Shown one piece after another: positions 1-64,000 of a stretch of DNA of 64,000 nucleotides. The position numbers were made by a program, and so were the translations under genes. The DNA comes from Octopus vulgaris. Lineage: Eukaryota. The notes beneath the pieces are model-generated. The model did no database searches and was not told the DNA's origin. It saw only the letters and a list, made by a program, of their open reading frames with translations. The stretch is from the NCBI GenBank assembly GCA_951406725.2, contig OX597818.1, positions 89,094,001 through 89,158,000 on the forward strand, written 5' to 3'. Positions within the stretch are counted from its first letter, which is position 1, and each line of letters opens with the position of its first letter.

Positions 1-506
1 AATAATAATAATAATAATGATGATGATGATGATGACGACGACGACGACGATGATGATGATGATGATAATGATAAGCCCTGATGCAGTACCAGGCAGTGGC
101 ACTCAAGACTTCTAATCTTAACTGATTGGAAGTGTTATCATGTACATTGTTTTGTCTTGGTATAAAAGATGGGCTACAGCAAATATTCTGTTCAATACCA
201 CAGATCTGCTCGTCAGTTGTTTGACCTTTACCAGTTGAGCATGTTCCTTGGTGACTGACGATATATTCTTCTCTGATCACGAGAAGAAGTAGTGGGGAGT
301 CATCATATCCATGTGCTGAAAGGAATTCTTTGGTGTTTGGGGATATACAGTGGCGGCCAAAATGTTCAGAACGGCATTGTTTTCGTCAGAAAAGTAGTTA
401 TAATTTTTTATCAAAGTTGTTTTATATTCTATAATTTTCACAGAGAATAAATACGATATTATTTGTTATTTCCTGAGATTTTGGATGATTTAGTGATTTA
501 CTGCAA

Positions 507-638
<132 letters not shown>

Positions 639-843
639 CATATATATTATTTCTAGCACCTTAGTCATATGTAGTGACAGTTATAATAATTATAGTCCTT
701 TTTGGTAAAACATTGCATACTACTGTCTATATCAATTTTCTGTATACACATTAGCGATTCGCTAAATCATCCATAGATTTTTTTGGTGCAAACATATAAA
801 CTGACAGTGAATTATGTCCGAAATGTGCCGAGGTCGAGTTAAT

Positions 844-892
844 CCTTACTGATGAGGCAACGGAAATTGCCGAAAGTTACCGGTCAGTATAG
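844..892 (+). ncRNA. Hammerhead-like motif, probably degenerate
   Basis: CTGATGA (849-855), stem II GGCAA/TTGCC, GAAA (872-875), then gttACCGGTC. Stem III has an insertion and stem I pairs poorly. Confidence 0.4.
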
Positions 893-1065
893 AGGGTTCT
901 CGATCGGTGTTTTCCGGCGATTATAGACCTTGCTTTTAAATGCATCAATTCTCTGTATGTGCATTTATTTCCTAGATTACTGATATTTAGCAATGGTTTC
1001 TGCCAATAATTGGATGCGCTATTTCCTATCAGTCATAAAACTGTTGGCGTTTTTGACGACACGAG

Positions 1066-1129
<64 letters not shown>

Positions 1130-1867
1130 GTATTCCTCATTCGACCTCATCAAAGTTTAGTTGATTGATGATGATGACGAGGAGGAGGAGGAGGAGGAGG
1201 AAGAGGAGGCGGAAAAAGAAGAAGAAGACGTTAATATCTCATTTTCATAGACGGCATAAACAACCTAGATGAAGGGATTATTTTTATCTTTGTACCTTTT
1301 TTTGTGCCCTTGATTTTTTTTAATAATTTCGTTCCGATAGACTTTAAAGGAGAAAAGTGCGTACATACATTCACACATACGTACGTAGATACGGAAGTAC
1401 AGACATACACACATATATACGTATATACATACACACATGCATGCATACATACATACAGACAGACGTACGTGCGTGCGTGTATGCATGCATAATTACGTAC
1501 GTACATGCATACACACATACATATACACATACATTCATGCATGCATGCATGCATCAATCCATGCATACATACATATATATGCATGCATACATACATACAT
1601 TCATTCATACATAAGTACGTAGGTAAGTACGTAAGCACGAACGTACATACTTACACACACACATACATACATACATCCATACATGTATGCATACATTCAT
1701 CATTCCATACATACATACATACATACATACATGTACATAAATGCATGCATATTTGCGTACATGCATACACAATCAAACCGACAGACCGACAGGCAGGCAA
1801 CTAGCTAACCAGACCGACTGACAGACAGAGAAATAAGCAGATAGGCTGAGAGAGCGATCGATCGATC

Positions 1868-1929
<62 letters not shown>

Positions 1930-1934
1930 CAGAC

Positions 1935-2020
<86 letters not shown>

Positions 2021-2205
2021 GTAGATGGATAGATAGATAGTGGTGGGGAGAGTATGTGACAGAAAGAAGAACATGCAGTATCAGACTGCAATAATAGATG
2101 ACAATATTTGTCTGTCTGTTTGTCTGTGTCTGTGTGTGCTTATGGATGCGTTGTTGTTTGTAGGTGGGTATGTATATGTATATGTATGTAAATAAGTCCG
2201 TAATA

Positions 2206-2245
<40 letters not shown>

Positions 2246-2546
2246 GTTTGTAGATAGATAGATAGATAGATACATACATACATACATACATACATACATA
2301 CATACATACATACATACATACACAGAAAGAAAGATATACATACATACATAGATATTTATGTATGTATATACGTATACACAAACAAATATAATATATATAT
2401 ACGAAGGGACAAACGGAAAAAGAGCTCTTACATTTATTGGGAGTTATAGTGTGGATCAAACTGTTTTGATCTATCTATCTATCTATCTATCTATTTATCT
2501 GTCTCTCACTCTCCCCCTCTCTCTCTCTTTCTTTCTCTCTCTCTCT

Positions 2547-3485
<939 letters not shown>

Positions 3486-3497
3486 TGTATGTATATA

Positions 3498-3866
3498 TCT
3501 ATTATATAAAATCCGTTCTGCCTGTCTGTCTGTGTCTCTTCTAGGATCTCGGGTATCCTCCATCCGATTGCGTTCAAATTTGATATGTAGATACCGACGG
3601 TATCAGGGCGTGTATAAGTCTTGAAAACATTACAAAAATCGATTCCAGGTAAGAATGCGATCGATAAAGTCATGGGAACATGCTTTTCTTTCTTTGGAAT
3701 AGAAAAAAGTCTATCTTTATTTCTTCTTTTGCTGGTGTCTCAAATTTATGTTAAATCAGTGTTTCTCAAAGGGCAGGCCTATGAGACGGTCGGACAAGTT
3801 GTTTTGAGAAAATTTGGTTTAAATGTTTGACAACTCAGCACTGTCCATTGGGCAGGGGGCGTTTTG

Positions 3867-3868
<2 letters not shown>
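3498..3868 (+). mobile_element. Non-autonomous Helitron-like fragment
   Basis: Starts TCTATTATATAAAA, then a (CTGT)n tract and CCGATT..AAATTTG, typical of non-autonomous Helitron 5' ends. No clear 3' CTAG seen. Confidence 0.45.
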
Positions 3869-3926
<58 letters not shown>

Positions 3927-3930
<4 letters not shown>

Positions 3931-4110
3931 GAAATTTATAGAAAAACAAAAGACTAAGACAGGTGTATGAACAAGCAACTGTCATAGTTAGACGCTGAGG
4001 AAAATGTAATCATCCTTTACGTTTCGAGCCTACGTTCTTTAAGAGAAAGGAATAAGAGAAAATAAACAGAGAGAGAATAAAAAAACTTGTAGATTTCAGC
4101 AGTCTAGCGG
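3927..4110 (-). mobile_element. Short TA-flanked PLE-like repeat with decayed minimal hammerhead (family of 50341-50511)
   Basis: Minus strand ...GAACGTAGGCTC-GAAACGTA-AAGG...CCTCAGCGTCTAAC. Homologous to 4260-4400, 4705-4800, 28200-28330, 35480-35660 and 50341-50511. Confidence 0.6.
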
Positions 4111-4534
4111 TCTATATATATATAGATCTTTTATATTTTGTTTCTTTTACTTCAGTCTTTTATTTGTACTGTTCTCATGCTAAGGCATTTTAGTATTTTA
4201 TTCAAACGAATAGATCTCAGTACTTATTCTTTTAAATCCTGTTACTTATTCTATCGGTCTCTTATCCTAGAAGAACTTTGGCTCGAAATGTCAAGGACTT
4301 CTCCCAAAACTCCTGAGCGTCAAACTAACATACTGTGTTTGTTGTTCCCTCAGCTGCCTTTGTCTTTTTTTCTGTTACTTTTTTTTGTGCAATTTTGAAC
4401 TCTGTATGTGTGTGTGTGTGTGTGTGTGAAAGAAAGAGAAAGGGAATCTGTCACAGCAGTCAGTCAGGCAGACAGGCAGTTAGGCATGCTGAGAAATACG
4501 AGAGGAAATGCTATAACGTAAAGCGTTCTATATG

Positions 4535-4625
<91 letters not shown>

Positions 4626-4825
4626 GTGTATGTACATATATATATATATATATACTTATATATAAATATATATATATATATATTCATACATATACATATA
4701 TATGTACTACTTTAACGCTCGGGAAGTGAAAAAGTCTATAATGTATCGAGCCTACGCTCTTCCACAGAAAGGAACACAGAAAGAAACAAGGAGAGAAAAT
4801 ATGTATGTATATGTATATATATATG

Positions 4826-4856
<31 letters not shown>

Positions 4857-4876
4857 AGGTATATGTATATATATAT

Positions 4877-4926
<50 letters not shown>

Positions 4927-5357
4927 TTATATATACATATATATATATATTTATAATTTTATTTATTAATGTGTAAGTATTGAATAAACTATATTACCAA
5001 AATGTGTTTTAAGAAAATATCGCCCACGTATGTATTCTTGAAAGTAAAATTTGTCTTGACAAATTTTTTTATTCAATTAAATACTCTTTGTTTATTTCTG
5101 ATGTTCTGATGATGTTTATATTTAAATAAGTATATACTGCTATCCTGCTAAATTACCGTTATCGCAGACAGGAAGAAAAATGACACCATATTTGTTTCTT
5201 TGTCTTTCTGTTACCAATTCTTTCTCTCTCTTTCCGTATCACTCTCTTTCTCACTCACCCTCTCTCTTTTGTTATATATTGCTCTCTCTATATATGTGTA
5301 TTTGTGTGTATGTGTGTATGTTGTTTATGTATAGGTATATATGTATATATGCATATA

Positions 5358-5392
<35 letters not shown>

Positions 5393-5395
<3 letters not shown>

Positions 5396-5782
5396 AGTGT
5401 CTGTGTGGTAAGTAGCTTGTTTACCAACCACATGGTTCCGGGTTCAGTCCCACTGCGTGACACCTTGGGCAAGTGTCTTCTACTATAGTCTTGGGCCGAC
5501 CAAAGCCTTGTGAGTGGATTTGGTAGACGGAAACTGAAAAAATCCCGTCGTATATATGTATATATATATGCGTGTGTGTGTTTGTGCGTCTGTGTTTGTC
5601 CCCCTAGCATTGCTTGACAACCGATGCTGGTGTGTTTATGTTCCCGTTACTTAGCGGTTCGGCAAAAGAGACCGATAGAATAAGTACTGGGCTTACAAAA
5701 GAATAAGTCCCTGGTTGAGTTGCTCGATTAAAGGCGGTGCTCCAGCATGGCCGCAGTCAAATGACTGAAACAAGTAAAAGAG
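5393..5782 (+). mobile_element. tRNA-derived SINE family A
   Basis: A/B-box head (GTGTGGTAAG...GGTTCAGTCC), internal (TA)/(TG) linker, tail ending GAAACAAGTAAAAGA. Near-identical to 43170, 53694 and 59555. Confidence 0.9.
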
Positions 5783-5799
5783 AGAGAGAAAAAGGAGAG

Positions 5800-5831
<32 letters not shown>

Positions 5832-6094
5832 TACACACACATGCGTGTTTGTGTATGTATGCGTAGATAGATGGATATGTCTAAGTATGTGTTTATATGT
5901 GTACATATATATTCATATGTGTATGTGCGTGTGTAGTAATAGAGAGGGCTGGTAAGCACTGTTCGATGAGAAACAGTTCTAGTATTGACAGATTTTTATT
6001 TTTTGCTTTTGAAATGGTGTGCTAAATTGATAAACAAAGACCATGTTTTAAATAAACAAGCCATATAACTGATGCTCACACCACGTTGAAACAG

Positions 6095-7010
6095 CCTTTC
6101 GTGTTCAGTTAAGTCCACACTGCTTCATAATAAACATTTTGCGCTCAAGTAGACACAGCTTCATATGGATGCTTTGTCCTAGAACGAACATTGATTCAAT
6201 ATCAATAGATTGCGCTCAAGTAGACATCATTTCAAAATCGGCATTTTGCACTCAGATAGACACAACTCCAAACCAGGCACTTTTTGTCTCAAGCACACAC
6301 ACCTCAGAATTGATGCTTTATCCTCAAATGAACATTGATTCAAAATAGGCTCTTTAAACTCAAGTACACACTGTTTCAAAACGGGCATTTGGCCCTCAAG
6401 TAGGCACCATATCAAAATTGGCACTTTGCACTCAGGTAGACATGACTCCAAACCAGACACTTTTTGTCTCAAGCACACACACCTCAGAATAGATGCTTTA
6501 TCCTCAAATGAACAGTGATTCAAAATCGGCACTTTACACTCAAGTAGACACTATTTCAAAACGAGCAATTTTCCCTCAAGTAGACACCATTTCAAAATTG
6601 GCACTTTGCACTCAGGTAGACATGACTTCAAACCAGACCCTTTTTGTCTCAAGCACACACACCTCAGAATGGATGCTTTATCCTCAAATGAACATTGATT
6701 CAAAATCAGCACTTTGCACTCAAGTAGACACGACCTCAAAACAGACTCAGGTAGACATCGCCTCAGCATGACTACTTTTCATCATGTAAACACTGATTCA
6801 AAATCTGCACTCTGCGCTCAAGTAGACACTACTTCAAACAGACGTTTCACGATGAAGTTAGGCACTTCTTCAAAATCGATACTTTGCCGCTCAAGTGGAC
6901 ACTACTTCACAATTGGCACACTATGCTCAAGTGGACACGACTTCTAAATCGACATTTTTGCACAAGAAAACATAAATTCAGAATCAGCAATATGTGCTCA
7001 AATCGGCGTG
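6095..7010. repeat. Minisatellite with ~36-bp monomers in a 180-bp higher-order repeat
   Basis: Monomer approx TCAAAATCGGCACTTTGCACTCAAGTAGACAC. The block AACCAG..CTCAAGCACACACACCTCAGAAT recurs at 6271, 6451 and 6631. Confidence 0.9.
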
Positions 7011-7127
7011 CTGCATCGTCGAATTCCTGTATTTAAAAGGCAAAGGCATTTGCCTGACCGCACAAACAGAATTGATCCGTTCTTTTCTTCATATATATGT
7101 GTGTGTTTTCGTGCGTGTGTGTACATG

Positions 7128-7160
<33 letters not shown>

Positions 7161-7217
7161 GTGTGTACATGTGTGTGTGTGTGTACATATATGTACATAC
7201 ATGTATGTGTATATATG

Positions 7218-7260
<43 letters not shown>

Positions 7261-7264
7261 TTTC

Positions 7265-7295
<31 letters not shown>

Positions 7296-7368
7296 CATAT
7301 ATATACGTATATATATACATATATATATATATGTATATATATACATACATACATATATAAATATACAA

Positions 7369-7451
<83 letters not shown>

Positions 7452-8542
7452 AATGTATGTATGTATATATGTTTCCTTTTCAAAGGAAGACAGAAAAAAT
7501 ATACGAAATTAGATTGTAAGAAGCTGAAAGATTTATCAGTGTTCAACAATAACACAGAAGCTTGTCATTTTCGTTTGATAACATTCCCTCAATGCTGAAA
7601 AAATACCAATATCAATCGTTAATTCAATTATGCTTTTTGTTTGTTTTTATTTTATTTTATTTCATTTTGTTGCAAGAAATCGAAGTAGGTCTGGTTGTAA
7701 AGAAAACAAATATCAGCCTGGTTTTGTTTTCTTTGAAAAAGGTAAAAAAATAAAAGCATACTAAACCTTCAGTTGATACAGAATAACTGTATAAATGTCT
7801 GAGAAATAATAACTCCTTCCAACCGACGGAATCTTCTTGGTATTATTTTTTCGAAAGCGTTGAATCTCGCTTCATAATTCGAATAAGTATCACCGCTATT
7901 TTAATCCTTCTGTATGCTTATCGTTGGGTGCCAATTCAAGAGTTTATTAAATTATATTTCGAATATTATTGTATATTTTGTAAAACAGTATATGTATATT
8001 GTGTAAAATATAAATTTTATTCAAATTTATAAAAAGAAAGAAAAAAAAACAGGTTCAGAAAACTGCAACAAAATGTAATGTTATAAACGGAAAACATTGA
8101 TGTCATCGCATAAACCGTATTACACAAATGTGTTTTAAGAAAATATCGCCTCCATATGTAGTCTCGAAAATAACATTCGTCTAAATAATTATTTTTATTC
8201 AATTAGATACATTTTTCTTATATTTCCGACATACTAATGTTTATTTATTTTATATTACATTTTTATCCATCCATCTAAATATACAGTTGCGTTCGTGAAC
8301 ATATAGATACTATTTAGTTATATGAAATAGTTAAAATATTTCAACTTTTAAATATCTAGAAATACAAGCCATTATTTACAATAAATTCTCCAAATGGAAT
8401 ATAGGTAAGTAAAATATTTAGACACTACACATGTATTGTGTACTATATCAATTTTTGTTAGGCAGTATTTCTAAGGCATTTTTATAAACACACACACCCC
8501 AAACCCGATATTTACAATACATTCTTAATTTAATGATATATA

Positions 8543-9082
8543 GGCGTAGGCGTGGCTGTGGTGGTAAGAAGATTGATTCTCAGCCACATGATGCCGGATT
8601 CAGACCCACTTATTTCTTTATTGCTCACAAGGGGCTAAACATAGAGGGGACAAACAAGGACAGACAAAGCGATTAAGTCGATTACATCGACCCCAGTGCG
8701 TAACTGGTACTTTATTTATCGACCCCGAAAGGATGAAAGACAAAGTCGACCTCGGCGGAATTTGAACTCAGAACGTAGCGGCAGACGAAATACGGCTACG
8801 CATTTCGCCCGGCGTGCTAACGTTTCTACCAGCTCGCCACCTAATGCCGGATTCAGACCCACTGCGTACCACCTTAGGTAAGTGTATTTTACTATAACCG
8901 CTTGACAATCAGTTTTGGTGTGTTTACATCCCCATAACTTAGCGGTTCAGAAAAATAGACTAATAGAAAGAGTATCAGTCTTTACAAAAAATAATAAGTA
9001 GTGGGCTCGATTCTTTCGACTAAAATTTTCCAAGGTGGTGCCCCAAAATGGCCGAAGTTTAATGATTAAAACAAGTAAAACA
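8543..9082 (+). mobile_element. SINE family A interrupted by a family B SINE
   Basis: Head at 8543-8610, resumes at 8844. Family A tail follows. Confidence 0.85.
8611..8843 (-). mobile_element. SINE family B with 20-bp target-site duplication
   Basis: ATGCCGGATTCAGACCCACT at 8591-8610 and 8844-8863. Body matches 47638-47870 and the 57762 array. Confidence 0.92.
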
Positions 9083-9397
9083 TTAAAAACATATACTTTG
9101 GACAACCGCAATTGGTTCCACGGCCTTCCATGTGTTTATTTCTGGTGGAGCTTCCTTTATTTGAGTTTCTTGTCGTGATGGACGTTCACACAGTATCGCC
9201 GATAAAAAGTTGCCTCGGTATTTTTTTAACACATTCACATCTATACCTCGTGGGGCTCTGAGTTTTTTTGTGGCAAAATACTGAAAACTGGGAGCATTAA
9301 ATCCTTAGCAATTTTTGGATAATTACAAACATGTAAAACTAAATATGCACCTGTGCGTGTATATATATATATATATATATATAACTTGTTTTACCCA

Positions 9398-9760
9398 TCA
9401 TTCTTCAAATCTTAAGGAGATCTTGCAGATTTTTATAGTCTCAGATATCGTGATCATTTGTAGCATATAAATTAAGGATTTCTCCAAGATCCCAAGTTCA
9501 ACCATACTCTGTTACAGATGGCTCGGCATGTATCCCGTTACTCCAATAATAACAGGTATGTTCTCTTGTATTTTTCTAACCACATTCGTGTCCAGAGGAC
9601 AGTTGATTTCCACAACAGAACATATCTTTTCTTTGCGGTCCCACACGAGATCTGATCGATTGTGTTTTACCTTGGTGGATCTTTTAATCTTTAACTTCTA
9701 TCAATATTCCTTTGCCACATCGGTCTCAATCAATATGGCCAACTTCGTTTGTAGGTATTT
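9398..9760 (-). pseudogene. R4/Dong-like (RLE-type) non-LTR retrotransposon 3' fragment
   Basis: Minus-strand translation KVKHNRSDLVWDRKEKICSVVEINCPLDTNV...IPVIIGVTGYMP..L*..TIKICKISL matches the HNRPD..D/E..P..K restriction-like endonuclease C-terminus. Contains an internal stop. Confidence 0.8.
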
Positions 9761-11233
9761 TCTTTTTTGCATGTATGTATGCATGCATAAACGAATGAAT
9801 GCACGGATAGACGTATATAATATATAACTACGCCTCTACCATTGCACCTGCTGCTGCGAATCGACGCTCTTTATATGTAACATTGCCGAATCGTTAGCAC
9901 ACCGAGCAAAACTCCTAACGGCATTTCGTTCGCCTTTAAGTTCTGAGTTCAAATTCCGCAGAAGTCAACTTTAGCATTTCCGGTAAAATGCTTAGCGGCA
10001 TTTCGTCCGTTTTTACGGACCTGTAAGGTTCTTTGATTGACCCTAGTTGGAGCTTCTATTGTATCAGAGAGTCGGCAACATAGATGTGTTCACATATTTT
10101 CTATACTCTGGATACATTTATCTCATCTGTCACTCCACTTCCTTTCTTCACATCATCTTTTATTTAAACCCCCAAACAAACTGTAAACAGTCCTTGTAAT
10201 GATCTCCCCATCTGATGCTTCTGCCAATTGAAAGAAACCCTTATACTAGTTGATGTTGCTGTTGCTGCTTAGTTCATACTTGGCCTTGATTAAGTAAACC
10301 TATCACTAAAATGAATTTAATTATGTCTATCACGAGTATTTCTCTGTTTTTAGGAACTATGTAACCCTGATTGTATCATTCAATGTAACCCTTTTCATGT
10401 GGTAGACAATGTTTCAGCTGTTATTTCTAGCAAATTTAATGACCACGGGGAGATCTTTGTTGCTTTATATCTCGCTGTATCGAGACCTTCAATAATTATT
10501 TGAAACAATAATAGAAAGTATAGATCTCCCGATCTTGGACTTTAATACTAAATTATCATAAAACATAATTAACTTCCCTTCATTTCAAATTAATTTCACT
10601 CTTAATTTCACCTCAAGGACTACACCATTGTCTCACTTAAGTAATTTCATACAGAAAATCTGATTACCTGCAAATGGATCTCGTCGGGATTCTTCACTGC
10701 TGCAATATCCTTAAGGCCCTCATGTAAATATAACCTCTCCAAAATTATGTTTACCTACTACTCTGCATGTACTTATGACGAATAAGTATTTAATTAAGAG
10801 CTGTGAAGACACAGGAGTGTTCAGATATGCCTGCCATAATATTTTAGATAAAAACCGACGCCAAATTAAAAGCTAGTAGTTTTTTCGTTCGACTAAATAT
10901 AAGACGGTTGATGTAAGATGACAATTTTGAAAGCAATATTTCTTCTGTGTTAGTTAGAAGCCTGACAGATATTTCAATATATTTTTCGAAGAGTTGCTTG
11001 AAAATATAAAGAATACACATTGCAAAAGCATTGTTATAAACGTGATTGATAACTTACATCAACTTCGATGAAGTTTTAGCGTGAAAATTCCATTTTCTGT
11101 ATTCTTGGTTCCAACTATTTTCTAGACCGTTGTGATAAATGTGGAGAATGTCGAGTTAAACGTTTTATATTATGAACGGCAAGTTTAACGTAGATATTAT
11201 GTAAATGGCAAACAAAATCCAAGGTCGGATAAA

Positions 11234-11297
<64 letters not shown>

Positions 11298-12162
11298 GCT
11301 GATTACATGTGGTAGTTTAATTGAAACGAACCAACATGTAATACATGCATAAAAGTCAAAATTACAAATAGCGGCAAAGAATTAATTTGTTTTTATTTTT
11401 ATTATTTCTAATGTAAATATGTTTTTGCTGTTACAATTTGAGGATATTAAAATTACTGGATGAATGCATTCCCATTTAAAAGAGAAAAAAGAAAGAAAGA
11501 AAACAACACAACAAATCGTTTCAAAATACAAACCAGAATATTTTGTTACTTTTACATGAATAGAACTGAATTTAGATTCGTAATTAACCCTTCATTTGAA
11601 TTTGTATAAACTGTTGTGCCACCGGGGTCAAATAAACTTTAAGGAACGGTTCAATGCATTAACGGTAATTTAAAACGAGATTGTTGAGTCGCCGCTGAGG
11701 ATTGTTCCGTAATGAAATGCGCGTAAGTAGAAATGCTGAGATTAACAGCGGTTGAATGCGCATCGCTAACAATCCGATGATCACTTGAAGCTATCAGTAA
11801 ATGGATACATCTACGTATCGCATATTTCGAAGTAATTCTTATAAAGGTTGGCATTTCCCTCTACCAAAAGATGGCAGATAGGAAGCAATAAAAAAACGGT
11901 TAGCTATTGACTACACACAAGTGGACGTAAAGCAGATATTGTTACAGTGTTACATTTGTTGAGGTGGTTGTTGTTGTTGTTGTTGTTGTTGTTGCTTAGT
12001 TCCAAGTCAACGTTGACTAAATAAGCCTATAATCAAAGGCAATCCAAATACAACCAGCCATTTTTTCCTCATTTGTATATCTATGACTATATTCTCTTAT
12101 GTGTTCTGTATTTATAAAAACTCATTACAGTGTAATTTGGTGGAAATTTGACTGTTATTTCT

Positions 12163-12390
12163 AGCAGAGTTAGCGGTTGGAATAACCGTCTAAGGATAAG
12201 ACTATCCGTTCTTACTATCGATATCATTTACTTATGTTAACCCTGGGCATGGGTATGCAAGCACCTCTATACTGATAGGGTACAGGTAATAATAGAATAA
12301 ACAAACGTTTATCAGGAATCAAATTTAAAATAAGCAGAAATTGGAGAAAACTTTTGATCAACAAAGAATTTGACCAACTTCGGTTAATGT
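12163..12390. repeat. ~230-bp direct duplication (second copy ~13586-13815)
   Basis: AGCAGAGTTAGCGGTTGGAATAACCGTCTAAGGA...GACCAAC.TCGGTTAAT is present twice. Confidence 0.85.
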
Positions 12391-13122
12391 TATTCTAAAT
12401 ACTATTTCATTGAATCGGTTTTTGATTTAGGCGCAAGGCCGGCTAATTCAAGAGGAGGCGGTTAGCCTATACCATCGAGAATGGCACTTGTCTAGGACAT
12501 TATTAGATCAACACTGGAAGCATAAAAGGTAAAGTTGTACTCAACAAGATTAGAATTCAAAATATAAAATGCCGGAGCAAAAACCACAAAGCATTTTTTT
12601 CCCAACGCTCTAAAGATGTTACCAACTGGTCACCTGATTTTTTCTCTTATCGGATACAAAGAAGAAACAACTAACGAAACAAATTCATTACAGATTATTC
12701 AGGAACGCTTTTCCGATTAAAAGAGTCCACTACCTTTATTGTTAAGAAACTGACTCATGAAAGCATTTAATTCAGAAACATATAAAGATGTCAGCTTCTT
12801 AATCACATAAGAATCTACTGACGTATACTGTCGAATGTTCGAACAAAACCATGTTTTGGAGATGCGATCCTTGTTTATCTCAGATAAATTAATGTTTACT
12901 TTTGTTTTATATATTTTTCTGCCATTTTCCTTCTTGCTTTTCTTTTTTGTTTCTTGCCGTTTTATCCTTATTTTTCTCTTCTTTCATTCTACCCTTATGC
13001 ATCTGGCTAAGTTCATGGTGAAGTGCTGAAGCTTGAAACGTCAAAAACAATTCTACTTCCGTCACAAACATCAAACCAATAATTACACTGAATGTTTTTC
13101 ATTATCTTCAGTTCTATATTCT

Positions 13123-13168
<46 letters not shown>

Positions 13169-14040
13169 GCATGTGTGTGTGTGTGTATTATTCGAATTTC
13201 ATAGTATTAAATATCCATCACCGTTGGTCTTACCAATCGGTTTCTCGTAAAAATACAATGGAGTATTAGGTAACATTCCAATTATGCTATTACGCTCATC
13301 AGAGATAGCTGACATGGAAGGGAATATGATATTCACGGAAGTGGCTTAGCACCACCGGTCAGCAGCAGTGGTGAAACGAAAAATGGACCAGGGGATTTGG
13401 CTAGTAGTTATGTCACTTGATTGGGTAAGCTGTGAAACCGGCAAGAGTTATCTAAAGTGGGGAAAATGTGTATTATTAATGTGGTGCCCTTGCGGAGATA
13501 GGGTATGTGGCATGGGGTGTGTGGTATGTGTAGCGGTGTCATATGCATAATTTTTTCTGGGAGTGTAGGTATATGTATGTAGGTAAGCAGAGTTAGCGGT
13601 TGGAATAACCGTCTAAGGAATAAGAATAGCCGTTCTTACTATCAGTATTATTTACCTATGTTGACCCTGGGCATGGGTATGCAAGCACACTATACTCATA
13701 GGGTACAGGTAATAACAGAATAAACAAAAGTTTATCAAGAATCAAATTTAAATAAGCAGAAATTGGAGAAAAACTTTTGATCAACAAACAAAGAAATTGA
13801 CCAACATCGGTTAATTATTTTTTAGTACAAAACATAACATTTCTTACGGCCGTTTCGGCTGCCAATGTCAGTCGGTGCTTACAAAGAAAATTCCGAAAAT
13901 AGTTTCCACCATCTTTATAGCGCATTCGATCTAGTACATGGAGCTTCATCAGGGTGACTACTTGCTAGTTCACTCTTTTGCCTATTGACTTTAAGCTTCA
14001 CACTGCAAAATGGCATGATTCTAATATATTAAGCCTTCTA

Positions 14041-14250
14041 AGGCGGCGAGCTGGTAGAAACGTTAGCACACTGGGCGAAATGCTTAGCGTTATTTCGTCC
14101 GTCTTTACGTTCTGAGTTCAAATTCCACCGACTTTGCTTTCATCCTTTCGGGGTCGGTAAATTAAGTACCAGTTGCGCACTGGGGTCGATCTAATCGACT
14201 GGCCCATCCCCAAAAATGTTGGGCCTTGTGCCGAGAGAAGAAAAGAATAT
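14041..14250 (+). mobile_element. SINE family B
   Basis: GGCGGCGAGCTGGTAGAAACGTTAGCAC head, GTTCAAAT B-box, flanking TTAAGCCTTCT duplication. Confidence 0.85.
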
Positions 14251-14554
14251 GTTAAGCCTTCTGGCCTCATCTTTAGGCCCTGTTCTTTCCTCTTCCCTTC
14301 GTTTATTTTATTTTATGTATTTGTATTCACTCTGACAAACTCCATTTACTTGATCGAATGTGCTATAAATATGGCGAATATCTTTTTCAGAATTTTCTTT
14401 CTAAGCACCGACTGGCATTGGCGGCCGAAACGGCCGTAAGAAATGTTATGTAATGCTATGTTATGCTTTGTATTAAAAAATAGTTAACCGATGTTGGTCA
14501 ATTTGTTTTTCTTTTCTTTTGTTGATCAAATGTTTTCTCCATTTTCTGCTTATT

Positions 14555-14611
<57 letters not shown>

Positions 14612-14637
14612 GTGTGTGTGTATGTATGTATATATAT

Positions 14638-14676
<39 letters not shown>

Positions 14677-14889
14677 ACTGTGTTTGTTGGTCTGCTTTCT
14701 TTCTGTAAAGGATAAAGTTGTGGTTTTTTAAGCGTGTGGTGTGTAAGTTATAATGTGTGTGGGGGTGGTCTGTGTATATGTGGGGGTAGAATTTGCATGG
14801 GGAGGTATGTGATGAGGGGTAGTTATGTGTGGGATGTCTGCCTTAAAGGGGTGTGCGTATGTGTACCTGGGTGCATTGGTGTATGTCTT

Positions 14890-15137
14890 TATCAAACTCT
14901 TTTTGACGGGCCCAAAGGTTTTGGTGGAAGGTCGTTTGCGGAAGGTCGTTCAGGTACAATAGAATGTACTTCCTTTCATGCGGACAAGGATTAAACACCT
15001 CACTCCTGCTATTCAGGTAAACATCTTGGCGTTGGGTACCTTGTAAAATCGCTCTCTTCTCAGCCAGGCATAATCTGCTCTTCCTGCTACTATTGATGTA
15101 CATCTTGCATCTTTCTAAGACCCTCCACTTTATACAG
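14890..15137 (-). pseudogene. Penelope-like element GIY-YIG endonuclease C-terminal fragment
   Basis: Translation IKWRVLERCKMYINSSRKSRLCLAEKRAIL...YLNSRSEVFNPCPHERKY resembles the PLE C-terminal pattern IxWxIL..Y....CxLCLxEK..I....LNxRxE....CxH..K. Confidence 0.75.
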
Positions 15138-15234
15138 AACGCGAGAGAGGGAGAGAGAGAAAGGGAGAGAGGAAAAATAGACAGACAGACTGACAGATAG
15201 ATTGGTAGATAGATAGAAAAAAAAAGATACTAGG

Positions 15235-15332
<98 letters not shown>

Positions 15333-15918
15333 TGTTTCTTTATTAGCCACACAGGGCTGCACACAGACGGGACAAATTACAAGGTAGAGCTTTTCTTTTG
15401 GGGGATAAAAAAAGGGGGTTTGGATTTCGATCAAACGGGATCGTAAAAGGAAAGAAAGAGGAAAGCAAAAAAAGGGAGGGGATAAAATTAAAAGCAAAAA
15501 GAAAAAAATCGATCAATAGGGATCGTTATCACAGAAATGTCAATATAAAGTGTAAAGGGGAGGACAGGTAAGGTTTACCCGTGGAAAGAAAAACCTACGG
15601 AAAAGACCACGGTAACCTCGGTCAATGAAGTCACATGTTATATTTTTTTTTACAAATAAGCAACTCTCTGTATTAATTTTTACGGCTCATAGGATCATAG
15701 TCAAGGTGACTTCGTCATTCATACGTGCCATCCTTGCTGCATTAACCCATCTTTTTTTTAAATATTCACTAGACAAAACTTGCCCACAGGTCGGAGATTG
15801 TTGGACACTGCACGATTGCGTGCAGAGCGGTTTCGTCGCTCTGCCCGCATCTCGGGCAGGTCGGCCCCGTGTTTCTCGAGCCATGTCTATAGAGCTTATC
15901 CCGAACGGGTAACGCTTC

Positions 15919-15919
<1 letters not shown>
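15333..15919 (-). mobile_element. 5'-truncated Tx1/L1-clade LINE 3' end inserted in (GATA)n
   Basis: Minus strand LPVRDKLYRHGSRNTGPTCPRCGQSDETALHAIVQC (CCHC knuckle), homologous to 36835-36900. 3' UTR with AATAAA; (GATA)n on both flanks. Confidence 0.85.
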
Positions 15920-15993
<74 letters not shown>

Positions 15994-16163
15994 CAGACAG
16001 AGAGATAAATAGATAGAGATAGATGGATTGATATATAGATAGATACATGTATTTAATGTTTAGGAATAATATTAATATTGAATCGATACATTTTTATAGT
16101 ACATCATATGTATAGGTTACAATTCAGAACCATTTAATGCATGTTATATATATATATATATGT

Positions 16164-16240
<77 letters not shown>

Positions 16241-16403
16241 CATAACGGACATACATAATTCATGTGTGTATATTATATGTTTTGCATTTCAAAACAAAAT
16301 TGTATATGAATTATGTATATATGCAATCAATATATTAAATATCTGATGCGTAATGTGTGCGTATACATACATACATACATACATACATACATACATACAT
16401 ACA

Positions 16404-16437
<34 letters not shown>

Positions 16438-16462
16438 CATATATGTGTATATATATATATAC

Positions 16463-16495
<33 letters not shown>

Positions 16496-16806
16496 TGTAT
16501 GTATGTATGTATGTATGTATGTAGAGGGATGTATCTATATTCATACATATATGTGTATATTATTTTAGGGAGACTGGTTCACGAAGTAAATAAAGCTATA
16601 AAGGACAATGTTTAAATATTGGGTTAGAAACGTAATGCATAGAAATCGAAGGCTGCCCCTAGGACTCGAACACAATCCAGCTGTAGGTTTAACAGCTTTT
16701 CTACAATTATATCAAAGCAACCCAATTTCGATGTCCGTTTTTGTCGTCATAAGGGTTTAGAATCTTCAGGACGTAAGATAATTATTATTGCATACCGAAG
16801 AGAAAA

Positions 16807-17238
16807 TTTACATATGCAGTAAATGCAACTCTAGTGTATAATGAATATTATTAACCACATATACCTTATGTGTATGCTTCGTGTGTGGAGTAGACACATG
16901 GCATGGTGGAGTATACACTCTTATCAACAGGCGAGGTAATTCACCTTCAATCTCATTTAGGAGTGATGGACACCGATGCTTCGCCTTCGACCCTGGCGGG
17001 TACGTGATGATGAATGGCCTCAAAAATGGCGAAACATCGATGCCCATCACTCCCAAATGGCACTGAAGTTGAGTCACCTCGCCTGTTCATGACTTTGAAG
17101 TGTTTTTCAACACCCGACGCGTTGAGATTGTATGTACTCCACCACATTGTTGCAGCCACCGAAAAAACACGCAGCATGTAGCTTACGTATATGTTGTTAA
17201 TAATATTTACTATACTAGAGCTGCTTTAATCTCATATG

Positions 17239-17243
<5 letters not shown>
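16807..17243. repeat. ~440-bp imperfect fold-back (MITE-like hairpin)
   Basis: 16807-16864 pairs with 17187-17243, and 16926-16985 pairs with 17028-17086. Confidence 0.8.
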
Positions 17244-17273
<30 letters not shown>

Positions 17274-17279
<6 letters not shown>

Positions 17280-17792
17280 TGGATCAGCAAAAGTTGCTTC
17301 ACCACATACCGAAATTTAGAAATAGCAGTCAAAACTACTAATTTTTCTACTACAACATATCTCCACAGACAGTAATACTCGTAACTCACATAGGCAAAAA
17401 GAAGAAAAAATAACGAAACTAACCTGCCCTTCGTTAATTATGTACGCGTTTGGGGATTAGAATTTTATAAAATTCATTTTCTTATGAGGAAGGATATAAT
17501 ATTCAAGATTATAAATTTGAAAATGGTAACAAAACTCATGTACGCTCGATCAAGCGACATCGAACATAAAATATAAGAAACAGCATTTCAGTAGATAAAT
17601 TAGTAGTTTTGACTGCTATTTCTAAATTTCGGTATGTGGTGAAACAACTTTTGCTGATCCCTTAATCAAGTTTATAACTATAAAAAAATGTCTTATATAA
17701 GTTTTTACCGATAATGGGTTTTTTTCCATACCGAGCTACTTGGTAAAATTTATTAATTATTAATTTGATAATTATTTACCCTATATCTATGA

Positions 17793-17795
<3 letters not shown>
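17274..17795. mobile_element. TA-flanked PLE pseudo-LTR-like element with internal inverted repeat
   Basis: 17277-17351 is inverted at 17591-17665. Shares TAGAAATAGCAG.CAA with the 43635 element. Confidence 0.6.
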
Positions 17796-17837
<42 letters not shown>

Positions 17838-17854
17838 TATATCTATAATGAATA

Positions 17855-17900
<46 letters not shown>

Positions 17901-18012
17901 TAACCTGGAACAAAATGTCACAAGCTTGCAAACTGAGCAACCCTTCAGATTTGTTACAGTGAATTATAAGCTTATGTCTGTATCTGTGTGTTTGTGTATA
18001 TTTATATTTATG

Positions 18013-18047
<35 letters not shown>

Positions 18048-18049
<2 letters not shown>

Positions 18050-18375
18050 TCAGTGGTTAGAGCGTCGAGCTTACGATCGTGAGGTTGTGAGCTCGAATCC
18101 CGGACCGGGCTGCGTGTCGTGTTCTTGAGCAAGACACTTTATTTCACGTTGCTCCAGTTCACTCAGCTGTAGAAATGAGTTGCGACGTCACAGGTGCTAA
18201 GCTGTATCGGCCCTTGCCTTTCCCTTGGACAACATCGGTGACGTGGAGAGGGGAGGCCGGTATGCATGGGCGACTGCTGGTCTTCCATAAAAAACAACCT
18301 TGCCCAGACTTGTGCGTTAGAGAGTAACTCTCTAGGTGCAAACCCATGGTCAGTGTCTGACCGAAGGGGGTCACC
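18048..18375 (+). mobile_element. tRNA-derived SINE family C
   Basis: CTCAGTGGTTAGAGCG..GCTCGAATCCC head; near-identical to 31168-31500. Confidence 0.9.
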
Positions 18376-20354
18376 ACCATATATATATATATGTTGCATA
18401 CATACATATGTGTGTGTGCGTGTATGTATGTATACACACATACGCACACACATATACATATGTGAATGTATGTATGTATGTATATAAATATATAGAGACT
18501 GAGTGAGTGGGTGAGTGAGTGAGTGAGTGAGCTAGTGAGCGAGTGAGTGAGTGAGTGAGTGAGTGAGTGAGTGAGTGAGTGAGTGAGTGAGTGTGAGTGT
18601 GTGTGTGTGCGCATATGTTTAGGTGTGCATGTAATTGCAGCACCCATGTTTCTACTCATTGTATGCCTGTAACATCTTTCTTACAACCGAACCGATGTTT
18701 CGTTTAGGGTTCTTGTGATTCGGTTCGATGCGGAGCTTCAAGGGGGAAAGCGACTGGAGCGAGTTTACGAGCAGAGTGACTAGTTTCGCATGATAATGCG
18801 CATAAAGTAAGATACCACTTAAGACGTCGAGAAGATCGTCAAAAGCGTGTATCGCTCCCGTAATATAACGCCAGTTAACTGTTTTGCATTCCTCAGGCTA
18901 TATGTGACCAGACTAAAAAACAATAACTCTTTCTCTTCCCGTGAAAAAAATGCGGTTCCATTGGTCAGAAGATTCATCTATCTTCAACGCCCACTACTTA
19001 GAGGAATCAGAATGGCACAGGGAATGTTGCACACGCAAGTGTGAAGGCTGTAACTAGTGGCGGTCTACACTTGGCCAGGTCCCATGCATGCTAGTCTTCT
19101 GTAACCTCCCTAACCTCCATTAAATAGATTGGTGGAACTACGGCCATCCGTGACTAGACTTCGGATTAAAACTGGAGCGGTTTCCCGTTGCCTTCCACAT
19201 GCATGTGGGATTTGAACTCAGAATGTAGAGATCCAACGCACAAAAGATTCTGGCACTCTTCCACCCATAGAGTAATGCGAAATGAAGTGTTTTACTCAAG
19301 GACACAACACAGCGCTTGCTTCGGGAATCGAACCTACGATCTAGCGATCGTGAATGCAACACCCGAACAAATAGGCGCCGCGCCTTCATTAAGTCCGCAA
19401 CATCCGAAGAGATTTCTGAACGGGTTAGAGAACAGATATGGTCATATGATCGTCCTTTGTCAGGCATGTCTTTCTGGGTGTGAGATGTCTTTACAGTCAT
19501 TTTGGCACCGCCTGTTTCGCGATGTTGATTCTATGCTGTCTTAGTTGACATTACTTGTTTTAATGTTTCTATTGTTCTCTATCACTCTTTTTTCTCTCTT
19601 TCCCCTACTCTCTTCCTCTCTTTCCCTCTCTCTGTCTCCCTGTCTCTATCTCTTTACATCTCTCTTTATTTCTCTCCCTCTCTCTTTCTGTTTATGTGTA
19701 TGAGCATATTTCACTTTATGTATCTGAGGAGAGGGAATTTGTTGATTTCAGTCGATTTTAAGCTCACTCTCTTCCCCACTGTCTCTCTCCACTCTCGCTC
19801 CCCAATCTCTCTCTCCACTCTCCCTCCCCACTTTCTCTCTCTCTCTCACTCTTTCTATCTTCATGTCTATATTTCTGTGCGTGCTCGTGTGTGTGTGTCG
19901 TGGTCGTGGTGGTAGTCATGGTGTTGGTGCTGGTAATGGTATTGATGGTAGTGTATGTGATTTGATGGACGTGGCCATTACAAAGATTTATTACCATGCG
20001 AAGGGATTTTACATCGAGTTCGAAAATACCTAATGTGTATGTATGTATGTATATGTATGCATGCATGTATGTATGTATGCATTCATGTATGCGTGTATGT
20101 ATATATGAATGCATGTATGTATATATGAATGTGTATGTATATATGTATGTGTATGTATTATGAATGTATGTGCTCTCACTAAATAGACATATGCACATAT
20201 ACGGAAATTGAAAGACAGACAGACAGGCACAGACACAGGCGTACAAACTCAGACACACAAACACACAGACATATAGATAGATAGACAGACAAACAGACAG
20301 ACATACAGACAGACATACATACATACAGACAGACAGACGGACAGACAGATAGAC

Positions 20355-20452
<98 letters not shown>

Positions 20453-20542
20453 TTGGATGGATTGGTGGATGGATGGACGGACGGACGGACGGACGAACGA
20501 ACAGGCAGAAATACAGCCAGACAAATAGACTGATGGACAGAC

Positions 20543-20685
<143 letters not shown>

Positions 20686-21387
20686 TGACCAAGAATAGAG
20701 ACAGCAAGACAGATTGATAGAGAGAACAAAATGATGATAGTGACACTTCTGGAAAATTCCAGCTTTGACCATTAATCTCCAAAGTTGGATCGTATCAAAA
20801 CAAGCATGAAAAACGAGGATTACAGTAGCGTTATAAAAATATAATGCTGATAATTTATATTCATTTGAATGCAATACCGTCTCGCTTCCAATACAAAACC
20901 GTTCTGCTTACGTCCTTAAGGTTTTGTTAGTTGTAGTGGCAGATGCGACCAAGTTGCATCTGAGACAGCGACACGTGATATTAGTAAATTGGACAATCTT
21001 TAAGCTCGGGGAAAAAGCATTTGTGACGTGGAGAGAAATAGAGTTTCTTATCAAAATGGCCGAAGTTGTATTTACTATTAGCGGCCATTTTGTTATTTTG
21101 ATTATGAATAATTAAATAGGCCTTACGATGTAATCTCCTTTCGCCGTATAAGCCGGCTCTCTGTGTGTATATGTCTTCATGTATGCATGTTTGTATGTGT
21201 GTACGTATATCCCCTTGTGCATTAGTTTGTATGTTTCTCGACGTGACATCCCTATCCGTGTATATATGTGTTTATGTGCGTATGCACACACAAATACATA
21301 CATATATATGCATAAATACATACATATATGTGTATATACAAATACATACATATATGTGTACATACAAATACATACATGTACATTGGC

Positions 21388-21431
<44 letters not shown>

Positions 21432-21559
21432 CTGGTGCTAGAAACACCAGTGATAATAATTAATTTTATTTTATCGCATTCTGACTTTGTATATATATAT
21501 ATATATATATATATACATACGTGTATACATACTCACACAGACATATGTATATGTATGTA

Positions 21560-21618
<59 letters not shown>

Positions 21619-21783
21619 CGTGTATACACACTCACACAGACATATGTATATGTATATATATATATATATATATATCCATTAATGAAATTAAAGGGCTTCA
21701 CGTTTCACATCGCTATATGAGACTTCATTATCGGAAGGTAACATATAGCTTTTTATGCAGTTTCAGATAATTTCTTTTAACTA

Positions 21784-21828
<45 letters not shown>

Positions 21829-23339
21829 TTCATACATACATACATACATACATACATACATACATACATACATACATACATACATACATTCATACATACA
21901 TACATACATACATACATACATACATACATACATACATACATACATACATACATACATACATACATACATACATACATACATACATACATACATACATACA
22001 TTCATACATACTCACTCATCTGTACCCTTACATGTATTCATTAAAAAAATAAAGTCTTTCTACAAAACCACATAATTCAATCAAAAATATATACACCTTG
22101 AACAGAAGAATTTTTTTTAAACAGAATTATTCGTAATTCAGTAGTGACTACGCTTTATTTATGCAACAAATAAAGAATACGGTATAGTATAAAATAAAAA
22201 AGGTGCTGATGGTTTTGTTATAGGCGCAGTATGGTTGAATGGCTAAGAAGTTTGCTTCGTAACCTCGAGGTTCCGGGTTCAATGCCATCGTGTTGTATCG
22301 TGGAAATACATCATTTTTTTATCACCTCAAATCGACCAGTCTTCATAAGCGGAACTTTGTAGACCAAACCTTTATAAGAATTGTATCTGTAATTCATCGG
22401 TACAACCTTATCACACACTGATTCACGTTGATTCTGCATAAGAATGATCGAGACTGTTCCATTTTCCTTAAGTAAATATGGACACAATTTTCACCAAACC
22501 GCAATGACGCATATATATTTAATACCTTCCCAGGTTTCTCTTAATAGCATTTTTTATTTCTTGTGTAACGTAATTTTACCAGAATTGTTTGACGGGCTGG
22601 TGTATATATCATTAGTCCCTCTAATCAACCGCCTTAATGTTGATTCTAAGATAATATGCTTGAAAATGGAAACAAATTCTTGACCCTCGAACCGTAATCA
22701 TTAAGTCATGCTTGGTGGAATGAAAAGAACTTCAACAGATACCCATGGGAAATAGAGAGTTGGAAATGACAAGGTGCGTTGACCGAAAACATGACAGACT
22801 CAAGCTTCAAATAATTCTCCATGCAGTAACATTTAACAGCAAGGAAAGAATGTTCCAGCATACCATTCAGTAAAGAAAGTCTGTGTTACCCAAGCTTTCA
22901 TGTTTTAGATTGTCACGTAAGATACGGATTAGATTTGTAGAGGCTATTCGTTTACTTTAATGCTTCAAATGAACAAACAACGGTTTAGGTTTCAAATCTT
23001 CGGTGACAATTGCTCCTAACAACAAAGCGAGACAATATTCTACTGCTTTATATTCTGTTGTTAGCGAGTTGGACAAACTATCAGCGATATTTCATCCGGC
23101 TTCTTACATTCTGAGTTCAAATTCCGCAGAAATAAACTTTGCCTTTCGTCCTTTCGGGTTCGATGAAATGAACAACACTCGAATTCTGTAGTTGATACAA
23201 TCGACAAGCCCTCTCCATATCTAATTCCCGGCGTTGAGTCTAAAATAGAAACGATGTGTAAGAACGTGTGTATATCCTAACATGCTTGATAAATAATATT
23301 AACATCTCAAACATACATAAATACATATAAACACATATG

Positions 23340-23386
<47 letters not shown>

Positions 23387-23420
23387 GCACACATATTTAT
23401 ATAGATAGATAGATAGATAT

Positions 23421-23495
<75 letters not shown>

Positions 23496-24491
23496 TACGT
23501 ATACGCACGCATACACATACATATGCGTGTGTGTGTGTGTGTGTGTGTAATAGTATTTGATACAGAGATAGAATCATGAATTCATATTAATAATGCAATA
23601 CTAAAAATATTCTTAGGGTAGGGCTACCTTTGGTTTCTGATTCCCACTGCTCTTTCAATCTTTCTGCCTCTACTTACTCAGATTGAGCAAATTTTGAATT
23701 TGTCTGTGCCTATCCTTGTGCAGGTGTGTGTGTGTGTGCGTGTTTGTTCCTTTAGAATTATGCTACCAACGTTAAATAACAGTAACAATATCATTAGCTA
23801 CTTTGAATATTACTAGCAATAAGCATAAATGCAGCTTCACTCAAATGGACTTTTGTTTCCCCTCGCTTTATCTCTAAAACGTTACTATGTCTTTGTTATT
23901 ACGAAAAACTATGATGAAATAGATAGTTATGACACAGGTATAATACTACATTCTGGATAAATCCTGCTGCTCAATAAGAGCTCCAAATGATTTTTTTTTA
24001 AATGCCTCCTTTAACAGGTTCTTTTCACATAAGCATGATGCCTTATAACAGCGTAAGTATACGTAATCTAACAGGGCTGTGAAGCTTAGACGTACTCATC
24101 CAGAAAATTTCTACATAAACATAGACGAAGGCTTAGCTCTGAAAAAAAAACATTGATAGGTTTTAACCAACTTAAAGAATGTTATCCACACTTTTACCAT
24201 ATCCACCCTTCACATTATATATCTACTCACCTAAATGTTTTTAACTTCTTTAATATTACACTCGAGCAACCACTAACTTACACAACCTTTCAGAAAAAAA
24301 ATACGTGTAGTGATTGCGTGTTTCGCTATCAAAAGGGTGAGATTGTCTCCCCTTTTATAGAAGGATGTTTTCGTGAATTCTCTGTGTTACATGTGGATGA
24401 TAATTAGATGCCGAAGGTTAGTAAGGAATAAGGGATTGTATCATAAGCATAGGAGTAGATATTGTTAGAGTTAACAGTAATTAGGGCATTG

Positions 24492-24785
24492 TGGAGGCAC
24501 ATGACCTAGTGGTTAGAGCAGCGAACTCGCGGGTTCGAATCTCAGACCGGGCGATGTGTGTGTTTATGAGTTAAACACCTAAGCTCCACGCGGCTCCGGC
24601 AGAAAGTAATGGCGAACTTCTGCTGACTCTTTCGCCACAACTTTCTCTCACTCTTTCCTCCTGCATATTGCAGCTCACCTGTGACGGACCGGCGTCCCGT
24701 CCAGGTAGGGGAACCTTTACGCCAAGGAAACCGGGAAACCGGCCCTTATGAGCCAGGTATGGCTCGAGAAGAAACAAACAAACAA
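24492..24785 (+). mobile_element. tRNA-derived SINE family D
   Basis: GGAGGCACATGACCTAGTGGTTAGAGC..GGTTCGAATC head and (AAAC)n tail. Related to 29380-29562(-), 51083 and 62112. Confidence 0.85.
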
Positions 24786-25419
24786 TTAGTGCATTGACGA
24801 ATGGAAGGAATATTGTAGAGGACAAAACCGAACGTCAGAATTCGAAGTGTGGGTTATAATTCCGTCACACGTCACGAAGGTGCAATCTGACTATAATCCA
24901 TTTATCGATGAGATGAGAGACGAATGGAGCGCAACAATCTATCTAATATTAGTATATAATAAATATATGTACATACACATGTTTATATAATTATGCATAG
25001 ACACGGGCATATATATAAATAATTGTTATTAGAAGTACTCTGATATATATATACATATGTGTATTCATATATGTGTATGTATGTGTATGAGAATTTATAG
25101 TTTCTCTCATCCTTATGTAACATCAATGTCACCACATCAGAAGTCATAGCAGCACAGTTACCGCCCTTCTTTTGATCTGATTTCCAGCCAGCTTTCTGTT
25201 ATTTGCCATACACACGGCATTATGGCGTCGGAGTTTTGAATATTTAATGTACAGTATAGACTTTAAAATGAATTAACTGACTACACATCTACATTCAGAG
25301 AGACGGTAAGATATATGGACAGAGAGATGGAGAGAGAGAGAGATAAAGGCTGTAACTTCGGTTGCTATAGCTAATGATATATGGTGTGTGTGTGTTTGTG
25401 TGTACATATACATATATAC

Positions 25420-25450
<31 letters not shown>

Positions 25451-25479
25451 CATGCATACATATATGTATATACATACAT

Positions 25480-25524
<45 letters not shown>

Positions 25525-25532
25525 CATGTATG

Positions 25533-25586
<54 letters not shown>

Positions 25587-25592
25587 TATATA

Positions 25593-26452
25593 CGTGGTCT
25601 GATCAATAAGTATCTGGACTGTTGTCATAGTAACGAAGCTAAAGTACGCAGATTAAAATCGCTTGGCACAGATTGACCTTGAACTCTGTATGCGCACTAA
25701 GTTTTAATGTTCTAGCTCACTTCCGTTGTTTACAGCAGTGCTTGGAAGGAACGTGTGTTGCGTGCGATCGTCCCATTGACTCTGAATCTCCATCAATTTT
25801 TGCCAAAAGCTCAGAGATCTACGCAAAGTTGCTGAAAGTGTATGGAGAGGAATGTATGAGCCGAAAAACATCGATAGTGACGAGCGTTCTGGGAGACCTA
25901 CAACCAACAGAACTGAGAAAAAAATCGCAGATGTGCGAGCAGCTGTGAGGGGAAATCATCAAATCATCATCTGTGAGTTATCAGAGGATGTGCAGATTAA
26001 TTACGGTTCAGTTCAGTCCTTTATCACTGGAGATTTGGGTATGAGACGCGTGTCTACCAAGTTTGTGCCAAAGCTGCTTTTAGCTGACAACGCACCTGCC
26101 TATTCAGCGCAGCTTGTGCAGCAGATTTTGGCTAGGCACAGCATTCCCTAGGACCGACAGTCACTGAATTCCCTAAATCTCGCCCCTTGTGACTTTTTCC
26201 TCTTTCCAAAAATTAAATCCCGCTTGACAGGAAGATTTCAGGACGTCGAGGAAATCGAAGTGAATGCGACGACGCAGATTTTGTTTATTCCAGAAAACCA
26301 CTTCCACGAACGCATCCATCAATGGAAACAGCTCTAGATTAAGTGTGTGGGTTCCAAAGGGGACTTCTTTGAAGCAGATTAAATGCCAAATTGGTACGTG
26401 TTGAAGTTTTGTTTTTATAGCACCAGTCCGAGTACTTACTGATCAGACCTCG
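25593..26452 (+). mobile_element. Internally deleted mariner transposon
   Basis: TIRs CGTGGTCTGATCAATAAGTATCTGGACTG / CAGTCCGAGTACTTACTGATCAGACCTCG with TA flanks. Transposase motifs ERSGRP, KFVPKLL, DNAPAY, LAPCDFFLFPKIK; frameshift, stops and a central deletion. Confidence 0.95.
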
Positions 26453-26471
26453 TATATATATATATATATAT

Positions 26472-26614
26472 ACCGGAGTAAACACATAAATGTGATGCAA
26501 GGTGGAAAAAAGAGTACTCAAATACCAGTGGTAGAGTAATATGCTTTATTTAAAGCAGCAGAAAATTCAACAAAACCTGTTACTCTGAGTTTCCCGTTTC
26601 CGTACGTCGGACAG
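26472..26614 (-). mobile_element. Short TA-flanked repeat with decayed hammerhead (homologue at ~49975-50095)
   Basis: Minus strand CTGT-CCGACGT-ACGGAAACGG-GAAAC-TCAGA-GTA-ACAG; homologue CTGT-CTAGCAA-ATGGGAACGT-GAAAC-CCACA-GTA-ACAG. Confidence 0.6.
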
Positions 26615-26815
26615 ATATATATTATATTAAATTAGAGATAAAACCACTATTAGGCAAATCAAACGGTGAAAATCATAAGCCAATACATAGAAATAAAATT
26701 AATTAAAAAGTATAAAAAATATAAAATATAAAATATAAAAATCCAATTAAGATATTGAAATTAAAGTTAAATTTTTTTTAAATGATTTAAATTAATAAAT
26801 TAAACTTATAAATTT

Positions 26816-26850
<35 letters not shown>

Positions 26851-27250
26851 TTATTTTATTTTTTTAATTTTAAACTATCAAAGAGTATTTACTCTTTATC
26901 TTATATTAAACTTTTAGTGTTTTACTCTTTATCTTATATTAAACTTTTAATACTTTTTGATAGTTTAAAATTTAAAAAATAAATAAATAAATAAATAAAG
27001 TAATAATAAAAAAATATATATATATATATATAGATATATATATATATATTTAAAATTTATGAGTTTAATTTATTAATTTAATTTTTTTTTAAATTTTAAC
27101 TTTAATTTAAATATTTTAATTGGATTTTTAGATTTTAGATTTTATATTTTTTATATTTTTTAATTAATTTTATTTCTATGTATTGGCTTATGATTGTCAC
27201 TGTTTGATTTGCCTAATAGTGGTTTTATCTCTAATTTAATATAATATATA
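26615..27250. repeat. ~635-bp AT-rich fold-back
   Basis: ATTAAATTAGAGATAAAACCACTATTAGGCAAATCAAAC (26625) is inverted at about 27203-27240, and pairing continues inward to about 26930. Confidence 0.85.
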
Positions 27251-27326
27251 TTTATACAATAAAATTAGATTTAATCCTAAATCTAATTTTTCCCTGTAAG
27301 TTTGGATTTACTCCCGAATATTTTAT

Positions 27327-27388
<62 letters not shown>

Positions 27389-27455
27389 CAGAGAGAGAGA
27401 GACAGAGAGAGAGAGGCAGAGAGAGAGACACAGAGAGAGACAGAGAGAGAGATAA

Positions 27456-27488
<33 letters not shown>

Positions 27489-27626
27489 CACACACATAAA
27501 TATGTGTGTGTGTGCGTGCGTGTGTTTGAGTGTGTGTGCGTGTGCGTGTTCGTGTGTGTGTGTATAAGAACATTGTTATTCATTAGAAATAATAATGTTA
27601 ATTGCCGCAAGCATAAAACCGTACAG

Positions 27627-27704
<78 letters not shown>

Positions 27705-28341
27705 TATACATATATAGGGTACTACAATTAGGGTATTAACATGCATCAGCTTTGCTAAAAGTAGGAGTCATAAAAATCTCCGACGGCATGGTAATCATCA
27801 CTAAATTTTTACAGGCATAGTGGAAAAAAAACTAAGTGAATAAGAATTGTGTTGCTTCTGCAAAATTGTTAAAGAAATGGCAGTTAATCTAGTATTATAA
27901 TTTCGAATTTAGCGCCAAAGAGCACTCGATTCTTTTCAGCCAGATCTACTCGTAACAATACTGGTAAATTCATTTTCCAATGCCTGTGTGCATCCAAGTG
28001 CCTCAGCCTCATTGGAAAAAGAAACGAACCATGTGCGAGCTAAATTATTATAAGATTCCATATTAACAAAGATTCCAGAGTAACAAAGATCTGCTCCCAC
28101 CATACATGCATATATCAAGTTGACTGGGACTTCACAATATATTTAATTCTAGTAAATGGTTCGCAGTTATTCTTAAAAGTGCTTTAAAATATTAACCATT
28201 CTATTCTATCGAAGACTGTCGGCTCGAAGCGTCAAAGATATCTTCCATTTTTCCTGAGCGTCAAACATGTTTGTTGTTCCCTAATATGTCTCTGTCTTCT
28301 GTTTTGTGGGTGTTGTACAATTTTGAACCATATATATATAT

Positions 28342-28375
<34 letters not shown>

Positions 28376-28444
28376 TGTGTTATATATACATACTTACATA
28401 CATATATACATACATACACTCATACATACATACATACATATGTA

Positions 28445-28570
<126 letters not shown>

Positions 28571-28669
28571 TATTGCATATACATACATATATTATTCTTA
28601 TATATAAACGTGTGTTTGTATATGCGTAATATGTGTATGTGTATATAAATACTTATATACATACATATA

Positions 28670-28875
28670 TCTTCTTCTAATAGCACAAGGCCTGAAATTT
28701 TGGGGGAGGGGTCGAGTCGATTACATTGATCCCTGTACTCGAGTGGTTCTTATTTTATCGACATTGAAAGTGTGAAAGACAAATTCAACCTCGGCGGAAA
28801 TTGAAACCGGCACGTAAAGACGAACGAAACGCTGTTAAGCTTTTTGCCTGGCGTGTTAGCGATTCTGCCAGCCCA
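28670..28875 (-). mobile_element. SINE family B, diverged
   Basis: CCTCGGCGGAAATTGAA..GGCGTGTTAGCGATTCTGCCAGC matches family B. Confidence 0.75.
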
Positions 28876-29379
28876 TCGACTTTTTTGACATACACACAGA
28901 CAAAAACACACACAAACACTCACATACACACGCACACGCACACACACACACGCGCACACACACACATACACACACACACATGCACAAACACACACACATA
29001 TTTATAGGCAATTGTGGCGATGGTTTGCTACCGGTGGTGTTGGTTTGGGTGATGCTAGAGGTGCTGGTGTCTTCTCCTTCTTCTTCCAATCAGGACCCAC
29101 GCCATTGGCCACAAAGAATAATCTTTAATTCGAGCCTACTCTAAGCTACTAAGAATGCATGTAGCAACTTGAAGATCCACTCACCACACGCGATAGACTA
29201 GCGGTTGCACGGGTGCGAAAGCTACGTTATCCTCATTCCGTAAACGGTGGCTTTTAAACGGGTGGAGAGCTGAACCATCCTGGGATACAGAGGATTCGCA
29301 ATCTAGACTAGGGTCTGAAAGTTTACCACACCATAGTGGGTTACACCATGGTTCCTCTGTTTTGTAGCAGAAGTAGGAA

Positions 29380-29562
29380 GAAAGAGTGAGAGAAAGTTGT
29401 AATGAAAGAGTACAGTGGGGTTCACCACTACCCCGCACCGAAGCCTCGTGGAGCTTAGGTGTTTTTGCTCAATAAACACTCATAATGACCGGTCTGGGAA
29501 TCGAAACTGCGTTCTTACGACCGCGAGTCCGGTGCGCTTACCACTGGGCCATTGCACCTCCA
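29380..29562 (-). mobile_element. SINE family D head
   Basis: Reverse complement of the 51083 head. Confidence 0.8.
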
Positions 29563-29864
29563 CGGGTGCTGGTGTTTGTTGTGGTGGTGGCGGTGGTGGT
29601 GGCGGTGGTAGTTGTGGTTATCGTTGTTAGTATAATGTGTTCCTTGCTGCTGTGTTACACCTGTTGATCTTCAGCAAACCAAGTATGAAACCGTAACCAC
29701 CTCGTCAGCTGGTATCCCATAAAACACACAGCCCAATGCATTCCTCCATATTTTAGGCTGTAGATTGACATTTTAGTAAAATAAGCGGCGATTCTAGCAT
29801 ACAGAACGATCACATACAGGTTCCCCTTTTGTGAGCCGTAGTTGTACACGTGACAACCGTTTAC

Positions 29865-29895
<31 letters not shown>

Positions 29896-31078
29896 CGTGT
29901 GAGTATGTGTGTGCGCGCATGCGTGTGTAGCTGTGTATATGTATGTGCGTGTATGTGCGTGTCTCTGTGTTATGTACTTGTTATGAGTGCTATGAGTGTG
30001 TATATGTGTGTGTGTGTGAGTATGTGTGTGTGTGAGCGTACTTCACTTATGTATGTGTATTTTGTGCGTAGTCGCATGTTGGCATTGTGTTCATGTGCAT
30101 GTGTGCATGTGTTTGTACGTATGTATACACACACACATATACATGAGAGAGAGAGAGAGTGGCAGAGAGACAGACAAACAGGCAGGCAGACAGACAGACC
30201 GACAGACCGACAGACAGACAGATGGATAGATAGATAGAAAGATAGATAGATAGATAAATAAATAGATAGATAGATAGATACATACATACATACATACATA
30301 CATACACAGTACTGTGCATGTGTGCGTATGTATTAATTTGTAAGTAATTTTATATGCTGCGTGTGTTTGAGCTATGTATAACATGTTATTTATGCACTGT
30401 ATGTATGAATGATGCGTGATATATATACATATGTGTATAAGTGTGGAGTGATTTATGCACGCACGTATGGTTTGATATATGTGTATGTGTGTGCGTACAT
30501 GCGTATGTGTTCATATGTGTTACACGTATGTGATCGTGTACGCCTACATCCACGCGGGCACAGTGAAATATTTCGTGAAACGAACGCCTGACCCCAATTA
30601 CTTACCTATTTAACCCACACTTTGCATGCAAGGTCGATAATTGTCTATAGACAAACAATCTTCTTTATAGCTTGCCTGATGCTTGGCCTATGATATATGG
30701 CCACCTCTCATAAACCATGTCCCACTGATTAAGCTTCGATACACGCAACACCAAATTCTGGAACTATTTCGGAAAAAAAAAATCATTGCTTCATTCAGTA
30801 TATATCTTTTACTGATTTATTCCTTTGCTGGTGTCAGTCATTGGACTGTAGCCAAGTAAGACCACCACTTTCGACGCTTTCAATCACATGCACACTGATA
30901 TATATTACAGTCTGGTATTTATTTTATCTTTTACCGTTTATCGGATGGCTCGGTTAACCTTTGTGTTTTCACGTCAAGTGATTCCATGAAGTACAGCTTT
31001 ACAGCGCTAAACACAAACACAAATACAAACACACACACACATACATGCACATATATATATATATATACGTATATATGA

Positions 31079-31144
<66 letters not shown>

Positions 31145-31167
31145 ATGAATATGTATATGTATATGTG

Positions 31168-31500
31168 AAGGCGCATGGCTCAGTGGTTAGGGCGCCGAGC
31201 TTACAATCGTGAAGTTGTGAGTTCGAATCCCGGACCGGGCTGTGCATTGTGTTCTTGAGCAAGACACTTTATTTCACGTTGCTCCAATTCACTCAGCTGT
31301 AGAAATGAGTTGCGATGTCACAGGTGCCAAGCTGTATCAGCCTTTGCCTTTCCCTTGGATAACAGTGGTGGCGTGGAGAGGGGAGGCTGGCATGCATGGG
31401 CAACTGCTGGTGTTCTATAAGTAACCTTGCCCGTATTTGTGCCTGGGAAGGTAACTTTCTAGGTGCAATCCCATGGTCAGTCATGACCGAAGGGGGTCTC
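31168..31500 (+). mobile_element. SINE family C
   Basis: Full head GGCGCATGGCTCAGTGGTTAG..GTTCGAATCCC; matches the 18048 copy. Confidence 0.9.
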
Positions 31501-31527
31501 AGCAGCATAAGTAGATATACCTGTATA

Positions 31528-31584
<57 letters not shown>

Positions 31585-31612
31585 GTATGTATATATATAT
31601 ATATATGTATAA

Positions 31613-31643
<31 letters not shown>

Positions 31644-33098
31644 CGTATATTTATACATGTATATATATACACCAGTATATATACACGTATACATATATGT
31701 GTCTATATACATATATTTATATACATATATTTATCTATATATATATATGTATGTGTATGTGTATATATGTATCTTTATATACATATATGCATGTAGATAA
31801 TATACGTATGTGGGGGGGGGGGTGTATGAGTGTAGATAAGTGAACTGATGAGAAATGGAATGAACCATTCTTCATTGAAAATCCGTGCAATTGTTTGGAC
31901 ACATTTTCACTCGTAATGCATTAATAAGGTGTGTAAGCATTATCGCGCATACACGGTGTGTCATACACCTCCTCAGATGATTAAGCTCTTCGTCAGAACC
32001 TGCCGTCATTTCACTCAGTCTGAGAATACATTCCCAAAGCAATGCATTTACATACGTACGTATGTATGCATGTATGTATGCATGTATGTATGCATGTCTG
32101 TATGCATGTACCCATGAATCTATGTATATGTGTGCGCATATATAAATATATAATGATGATAATAATAACAACAACAACAACAATATTCCTAAGATGGAAT
32201 TTACAAACAATTACTGCATCGTTACCGGCGTTACTATGATCTTAAATGTCATGTGATTTGTGGAAACGCGCGTAGCAATGCATTAAATGTTTATAAATTC
32301 CATCCTATGGTTAGTGTCATTATCAATATATTTATCCTACATTATATAGGTATAACTTGGTGCAATCCCGAAAAACGTGTTCACTAATCAGCGTAATTAG
32401 ACGGTGGCCGGCATAACGGAATAGAAGCTTTATTTGCATGTTCAACAATAAATAAATTTAAAAGACATATCTATCTATGTATCTATCTATATATATATAT
32501 TATATGATTGAACTTCACGCATCCATTTCCAAGTAAGTTTATCTTAATAATTTTGGTGTGACTCTACCCTGTACTGTCCTCTCTCATCCTTTCTCTAATT
32601 CTTTTTCTCCCCATCACCGTTTTCTATCTTTCTCCCCTCTTTCTCCTTTACTTTCTCTTGTTGCTGACACGTGACCAACGTCCATCTTTCTTTTTTTCTG
32701 TCAGTCTGTCGTACAGACCACAAGTATTCTTATTTGTCTCCTCTTCTATCTTTTCTCTATATTTCTCAGCATTCGATACTTTTACTTCGTCTAGCCTAAC
32801 TGCCCTCCGTGTTTGTTTTTGTTTGGTTTGTTATATGTCTCCACTGTCCTGTTTTTGTTACCAACTTTGACCCTCCGCAAATCCTAATTACTATTTTGGC
32901 TCGCAGGATCAACTGGCTTTCGAAGTCTCATATTGTCGTTCAATGCTCGAAATGAGGAGTAGATAAACATCCGACAACTGATAAAGGGTCATTCTGTATG
33001 TTACTTGTCTTGTTTTCTATTTGTTTCTCTCGTTGTTTGCATACCCAAATCTGTGTTTGTATTTCATGTCGTTTACGTTTTGTGACGTCCTTTACCCA

Positions 33099-33167
<69 letters not shown>

Positions 33168-33393
33168 GAAATATTATAACAACTAAGTCTCTCTAAAAGA
33201 GAACAGCGGCAGCGTTCCCGGAAAATAATAGTTATCGCCATACTAATATGGCATTCTTATAAAAATAAGAAAAAAGCTGTCCGCTTATTAGCTCCATGAG
33301 GCCATCGCCTTAAGTTAGCTATTTGATACACAAACTGTATCCATATAACCTTCGAACAAGGGAGGTCAGTCGCTCCACACTACTTGACCGGCA

Positions 33394-33435
33394 GCTACAG
33401 ACGCGTTTCGGGGTATTGCCCCTTTTCAATGCAGC
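33394..33435 (-). ncRNA. Type I hammerhead, U3-A8 variant (copy 1)
   Basis: GCTGCA-TTGAAAA-GGGG caata CCCC-GAAAC-GC-GTC-TGTAGC. Confidence 0.88.
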
Positions 33436-33755
33436 GTAGCCAGCCAGTAGGTGTCGCTTCCGACAATCTCTGTTCGATGGTTTTATTTACCTAGTTTCGG
33501 TGGAATACATCCACTTGTTTTCAATAATAGAAATATTATAATAACTAAGTCTCTCTAAAAGAGAACAGCGGCAGCGTTCCCGGAAAATAATAGTTATCGC
33601 CATACTAATATGGCATTCTTATAAAAATAAGAAAAAAGCTGTCCGCTTATTAGCTCCATGAGGCCATCGCCTTAAGTTAGCTATTTGATACACAAACTGT
33701 ATCCATATAACCTTCGAACAAGGGAGGTCAGTCGCTCCACACTACTTGACCGGCA

Positions 33756-33797
33756 GCTACAGACGCGTTTCGGGGTATTGCCCCTTTTCAATGCAGC
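33756..33797 (-). ncRNA. Type I hammerhead, U3-A8 variant (copy 2)
   Basis: Identical to copy 1, 362 bp away. Confidence 0.88.
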
Positions 33798-34117
33798 GTA
33801 GCCAGCCAGTAGGTGTCGCTTCCGACAATCTCTGTTCGATGGTTTTATTTACCTAGTTTCGGTGGAATACATCCACTTGTTTTCAATAATAGAAATATTA
33901 TAATAACTAAGTCTCTCTAAAAGAGAACAGCGGCAGCGTTCCCGGAAAATAATAGTTATCGCCATACTAATATGGCATTCTTATAAAAATAAGAAAAAAG
34001 CTGTCCGCTTATTAGCTCCATGAGTCCATCGCCTTAAGTTAGCTATTTGATACACAAACTGTATCCATATAACCTTCGAACAAGGGAGGTCAGTCGCTCC
34101 ACACTACTTGACCGGCA

Positions 34118-34159
34118 GCTACAGACGCGTTTCGGGGTATTGCCCCTTTTCAATGCAGC
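34118..34159 (-). ncRNA. Type I hammerhead, U3-A8 variant (copy 3)
   Basis: Identical to copy 1. Confidence 0.88.
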
Positions 34160-34502
34160 GTAGCCAGCCAGTAGGTGTCGCTTCCGACAATCTCTGTTCG
34201 ATGGTTTTATTTACTAGCTTCGGTGGAATACATCCACTTGTTTTCAATAATAGAAATATTATAATAACTAAAACCATCGAACAGAGATTGTCGGAAGCGA
34301 CACCTACTGGCTGGCTAAGAATGCCATATTAGTATGGCGATAACTATTATTTTCCGGGAACGCTGCCGCTGTTCTCTTTTAGAGAGACTTAGTTATTATA
34401 ATATTTCTATTATTGAAAACAAGTGGATGTATTCCACCGAAACTAGGTAAATAAAACCTTCGAACAGAGATTGTCAGAAGCGACACCTACTGGTCTGGCT
34501 AC

Positions 34503-34544
34503 GCTGCATTGAAAAGGGGCAATACCCCGAAACGCGTCTGTAGC
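34503..34544 (+). ncRNA. Type I hammerhead, U3-A8 variant (inverted copy)
   Basis: Read directly on +: gctgca ttgaaaa gggg caata cccc gaaac gc gtc tgtagc. Confidence 0.88.
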
Positions 34545-34728
34545 TGCCGGTCAAGTAGTGTGGAGCGACTGACCTCCCTTGTTCGAAGGTTATATGGATA
34601 CAGTTTGTGTATCAAATAGCTAACTTAAGGCGATGGCCTCATGGAGCTAATAAGCGAACAGCTTTTTTCTTATTTTTATAAGAATGCCATATTAGTATGG
34701 CGATAATATATATATATATATATTTATA

Positions 34729-34792
<64 letters not shown>

Positions 34793-34849
34793 GTGTGTGT
34801 GTATACATACATACATACAGATATATGTATGTATATATACATATATTTC

Positions 34850-35406
34850 CCTCCTCTTTCACTTCACTCTCTCCCTTTTTCTCGTCTCTCCCTAATTCTT
34901 CTGTTCCTCTGCCTGTATCTCTCTTCTCTCTCTCCATGTAACCAGTGTTCGGCCAAGCCTGAACTTTCATTCTTGGTTCGACTTCCATCCGTGCAACATC
35001 TGTATTCCTCCCCATGCCTGTCATTCTGTTAGGTCCCTGCCGTAAGGCTTCACTTTCACACACGTCCTTAGTCGCAAGACACCTGTTGTTATGTCCTGTA
35101 TTTTTGCATTTGTATTTGTGTACTATTTGTCCGTTTTTTTTCTTCGTCCTTGCTTCCGTGTACATTCGCTGCTTTCTTCCAAGGAAGTTTTTTCTTGGGG
35201 CTGGCCAGATTGTAGCAATCTCGAGTGTAATCAGCCGAAATTGCAAAGATAATCTGGAACTCGACTGAGCACAGAAAACTTCGAATGACCCGTCCGTGTT
35301 TTTTCTTGTTCCTCTTTTGTATAATCTGTCTGGATGTTTTGTTGTCCCTTTTTTGTATCATCTAGCTATCTGGATGTTTTGCGTTATTGTCCCATTTTTT
35401 GTATTC

Positions 35407-35410
<4 letters not shown>
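34850..35410 (+). mobile_element. TA-flanked non-coding repeat with conserved structured core (homologue ~59697-60062)
   Basis: TACATTCG..GCTTTCTTCCAAGGAA...GGCTG.CCAGAT...GCAATCTC...AATCAGCCGAAATTGC...CCCGTCCGTGTTTTT is shared by both copies. Confidence 0.7.
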
Positions 35411-35484
<74 letters not shown>

Positions 35485-35660
35485 AGAATTCACGAGAAAA
35501 ACACGAGACGAAGACAGGTGGTATAGAAAACAAACAAATGTATTAGTATAATGCTCGGGAATTGAAAAAGTCTTTTACGTTTAGAGCCTACACTCTTCCA
35601 CAGAAAGAAACGCAGAAAGAAACAAGGAGTGAAAAAAATGTGTGTAGTGGCTACCGATCT

Positions 35661-35729
<69 letters not shown>

Positions 35730-36367
35730 TGCAAGTGCACATGTTTATGAATGAGCTACCAAAGTAGCCCAGTTGTCTCTTACATCGACTCCTTCTATCT
35801 TCCTAAATATCAAACACGAAGAAGCGAAATCGGCTCTTGTTTTATATATTCTAATTTACACTTCCCATATTTTCGTATTTCGTATGATAAAACGATGGAG
35901 TAAAACTCAACTATTTTTAAGTGAGATTTAAACTAAATAACGGAGGATTTATCTTCCATTGAAAAAAAAATGACCCAATATTTTAGTACTTCAGCGTCTT
36001 GTTCTCCATACCACAACTTTACACGCCACAGCCCCTCGACATTGGCAATATCCTCAACCAATAATAAGACAAACAAAAGAAATGAAAGCCACATACGGAC
36101 GACTATATCAAGAAGCTGTATTTAACTACAACAATAACAGATATAAAGGAAATTAGAGAGAAAATAACATAAAAATAACTGAAAGCAACAAGAACAACAA
36201 AAGAGGAACTATGTACTAATATGGCCGCTTTTTAATGATGGCCTCAAGCAAAGTTCATCCGGGTACGTTAAGTGTCGGATGTCACGTGATTATCACATTT
36301 TTTTACCACCAGCTCCTGTCAAATACTTTCCTATTTTTACTGTATATTTTCTCCCTTTTCTCAATCA

Positions 36368-36409
<42 letters not shown>

Positions 36410-36585
36410 GGCGCGCGCGCAAGCACACGCACATTCACTTCGTCTCTCACACGCACTCGTTAAATGATCCCTCCCCCCTTTCTCTCTCTCTAGCTCGTTT
36501 AGATTTTCCCTTCTCTCTCCTTCTTTCCGTTTCTCTCTATTTCTCCCTCTTTGTTTCTCTCTCTCCCTCTTTCTGTCTGTATGTT

Positions 36586-36641
<56 letters not shown>

Positions 36642-36834
36642 CCTACTCATTCACATTTAAGCATTTGTTTACCTGCCTCTGCTTCCGTCTATTTCCCTTA
36701 CACCTCACGAATAATATGCGTGCTTGTATGTGTTTATGCAGGTCCATGTAAATATATATGAATATCTCTATGCGTGTTTTTAAGTTTAAAGAAACATATA
36801 CGAGTGCATGCAAAATGGTTTCGTCGCTCTAACT

Positions 36835-38870
36835 TCATCTCGAACAGGTTGGCCCCGTTTTTCTCGAGCCATGCCTGTAGAGCTTAACCCGAACGGGTAG
36901 CTCTTCTCGATAGCATTGCCAGTCCAGGGATCTCTGGAAGTTGTCCATAGCTCCCAGCCCAAAGGTCATCTTGAACAGGTTCGCCCGGAGATCGTTGTCG
37001 TACTTCCCCTCCACTAATCCACTATAGAATGCTTTGGTTGTGTTGAAGTCGCTCAAGGCCGACCCGGTACGGGATAGTTGCTTGAGAGCAACGCGACACT
37101 CGCGGTGCCATTCGCCCTTCTTCGGCCTCTTTTTGATCAACGACTGCAGTTCGGTCATGGACACGAGCTGTAGTAAAGCGCGCCTCACAAACGACGAATA
37201 CACCTGTTCACCGTCGTCTACGTAGAGCCGGAGATGTTGCAGTCTCAGCGCGTGTCTGTGCATCATCAACCACGGCATGCTCAGCCCTCCTTTTAACGGG
37301 GGTTGGCAGCAAACGGATCACCTGACCATCGGAACGCATCCTTTCCACAAGAAGCAGAAGAGAATGCGTTAGGAACAGATTCCTCTCGGCTCATTGCCGG
37401 GCGAGAGTGACCACCCTACTCGTTATCTCGTTCCAGTTCTTCTCCGTTTGGAGTTCCGGACCAAACCAGACCCCGAGCGACTCGATCATTCCTCATTGCT
37501 TTCGTCTTCTGACGAAATTTCTAGAGGAATCGGAAGGGGGTAGGGACATGTTGTAAGCTTCTATGTATGTTTGTGTAAGTGGTTGTGTTGTTGTTTTCGT
37601 TGATGTTGGTTGTTGACTGTTTGTGTGTGGTGTATGTGATGTAGGAGAAAGGGAATCAGTTTCTGTATTGGCTTTCGGTTTTTCTGTTTCTTTAGTTTTT
37701 GCTGTTGTTGGTGGTGTTTTTCCAGGTGCTGTATGTTCATTTGTTGGTGTTGGTGTGTTTGGTTGTTGTGTTTCTTTTGTCGTACTCCCTTTGATTGTCT
37801 TCTGTGTTGATGGTGGTGTGGGTAGTAAGGGTTCTTTTACCTTTCATTTTTTCCTTATTGTGGTTGTTGTTCTTGTTCTTGTTTTTGTTGTTTCTTTGCT
37901 GTTGGGCAATCAGTTTTTAGGTGCTCTTCGTTGCCACAGTAACAGCTATGCCTTCTACCTTCTACCACCACGTATAGGTTATGGCCGTCTGACAGCTCAA
38001 TTTGGTGTGGGATGCTATTGATTGAGTCCTTATTTATTTGCATCAGCAAGTGAATAATTTTTCCCGACCAATTTTGTTGCTCTAAGGTAGCAATCTCCAG
38101 GATGTTTAGGTTCTCCTCCATGATGTAACAAATGGCAGACAACAGCCATTGTGACTCTACTTCCGGAGGAACATTTTTGATTGAGATTTTGGTCATACGT
38201 TGACCAAGGTACGTTGAATCAAAATTAGTTTCTCAGACTGTAGGGTGAGTGTTGAGAGTTCTCTTGCTTTTCTTCGCTGTTGAAGCAAACTTATATTGTC
38301 GCATATCTCTTCCACCAGTTCACGTAATTCTTATGTGCCCACATCGGACGCAAACATTTTTCTATCAGTTCCTGTGGTCGGTCTGCGTGTTTTCACGTTA
38401 ATGATTTTATACGCGATTGTTCTCTTTTGTGTGGTGTCTATGATATTTTGCGGATGTTGCGGGATGTTGTGGGATATCTATGATATTTTGTGGGATTTAA
38501 GCCTTCTTGAGTTAAGAGGGATTTTATTTGTTTTATTTGTTTTGTTGTGAAGTGTAGTATGATCTTTTTTTTTTGTTTTAAGGCTTCTGCAAAATATTTG
38601 TTTTTGTTGTTGTTGTCACTTGTGGTGGTGGTGGTGGTGGTATCGGTAGCAGAGAAGGTAGTTGTAGCAGCAGAAGTTGTAGTAATGGTGTTGGTGTTGA
38701 CGGCAGAGTTGATGTCTTTGGTGGCGGTGATGGTGGGTGGCCTTGCGGCATTAGTTTTGTTGTTGGTGGTGGTGGTGACAGCGGTGTTCAAGCTGTCAGG
38801 TTCAGCGCCTCGCTAGAGTTCCGCATGACTTGCGCACTGGCCACATAGTTTCCAGTCGCCATTTTCGAAA
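36835..38870 (-). pseudogene. Degraded Tx1/L1-clade LINE (ORF1 plus ORF2 remnant)
   Basis: ORF1-like TKISIKNVPPEV (RRM-like) and CYCGNEEHLKTDC zinc knuckle (37855-38196), with a T-rich low-complexity N-terminus. ORF2 C-terminal GGLSMPWL..HALRL and LPVRVKLYRHG. Most of EN/RT is deleted. Confidence 0.85.
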
Positions 38871-39120
38871 TGAAAAATGGCTAAAATGAATTCACGAAAG
38901 CCTGCAAAATTTTGGAAATTTGGTCCACACAGGGGCGAAATTCTATGTAAAGATATTTGACAACAAAGACTTTTAAACACGTAAAAATGGCCAACTTACG
39001 TGGAGCCTATTTGACTCGCGTCCGTCCAGCAGAGGTTGATAGATGGACAGACAGACAGACAGACAAACAGACAAACAGACAGACAGACAGACTGACAGAC
39101 AGACTGACAGACAGACAGAC

Positions 39121-39207
<87 letters not shown>

Positions 39208-39269
39208 TAGATATGTAGATTCATATAGTGTGTTTGAGTGTATGTGTGTGTGTGTGTATGTATGTGTTT

Positions 39270-39475
39270 TGTACCCTACCACCGCTTGAGAACCAGTGTT
39301 GGTGTGTTTACGTTCCCGTAACTTAGGAGTTCGGCAAAAGAGACCCCAATAAAATAAGTAACAGACTCAAAACAATAAAAAAGTTGCACTGGGGTCGAGT
39401 CGTTCGACTAAAACTCGTGTAGGCGGTGCCCCAGCATGACCACACTTCTAACGACTGAGAATAGTTTAAGAATAA
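39270..39475 (+). mobile_element. SINE family A 3' half
   Basis: CGCTTGAGAACCAGTGTTGGTGTGTTTACG..TTCGGCAAAAGAGACC. Confidence 0.75.
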
Positions 39476-39848
39476 GAGATGAAATATAACAAATCACAAT
39501 GTACCATTTACTACTACACTTCCTCTACGCAGCCGCACCAACAAACATTACTAACAGCACAACTCAAAGCACACTACAGCACCAGCACAACCAGTTTTTA
39601 ACGAGAACAACGAAACTGTATTTTAGGTGTCTTAAAAACTAATGCAGCAATTTATGATGGCTTGCTGCTTTAAGAGGTGTTTGATCTTTTAGTAGGCCTC
39701 CGGCTATTTGAACTCCGGGCCTGTTTACATAATTGACGATCGTGTAATACATATCCTGTTATAGCTACATACATGGTTGCATATTTTGTGTTTTATACAT
39801 GGATATCACAGAAACTTACGCACATATATGCGTATGTGTATAAATATC

Positions 39849-39931
<83 letters not shown>

Positions 39932-40059
39932 GTATGTAGGTATGTATGTATGTATGCATATATGCATATACGTATATATATACATATATGTATGTGCATA
40001 TATGTATATATATGCATATATGTGCATATATATATGTATGTACACACACATACATACAT

Positions 40060-40111
<52 letters not shown>

Positions 40112-41589
40112 CACACACTCACACATATTGACATACACGCACGCTGAGGGAGAGAGAAACGACCAGATAAATGTATATTTATATACAGATACAGACAGGC
40201 ACACGCAAACATTCATAGACGCACACAGCTATACAGTCATGCACAAACACACGTTTTATTAATTAAATTTGATCGCGTAGCCGTAAGCTATAATAGAAGT
40301 TAGATTTAAAATATCTTACGACTAATGTACGAAGATACACACACACATACATACATACATACAATCAAAAACATTTGTATTCATACACACATACACACAT
40401 ACATATATCTTCGTGTGTGTGAGTGCGTGTGTGTATGTGTGTGTGTGTTTATGCTTGTCTGTATGTGTGTGTGTGTGTGTGTGCATGCTCCTCTACGTGT
40501 GTGAGTGTGAGTGTACACAACGTTTCAGAAAATATATTAAATTTCCTGGACAGGAAGCCAAGTACTAGTTTCAAATCCAGAAGTATAGAAGACACTTGGG
40601 GCCTTTGTAAGGTCACAAAACCTGTACATAATGAAGAAATCTTAAGTCAGGAAATACATATTGTTGTTTTTCTAAATACATTATGGAAGAGGCGATATTT
40701 CCTTCTTTTGGATAGAGCGCATTATCTCCCTTGCCATCTTCACTTTGTCTGTGTCGCATACATAACACATATGCACAAGTGTATTGTTACACACCAACAT
40801 GCACTTATTACTGCTGCAACTCATAAAGCAATGGAGAAAGAGAGAGCGAGTGAATGCAAAACAGAAAAGAGAGGAGAGGAGTGAATAATTCATTTTAAAA
40901 AATTAAAAATTCCGGAAGAGTTCGCAATAAAAAACGGAAACATTAGAAAACTGTGCGTAATTAAAAATAAAATGTTTAAAAAAAATATGTGTAATTAAAT
41001 AGGCAAAAATTATAAGATATAAAAACCATGTTGAAACAAAAGAATACTTAGCAAACTAGCTTACGACGGTAAAAATTATATCTTATACCTGAATGAAAGA
41101 CTGTCGAAATGAAGTGTGACTATTGTCTAAGTATGACGTTTCCCTCGTGTGTGCGCAAGTTGAATAGCTCTGTTTTGGTATTAAGATATAAATCAGAAAG
41201 CTTATATAATTCAGAAATTCTTAAGACTTGTGTTCTTTTCTATAGAGTGGATGCGTATCTTGGTAGCATTTATATATTTTACATTTATCGGAGATCTTCA
41301 AACTGACAACAAACGCTTTGTATATGTTTAACACAGACACACATACACACACGCACACACACACGCATACACACATACATACATACACGCACAAACTCAG
41401 ACATACACACATATGTATAGCAAGAGAGAGGAGGAGGGAGATAGAAAAAAATCATGTCAAATATCGTACAACATAAATTCTTGATTTATTAATATTATCT
41501 CTGCTTTCGAGGATGTGTCAATTATCAAATGACAATTAAGATCAGTGCCATTTATAAAGGTTGTGTGTGTGTGTACACTATCATATATA

Positions 41590-41642
<53 letters not shown>

Positions 41643-42863
41643 TGTTACATATATTGTATATGTGCACTCTTATACACACAAATACATACATATACATATT
41701 ATGTGTGTGTGTGTGTGTGTGTAGTACCTGATTTTAATTGAGTTATGGAAACATAAATTTTCTATAATGGTTTGTATAGTATTTACTGCTTGGTTGGCCG
41801 TATATAAGTATGTATGTACAATTAAGATGTCTAGAATAATGATGGAGTATCAAAAGTACTAGAATCTAGTTCTAATGTAAATGAAATAGACTGAATTATT
41901 AACTAGGAAAGATTAACAGAAGAAATTGTGTACAAACAGAAGTTATAGTTTAATAAATGTTAGATTATGCTGTAATTTCTTCGCAGAATCAGCGACATTA
42001 CAAACAGAAATGAAAATTATACCACCACCATCTATTGTATCTTCATAGATTATTTTGTAATTTAATCGTGACATTCAGCAATGAAAGTACTTAAAATGAT
42101 TAAGTGTTTAATAAAGAAATTATTTAGACTCTTAGATATGTCAATGATATCCTTCCATACTTATGACTAATGACAGCAAATCGATAGAATACATATTTGT
42201 CATGTTGATATATATTTTTTTTTTCGGCAAACGATATACGCACGCACACACAAACACAAACCCATGCACATTCGTAAACACACCAACACAAACGCATACA
42301 CGCGTCAAATTTCGTAACTACATTCCAAATTTATTTAATCTTAACACTTGTTATATAATCATTTATGATGTATATTGTTTTGGAACAGAAACTCTAAATC
42401 ATTTTTAGTACTTACCATTCAGGTAAAATACTTGAGAGAGAGGTTATCGAGAATATATCAACCCGTGATGTATTTACCATGCGATAAAATTGCCAGGTGA
42501 TATATTTACCGCGATGTAATTACCAGGGTTGAATTAACATACGACCATTCTATCTCTGTGCAATGTTTGATTTATGCTTGCTCGCACAAGAGATAATGCG
42601 ATGAAAGATAAGAAGTGATTTCGACTGACTTATGTGACTACGTTGGTCTCAGTAACTGTAGGGAATATTGTTTTGTTTTTACGCATACGCTACATATCGT
42701 TTCCGTGGGAGAAGCAGTTCTTGTCGCAAACATTTAACACGTGACATTGCCTCACATCCTGGTGGTTGTTTGTATGTGTAGTGGACCTATCATTCATCTA
42801 CTGGAAATTTATAACCACCATGTCTATTGATGCAAGATTAAATTATATGTGTGTGTGTTCATG

Positions 42864-42897
<34 letters not shown>

Positions 42898-43169
42898 TGT
42901 ATGTATGTATGTATGTATGTATGTATGCATGCATGCATGTATGTCATTATTCAGTTTTATTTGAAGATTTCATACCGATACAGAAAGAGCCGTTTTCTAA
43001 CTTAGATCCAAGGCTCCTGCATTGGAATTTCAACAACAACAACAACAACAACAACAGGATATTCTTATATGTAAATATATGTGCAAATTTGTATGTTTTA
43101 TTTTATGTATGTATTCTCATGCATAAATTTGCATGTCTAAACATACTTTTATGTGCTTAAATGATAAAC

Positions 43170-43331
43170 TTGGCTGTGTGGTAAGTAGCTTGCTAACCAA
43201 CCACATGGTTCCGGGTTCAGTCCCACTGCGTGGCATCTTGGGCAAGTGTCTTCTGCTATAGCCCCGGGCCGACCAATGCCTTGTGAGTGGATTTGGTAGA
43301 CGGAAACTGAAAGAAGCCTGTCGTATATATG

Positions 43332-43383
<52 letters not shown>

Positions 43384-43608
43384 TGTGTGTGTCTGTGTGT
43401 CTGTGTGTCTGTGTTTGTCACCCTAGCATTGCTTGACAACCGATGCTGGTGTGTTTACGTCCCTGTCAATTAGCGGTTCGGCAAAAGAGACCGATAGAAT
43501 AAGTACTGGGCTCACAAAGAATAAGTCCCGGGGTCGATTTGCTCGACTAAAGGCGGTGTTCCAGCATGGCCGCAGTCAAATGACTGAAACAAGTAAAAGC
43601 GTAAAAGA
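43170..43608 (+). mobile_element. SINE family A
   Basis: Full-length match to the 5393 copy. Confidence 0.9.
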
Positions 43609-43864
43609 GTATATATATATATATATATATATAATCAATTAATCAATATAGGGTGGCAAAAAAATTCAGCAGAAATTATTTGCCACCAGCGGCCTAGTGG
43701 GAAAAAAGTAAATAGTCAGAGACCATTAATAAATTCAACAACAAAATTTAGGAACGGCCATAATAGGCCGTTCAACCCACTAGAAATAGCAGCCAAGGCT
43801 TCAACCGCAAAACAATATTAATTCCGTAAACCAGGAGAAAATTTAAAAAACATTTACCCTGTAA

Positions 43865-43970
43865 TACCTTATACAATGCATCGTTTCGTCTATTTTTTTA
43901 ATGGTAAATCAACTTGATTAAATTAAATCAAGTTAATCTTCCATAGGCCAATAAATTCATCAGTAAGGTA
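43865..43970 (-). ncRNA. Type I hammerhead with ~70-nt stem II (inverted copy)
   Basis: Near reverse complement of 44341-44445. Confidence 0.82.
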
Positions 43971-44340
43971 AGCCAGACGGGACGGATATTTGCACGAGGC
44001 AGCACCATTACTGTCTCGGCTATATCTGACCTAAAATTTTCAAATCATCGTACTCGCGCCTATTATGGCCGTTCCTAAATTTTGCTGTTGAATTTATTAA
44101 TGGTCTCTGACTATTTACTTTTTTCCCACTAGGCCGCTGGTGGCAAATAATTTCTGCTGAATTTTTTTGCCACCCTATATTGATTAATTAAGAATTTTCT
44201 GTTTAATTCCGAAATGGAATCTGCAGCTTATATTTGCTGCCGATAAATTTGGCGCGAGTACGATGATTTGAAAATTTTAGGTCAGATATAGCCGAGACAG
44301 TAATGGTGCTGCCTCGTGCAAATATCTGTCCCGTCTGGCT

Positions 44341-44445
44341 TACCTTACTGATGAATTTATTGGCCTATGGAAGATTAGCTTGATTTAATTTAATCAAGTT
44401 CATTTACCATTAAAAAATAGACGAAACGATGCATTGTATAAGGTA
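44341..44445 (+). ncRNA. Type I hammerhead with ~70-nt stem II
   Basis: TACCTTA-CTGATGA-atttatt...aatagac-GAAAC-GATGCATT-GTA-TAAGGTA. Stem I 7 bp, intact core, A.C mismatch at the stem II base. Confidence 0.85.
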
Positions 44446-44566
44446 TTACAGGGTAAATGTTTTTTAAATTTTCTCCTGGTTTACGGAATTAATATTGTTT
44501 TGCGGTTGAAGCCTTGGCTGCTATTTCTAGTGGGTTGAACGGCCTATTATGGCCGTTCCTAAATTT

Positions 44567-44628
<62 letters not shown>

Positions 44629-44651
44629 GTTTGGATTTATTCCCTAATATT

Positions 44652-44744
<93 letters not shown>

Positions 44745-44918
44745 GAGAGAGAATATTAGAGGTTTAGTGCACTGGTGATCTAAATGAATAGGTACGCTGT
44801 GTTAGTGCTATAATTGGTCATCCGTTAGGTTCCAAGTTCGCTAGGGATCCACAGTAGGCTTCCGAGTCAGCAGGTATATATTAGACGAAAATCAGGTATA
44901 TATTAGAACAAAATCAAT

Positions 44919-45286
44919 GCAGGATGAGTGTCTCAAGTCATTTAGAATATTTAGAGTAAGGGGAATTTGAAGTAATTAATTAATTAATTAATTAATTAAT
45001 TAGTTCATTCGTTAATCAATGAATGTCTTTGAGCTGTTTCTGAGATATCCCAAGTGATAGGTTAGCATCTCCAGACACTGGGACCAACCAAAGCCTTGTG
45101 AGTGGATTTGGTAGACAGAACCTGAAAGAAGCCCATGGAGATGCTAACGTATCACTTGTGATATCCCAGAAAAAGCTGTAAGACATCCATAAATTAATTA
45201 ATTAATTAATTAACTAATTAATCAATTACTTCAAATTCATCTTAGTCTAATTAAATATTCTAAATGACTTGAGGCACTTGTCCTGC
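44919..45286. repeat. Fold-back with a SINE-A fragment in the loop
   Basis: Arms 44919-45073 and 45135-45286 include (TTAA)n. The loop contains CCAAAGCCTTGTGAGTGGATTTGGTAGAC. Confidence 0.8.
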
Positions 45287-45311
45287 TTTGGTTTTTTCTG
45301 TCCTTTCGCCA

Positions 45312-45349
<38 letters not shown>

Positions 45350-45516
45350 ATAAGGGACTAAAGCCATCTGAATATGGCTAGGGACAGGGCAGGGTGGTGG
45401 GGGTGTTACTGTTGCATTTAGCCCCAGGCGAACATCGACGTCACCAGAAAGGCTCGACACCGTCACGGTGCCCTAAACCTGCAAAGGGAGGTAATTCCCC
45501 GATGAAGCGGAAACCA

Positions 45517-45562
45517 CACACGGACCATGGTTTCAAGGTGTATTGCCTATCATCGGCGTGTG
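45517..45562 (-). ncRNA. Type I hammerhead variant (U4C core)
   Basis: CACACG-CCGATGA-tAGG caataca CCTt-GAAAC-CATG-GTC-CGTGTG. Confidence 0.75.
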
Positions 45563-46262
45563 GTAGGCCTCCGCTTCCTCGACGAATTCTCACTATGCAG
45601 GATTTCTTATATAGATTTTCAAGCAAAATACATTTGCTGATTTCGAAAATCTGTTCGAAAGCAATAATAATTCTCTAAAAGGGATATAGACAGTAACTGC
45701 TCGATAACATAAGGGACTAAAGCCATCTGAATATGGCTAGGGACAGGGCAGGGTGGTGGGGGTGTTACTGTTGCATTTAGCCCCAGGCGAACATCGACGT
45801 CACCAGAAAGGCTCGACACCGTCACGGTGCCCTAAACCTGCAAAGGGAGGTAATTCCCCGATGATCGGGGAATTACCTCCCTTTGCAGGTTTAGGGCACC
45901 GTGACGGTGTCGAGCCTTTCTGGTGACGTCGATGTTCGCCTGGGCTAAATGCAACAGTAACACCCCCACCACCCTGCCCTGTCCCTAGCCATATTCAGAT
46001 GGCTTTAGTCCCTTATGTTATCGAGCAGTTACTGTCTATATCCCTTTAGAAATTATGCTTTCGAACAGATTTTCGAAATCAGCAAATGTATTTTGCTTGA
46101 AAATCTATATAAAATCCCTTTTAGAGATTTCGAGCAGTTACTGTATCTTTTAGAGAATTATTATTGCTTTCGAACAGATTTTCGAAATCAGCAAATGTAT
46201 TTTGCTTGAAAATCTATATAAAAATCCTGCATAGTGAGAATTCGTCGAGGAAGCGGAGGCCT

Positions 46263-46306
46263 ACGCCGATGATAGGCAATACACCTTGAAACCATGGTCC
46301 GTGTGT
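46263..46306 (+). ncRNA. Inverted copy of the U4C hammerhead with shortened stem I
   Basis: acg ccgatga tagg caataca cctt gaaac catg gtc cgtgtg, with a short deletion in the 5' strand of stem I. Confidence 0.6.
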
Positions 46307-46517
46307 GGTTTCCGCTTCATCGGGGAATTACTCCCTTTGCAGGTTTAGGGCACCGTGACGGTGTCGAGCCTTTCTGGTGACGTCGATGTTCGCCTGGGGC
46401 TAAATGCAACAGTAACACCCCACCACCCTGCCCTGTCCCTAGCCATATTCAGATGGCTTTAGTCCCTTATGTTATCGAGCAGTTACTGTCTATATCCCTT
46501 TTAGAGAATTATTATTG

Positions 46518-46558
<41 letters not shown>

Positions 46559-46706
46559 GAGAAGTTGAGGTTATAAGAGATAATGGTGTCATTAAGACCC
46601 AAAGATGTCAGGTAATGCTGAATAAGTGCTATAGACAGACCATAGTTAAGTTCCAGATTCGGTAATTTTGCAAATAAGGGTTTCAACGTTGGTTCTATGT
46701 CAGTGT

Positions 46707-46865
46707 GTGTGTATATAAGAATTTTTTGCGTAATGAGATAAAAAAACCAAGGGTGTGTAGATATTAGAACAATTAGCTGTAAGACCTATCTATAAATGTT
46801 CTGGCATCTACACAGCATTGGTTATTTTTTATTTCATTACGCAAAAAATTCTTATATATATACAC
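46707..46865. repeat. ~160-bp hairpin
   Basis: TATATAAGAATTTTTTGCGTAATGA / TCATTACGCAAAAAATTCTTATATA, with inner TGTGTAGAT/ATCTACACA. Confidence 0.8.
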
Positions 46866-47637
46866 CTCCTATTAAGACTCTTATTGGTGTGATAAAGAAA
46901 TTAGAAATTGTCCAAATTGTTCTTGAGAAGACCAATACTTGAGTGAAATTTTGCATCATTTCAACAGCAAAAGCTTTTAATATCGTTTACATTACTAGAC
47001 TCCATTCGGTCGGACAAGTGAATAAATTGAAAACAAAATTTAAATACAAAAAAGTGCTTCGTTTGGCTTGGCTTTTTTTTTTTTTTTACTTGGTTGAAAT
47101 ACCAAAAGAAGGCTTAAGGTGCACTGATGTGATTAATCCGGACTAGTTATAATGACGGCTTTTATGGGACTTCGACTCATGTTAGCAATATATATTTTAC
47201 ATAACATTTTATAAATGCTTTATCGCTATCTGTATATATATTTCAGACTACCGGATTCGATGCTGTTTCGAGTATGCAATATAGGTAAGCCGAAGCTACG
47301 GTGAGATACGCATCTGTTGCTGTTATGATCACTTCAGAGGCGATTTCGTTTACCTAGCTCTGAAGTATATCATGTTTTTTAACACTGTACATATTTAAAA
47401 AGATTTTTTTTCTAGCTTCTGAGAAAAAACGTAGCCTCTGCCGTTTAAGCAACACACATATGTCAACTATGTTGTATTGATAATGTTTTGTTTTGTTTTG
47501 TTTTTCTTTGTTTTTCATAATTAAAATTTATTAGCAAAAACTTTTTTCGTGTTAAATTAAAAAGAGACGAAACTTTTTCTTTATAAAATATAAAATTAAA
47601 CCTGACTAGACATAGCTGCGAGTCGTATGCTTGGCAC

Positions 47638-47870
47638 CTATTTCTTTACTACCCATTTCTTTACTAAACACAGAGGGGACAAACAAGGACAGACACACTG
47701 ATTAAGTCGATTACATCGACCCCAGTGCGTAACTGGTACTTAATTTATCGACCCCGAAAGGATGAAAGGCAAAGTCGACCTCGGCGGAATTTGAACTCAG
47801 AACGTAGCGGCAGACGAAATGCGGTTACGCATTGCGCCCGGCGTGCTAACATTTCTGCCAGCTCGCCGCC
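47638..47870 (-). mobile_element. SINE family B with ~15-bp TSD
   Basis: CGTATGCTTG(G/A)CACC on both flanks. Confidence 0.9.
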
Positions 47871-50154
47871 GTATGCTTGACACCACTGACATAGAGATCA
47901 TCAGGACTAGGTGTAGTTAGTATGGGGCCTTTGGGGGATACACTATGGATGCAGAACATGAGACCGGCTAGCTGCGAGGAGGAGATGCGACAGAAACAGC
48001 GATAGTGAAGTGAGAGTGAGGTAACGTCACGTCCATTGACTAGAATTTGGATTGTGTTGGCAAGAAACTTCGCATCATTGGCCATTTACTGATATAGTTT
48101 GTGCTGCGTGTATGTCTGGTAGCAGCAACGTTCTAGATGTGGGGACTGTTGTTATTCCATTGAGTTTCATGTGTAGTTGTTGAGAGCTGAAGTAATAACT
48201 GGCTTTGGGATCTTAACGGCAACAACAATAACAATATCGCAACGAAAACAACGTTGGCAATAACGTTAACAACGATGACAACATCGGCAGTCGTGACAAC
48301 AGTAAAATGACAACGACAACGACACCAACAAGAACAACAATCACAACAGCAGAAAAACACCAGACCAACAAGAGTGACAACAACAATAAAAATAAAACAA
48401 AAAGTAATGCGCTAACAAGGTGGTAAGGAGTACAATTCGCAAGGCAGACGTCAGATGTTTGATGGCAGGAGAAAAGAAAAAGAGACAGATAGAAAGAAAG
48501 AGACAATATATGCATTATTTTGTCGTCGATTTTGTCACGTGTTCAGACTTTCATTTTGTCTGAGACGGTCACAGGACGAAGTGGCTAGATAATACAATGC
48601 TTATTTCCATCAAACGCTGCCTAGTAATTATGTCGTTGTATTAATTGCTAGCCCCTAATTATCACCACCACCAACAACAGTAACAACAATATACTTTATA
48701 CGTGCCGATGACTCAGGTCTGTTGTACTCAAAATGGCGCTTAACATTCAGTTTCTCTTGGTATTGTTACGCAATTGTCCCTTCAACTCTTTCATGACTTT
48801 ACACACTCTCCCCGTCTCACTCTCTCTCTCTCTCTCTCTCTCTTTCTCACTCTCTCACTATTTCTCTATCTCTTTTTTCTTCCTACAAATATATATATAC
48901 ATATCTATATGTATGTCTGTATATATGTATGTGTGTGTTTATGTATGTATGCATGTATGTATGTGTGTGTGTGTGTTTATGTATGTCTGTATGTTCAACT
49001 ACCTTCGTCTACAGCATTTTGTTAATCTTTTCCATGTCTTTAGTCCCGTCTCTTCCCCTCTCTCTCCTTTTACACTTTCTCTCTCTCCCTCTCTTACACT
49101 TTCTCTCACTCTCCCTCTCTCACCCTCTCTTACTCTTTCTCTCGCTCTCCCTCTCTCACCCTCTCTCTCTCTCTTACTCTCTCTCAATTTCGCTCTCCTT
49201 CTCTCTACCCTCTACTCTTTCTCTCTCTGACTCTATCACCCTCTCTCTCACTCTCACTCACTTCTTTCACCTCCTCTCTCTCCCACTCTTTCTCTGTCCT
49301 CTTTACCCTTTCTCTTTCTCTCCCTCCATTTCTCTCTTTCTCTTTTTACCCCCTCCCCACTCTGTCAATCGTATTCTGTGTACTCGTAACAAATAGCTTA
49401 ACGTCGTGATTGGCATAAGGTTGTCACGTGATACTAAAGCACTTGATGTCATTTTCGTTTGAAATACGGACTATTCACACACATACAAGTGCACAGACGC
49501 TAACACATACACTTAGATGTACCTACAAGCACACACATACACATATTGTATGCACAAAAATAACCTCTATTCACACAGGCAAATTCAGAGAAAAAGGGAG
49601 TTTGTGTGTGTGTGTGTGTATGTGTTTGTATGTGGGTGTGTGTGTGTTTGTGTGTGTGTATGAGTGCATCTACTTGTATACACACACATATATGTATCTA
49701 CTTTGTTTTTACGTCTTTGTTCTCTGCTTTACTTGCACAAAAGAACTTCTACGTGGCTACTCGACGTGATAGATATAACAGCCAAAATACCCTTAAAATG
49801 AAGCCTGCTGTTTTAAATACACCACGGTATCTTAAATAACGGGATAGTCAGTTCAATGGGATCAGACAGTCATACAAACATATTTGTATTACGCGAGGAA
49901 TGATAAAAGTGGTGTGCGTGTACATATGTGTGTGTGTAATACATATGTATATATACACACATACATACACGTAAGCAAAACAAGGTGGGAAAAATAGTAC
50001 TCGAGTACCAAAGGTAGAGTAATATGCTTTCATCAAAGCTGCAAAATTATCACAAGGCTGTTACTGTGGGTTTCACGTTCCCATTTGCTAGACAGTATAT
50101 ATATATGTATGTGTGTGGGTGGGAATTCCTGGATATTTAATTCTATATATATAT

Positions 50155-50246
50155 AGCTAACTTAAGGCGATGGCCTCATGGAGCTAATAAGCGGACAGCT
50201 TTTTTCTTATTTTTATAAGAATGCCATATTAGTATGGCGATAACTA
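50155..50246. mobile_element. Dispersed fragment of the 362-bp retrozyme unit
   Basis: Near-identical to 34617-34704; TA-flanked. Confidence 0.9.
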
Positions 50247-50273
50247 ATATATATATATGTATATATATGTATA

Positions 50274-50311
<38 letters not shown>

Positions 50312-50375
50312 TGTATGTATGTATGTATATATATATGTATATGTCCTCCCTTCTCTGGATCTTTCCTTTTCCTAT

Positions 50376-50410
50376 GTTTCTGACGAAGAGCTCCGCTCGA
50401 AACGTAAAAC
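50376..50410 (+). ncRNA. Minimal PLE-type hammerhead with loopless stem III
   Basis: GTTT-CTGACGA-A-GAGC tcc GCTC-GAAACGTA-AAAC, inside the TA-flanked element 50341-50511. Confidence 0.8.
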
Positions 50411-50507
50411 CCTCGTCCTTCCCTTCCTTCCTGAGCGTCCAATAATACTATATTTGTTTCACGTCCTCGCGTTGTTGTGTTTTCTCTTTGTGTTTTCATG
50501 TTTAGAT

Positions 50508-50551
<44 letters not shown>

Positions 50552-50725
50552 TAAGAAAGTTTGTTTGGTAAAGCACGTGGGTGAATATATAAGAAAATAG
50601 TAAAGTGTGAAAAAACGACAGAAGGCTTAAATGTTAAAAAATATATATATTTGTGTCAAAATGTCTGGAGAATATTGGAAAAATTTTTTTCCTTTCCTTA
50701 AAATGACATAATTTTAAAATTTTTA

Positions 50726-50765
50726 AAGAAATTACCGGTTTCGCGTGTAGCTTTTCAAATTTCTT
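50726..50765 (-). ncRNA. Minimal hammerhead, U3-A8 variant (left arm)
   Basis: Reverse complement of 50776-50815. Confidence 0.8.
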
Positions 50766-50775
50766 GTAACGTCAC

Positions 50776-50815
50776 AAGAAATTTGAAAAGCTACACGCGA
50801 AACCGGTAATTTCTT
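50776..50815 (+). ncRNA. Minimal hammerhead, U3-A8 variant (right arm)
   Basis: AAGAAAT-TTGAAAA-GC tacac GC-GAAAC-CG-GTA-ATTTCTT. Confidence 0.8.
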
Positions 50816-50945
50816 TAAAAATTTTAAAATTATGTCATTTTAAGGAAAGGAAAAAAATTTTTCCAATATTCTCCAGACATTTTGACACAAATATATATAT
50901 TTTTTAACATTTAAGCCTTCTGTCGTTTTTTCACACTTTACTATT

Positions 50946-51036
<91 letters not shown>

Positions 51037-51082
51037 TGTATATATGTGTATATATATATATATACACACACATACATACATG

Positions 51083-51350
51083 TGGAGGTGCAATGGCCCA
51101 GTGGTTAGAGCAGCGGACTCGCGGTCTTAGGATCACGGTTTCGATTCCCAGACCGGGCGTTGTGAGTATGTATTGAGCGAAAACACCTAAAGCTCCTCGA
51201 GGCTCCGGCAGGGGTGGGAGTGATCCCTGCTGTACTCTTTCGCCCCAACTTCCTCTCACTCTTTCATCTGTATGCCTGCTCGCTTAGCCAGCGGTGTGAC
51301 CTCATTTGAAGACTAAAACAATGCGAAACACATTGTGATCAGCGATACGT
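51083..51350 (+). mobile_element. SINE family D
   Basis: GGAGGTGCAATGGCCCAGTGGTTAGAGC..GTTTCGATTCCC head. Confidence 0.85.
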
Positions 51351-51823
51351 GACAAAGGACTATCTTGGACATGAATGGATTTCGATTGGTATATATTTGA
51401 GATGTAATGAAGTGAATTTCGATGGTTGTAGATTGAACTTACTCGGTTGTATCGTCCGTTAGAGTGCTTTTGTTGTTTTTTAATTATAATTGACGTATGA
51501 TTGAATACTTAACGTTCACGCTCATGCTCATAATACATAGACATTTGAATTAGTATCTACAATCCAGCCGTCCTTTCACACGGAATTTCGTCTATCTTTA
51601 AACTATATAAAGTACTGACTTTATATATAAGGAAACTGTTATTATGTATGTATATCAGAAAATATATATGTCGAAACAACTTGTTGGAATTTTATGGGTT
51701 TTTTAATAATTGTTTATGTTATATAAAATTATGTTATACTATATTTATAGTATATCATTGTATATCATAGTATACATTATCATTGTATACATTATTAGAT
51801 TGTCGATAGTATCGGTCTTTTTA

Positions 51824-51874
<51 letters not shown>

Positions 51875-51881
51875 TATACAT

Positions 51882-51915
<34 letters not shown>

Positions 51916-52087
51916 ATATATACATATACATATATATATGTACATATATATATATACATAAATATACATACATATCCACACATATATACATATATATACA
52001 TATATATATACATACATACATATATATATACATACATACATATATTATATATATATATTTATTTATATATAGATATATATATATATA

Positions 52088-52136
<49 letters not shown>

Positions 52137-53693
52137 ATATGCATAGACTTAGAAGTGCATACATAGTCATATATGCGTGCATATACAGTCATTCACATAC
52201 ACACAGATATATACATAGTGTGTATGGTGTGTGTGCGTGTGAGAGAGAGAGAGAGAGAGAGAGACGCACTGAAACTGAAGCAGTCGAATCTCAATTTATA
52301 TAAGATATTTAATCACAAAGTGTATACTATAATTCAACAGGTATTCGGTGCTATGAAAACGAATATCAAATATACTTCATACAGAAATTCAAAATATTTT
52401 TTCTACAACTTCATCACGATAACTTAAATGTCACGCTGACCATTCATTTTATCAGCTTCTGTTACACTTTCAGCGAATCGCTTACATCCAAGAAGGAAAA
52501 TCTAATTTGTGACATGCAAAACGTACGAACTTGTGGAGTATCGTTATTGTGGAGCATTCGATAAATATTTCGATAAAATTAATTGAATACGACAGACACT
52601 CGCTTGTTTGTTGAGTACAGAATTAGTCGCAACAATACGTCAGTCCATTTGATAGTGTGGTGATAGCGAAAACCCCTGTCTTCGTCGTTGTTTAAAAACC
52701 GCTTCCTTTTGAGTGAAAATTGATGTCAATAGTGTTTTACGATATAGAATACAATCACTAATGCTCTTCATTGAATAATCCATTATGTTACCTCTGCGAA
52801 ATGCATGAAATGTATTACCCCGGACAATGGGTTACTCTAAGTGTAGGATATTATCAAGGGAAGCGTGCATTTGCTTTAACGCTTCTCCACAGACTGGTTA
52901 CAACAGCTATTGAACTTGCTTCGCTTTTAAACCTGGCAGAAATTATTACAGCAATCATATTGCAATAAATAAACGGAAAATAGATGAGAAACAGAGAAAA
53001 CAATAAATAAATAGTAATTCTATTTACATATATACAAAGCTTTCTACACTTCAGCAAATTTATTGTTTTTCTGTAAACATATAAGAATCACAGTTCTTAA
53101 TGGACTATGAACGATGAACTCGATGCCCGCTGCTGATGAAGCGTAACGATGCAGAAATACGTGTCGCACGACCCTTGACGTCCGGTGGGCTTGTGATCCT
53201 ACTGTCCGATGACGTCATCTATAGCGCAGTTGAGTATTTTAACACACATTGTCAATAAAGTGAATGAAAATTTCTCTCTCGAGATAACATCTGCAGCGAA
53301 GGCCTTTCCATGTCTGGGTGTACACGAACGTGGTAAATATAACTGTACACCCCTATATTTTAATCATTGCTGCTAAGTCTGCTTCCAATAAATTTGTGTG
53401 CTTTTAATTAATTATATCTCCAAAGGTTTGTATCAACATTTCTTCACTTATGGTGTATGGGTTTGTTCCATTTAGGTAATGGGATAGGCTTCATAGTGCA
53501 TATGTTAGAATTCAAATTTCCGAATACAGATTTCATTGAACTAGACAACAATAATATATAAAATACATGCATACATTCACTGAAATACATATAGAGAAAT
53601 GTTTCATATCTTGATGTTTATTGATGGATTCATATTTTCAAAAAATGTATCATTCAGTTACGAGAAAAGAGAAAAAACAGCCACTCCTACGCC

Positions 53694-54102
53694 TACGTGG
53701 GAGTGGCTGCGTGGTAAGTAGCTTGCTTACCAAACACATGGTTCCGGGTTCAGTCCCATTGCGTGACACCTTAGGCAAGTGTCTTTTACTATAGCCTCGG
53801 GCCGACCAAAGCCTTGTAAGTGGATTTGGTAGACGGAAACTGAAAGAAGCCCGTCGTATATATGTATATATATATATATATGTATGTGTGTGCATAACTT
53901 AGTATGTCTGTGTTCTCTCCCCACACAACATCGCTTGACAACCGATACTGGTGTGTTTACGTCCCCGTAACTTAGCGGTTCGGCAAAAGAGACCGATAAA
54001 ATAAGTACTAGGCTTACAAAGAATAAATCTTGGGGTCGATTTGCTCGACTAAAGGTGGTGCTCCAGCATGGCCACAGTCAAATGACTGAAACAAGTAAAA
54101 GA
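53694..54102 (+). mobile_element. SINE family A
   Basis: Full-length match to the 5393 and 43170 copies. Confidence 0.9.
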
Positions 54103-54283
54103 GTATACATTTTGCGAAAACTGACAGATAATACCTACTGCTTCGGATTTTATTTCGGCTTAACTTGTGTCTCCTATTAAGACTGACTGAAGAGAAAGTT
54201 CTGTTCGAGGTTGAGACACCTTATAACAAACGATGTAGAAGGATGTGTAACCGTAAGCTGTAAAGGTTTGTAATAAACATATA

Positions 54284-54806
54284 CCATAAATCATCGAGTA
54301 TAGTCCGCGCTTGAGTATAATACGCAGGGGAATTTTAGGGGGCTGTACCTCTGAAAAACCTAAACGTTGTGTATAATACGCACCCCTTCTCTAACTTGAG
54401 TCGTGCGTAATGAAGCCAGCAGCACCTAGTCGAACAAGCACTTCCGCACATGCGTAATACAATAATGGTGATGTTCTTAACTGTTATATGGGAATGTAAA
54501 TATTTTTTCAAATTGTTTTTGTTACATGTTATTCTGTGTTCTGAATACTTTTATTTTAATAAATGTTGCTTACTAAAAGTTATGGGTGATTCTTTTATGA
54601 CTTCATTGCTTTCAGGCTTAGCTTAAGGTATTTTCGTGCCCGACATCACAAAATGTGTCTGAATAAACATTGCCGGACAGCAAATAGAGACTCGGACATT
54701 GCTTAGAAAATATTTTTCATATTTAACCTCGTATATAGTACGCACTAGGGATTTTTACCTTTAAATTTTTTGGGGGAAAATGCGTATTATACTCGAGGAT
54801 TTACGG
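54284..54806. mobile_element. Tc2/pogo-like MITE
   Basis: TIRs CCATAAATCATCGAGTATA / TATACTCGAGGATTTACGG with TA flanks; subterminal GTATAATACGCA repeats. Confidence 0.85.
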
Positions 54807-55663
54807 TAAGCTATAATGGCTTGTAACATTAATGTGTATCAGTTCATATTATCAATGTACACGCAAGTGTTTTAGTTTATGCAAAGAAAATGAAAGACAT
54901 GTGAGCTTCATAAATCGAATCAAACGGTGTCAGCTGTTGGTTGCTCCATGAGTTGCAATAACGTCGAGATACGAAGCAAGCTGGCTAGCGTTCGTATATT
55001 TGACTTACAAGTGAACTGCCTAACTGCCGGTAGCAATGCCATCGTGAACTGATTGTTAAAAAATCCGAAATGTCTACTGGTTGTGTAACTGTCAGCAGTA
55101 AGTCTAAAGGTGCGTAAAAGTGAATCCGATATTTCTGTTATGTGTGCCAGTAATAATTTAATCTTGGCTTAACAAGTTACCTCACACATCAGCAATTTTT
55201 TATTGTTAAGAACGATAGTTCCTGCTTAGCTCCGAGGGATAAGACGCTGTCTGATACTGAGCAGCAGACAATTACGCCGAAACACCAGTGTCTACAAGTC
55301 CACTTATGCCCCTTGGAGCAAGTACTATACCTGTTTTGCGTGTCTATTACTTAATCTGGACTTGACAAACCACGGCGCCCATCAGAAAATATATCATTCA
55401 CTGATTCGATAGCCATGAACAGTAGTTTCTATTTAGCTCCAAGGGATAGGATGTAGTCGAATACTGACGAGCTGACAATTATGCTGAAATCCCGGTATCC
55501 AATAGTCAATTTATGTCCTTTTGAGCAGTGTTTTGTTTCCAAACACCGTCAATAGACGACGTACTCTGATACGATACACTACAACGAAAAGCAATTTTCA
55601 AGTTCAAGTATGCAGGAATGTGGTTAGAAAGAATTTTATGCAACAATATTTCTTTAACAACAG

Positions 55664-56130
55664 AAGGCGGTGAACGGGCAGAATCGTTAGCACGCCAGGC
55701 AAAATGCTTAGTTGCATTTCGTCCGCATTTGCGTTCTGGGTTCATTTCTGACCAAGCAAACGATACGAACTAGCATCAACATATATTAATGTCTCAATGT
55801 ATTTAATTGATTACAACAAATACACGCCTATTCATTGACCATAGTGTCAGGAGCATCAACATTATATCAGACAAGTTGCTGATATGGCGACGAAATTTAC
55901 TGTCTACATCCTTGTTAAAGGATGAAAATACCGCTATAAAATTTGCTTTCATGTGAATGAAAATTGTCGGTAATATTTTGCGACATGGATTTAATCATTT
56001 CGTCGGTAATATAGGTCGACTTTGCCTTTCATTCTTTCGAGATCGATAAAGTAAGTACCAGTTGAGCACTTATATTATCGACTTAGCCCCTCCCCCGAAA
56101 TTGCTGGCTTTGTGCCAAAATTTGAAAGCA
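55664..56130 (+). mobile_element. SINE family B split by an inverted local duplication
   Basis: Head 55664-55744, resumes at about 56013. The insert 55758-56003 is the reverse complement of 56208-56453. Confidence 0.8.
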
Positions 56131-56826
56131 ATATTTCTTTGTTAATATGCTGCACACATAGGTCAGTCTATTTCTTGCATAATCTTGACTTTCTTAAAGA
56201 TAATAACACGAAATGATTAAATCCATGTCGCAAAATATTACCGACAATTTTCATTCAAATGAAAGCAAATTTTATAGCGGTATTTTCCTCCTTTGACAAG
56301 GATGTAGACAGTAAATTTCGTCGCCATATCAGCAACTTGTCTGATATAATGTTGTTGCTCCTGACACTATGGTCAATGAATAGGCGTGTATTTGTTGTAA
56401 TCAATTAAATACATTGAGACATTAATATATGTTGATGCTAGTTCGTATCGTTTACTTGTCAGAAATATAACTTTCCTTTTAATACAGGAGATTCACTGCA
56501 AAGAAAATGGAGTTGTTCGTTTAGCTGTAAAATATAAATCAGCTATTGACATCATGCATTGCTGGTATATAAAATGACAAGGAAGTGGTCACTTTCTCAC
56601 CGAGAAATAATCATTTCAAAAGATAGCGAAAATACCTTCAAAGTTCTCTACAGCGAGGTGTGAGGGACGGAATATAAGCTGGAACACTAAAATACATGTC
56701 AAAAGCTAATATGTATAGCATCAATATGATCGTGAACACATACAATACAATGATTGTTCAACTAAGCGAGACATTTAATCAGTGAGAGTGCACAACGACT
56801 GAAAGGGTGGTCGGACTATGACAAAC

Positions 56827-56917
<91 letters not shown>

Positions 56918-57179
56918 AACCTATCTAACTATTGACTGGGAATACGTAAATATTTTCTTACTTTTGAGTGTAAGTATGAATAGGCCTTAGGTTGAAAAGA
57001 AAATCCCGTCACATTTTTGACACCATCCAAGTATTTTTGAGGATCATTTTTTAATACTTACTGTAATATAAGCCTAATTTTTGTATTTTAATGTTTTATT
57101 CTTTCTTCGCATATTACTTTATGCCATAGTAGTTGAATGCGTATTGATTTTATCATTTTAAAATTAGTTTTGATCAGGC

Positions 57180-58430
57180 CTACAGTAGACGTTCTATGCT
57201 GTACGAATTCAAACGGAGCACTTCTGCAATGGAAACGATAACACATATTCGTTCTATCTACGGAAATGAAGCTTTGAGAGTCTAAACATGCCAACGATGG
57301 TTTGGTTATTTTCGTTTGGGGATATTTTTCTGGTAGATTCTCCTGGATCTGGACGACCAAATTCTATGTATATTCAGCTTCTGAAAACCGTAGCTTTGCG
57401 TAAAATGCAAAGCAAGCTGCCTGAAAATCAACAAAAGAGTTCGATTCCAGTCATACTTCGATCAAAAAACCCTTTCATGAACTAGGGAAAGTGTTTAAAC
57501 TTGCTCAGTATGTCTCTCCTCATCTGGCTGCTCAATCAATGTTGCCCTCTGTTCATCATTGAAAGGCAGACTTGCAACAGAACCTGTCCTCGATAGAATC
57601 ATCAAAGGTGATAAAGAGCGAATTCTCTATAAGCATGTCCAACGAAAGCAACAATGATTAGCACTCAGTGAGGAAGGAGAACCCAACTCCACATAAGTAC
57701 GACACGCGAAAAATGTCATGTCCTGGATTTGGTGGAATATGATGGGTGTCGGCTATCAAGAAGGTGGCGAGCTGGCAGAAGCGTTAGCACGCCGGGCGAA
57801 ATGCTTGGCGGCATTTCATCTGCCGTTACGTTCTGAGTTCAAATTCCGCTGAGGTCGACTTTGCTTTTCATCCTTTCGGGGTTGATAAATTAAGTGCCAG
57901 TTACGCACTGGGGTCGATGTAATCGACTTAATCCATTTGCCTGTCCTTGTTTGTCCTCTCTGTGTTTAGCCCCTTGTGGGTAGTAAAGAAATAGGTATTT
58001 CGTCTGCCGTTACGTTCTGAGTTCAAATTCCGCCGAGGTTGACTTTGCCTTTCATACTTCCGGGGTCGATTAAATAAGTACCAGTTACGCACTGGGGTCG
58101 ATATAATCGACTTAATCCGTTTCTCTGTCCTTGTTTGTCCTCTCTGTGTTTAGCCCCTTATGAGTATTAAAGAAATAGAAATAGGTATTTCGTATGCAGT
58201 TACTTTCTGAGTTCAAATTCTGCCGAGGTTGACTTTGTCTTTCATCCTTTCGGGGTCAATAAATTATGTACCAGTTACGCACTGGGCTCGATGTAATCGA
58301 CTTAATCCCTTTGTCTGTCCTTGCTCGTCCCCTCTACGTTTAGTCCCTTGTGGGCAATAAAGAAATAAGAGGTACCAAACCAAAACGAAATAGTCAATGC
58401 AAAGAAGAATTGTAGCCAATTTGAAGAATT
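57180..58430 (+). pseudogene. Decayed mariner transposase interrupted by a SINE array
   Basis: Fragments HIRSIYGNEAL, LVDSPGSGRP, RIIKGDKERILY, KNVMSWIWWNMMGV, resuming after the SINEs as NEIVNAKKNCSQ. Confidence 0.7.
57762..58368 (+). mobile_element. Tandem trimer of SINE family B
   Basis: One head, then the body repeats at about 57812, 57996 and 58185, joined by AAAGAAATAGGTATTTCG-like junctions. Confidence 0.9.
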
Positions 58431-58431
58431 C

Positions 58432-58650
58432 TCTTTTATCTTTTATCTGCTTCAGTCATTAGACTGTGGCCATGCTGGAGCACCGCCTTGAAGAACTTTT
58501 AGTCGAATGAATCGACCCCATTACTTATTTATTTTAAGCCTGGTACTTATTCTAACCGTCTCTTATGTCGAACCGCTAAGTTACGAGGCCGTAAACAAAC
58601 CAACACCGGTTGTCAAGGGGCGGTGGGGGACAAACACAGACACAAAGACT
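58432..58650 (-). mobile_element. SINE family A 3' half
   Basis: Reverse complement of the family A tail. Confidence 0.8.
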
Positions 58651-58744
58651 GAAACATACCCACAGACTCACAGACACAGAAACACACACACAGACACACG
58701 CGCACACACACACACGCACGCACACACACGCACACACACACATA

Positions 58745-58806
<62 letters not shown>

Positions 58807-58965
58807 CATATATATATTTATATATATTTATATATATATGGCCTGCTCGCTTAGCCAGCGGGGTGGCGTCATTTGAAGGCAAAAACAATGCAAAGCGCAT
58901 TGTGACCAGCGATGTGTTGCAACATCTGATAGCCTGGTCGGTCACGGTGATATATATATATATAT

Positions 58966-59138
58966 ATTCTTTTATTCTTTTATTTGTGTCAAATTAACTG
59001 CAACCATACTGAAGCACCGCCTTTGGTCGAACAAATCGACTTCAGGTCTTTGTAAGCTTAGTACTTATTCTAATGGTCTTTTTTTGCAGAACTGCTAAGT
59101 TACGGGGTCGTGAACACACCAGCATCGGTTGTAAAGTG

Positions 59139-59187
<49 letters not shown>

Positions 59188-59254
59188 CATATAGATAGAT
59201 ATAGATAGATAGACAGACAGACAGACAGGCAGACAGATAGATAGACAGACAGAC

Positions 59255-59329
<75 letters not shown>

Positions 59330-59497
59330 CACACGACGGGCTAGTTTCAGCTACAGTCTACCAAATCCACTTACAAGGCTTTGGTCGGCCCGAGGCTATA
59401 GTAGAAAATACCTGCCCGAGGTGCCCCGCGGGTGGAATGAACCCGGAGCCATGTGGCTTGGAGGCAAATATCTTGCCACACAGCCATGCCTGCGCCT
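58966..59497 (-). mobile_element. SINE family A with expanded microsatellite linker
   Basis: Head 59333-59497 and tail 58966-59140. Confidence 0.8.
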
Positions 59498-59554
59498 AAA
59501 CATTTTCCGAAAAAGTGTCTGTCATTTGCTAATCGTGAAGTGTTGCACTCTCAA

Positions 59555-60061
59555 CCAACCACATGGTTCCGGGTTCAGTCCCACTGCGTGGCATCTTGGG
59601 CAAGTGTGTTCTGCTATAGCCCCGGGCCGACCAATGCCTTGTGAGTGGATTTGGTAGACGGAAACTGAAAGAAGCCTGTCGTATATATATACATATGTCC
59701 TGACGTCCTGGTTTTGTTGTTATCCTTACCATTATTGTTTTTACGTATTTTGTATTCTTATTCGTGCTATCATTATTGTTTTTACGTATTTTTGTATTTT
59801 TATTCGTGTAACATCGTCTGTTTTCCGTCCCTGTGTTGTATACATTCGAGGCTTTCTTCCAAGGAATTTAATGCGCTTGGCTTAGATTTCCCTTGGGGGC
59901 TGCCCAGATCGGAGCAATCTCAAGATTAATCAGCCGAAATTGCGAAGATGATCCGGTTCTTGACTGATGATTGAGGGCTTCAAATGTCCCGTCCGTGTTT
60001 TTTGTGTGGTCTTCTAAATGTTTCACGTTCTTGTCCCGTTTGTATATTTTTTTACTTTTAC

Positions 60062-60117
<56 letters not shown>

Positions 60118-60335
60118 GTATGTATGTGTATGTGTTTGTGTGTCTGTGTTTGTACCCCTAACATTGCTTGACAGCCGATGCTGGTGTGTTTACGTCCCCG
60201 TCACTTAGCAGTTCGGCAAAAGAGACCGATAGAATAAGTACTGGGCTTACAAAGAATAAGTCCCGGGGTCGATTTGCTCGACTAAAGGCGGTGCTCCAGT
60301 ATGGCCGCAGTCAAATGACTGAAACATGTAAAAGA
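59555..60335 (+). mobile_element. SINE family A with a foreign element inserted in its (TA) linker
   Basis: Head 59555-59682, insert 59697-60062, tail 60125-60335. Confidence 0.85.
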
Positions 60336-60719
60336 GTAGAGAGAGTAAAGAGTGTATTGCCCATACTACTCAAGAAAAGATTACAGAAGTTTCCTCAACA
60401 GATTTGACCATTATCTTTTCAGATCATTACAATATTATTTAGAAAGAAAAAGGTTTATTCTTTGTGAAGTGGTTAAAAATGATATTATGCGTTTCTTCGC
60501 TACGAAACCTGAAAACGTTTATGCCCGTAGGATAAAAAAAAAGATTATAAAATAGATAGGATTATGTGATCAATAATGAAGTGAAATATTATCTTGATTA
60601 AATATATCAAATCAAGACCAATGTAGCGCTTGTTTCTTTCTCGACTTGAAATGCGACAGTACTTATTTTTGAACCTGATAGATATTCTCTGGGGTTTACA
60701 AAAACATACACACACACAA

Positions 60720-60811
<92 letters not shown>

Positions 60812-61066
60812 ATATATCTCTATGTAGTCATATAAATATAGATACCTACCTACATACACACACATAAGTATGTATGTATATATGCATGTATGTATGTACG
60901 TATGTATGTATGTATGTATGCATAAGCTGCGCATGTGTAATAAACATTATCGACTAGATATACTTAACGCAGCGCTTTGCAGGCAGAGTCCTCGCCACCA
61001 CGCTATTCGCAGCCTCCTGGCAAACAAACGCATTAGGCTTCTTCGTTAAATACGTGTGGCCGATAA

Positions 61067-61108
<42 letters not shown>

Positions 61109-61283
61109 CATACTTATATATAAATCAGTGTCGTCTGAACTGCAGATAGATAGCTTTAAGGTAATAGTTCTTACTTTCTCTGCGCTCAGAGTTCAAATCT
61201 GGTTCAAACCAACTTTTACCTTTCATCGTACCAGTTGTATACTGTCGTCCATCTCCCTCTCTCCCTCTCTTCTCTCTCCCTCT

Positions 61284-61327
<44 letters not shown>

Positions 61328-61423
61328 TCCAAAGTAGAAAAATCTGAATGACAGAATTTTGTTTACATATAACGAAATTTTACCTACTTATATATGTGTG
61401 TGCGTGCGTGCATATGCACACAT

Positions 61424-61474
<51 letters not shown>

Positions 61475-61750
61475 TGCTGTGTGTATACGCGCATGTGGGT
61501 ACGCACTTACAAATACTTATATATGTACGTATGAGAACATAGCCTTCTATAGGTACGAAAGCCCCAGCCTGTCCACCAATTGGATTATGATAAAGAAATG
61601 TAATAAATGTAATTTTCAGTTGAACATGTTATTTTTTTCCCGTCAGTATTGTAAAACAACTTCGTTATATTTGAAATTCAATTTAGCCTTGACTGATTAA
61701 TCAAGTGCGTGAGCGTGCCTGAGAGGGTGTGCACGTGAATGTTTCCGTGA

Positions 61751-61782
<32 letters not shown>

Positions 61783-61783
61783 C

Positions 61784-61836
<53 letters not shown>

Positions 61837-62111
61837 AAGGCAGACAGGAAGTGAGAGAAACAATACGTGTGTGTATGTATTCTTGTATGGTTTCGCGTAT
61901 GTATGCTTGAGTGGGTGTAAGTGCATTCGTCTATGACATACATACAGATTCATAGATAGGTAGATAGACAGATAGATAGATAGACAGACAGACAGATAGA
62001 CAGATAAATAGAGAGAGAGAGAGAGAGAGATAGGGAGAGAGAGGACAAAAATACGTGTATTTGCGGGTACATATGTACATATATATATATATATATACAC
62101 GTGTATATATC

Positions 62112-62457
62112 GCGGACGTGGGATCGCTGTTTCGATTCCCAGAGCGGGTGTTGTGAGTGCTTATGGAGCGAAAACACCTAGAGCTTCACTCGGCTCAAAC
62201 CGGTCTGGAGGTGCAGCGAATCATTCTGTACTTTTTCCCCATGACTTTCTCTCACTCTTTCTTCTTGTTTCTGTTGTACCTGGATATCAAAGAGCCAGCC
62301 TTGTCACACACTGTGTCACGCTGAATCTCCCTGAGAACTACGTTAAGGGTATACGTGTCTGTGGAGTGCTCAGCCACTTACACGTTAATTTCACGAGCAG
62401 GCTGTTCCGTTGATCGGATCAACTGGAACTCGCGTCGTCGTAACCGACGGAGTGCCA
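62112..62457 (+). mobile_element. SINE family D variant
   Basis: GTTTCGATTCCCAGAGCGGGTGTTGTGAGTG..GAAAACACCTA matches 51140-51190. Confidence 0.7.
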
Positions 62458-62460
62458 TGA

Positions 62461-62534
<74 letters not shown>

Positions 62535-62809
62535 TATATATGTTTATGTGTCTGCGTTTGTCACCCATCATCGCTTGACAACCGATGTTTACGACCGCGT
62601 AACTTAGCGGTTCGGCAAAAGGTGTCCCGTAGAATAAGTCCTAGGGCGATTTGTTCGACTACAGGCTATGCTCCAGCATGGCTGCAGTAAAATGACTGTA
62701 ACAGATAAAAGAATGCGTGTGTATCTATATATACGCATATATATCGTGCGTGTGTATGCTGATGTATGTGTGCTGTCCATATCAATCTACAATCAATCCC
62801 ACACTTCTA

Positions 62810-62884
<75 letters not shown>

Positions 62885-62885
62885 C

Positions 62886-62917
<32 letters not shown>

Positions 62918-63235
62918 ACTCACACATATATGTGAATGAATTCATATTTACTGACATGCATAAATCTACGTATACATACACATACATACACGCACTCGTA
63001 CATAGACACACACACACACACACACTCACACACGCACACACTAGTTTCCATGTTGGTGCACAACAGCTATATATAAGCTCGTTGGCGTCTGTAATATTAT
63101 AGAACGGGTAGTTTATGAAATAATCATCATTCGTGAATTTTATCTAATCTAACGAAAACAACCACGAAGACATTGCAAAATTTGAAATGGTAAAAATAGA
63201 ATTATCAAGAAAAATAGAATTATCGCCTGTCAATA

Positions 63236-63460
63236 TTAAATGTGATATAGTTGGTGTAAAAACGCAGATTTGATATGTTTACTTGTCGACATTTTACAAT
63301 GTTGGTTAGTTTCAATGATTCTTTCTGGCGTCTTGTCTGTTTCTTTCAAATTATTCTGAAATGGTTTAACACTTGTGTTTGCTAAACTCTGTATTCTCTC
63401 AAATACCCAGTTATTAAGGTTGTGGCCGACATCTTGAATTTTATTAATGGCTCGCGTCAA
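63236..63460 (-). pseudogene. Possible decayed mariner C-terminal fragment
   Basis: Weak resemblance (KIQDVG..FQNNL..PERIIETN). Not firm. Confidence 0.3.
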
Positions 63461-63643
63461 GATATAGAGGCAAAGGAGGAGGCGAGGAAAATATGAAGGA
63501 GCAGTGCTCTGCAGCTATGCAGTCAGTTTTCTGGTCTTGTGTATGAGTTCTTTCATTCTTTCTTGTTGATGTTGTTACTGCTGTGGTTCTTGTTATTGTT
63601 ATGGTCGTCGCCAGCGCGCCGGACGAAATGCTTAACAGTATTG

Positions 63644-64000
63644 AACGTAGCGGCAGACGAAATACCTATTTCTTTACTACCCACAAGGTGCTAAACACAG
63701 AGAGGACAAACAAGGACAGACAAATGGATTAAGTCGATTATATCGACTCCACTGCGTAACTGGTACTTATTTAATCGACCCCGAAAGGATGAAAGGCAAA
63801 GTCGACCTCGGCGGAATTTGAACTCAGGATGTAGCGGCAGATGAAATACCTATTTCTTTACTACCCACAAGGGGCTAAACACAGAGAGGACAACCAAGGA
63901 CAGACAAACGGATTAAGTCGATTACATCGACCCCAGTGTGTAACTGGTACTTATTTAATCGACCCCGAAAGGATGAAAGGCAAAGTCGACCTCGGCGGAA
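63644..64000 (-). mobile_element. Tandem SINE family B array running off the window
   Basis: About 185-bp period with the same GAAATACCTATTTCTTTACTACCC junction as the 57762 array. Confidence 0.9.

Follow-up and report, generated by a model that had tools for sequence, protein, structure and literature searches.

A candidate hammerhead ribozyme with a split core in TA-embedded repeats of Octopus vulgaris

To our knowledge, no natural hammerhead ribozyme is broken between nucleotides A9 and G10.1 of its core. Eckert et al. (2023; PMC10085705) assumed that the conserved blocks of the hammerhead are uninterruptible; in the available text of that study the known alignments carry at most 1–2 nt inserted at A9/G10.1, and the only example from a known organism is one weak GCS candidate. 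Hammerheads with additional helices are cited in the accessible part of PMC11300833. Among mobile elements, non-LTR retrozymes derive from Penelope-like elements (bioRxiv 10.64898/2026.07.22.740005), and for the Naiads the available text of PMC8557442 gives no ribozyme fold, only the labels 'HHR_core' and 'HHR_half_core'; it describes the Naiads of cephalopods as long inactive.

Here we describe a motif from 64,000 nt of Octopus vulgaris contig OX597818.1 (positions 89,094,001 to 89,158,000, forward strand; hereafter the window). A preliminary description had taken it for a structured RNA of a class other than the hammerhead; instead, we found every conserved hammerhead nucleotide and all three stems, rearranged into a pseudoknotted order (Table 1). 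Judging from sequence, it is very likely that the motif is a split-core hammerhead complete in its conserved nucleotides and stems, and that its intact copies cleave themselves after the AUC site.

Parts and wiring of the motif

The two window copies are 71% alike and represent two subfamilies (A1 and A2) of one repeat, family A, with thousands of copies, rather than two isolated copies. The three stems of the preliminary description were located at 35199–35257 and 59898–59956 and cross as it claimed; its upstream hairpin is present, and copy 2 does show C-G in place of T-A, together with one mismatch. The statement that no hammerhead was present proved wrong, as both CUGANGA and GAAA are found in each copy, and the inventory of stems was incomplete, with the 6-bp stem I and the outer helix P0 overlooked. 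The middle stem survives as a pairing of 5 bp, which is stem III, but not as a helix of 8 bp: its outer three 'pairs', including a C-A mismatch, are core nucleotides.

Table 1 Features of the two motif copies, in window positions
Feature	Position	Strand	Basis or remark
Copy 1: 5′-truncated, TA-flanked family A copy, older subfamily A1	34847–35405	+	
Outer helix P0, 5′ strand (partner 35272–35287; internal loop)	35163–35178	+	Sequence
Hairpin H1, abutting P0 and G10.1	35179–35198	+	
Stem II, 5′ strand (G10.1 = 35199), detached from A9	35199–35204	+	Stem A of the preliminary description
Joining helix between the distal ends of stems I and II, 5′ strand	35205–35211	+	Stem B of the preliminary description
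Stem III, 5′ strand, and C17	35215–35220	+	Analogy to hammerhead core; 5′-end pile-up
Predicted cut, AUC site	35220/35221	+	Analogy to hammerhead core; 5′-end pile-up
Stem I, 5′ strand	35221–35226	+	Overlooked in the preliminary description
Stem II, 3′ strand (C11.1 = 35236)	35231–35236	+	
GAAA core (G12–A15.1) and stem III, 3′ strand	35237–35244	+	
Joining helix, 3′ strand	35251–35257	+	
Stem I, 3′ strand	35259–35264	+	
CUGANGA core, here CTGAGCA (G8C)	35265–35271	+	Predicted inactive
P0, 3′ strand, immediately after A9	35272–35287	+	
Copy 2: 5′-truncated copy, young subfamily A2	59696–60062	+	
Ribozyme candidate, core intact	59843–59986	+	Predicted active
P0	59843–59856/59973–59986	+	
H1	59859–59896	+	
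Stem II	59898–59902/59931–59935	+	
Joining helix	59904–59910/59950–59956	+	
Stem III (C17 = 59919)	59914–59918/59939–59943	+	
Predicted cut, AUC site	59919/59920	+	
Stem I	59920–59925/59958–59963	+	
Core: GAAA; CTGATGA	59936–59939; 59964–59970	+	

From 5′ to 3′, the motif runs through P0, H1, the stem II 5′ strand, the joining helix, stem III with the site and the stem I 5′ strand, and then through the stem II 3′ strand with GAAA, the second strand of the joining helix, the stem I 3′ strand with CUGANGA and the second strand of P0. The block order is S-G-C, which is non-circular, and not the circular order without crossing stems of types I, II and III. Because the stem II 5′ strand is placed upstream, the core is split between A9 and G10.1. 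The wiring is that of a type-CSG/SGC hammerhead opened within block C; the uninterrupted block C of these types, in which the stem II strand directly follows A9, is absent. The break is closed by P0 and usually by a hairpin. P0 and H1 abut A9 and G10.1 without a gap in the A1, B and E copies that we tested, and their assignments fit poorly in copies of A3, C and D; family C has no H1, and P0 of family D has about 3 bp. The H1 loop varies in length and sequence between families, and there is no stem II loop.

The 6-nt strand before CTGANGA pairs with the 6 nt after GCAATC to form stem I, in sequences that differ between A1 and A2, and this pairing places the AUC site in front of stem I. Stem III follows GAAA. 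Stem II joins the strand before GAAA to the upstream strand and opens with G-C: the G10.1–C11.1 pair is G-C in 33 of 35 copies from families A and C (G-U in the other 2) and G-C in the copies from B, D and E. CUGANGA directly follows the stem I 3′ strand in copy 2 and in families A–E. GAAA lies between stems II and III, the A15.1–U16.1 pair is present, and an NUH site (AUC, GUC or GUA) stands between stems III and I. GAAA and the stem III 3′ strand are invariant in 35/35 aligned copies, most of them chosen by descriptor, and CTGANGA is kept across subfamilies, with N7 taking all four bases. In energy folding the region did not stand out (z between −3.2 and +1.0 in 8 folds), and the pseudoknot was not recovered.

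Copy 2 has the whole core, passes our strict descriptor and is predicted to be active. Copy 1 matches a natural tandem unit at 83%; its P0 pair beside A9 is broken, and its H1 carries an 18-nt deletion. At position 8, where it has C, 93 of 100 A1 copies have G and 0 of 100 have C. In the hammerhead, G8 is the partner of C3 and the source of the general acid (PMC11300833), so copy 1 is probably dead for self-cleavage.

Repeat families that share the fold

Family A is a protein-free, 5′-truncated, TA-inserting repeat with tandem units of about 750–830 nt. Its 3′ end is fixed in TA repeats roughly 130 nt after the motif and its 5′ ends are variable; several copies have a partial tandem copy upstream or an inverted copy. 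Tandem units measure 829 nt in A2, 834–848 nt in family B and 653 nt in family C, with one putative ribozyme per unit. Families A, B, C and E code for no protein. Among the open reading frames (ORFs) listed, none was shared by family A units, and we dropped a coding reading. Nor did these units contain an ORF with an N-terminal GIY-YIG and reverse transcriptase, remnants of the latter occurring only with family D, and no reverse transcriptase gene joined to family A was found. The A1 anchor has 1581 genome matches; A1 is the older subfamily, with best matches of 81–93%. A2 is young, the best 40 of its 3070 candidate matches being 96–100% identical, and family B appears to have moved very recently, as its best 40 matches are 99–100% identical.

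Several observations concern these repeats and their neighbours. Family B forms arrays of 3–4 near-identical units (C7:98.726-98.730 Mb and C15:67.735-67.738 Mb). Family A has an optional 3′ tail with a small conserved hairpin and TACGTA-like arms, seen at unit junctions in loci L049 and L017; in one genome copy (G000:C3:14320580-14320612) the tail is fused directly to the predicted cut site. Contigs C3, C4 and C7 hold another variant of family A, in which the 5′ strand of stem III is altered, and contigs matching the motif under four other organism codes carry relatives of the repeat. Elsewhere in the window, a tandem repeat of 362 bp (3.1 copies, 99% alike) lies at 33162–34660 with an inverted copy after it; within it is a minimal hammerhead-like stretch of Penelope type, in which the first half of the core is TTGAAAA. 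A canonical type I-like hammerhead with CTGACGA and 4-bp stems lies at 50376–50410 (+) and was missed by Rfam at gathering score. Adjoining copy 1, at 35482–35660, and in loci L009, L038 and L053, another TA-embedded family carries a minimal hammerhead on the opposite strand; in several of its copies the core has CTGTCGA or CTGTTGA (A6U), which may be a variant that they share.

We searched 1.09 Mb with the strict descriptor, comprising the window and 110 loci on both strands, most of the loci having been fetched for family A. This yielded 74 S-G-C cores, 65 with the upstream stem II strand and 1 with stem II after A9; five shuffles and the reversed sequence gave 0. Family B, which is unrelated in sequence, was found in 2 of 20 random 10-kb stretches and in one flank. 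A relaxed descriptor, run on 840 kb, added family C, with 0, 1, 0, 0 and 2 hits in controls at scores of 17–18, against 21–25. Families D and E came from a generic pattern (918 matches versus 11 in the control), and the central motif has 4945 exact genome matches versus 0 for its reversed control, which speaks against chance. Only 27 of 66 full-length, unselected A1 copies pass the relaxed descriptor, as expected of decaying copies.

In an alignment of 35 A and C copies, 93.8% of cells are paired, a figure inflated because most of the copies were picked by descriptor and are related. Both sides change in 12 of the 46 pairs, and 0/500 shuffles scored as high. Such two-sided changes affect 4 of 6 pairs in stem I and 5 of 7 in the joining helix, several of the latter being CpG transitions; within A and C, stems II and III change on one side only. 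We consider the comparison between families to be the stronger evidence. Across families A–E, order and core are constant and stem sequences differ: with one copy taken from each of the five, stem I has 5–6 bp, stem II 5–6 bp and stem III 3–6 bp, in different letters. The earlier proposal of a conserved pseudoknotted RNA and ribozyme candidate is supported, and so is its suggestion that the motif occupies the same niche as hammerhead elements.

Copy ends at the predicted site and competing explanations

To examine where copies begin, we took 100 A1 copies, with a downstream anchor as the sole criterion for their selection. Of these, 19 start between −2 and +12 of the predicted site. The rate of ends per nucleotide at risk is 0.010–0.016 in that interval, compared with 0.005 at −15 to −3, 0.001–0.0035 at −300 to −15 and 0.003 at +13 to +40. 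Independent ends at 0 to +12 number 17 versus ~3 expected (P ~4e-8, under a null that ignores microhomology); the ends near the site include 4 junctions to inverted copies and 2 duplicates. By hand count, 37 of 38 loci with TA junctions have them at the site or up to 11 nt after it, 8 exactly there; over the same stretch of contig C1, only 2 loci have them in the 15 nt before it. Upstream TA junctions at 15 positions amounted to 56 loci in ~1380 Mb, about one-tenth of the density. Of 32 family B junctions, also counted by hand, 27 are downstream, 3 upstream and 2 not family B; 23 of the downstream junctions fall at one TAT microhomology and none of the 32 exactly at the site. Most piled-up 5′ ends lie at TA microhomologies 4–7 nt past the site. 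The pile-up fits, though it does not prove, run-off at a cleaved end followed by joining at the nearest TA-like word.

These ends bear on whether the fold cuts at all. A real hammerhead-derived fold could be kept without cleavage, as a signal for binding or priming by the enzyme of the element, and three points speak for this: we found no precedent for the A9/G10.1 break, hammerhead cleavage is dispensable for insertion of an anole Penelope element in vitro (PMC11167929), and the end pile-up is mostly at TA microhomologies. We nevertheless consider it unlikely, as the catalytic nucleotides are fixed in five families, in which only N7 varies, and junction density drops about tenfold across the predicted site despite AT/TATA microhomologies just upstream. 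Cleavage might instead come from an unsplit core, with an ordinary stem II after A9 or with the hammerhead formed between two molecules. Small Penelope hammerheads are reported, in the title of one study, to cleave as dimers, and one family D copy permits 3 weak pairs after A9. Such a core is quite improbable, however: in 8/8 distinct family copies the strand that precedes GAAA forms at best 0–3 bp with the one following A9, whereas the upstream stem II strand makes 5–6 bp in the same copies and its partner co-changes between families. In a dimer, the strand after A9 would still be that of P0.

The preliminary description favoured a motif other than the hammerhead, HDV-like or of a new class and possibly on the minus strand. 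On that strand copy 1 does form a two-stem hairpin (z −3.2), and two apparent mismatches become G-U; but one of the two is the place where C17 faces A14 in the core, the G-U pairs of stems II, III and P0 point to the plus strand, and the minus strand of copy 2 reaches a z of only −0.9. We dropped a minus-strand hairpin pseudoknot once the core was found. Compared by eye on both strands with the HDV consensus, the motif has no P3/L3, P1.1, P4, GG element or C-R-A junction, and twister and pistol did not fit either. The Rfam scan that had been proposed gave no ribozyme at gathering score in the window; around the copies, with E allowed to reach 10, it gave two chance hits and nothing else (E 2.3 and 2.4). 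This explanation is therefore very improbable, and the same holds even more strongly for chance complementarity in an ordinary transposon end: the weak z-scores of whole-region folding would suit it, but it is refuted by the 0 descriptor hits in shuffles, by the presence of the fold with different stems in five families and by the covariation. A type III hammerhead, built from a small hairpin after CUGANGA and the following GAAT, was rejected for want of a stem III partner. The split-core hammerhead remains our preferred reading.

Relation to Naiads and to known hammerheads

Family D provides the direct tie to Naiads. It matches the 3′ end of Naiad_Ovul as printed in PMC8557442 and, at 13 of 30 loci, is preceded on its own strand by a Naiad-like thumb region. 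The identity of the thumb is our own reading, with RVT_1 support below the curated cut-off in loci L202 (E 1.3e-5) and L213; used as a query, the thumb fragment had no real Pfam match. For family A the tie rests on the fold and the insertion pattern, as no reverse transcriptase is joined to it. Its (TA)n targets, partial tandems, inverted 5′ copies and optional tail are of the Naiad type, and such structural marks are described as typical of Naiads and other Penelope-like elements (Craig et al. 2021; PMC8557442). When the supplement of that paper was searched with family A motifs, 11 motifs had 0 hits and one 8-mer had 3 unrelated ones, counts in which line breaks may hide matches.

We also read hits in this supplement by eye (60 of 62 for CTGATGA, 30 of 43 for CTGAAGA and 23 of 23 for CTGACGA, with CTGAGGA left out), taking entry names from file order. 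Among these hits, a subset of at least 50 Naiad families, we read the split form in 8 Naiad ends: 1 in the ctenophore position, with a stem I of only 2 bp, 3 near-identical ones of coral type, 2 unnamed (parts 12 and 19) and 2 from Octopus. P0 and H1 are clear in 6 of the 8. Another 5 ends, mostly nematode entries, have an intact type CSG, and several further ends did not parse. Some ends (parts 16–19, CTGAAGA and CTGACGA hits) are S-G-C with stem II unclear, or possibly an intact SGC with a 3-nt insert.

We propose that P0 and H1 would keep A9 beside G12 and G10.1 and so allow the normal active site to form. Cleavage would reduce tandem transcripts to single units, which may be re-ligated into circles, and a Penelope-like enzyme of the Naiad type may then copy the RNA into (TA)n, with reverse transcription running off the cleaved 5′ end and producing the pile-up of copy ends. 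Taken as one joint claim, it is fairly likely that the motif is a seventh hammerhead topology, opened at A9/G10.1, reclosed by a four-way junction and active in vivo; that it is the missing Naiad ribozyme from ctenophores to cephalopods; that it drives several spreading retrozyme families here; and that an unsplit CSG parent exists in other Naiads. If so, hammerhead core blocks would not be uninterruptible and more than six permutations would exist. Non-circularly permuted ribozymes, hitherto known from environmental sequence, would occur in animal genomes at thousands of copies, and the apparent absence from Naiads of the hammerhead that other Penelope-like elements carry would be directly explained. 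Descriptor and Rfam screens would then undercount ribozymes and retrozymes in invertebrates.

The octopus families resemble Naiads (PMC8557442) in their (TA)n targets, 5′ truncation, partial tandems, inverted 5′ copies, 30–40 bp tail and lack of a canonical hammerhead; they differ in that A2 and B look young. With non-LTR retrozymes, as described in the preprint text available (bioRxiv 10.64898/2026.07.22.740005), they share protein-free tandem repeats with one hammerhead per unit. Retrozymes are defined and searched for by type I hammerheads, so the octopus families, whose motif is S-G-C and split, would be missed by such searches. The PK hammerhead (Zhan et al. 2024; PMC11300833) also occurs naturally; it has an additional helix, and a pseudoknot forms at its stem II. 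There, however, G10.1–C11.1 follows A9 in a short stem-loop, and the connectivity is pistol-like and not S-G-C; pairing between the loops of stem II and helix IV is absent from the octopus motif. No published description of the split wiring or of a Naiad ribozyme fold was found in a search that left out subscription journals and preprint supplements.

The closest relatives are the non-circular types of Eckert et al. (PMC10085705, as far as its text is available). Type-SGC hammerheads (HRIMA-1 and variants) have the same order, the full core and a helix that links stems I and II at their far sides, and their linker between these stems is typically 3 nt, compared with 1–5 nt in the octopus families. 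They come from metatranscriptomes, with none in the genomes of known organisms, whereas the octopus motif is present in thousands of animal genome copies. In type SGC, the stem II strand directly follows CUGAnGA, whereas in the octopus motif it stands at the 5′ end and the gap is filled by P0, with or without H1. Type CSG, described from two metagenome sequences, has the same cyclic block order and a whole block C, without P0 or H1; the octopus form results if it is opened between A9 and G10.1 and its two ends are connected. Sequence comparison gives good support to regarding the split A9/G10.1 wiring as a new topological variant of the hammerhead.

Follow-up and report, generated by a model that had tools for sequence, protein, structure and literature searches.

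A young non-LTR retrozyme of Octopus vulgaris with an off-consensus hammerhead, likely written into (TA)n by a Penelope-like enzyme

Introduction

Metazoan non-LTR retrozymes are dispersed, non-coding tandem repeats with a unit of 150-450 bp and one type I hammerhead per unit, according to the available text of the two main accounts (PMC7229834; bioRxiv 10.64898/2026.07.22.740005), and the octopus family described here is the same in all of these respects, with a GC content of 46.8%. For animal retrozymes, both mobilization by a Penelope partner and templates in the form of RNA circles have been proposed, proposals that rest on co-occurrence and sequence likeness (PMC7229834; bioRxiv 10.64898/2026.07.22.740005; PMC4209133). 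The axolotl hammerhead HHR_Amex2 likewise has U.U at the base of stem II. The octopus family differs from the known metazoan retrozymes in never having the canonical core. Neither a head-to-head arrangement of arms, nor a fixed long and a fixed short end, nor targeting of (TA)n is described in the available text of PMC7229834 and bioRxiv 10.64898/2026.07.22.740005. A literature search found no paper describing two-armed, two-ended retrozyme insertions, and none of the papers listed on octopus hammerhead ribozymes deals with this family, judged by title.

GIY-YIG Penelope-like elements share with the family an inverted 5'-truncated copy, a tail at one end and two internal starts (PMC8557442, as far as its available text goes; PMC11167929), as well as AT-rich or (TA)n targets and a hammerhead upstream of the 3' end. 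Their tail measures 30-40 nt against 44 nt here, and the retrozyme is without an ORF; unlike in Penelope-like elements, both of its arms can be multimeric, reaching 15 units, and the pairing of a long with a short end is nearly strict. Among natural hammerhead variants, U4C occurs in a viroid, U10.1.U11.1 is known, and U3-A8 has been found in several ribozymes and in a schistosome Penelope element (PMC3088659; PMC4209133; both in their available text). Unlike in these variants, U4C is here fixed in a whole expanding family and was reached via U3-A8 and U3.G8.

In L1 twin priming, two priming events on one RNA give rise to 5'-to-5' arms with microhomology. The retrozyme departs from this scheme in that its start sites are fixed, both of its arms can rerun the same sequence many times and a poly(A) tail is absent.

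This article describes one such element in a window of 64,000 nucleotides (contig OX597818.1, positions 89,094,001 to 89,158,000), which lies on contig C5 of a microsatellite-rich host genome of 2.8 Gb. The 359-nt unit found there is one insertion of a young, widespread non-LTR retrozyme with an off-consensus hammerhead, and the model as a whole, in which the enzyme of a Penelope-like element likely wrote this young non-LTR retrozyme into (TA)n, is held with good confidence.

Structure of the Insertion

The element occupies positions 45349-46519 and is flanked on both sides by (TA)n runs. It is not a single tandem array; two arms on opposite strands are joined 5'-to-5' at 45863/45864. Unit positions are numbered from the first base 3' of the predicted GUC cut, and the parts are as follows.

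45316-45347, (TA)n target, left
45349-45864, minus strand, left arm, unit 18-359 then 1-174, terminating at the short 3' end
45478-45516, minus strand, rod 3' strand, unit 7-45
45499-45505, minus strand, UCAUCGG, unit 18-24, a rod strand pairing with unit 300-306 and not a clamp
45510-45569, minus strand, complete type I hammerhead, predicted from sequence and covariation
45566-45601, minus strand, rod 5' strand, unit 281-316
45660-45703, minus strand, internal copy of the 44-nt tail, unit 179-222
45863-45864, 5'-to-5' arm junction, unit positions 18 and 20, with 1-nt microhomology
45864-46519, plus strand, right arm, unit 20-282, duplicated 178-359, then 1-222, ending at the long 3' end
46255-46310, plus strand, second hammerhead, with stem I lacking 5 nt, core at 46266-46272 and cut site after 46299
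46476-46519, plus strand, terminal 44-nt tail, at the right end only
46519-46554, (TA)n target, right

The 359-bp period given in an earlier note on this DNA is borne out, as is its long rod, whose arms CCUGCA/UGCAGG and GAAGCGGA/UCCGCUUC pair with probabilities of 0.98-1.0 in the computed fold. The unit is non-coding (GC 0.468, longest stop-free stretch 98 codons) and has no LTR. The right arm carries many small deletions and an internal duplication of about 100 bp, and the deletions at 45864-46519 may be consensus errors. A TATA-like word stands before the rod (45604-45640, minus strand; unit 262-280). Three arms start at unit 299, 30 nt past this word, and had suggested a transcription start there; this idea is unsupported, as starts at unit 299 with both upstream bases foreign number 3 genome-wide, which is about background when position 299 alone is counted.

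Family Size and Insertion Anatomy

The family is large and very young. At least 266 matches lie near 100% identity (40 of 648 candidates scored), and a search for exact ends that continue into (TA)n gave 741 long and 517 short ones, against 0 for the controls, so that at least 741 insertions are present, with arrays on many contigs. Mapping covered 36 loci selected on score and a small number of others; from contig C1 it took in the complete set of 58 exact long ends along with those short ends that were unpaired. Among these, 92 of 95 two-armed insertions combine one long with one short end, the remaining 3 of the 95 having one damaged end, and long-long or short-short combinations occur in 0 of 95; about 24 single-arm clusters exist besides. 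Array ends are fixed internal sites of the unit, 44 nt apart: one arm ends at 166-178 (about 178) and the other at 215-222 (about 222), usually in (TA)n, and the same long and short ends recur in subfamilies that are 84-88% identical. Junctions between arms mostly show microhomology of 0-4 nt (70 of 92), and the lengths of the two arms within an insertion correlate (rho 0.46). Target duplications, inspected at eight loci, are readable at L044 (8-9 bp) and L037 (12 bp) and unreadable in pure (TA)n.

Clusters of small deletions, seen in the right arm here and in single arms at L168, L174, L042 and L050, are what would be expected were the fold-back an artefact of sequencing or assembly. That explanation is the least probable of all those considered, given 92 loci with unequal arms, two different fixed ends, distinct flanks and target duplications.

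The family thus has a unit within 150-450 bp, one type I hammerhead, a GC content below 50%, no LTR and target duplications longer than 4 bp, and lacks the canonical type I core CUGANGA. By its sequence features it is a metazoan non-LTR retrozyme, for which cleavage and expression are predicted.

Two distant sister retrozyme families were also observed, one with the canonical core CUGAUGA (L227-L256; 3026 first-look candidates) and one with the U3-A8 core UUGACAA (L257-L286; 2078 first-look candidates). Both share the rod and the tail, and the TATA-like word is kept in all three families.

The Hammerhead and Its Core

The hammerhead of the left arm, on the minus strand, has a stem I with a UAC bulge, followed by the core CCGAUGA at 45556-45550, a stem II that opens with U.U, GAAA, a stem III of 2 bp capped by a palindromic loop, and GUC, and cleavage is predicted between 45523 and 45522. 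The young motif thus contains a 3-8 pair (C3-G8), GAAA, a UH cut site (GUC) and three stems. The stem I bulge faces loop II, an arrangement that would allow a loop-loop contact. Both copies had been described as one and the same hammerhead with U4C and a U.U base of stem II. The left arm indeed holds this motif complete; the right copy has the same core and differs in lacking 5 nt of the 5' strand of stem I, and it sits on the plus strand while the first sits on the minus strand.

Whether C4 and U.U are family consensus, or whether the family at large has CUGAUGA, was raised in the same note and is answered by a census of 357 family hammerheads from 116 fetched loci. Both features are consensus in the young family: C3-C4-G8 occurs in 329 of the 357, the cores being CCGAUGA (289), CCGACGA (40), UUGACGA (10), UUGAUGA (8), UUGAUAA (8) and CCGAUAA (2), with CUGANGA in 0 of 357. 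A canonical-core version of the young motif gave 0 matches genome-wide, and Rfam returned no hammerhead at the locus, either at the gathering score or at E values up to 10; its microRNA-precursor matches at the fold-back lie below the gathering score and were rejected as hairpin artefacts.

In a tree of 40 family rows (retaining 14 of 55 CCGAUGA loci) and 6 outgroup rows, built from an alignment that included the core columns, the cores succeed one another in ladder-like order, from UUGAUAA through UUGAUGA, UUGACGA and CCGACGA to CCGAUGA; UUGACGA occurs on an older side branch as well. The 3-8 pair is maintained across these five states. Covariation among 14 subfamily sequences gave three pairs with two-sided changes in the hammerhead stems and outer rod (12 cells; 0 of 500 shuffles), a count that is inflated by kinship among the 14.

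The substitutions themselves have precedents. U4C reduces hammerhead activity yet supports viroid infection, and U10.1.U11.1 is tolerated, U.U being the best-tolerated mismatch at that place (PMC3088659, in its available text). The literature search found no source on the activity of U3.G8. C4 and U.U at the base of stem II may go together. The combination was also seen outside the family, at L225 (7806, plus strand, and 4821-7983), L159 and L143 (78, plus strand), with the cores CCGAAGA and CCGAUGA; the former is the core of a minimal hammerhead in a two-armed Penelope-like element, and the latter occurs in an unrelated motif. Flanks of L033, L057, L115 and L220 hold abundant short repeats with hammerhead-like CCGAYGA...GAAA words and a weak stem II, which are candidates only.

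The Core Complement

The earlier note had proposed that UCAUCGG, just 3' of the ribozyme, pairs with the core and shuts off cleavage in the monomer or circle. UCAUCGG (45499-45505) is indeed exactly complementary to the core CCGAUGA, dinucleotide shuffling of the remaining unit sequence yields an exact 7-nt complement in just 1.3% of 5000 trials, 87.5% of cells in the clamp register are pairable across subfamilies (many as G.U), and complementary sequences are described as blocking ribozymes in plant retrozyme and viroid circles (PMC7229834, in its available text). Folding energies, covariation and junction positions all fail to support the alternative inactive conformation, which we regard as very improbable.

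When the circular monomer is folded, UCAUCGG pairs with unit 300-306 instead, as part of the rod (P 0.89-1.0 for six of the seven bases), and the pairing probability of the core with its complement in the stable fold is about 3e-15. The clamp, when imposed on the fold, carries a penalty of 20.5-20.6 kcal/mol whether the RNA is a precursor, a circle or a linear monomer, and of 15.3 kcal/mol at the most favorable nascent length during transcription; between neighboring units the penalty is no lower and the clamp equally rare. In the subfamilies the penalty rises to 22-36 kcal/mol, as computed for 12 of 13 rows, L032 being left out as it lies on a fold-back junction. The clamp register shows zero two-sided changes among the 14 subfamily sequences and breaks at two positions, a score that 500 of 500 shuffles reach.

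Nor is the complement conserved as such. UCAUCGG stays unchanged under the cores CCGACGA, UUGACGA, UUGAUGA and UUGAUAA, so that the motif is fixed while cores vary; the perfect match is seen only at the last step of the lineage and therefore arose late, as a by-product at the free position 7. The exact complement is uncommon but explained, because the rod 5' strand at 300-306 resembles the core. An origin of the perfect complement by template switching, in which UU became CC by copying UCAUCGG, is unsupported because CC first arises with CCGACGA. The array had also been said to fold back at this motif, which holds at the present locus (45863/45864, unit 18/20) and fails as a family rule: 4 of 184 junction ends fall in 18-24 against 58 in 10-65, and on these positions the motif was rejected as the cause of the fold-back. 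To judge from these models, the 359-nt unit is not an antisense-blocked ribozyme, and UCAUCGG serves as one strand of the rod in which the ribozyme is held.

The energies predict another off-state. In a model that leaves aside tertiary contacts, the complete hammerhead fold is 8.5 kcal/mol less favorable than the ensemble, and a slipped stem I, displaced by 2 nt so as to take in C3, lies 0.7 kcal/mol above the ensemble compared with 1.0 for the active register, these slip values being nearest-neighbor predictions of the same limited kind. C3 cores favor this slip strongly, and in 10 of 11 U3 sequences it does not exceed 3%. If any off-state exists, this C3-capturing slip would be a better candidate than the clamp.

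The RNA Template

If the U4C ribozyme is slow but active, three templates would coexist: ligated monomer circles, which would give pure arrays as long as 24 units; linear RNA left by cleavage, on which both arms would stop shortly 3' of the cut site; and multimers that escaped cutting, which would give mixed arrays. All three classes of array are found, and jointly they would fit a slow, active ribozyme.

The two arms of an insertion carry an identical haplotype. At L034, A303C is present in 13 of 13 covering units of both arms, and its 13 matches genome-wide are all at L034; rolling-circle reverse transcription round one ring would predict this pattern. A104G at L103 is, among the fetched loci, an array-wide variant of the same kind. 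Among arrays of five or more segments, and with positions 270-295 excluded from variant scoring, 33 of 42 are pure, that is, without a variant confined to some units. The source array of A303C could be absent from this assembly.

The remaining 9 of the 42 long arrays are mixed, several as though copied from linear multimers. The order of haplotypes is identical in both arms of L037, for which no source array was found among 40 scored of 1129 candidates; L172, L031 and L040 fit one linear multimer on which the short arm began 2-8 units upstream; and L046 and L061 have a variant in every second unit, as expected of a dimer ring. Later exchange between units is a rival explanation for some mixed arrays. 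Shared variant order in both arms, as in L037, L172, L031 and L040, also speaks for a dead or irrelevant ribozyme, with insertions copying uncut linear read-through transcripts and pure arrays descending from pure source arrays, and so do a canonical core in 0 of 357 hammerheads and the in vitro result that hammerhead mutants leave Penelope insertion unaffected, unprocessed RNA being the main substrate (PMC11167929). A private variant fixed in 13 of 13 units, which needs either a ring or repeated copying of one unit, argues against such a ribozyme, as do the covarying stems and a core that keeps its 3-8 pair through five states.

The positions at which arms stop bear on the same choice. Arms cross the cut site about 324 times. 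Their 5' ends are concentrated at 10-65 (58 versus 30.7 expected, in a range picked after seeing the data), mainly in the first pass, and in the contig C1 set the stop rate past the cut site drops 3- to 5-fold, from 0.6-0.8 to 0.1-0.2 per 100 nt, a fall that speaks against a dead ribozyme. In 18 of 92 pairs the two arms stop in one and the same unit and no more than 20 nt apart (4.7 when shuffled; 0 of 5000 shuffles), and the insertion at 45349-46519 belongs to this class. Where an arm crosses the cut site, matched stops occur in 6 of 71 arrays against 8.3 when shuffled, which is not above chance. An excess at the exact cut, whose absence favors a dead ribozyme, was not seen, only 3 of 184 arms ending within 5 nt of it, which is the chance level, so that cleaved 5' ends would need trimming by 10-60 nt. 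The stops at 10-65 are consistent with ribozyme-cleaved RNAs that were trimmed during joining, and alternatively with stalling at the rod. Taking both sides together, we consider a dead or irrelevant ribozyme unlikely.

Crossover and gene conversion are known to act on tandem and inverted repeats. Arrays could have lengthened once inserted, through unequal crossover and through gene conversion between the arms, in which case their purity and shared variants would be uninformative on the RNA template, and the core-breaking G8A that was observed in two adjacent units of a single arm of L040 is most simply a later duplication. Such growth is a still weaker contender for the family at large: 92 of 95 insertions retain intact outer ends and junctions, the arm lengths correlate (rho 0.46), and single-unit substitutions amount to only 0.092%, which leaves little time for homogenizing both arms.

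In the preferred reading the ribozyme is slow but active. The form of the insertions suggests that a Penelope-type enzyme likely makes two copies of the RNA at once, probably often from a ring. In its fullest form, the insertions would be the genomic record of rolling-circle reverse transcription by a Penelope dimer on one 359-nt ring, with one subunit starting long and the other short, into opposite (TA)n strands; the ribozyme would be kept deliberately slow via U3-A8, U3.G8 and C4 cores to let rings endure and multimers persist, with C3 newly adding the slipped stem I off-state. This fullest form is tentative, with chances that we put somewhat below even.

Probable Mobilization by a Penelope-Like Enzyme

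A Penelope protein cuts and extends both strands in vitro, and the Penelope tail is the interval between two internal start sites of reverse transcription (PMC11167929). The genomic footprint of these elements is an inverted 5'-truncated copy with the tail at one end and a bias to (TA)n (PMC8557442, in its available text). The retrozyme family has an inverted 5'-truncated copy, a microsatellite target and a 44-nt tail. A Penelope-like enzyme would nick both DNA strands of the (TA)n target, reverse transcription would start on both nicks of one RNA, once at about 222 and once at about 178, and the two cDNAs would be joined at their ends through 0-4 nt of microhomology. The near-strict pairing of long with short ends suggests two nicks served by two fixed start sites in one complex.

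A very young Penelope-like family (L207-L223) was observed in the same genome, with 781-aa frames for reverse transcriptase and GIY-YIG that are open at 16 of 20 loci fetched. Its anatomy is that of the retrozyme: the arms are inverted, and its two 3' ends, which lie in (TA)n, are separated by 39 nt. It was considered as the partner and set aside for want of sequence likeness, and a pattern search found no hammerhead in it. Comparison of the unit with the termini of Penelope-like elements (20 loci, two families among 6136 first-look GIY-YIG candidates) gave no likeness. L225 was likewise set aside, its 46-nt tail match being a neighboring sister retrozyme.

In the retrozyme family the Penelope footprint can be read directly from hundreds of near-identical copies, and the 359-nt unit offers a short substrate with two mapped start sites, which would enable direct tests of how Penelope makes the tail and inverted arm and of whether the ring gets copied. 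The five hammerhead cores in one scaffold form a natural series on how circular retrozyme RNAs escape self-cutting.

Neighboring Sequences

Several further features were observed in the window. A separate type I hammerhead with the U3-A8 core UUGAAAA lies at 34501-34555 on the plus strand and has relatives at L051 and L195. Broken reading frames at 36835-38812 on the minus strand resemble a LINE remnant. Immediately left of the insertion are two palindromic elements, at 43975-44330 (arms 100% identical) and at 44915-45295 (83%), and the middle of the latter matches a very common repeat.
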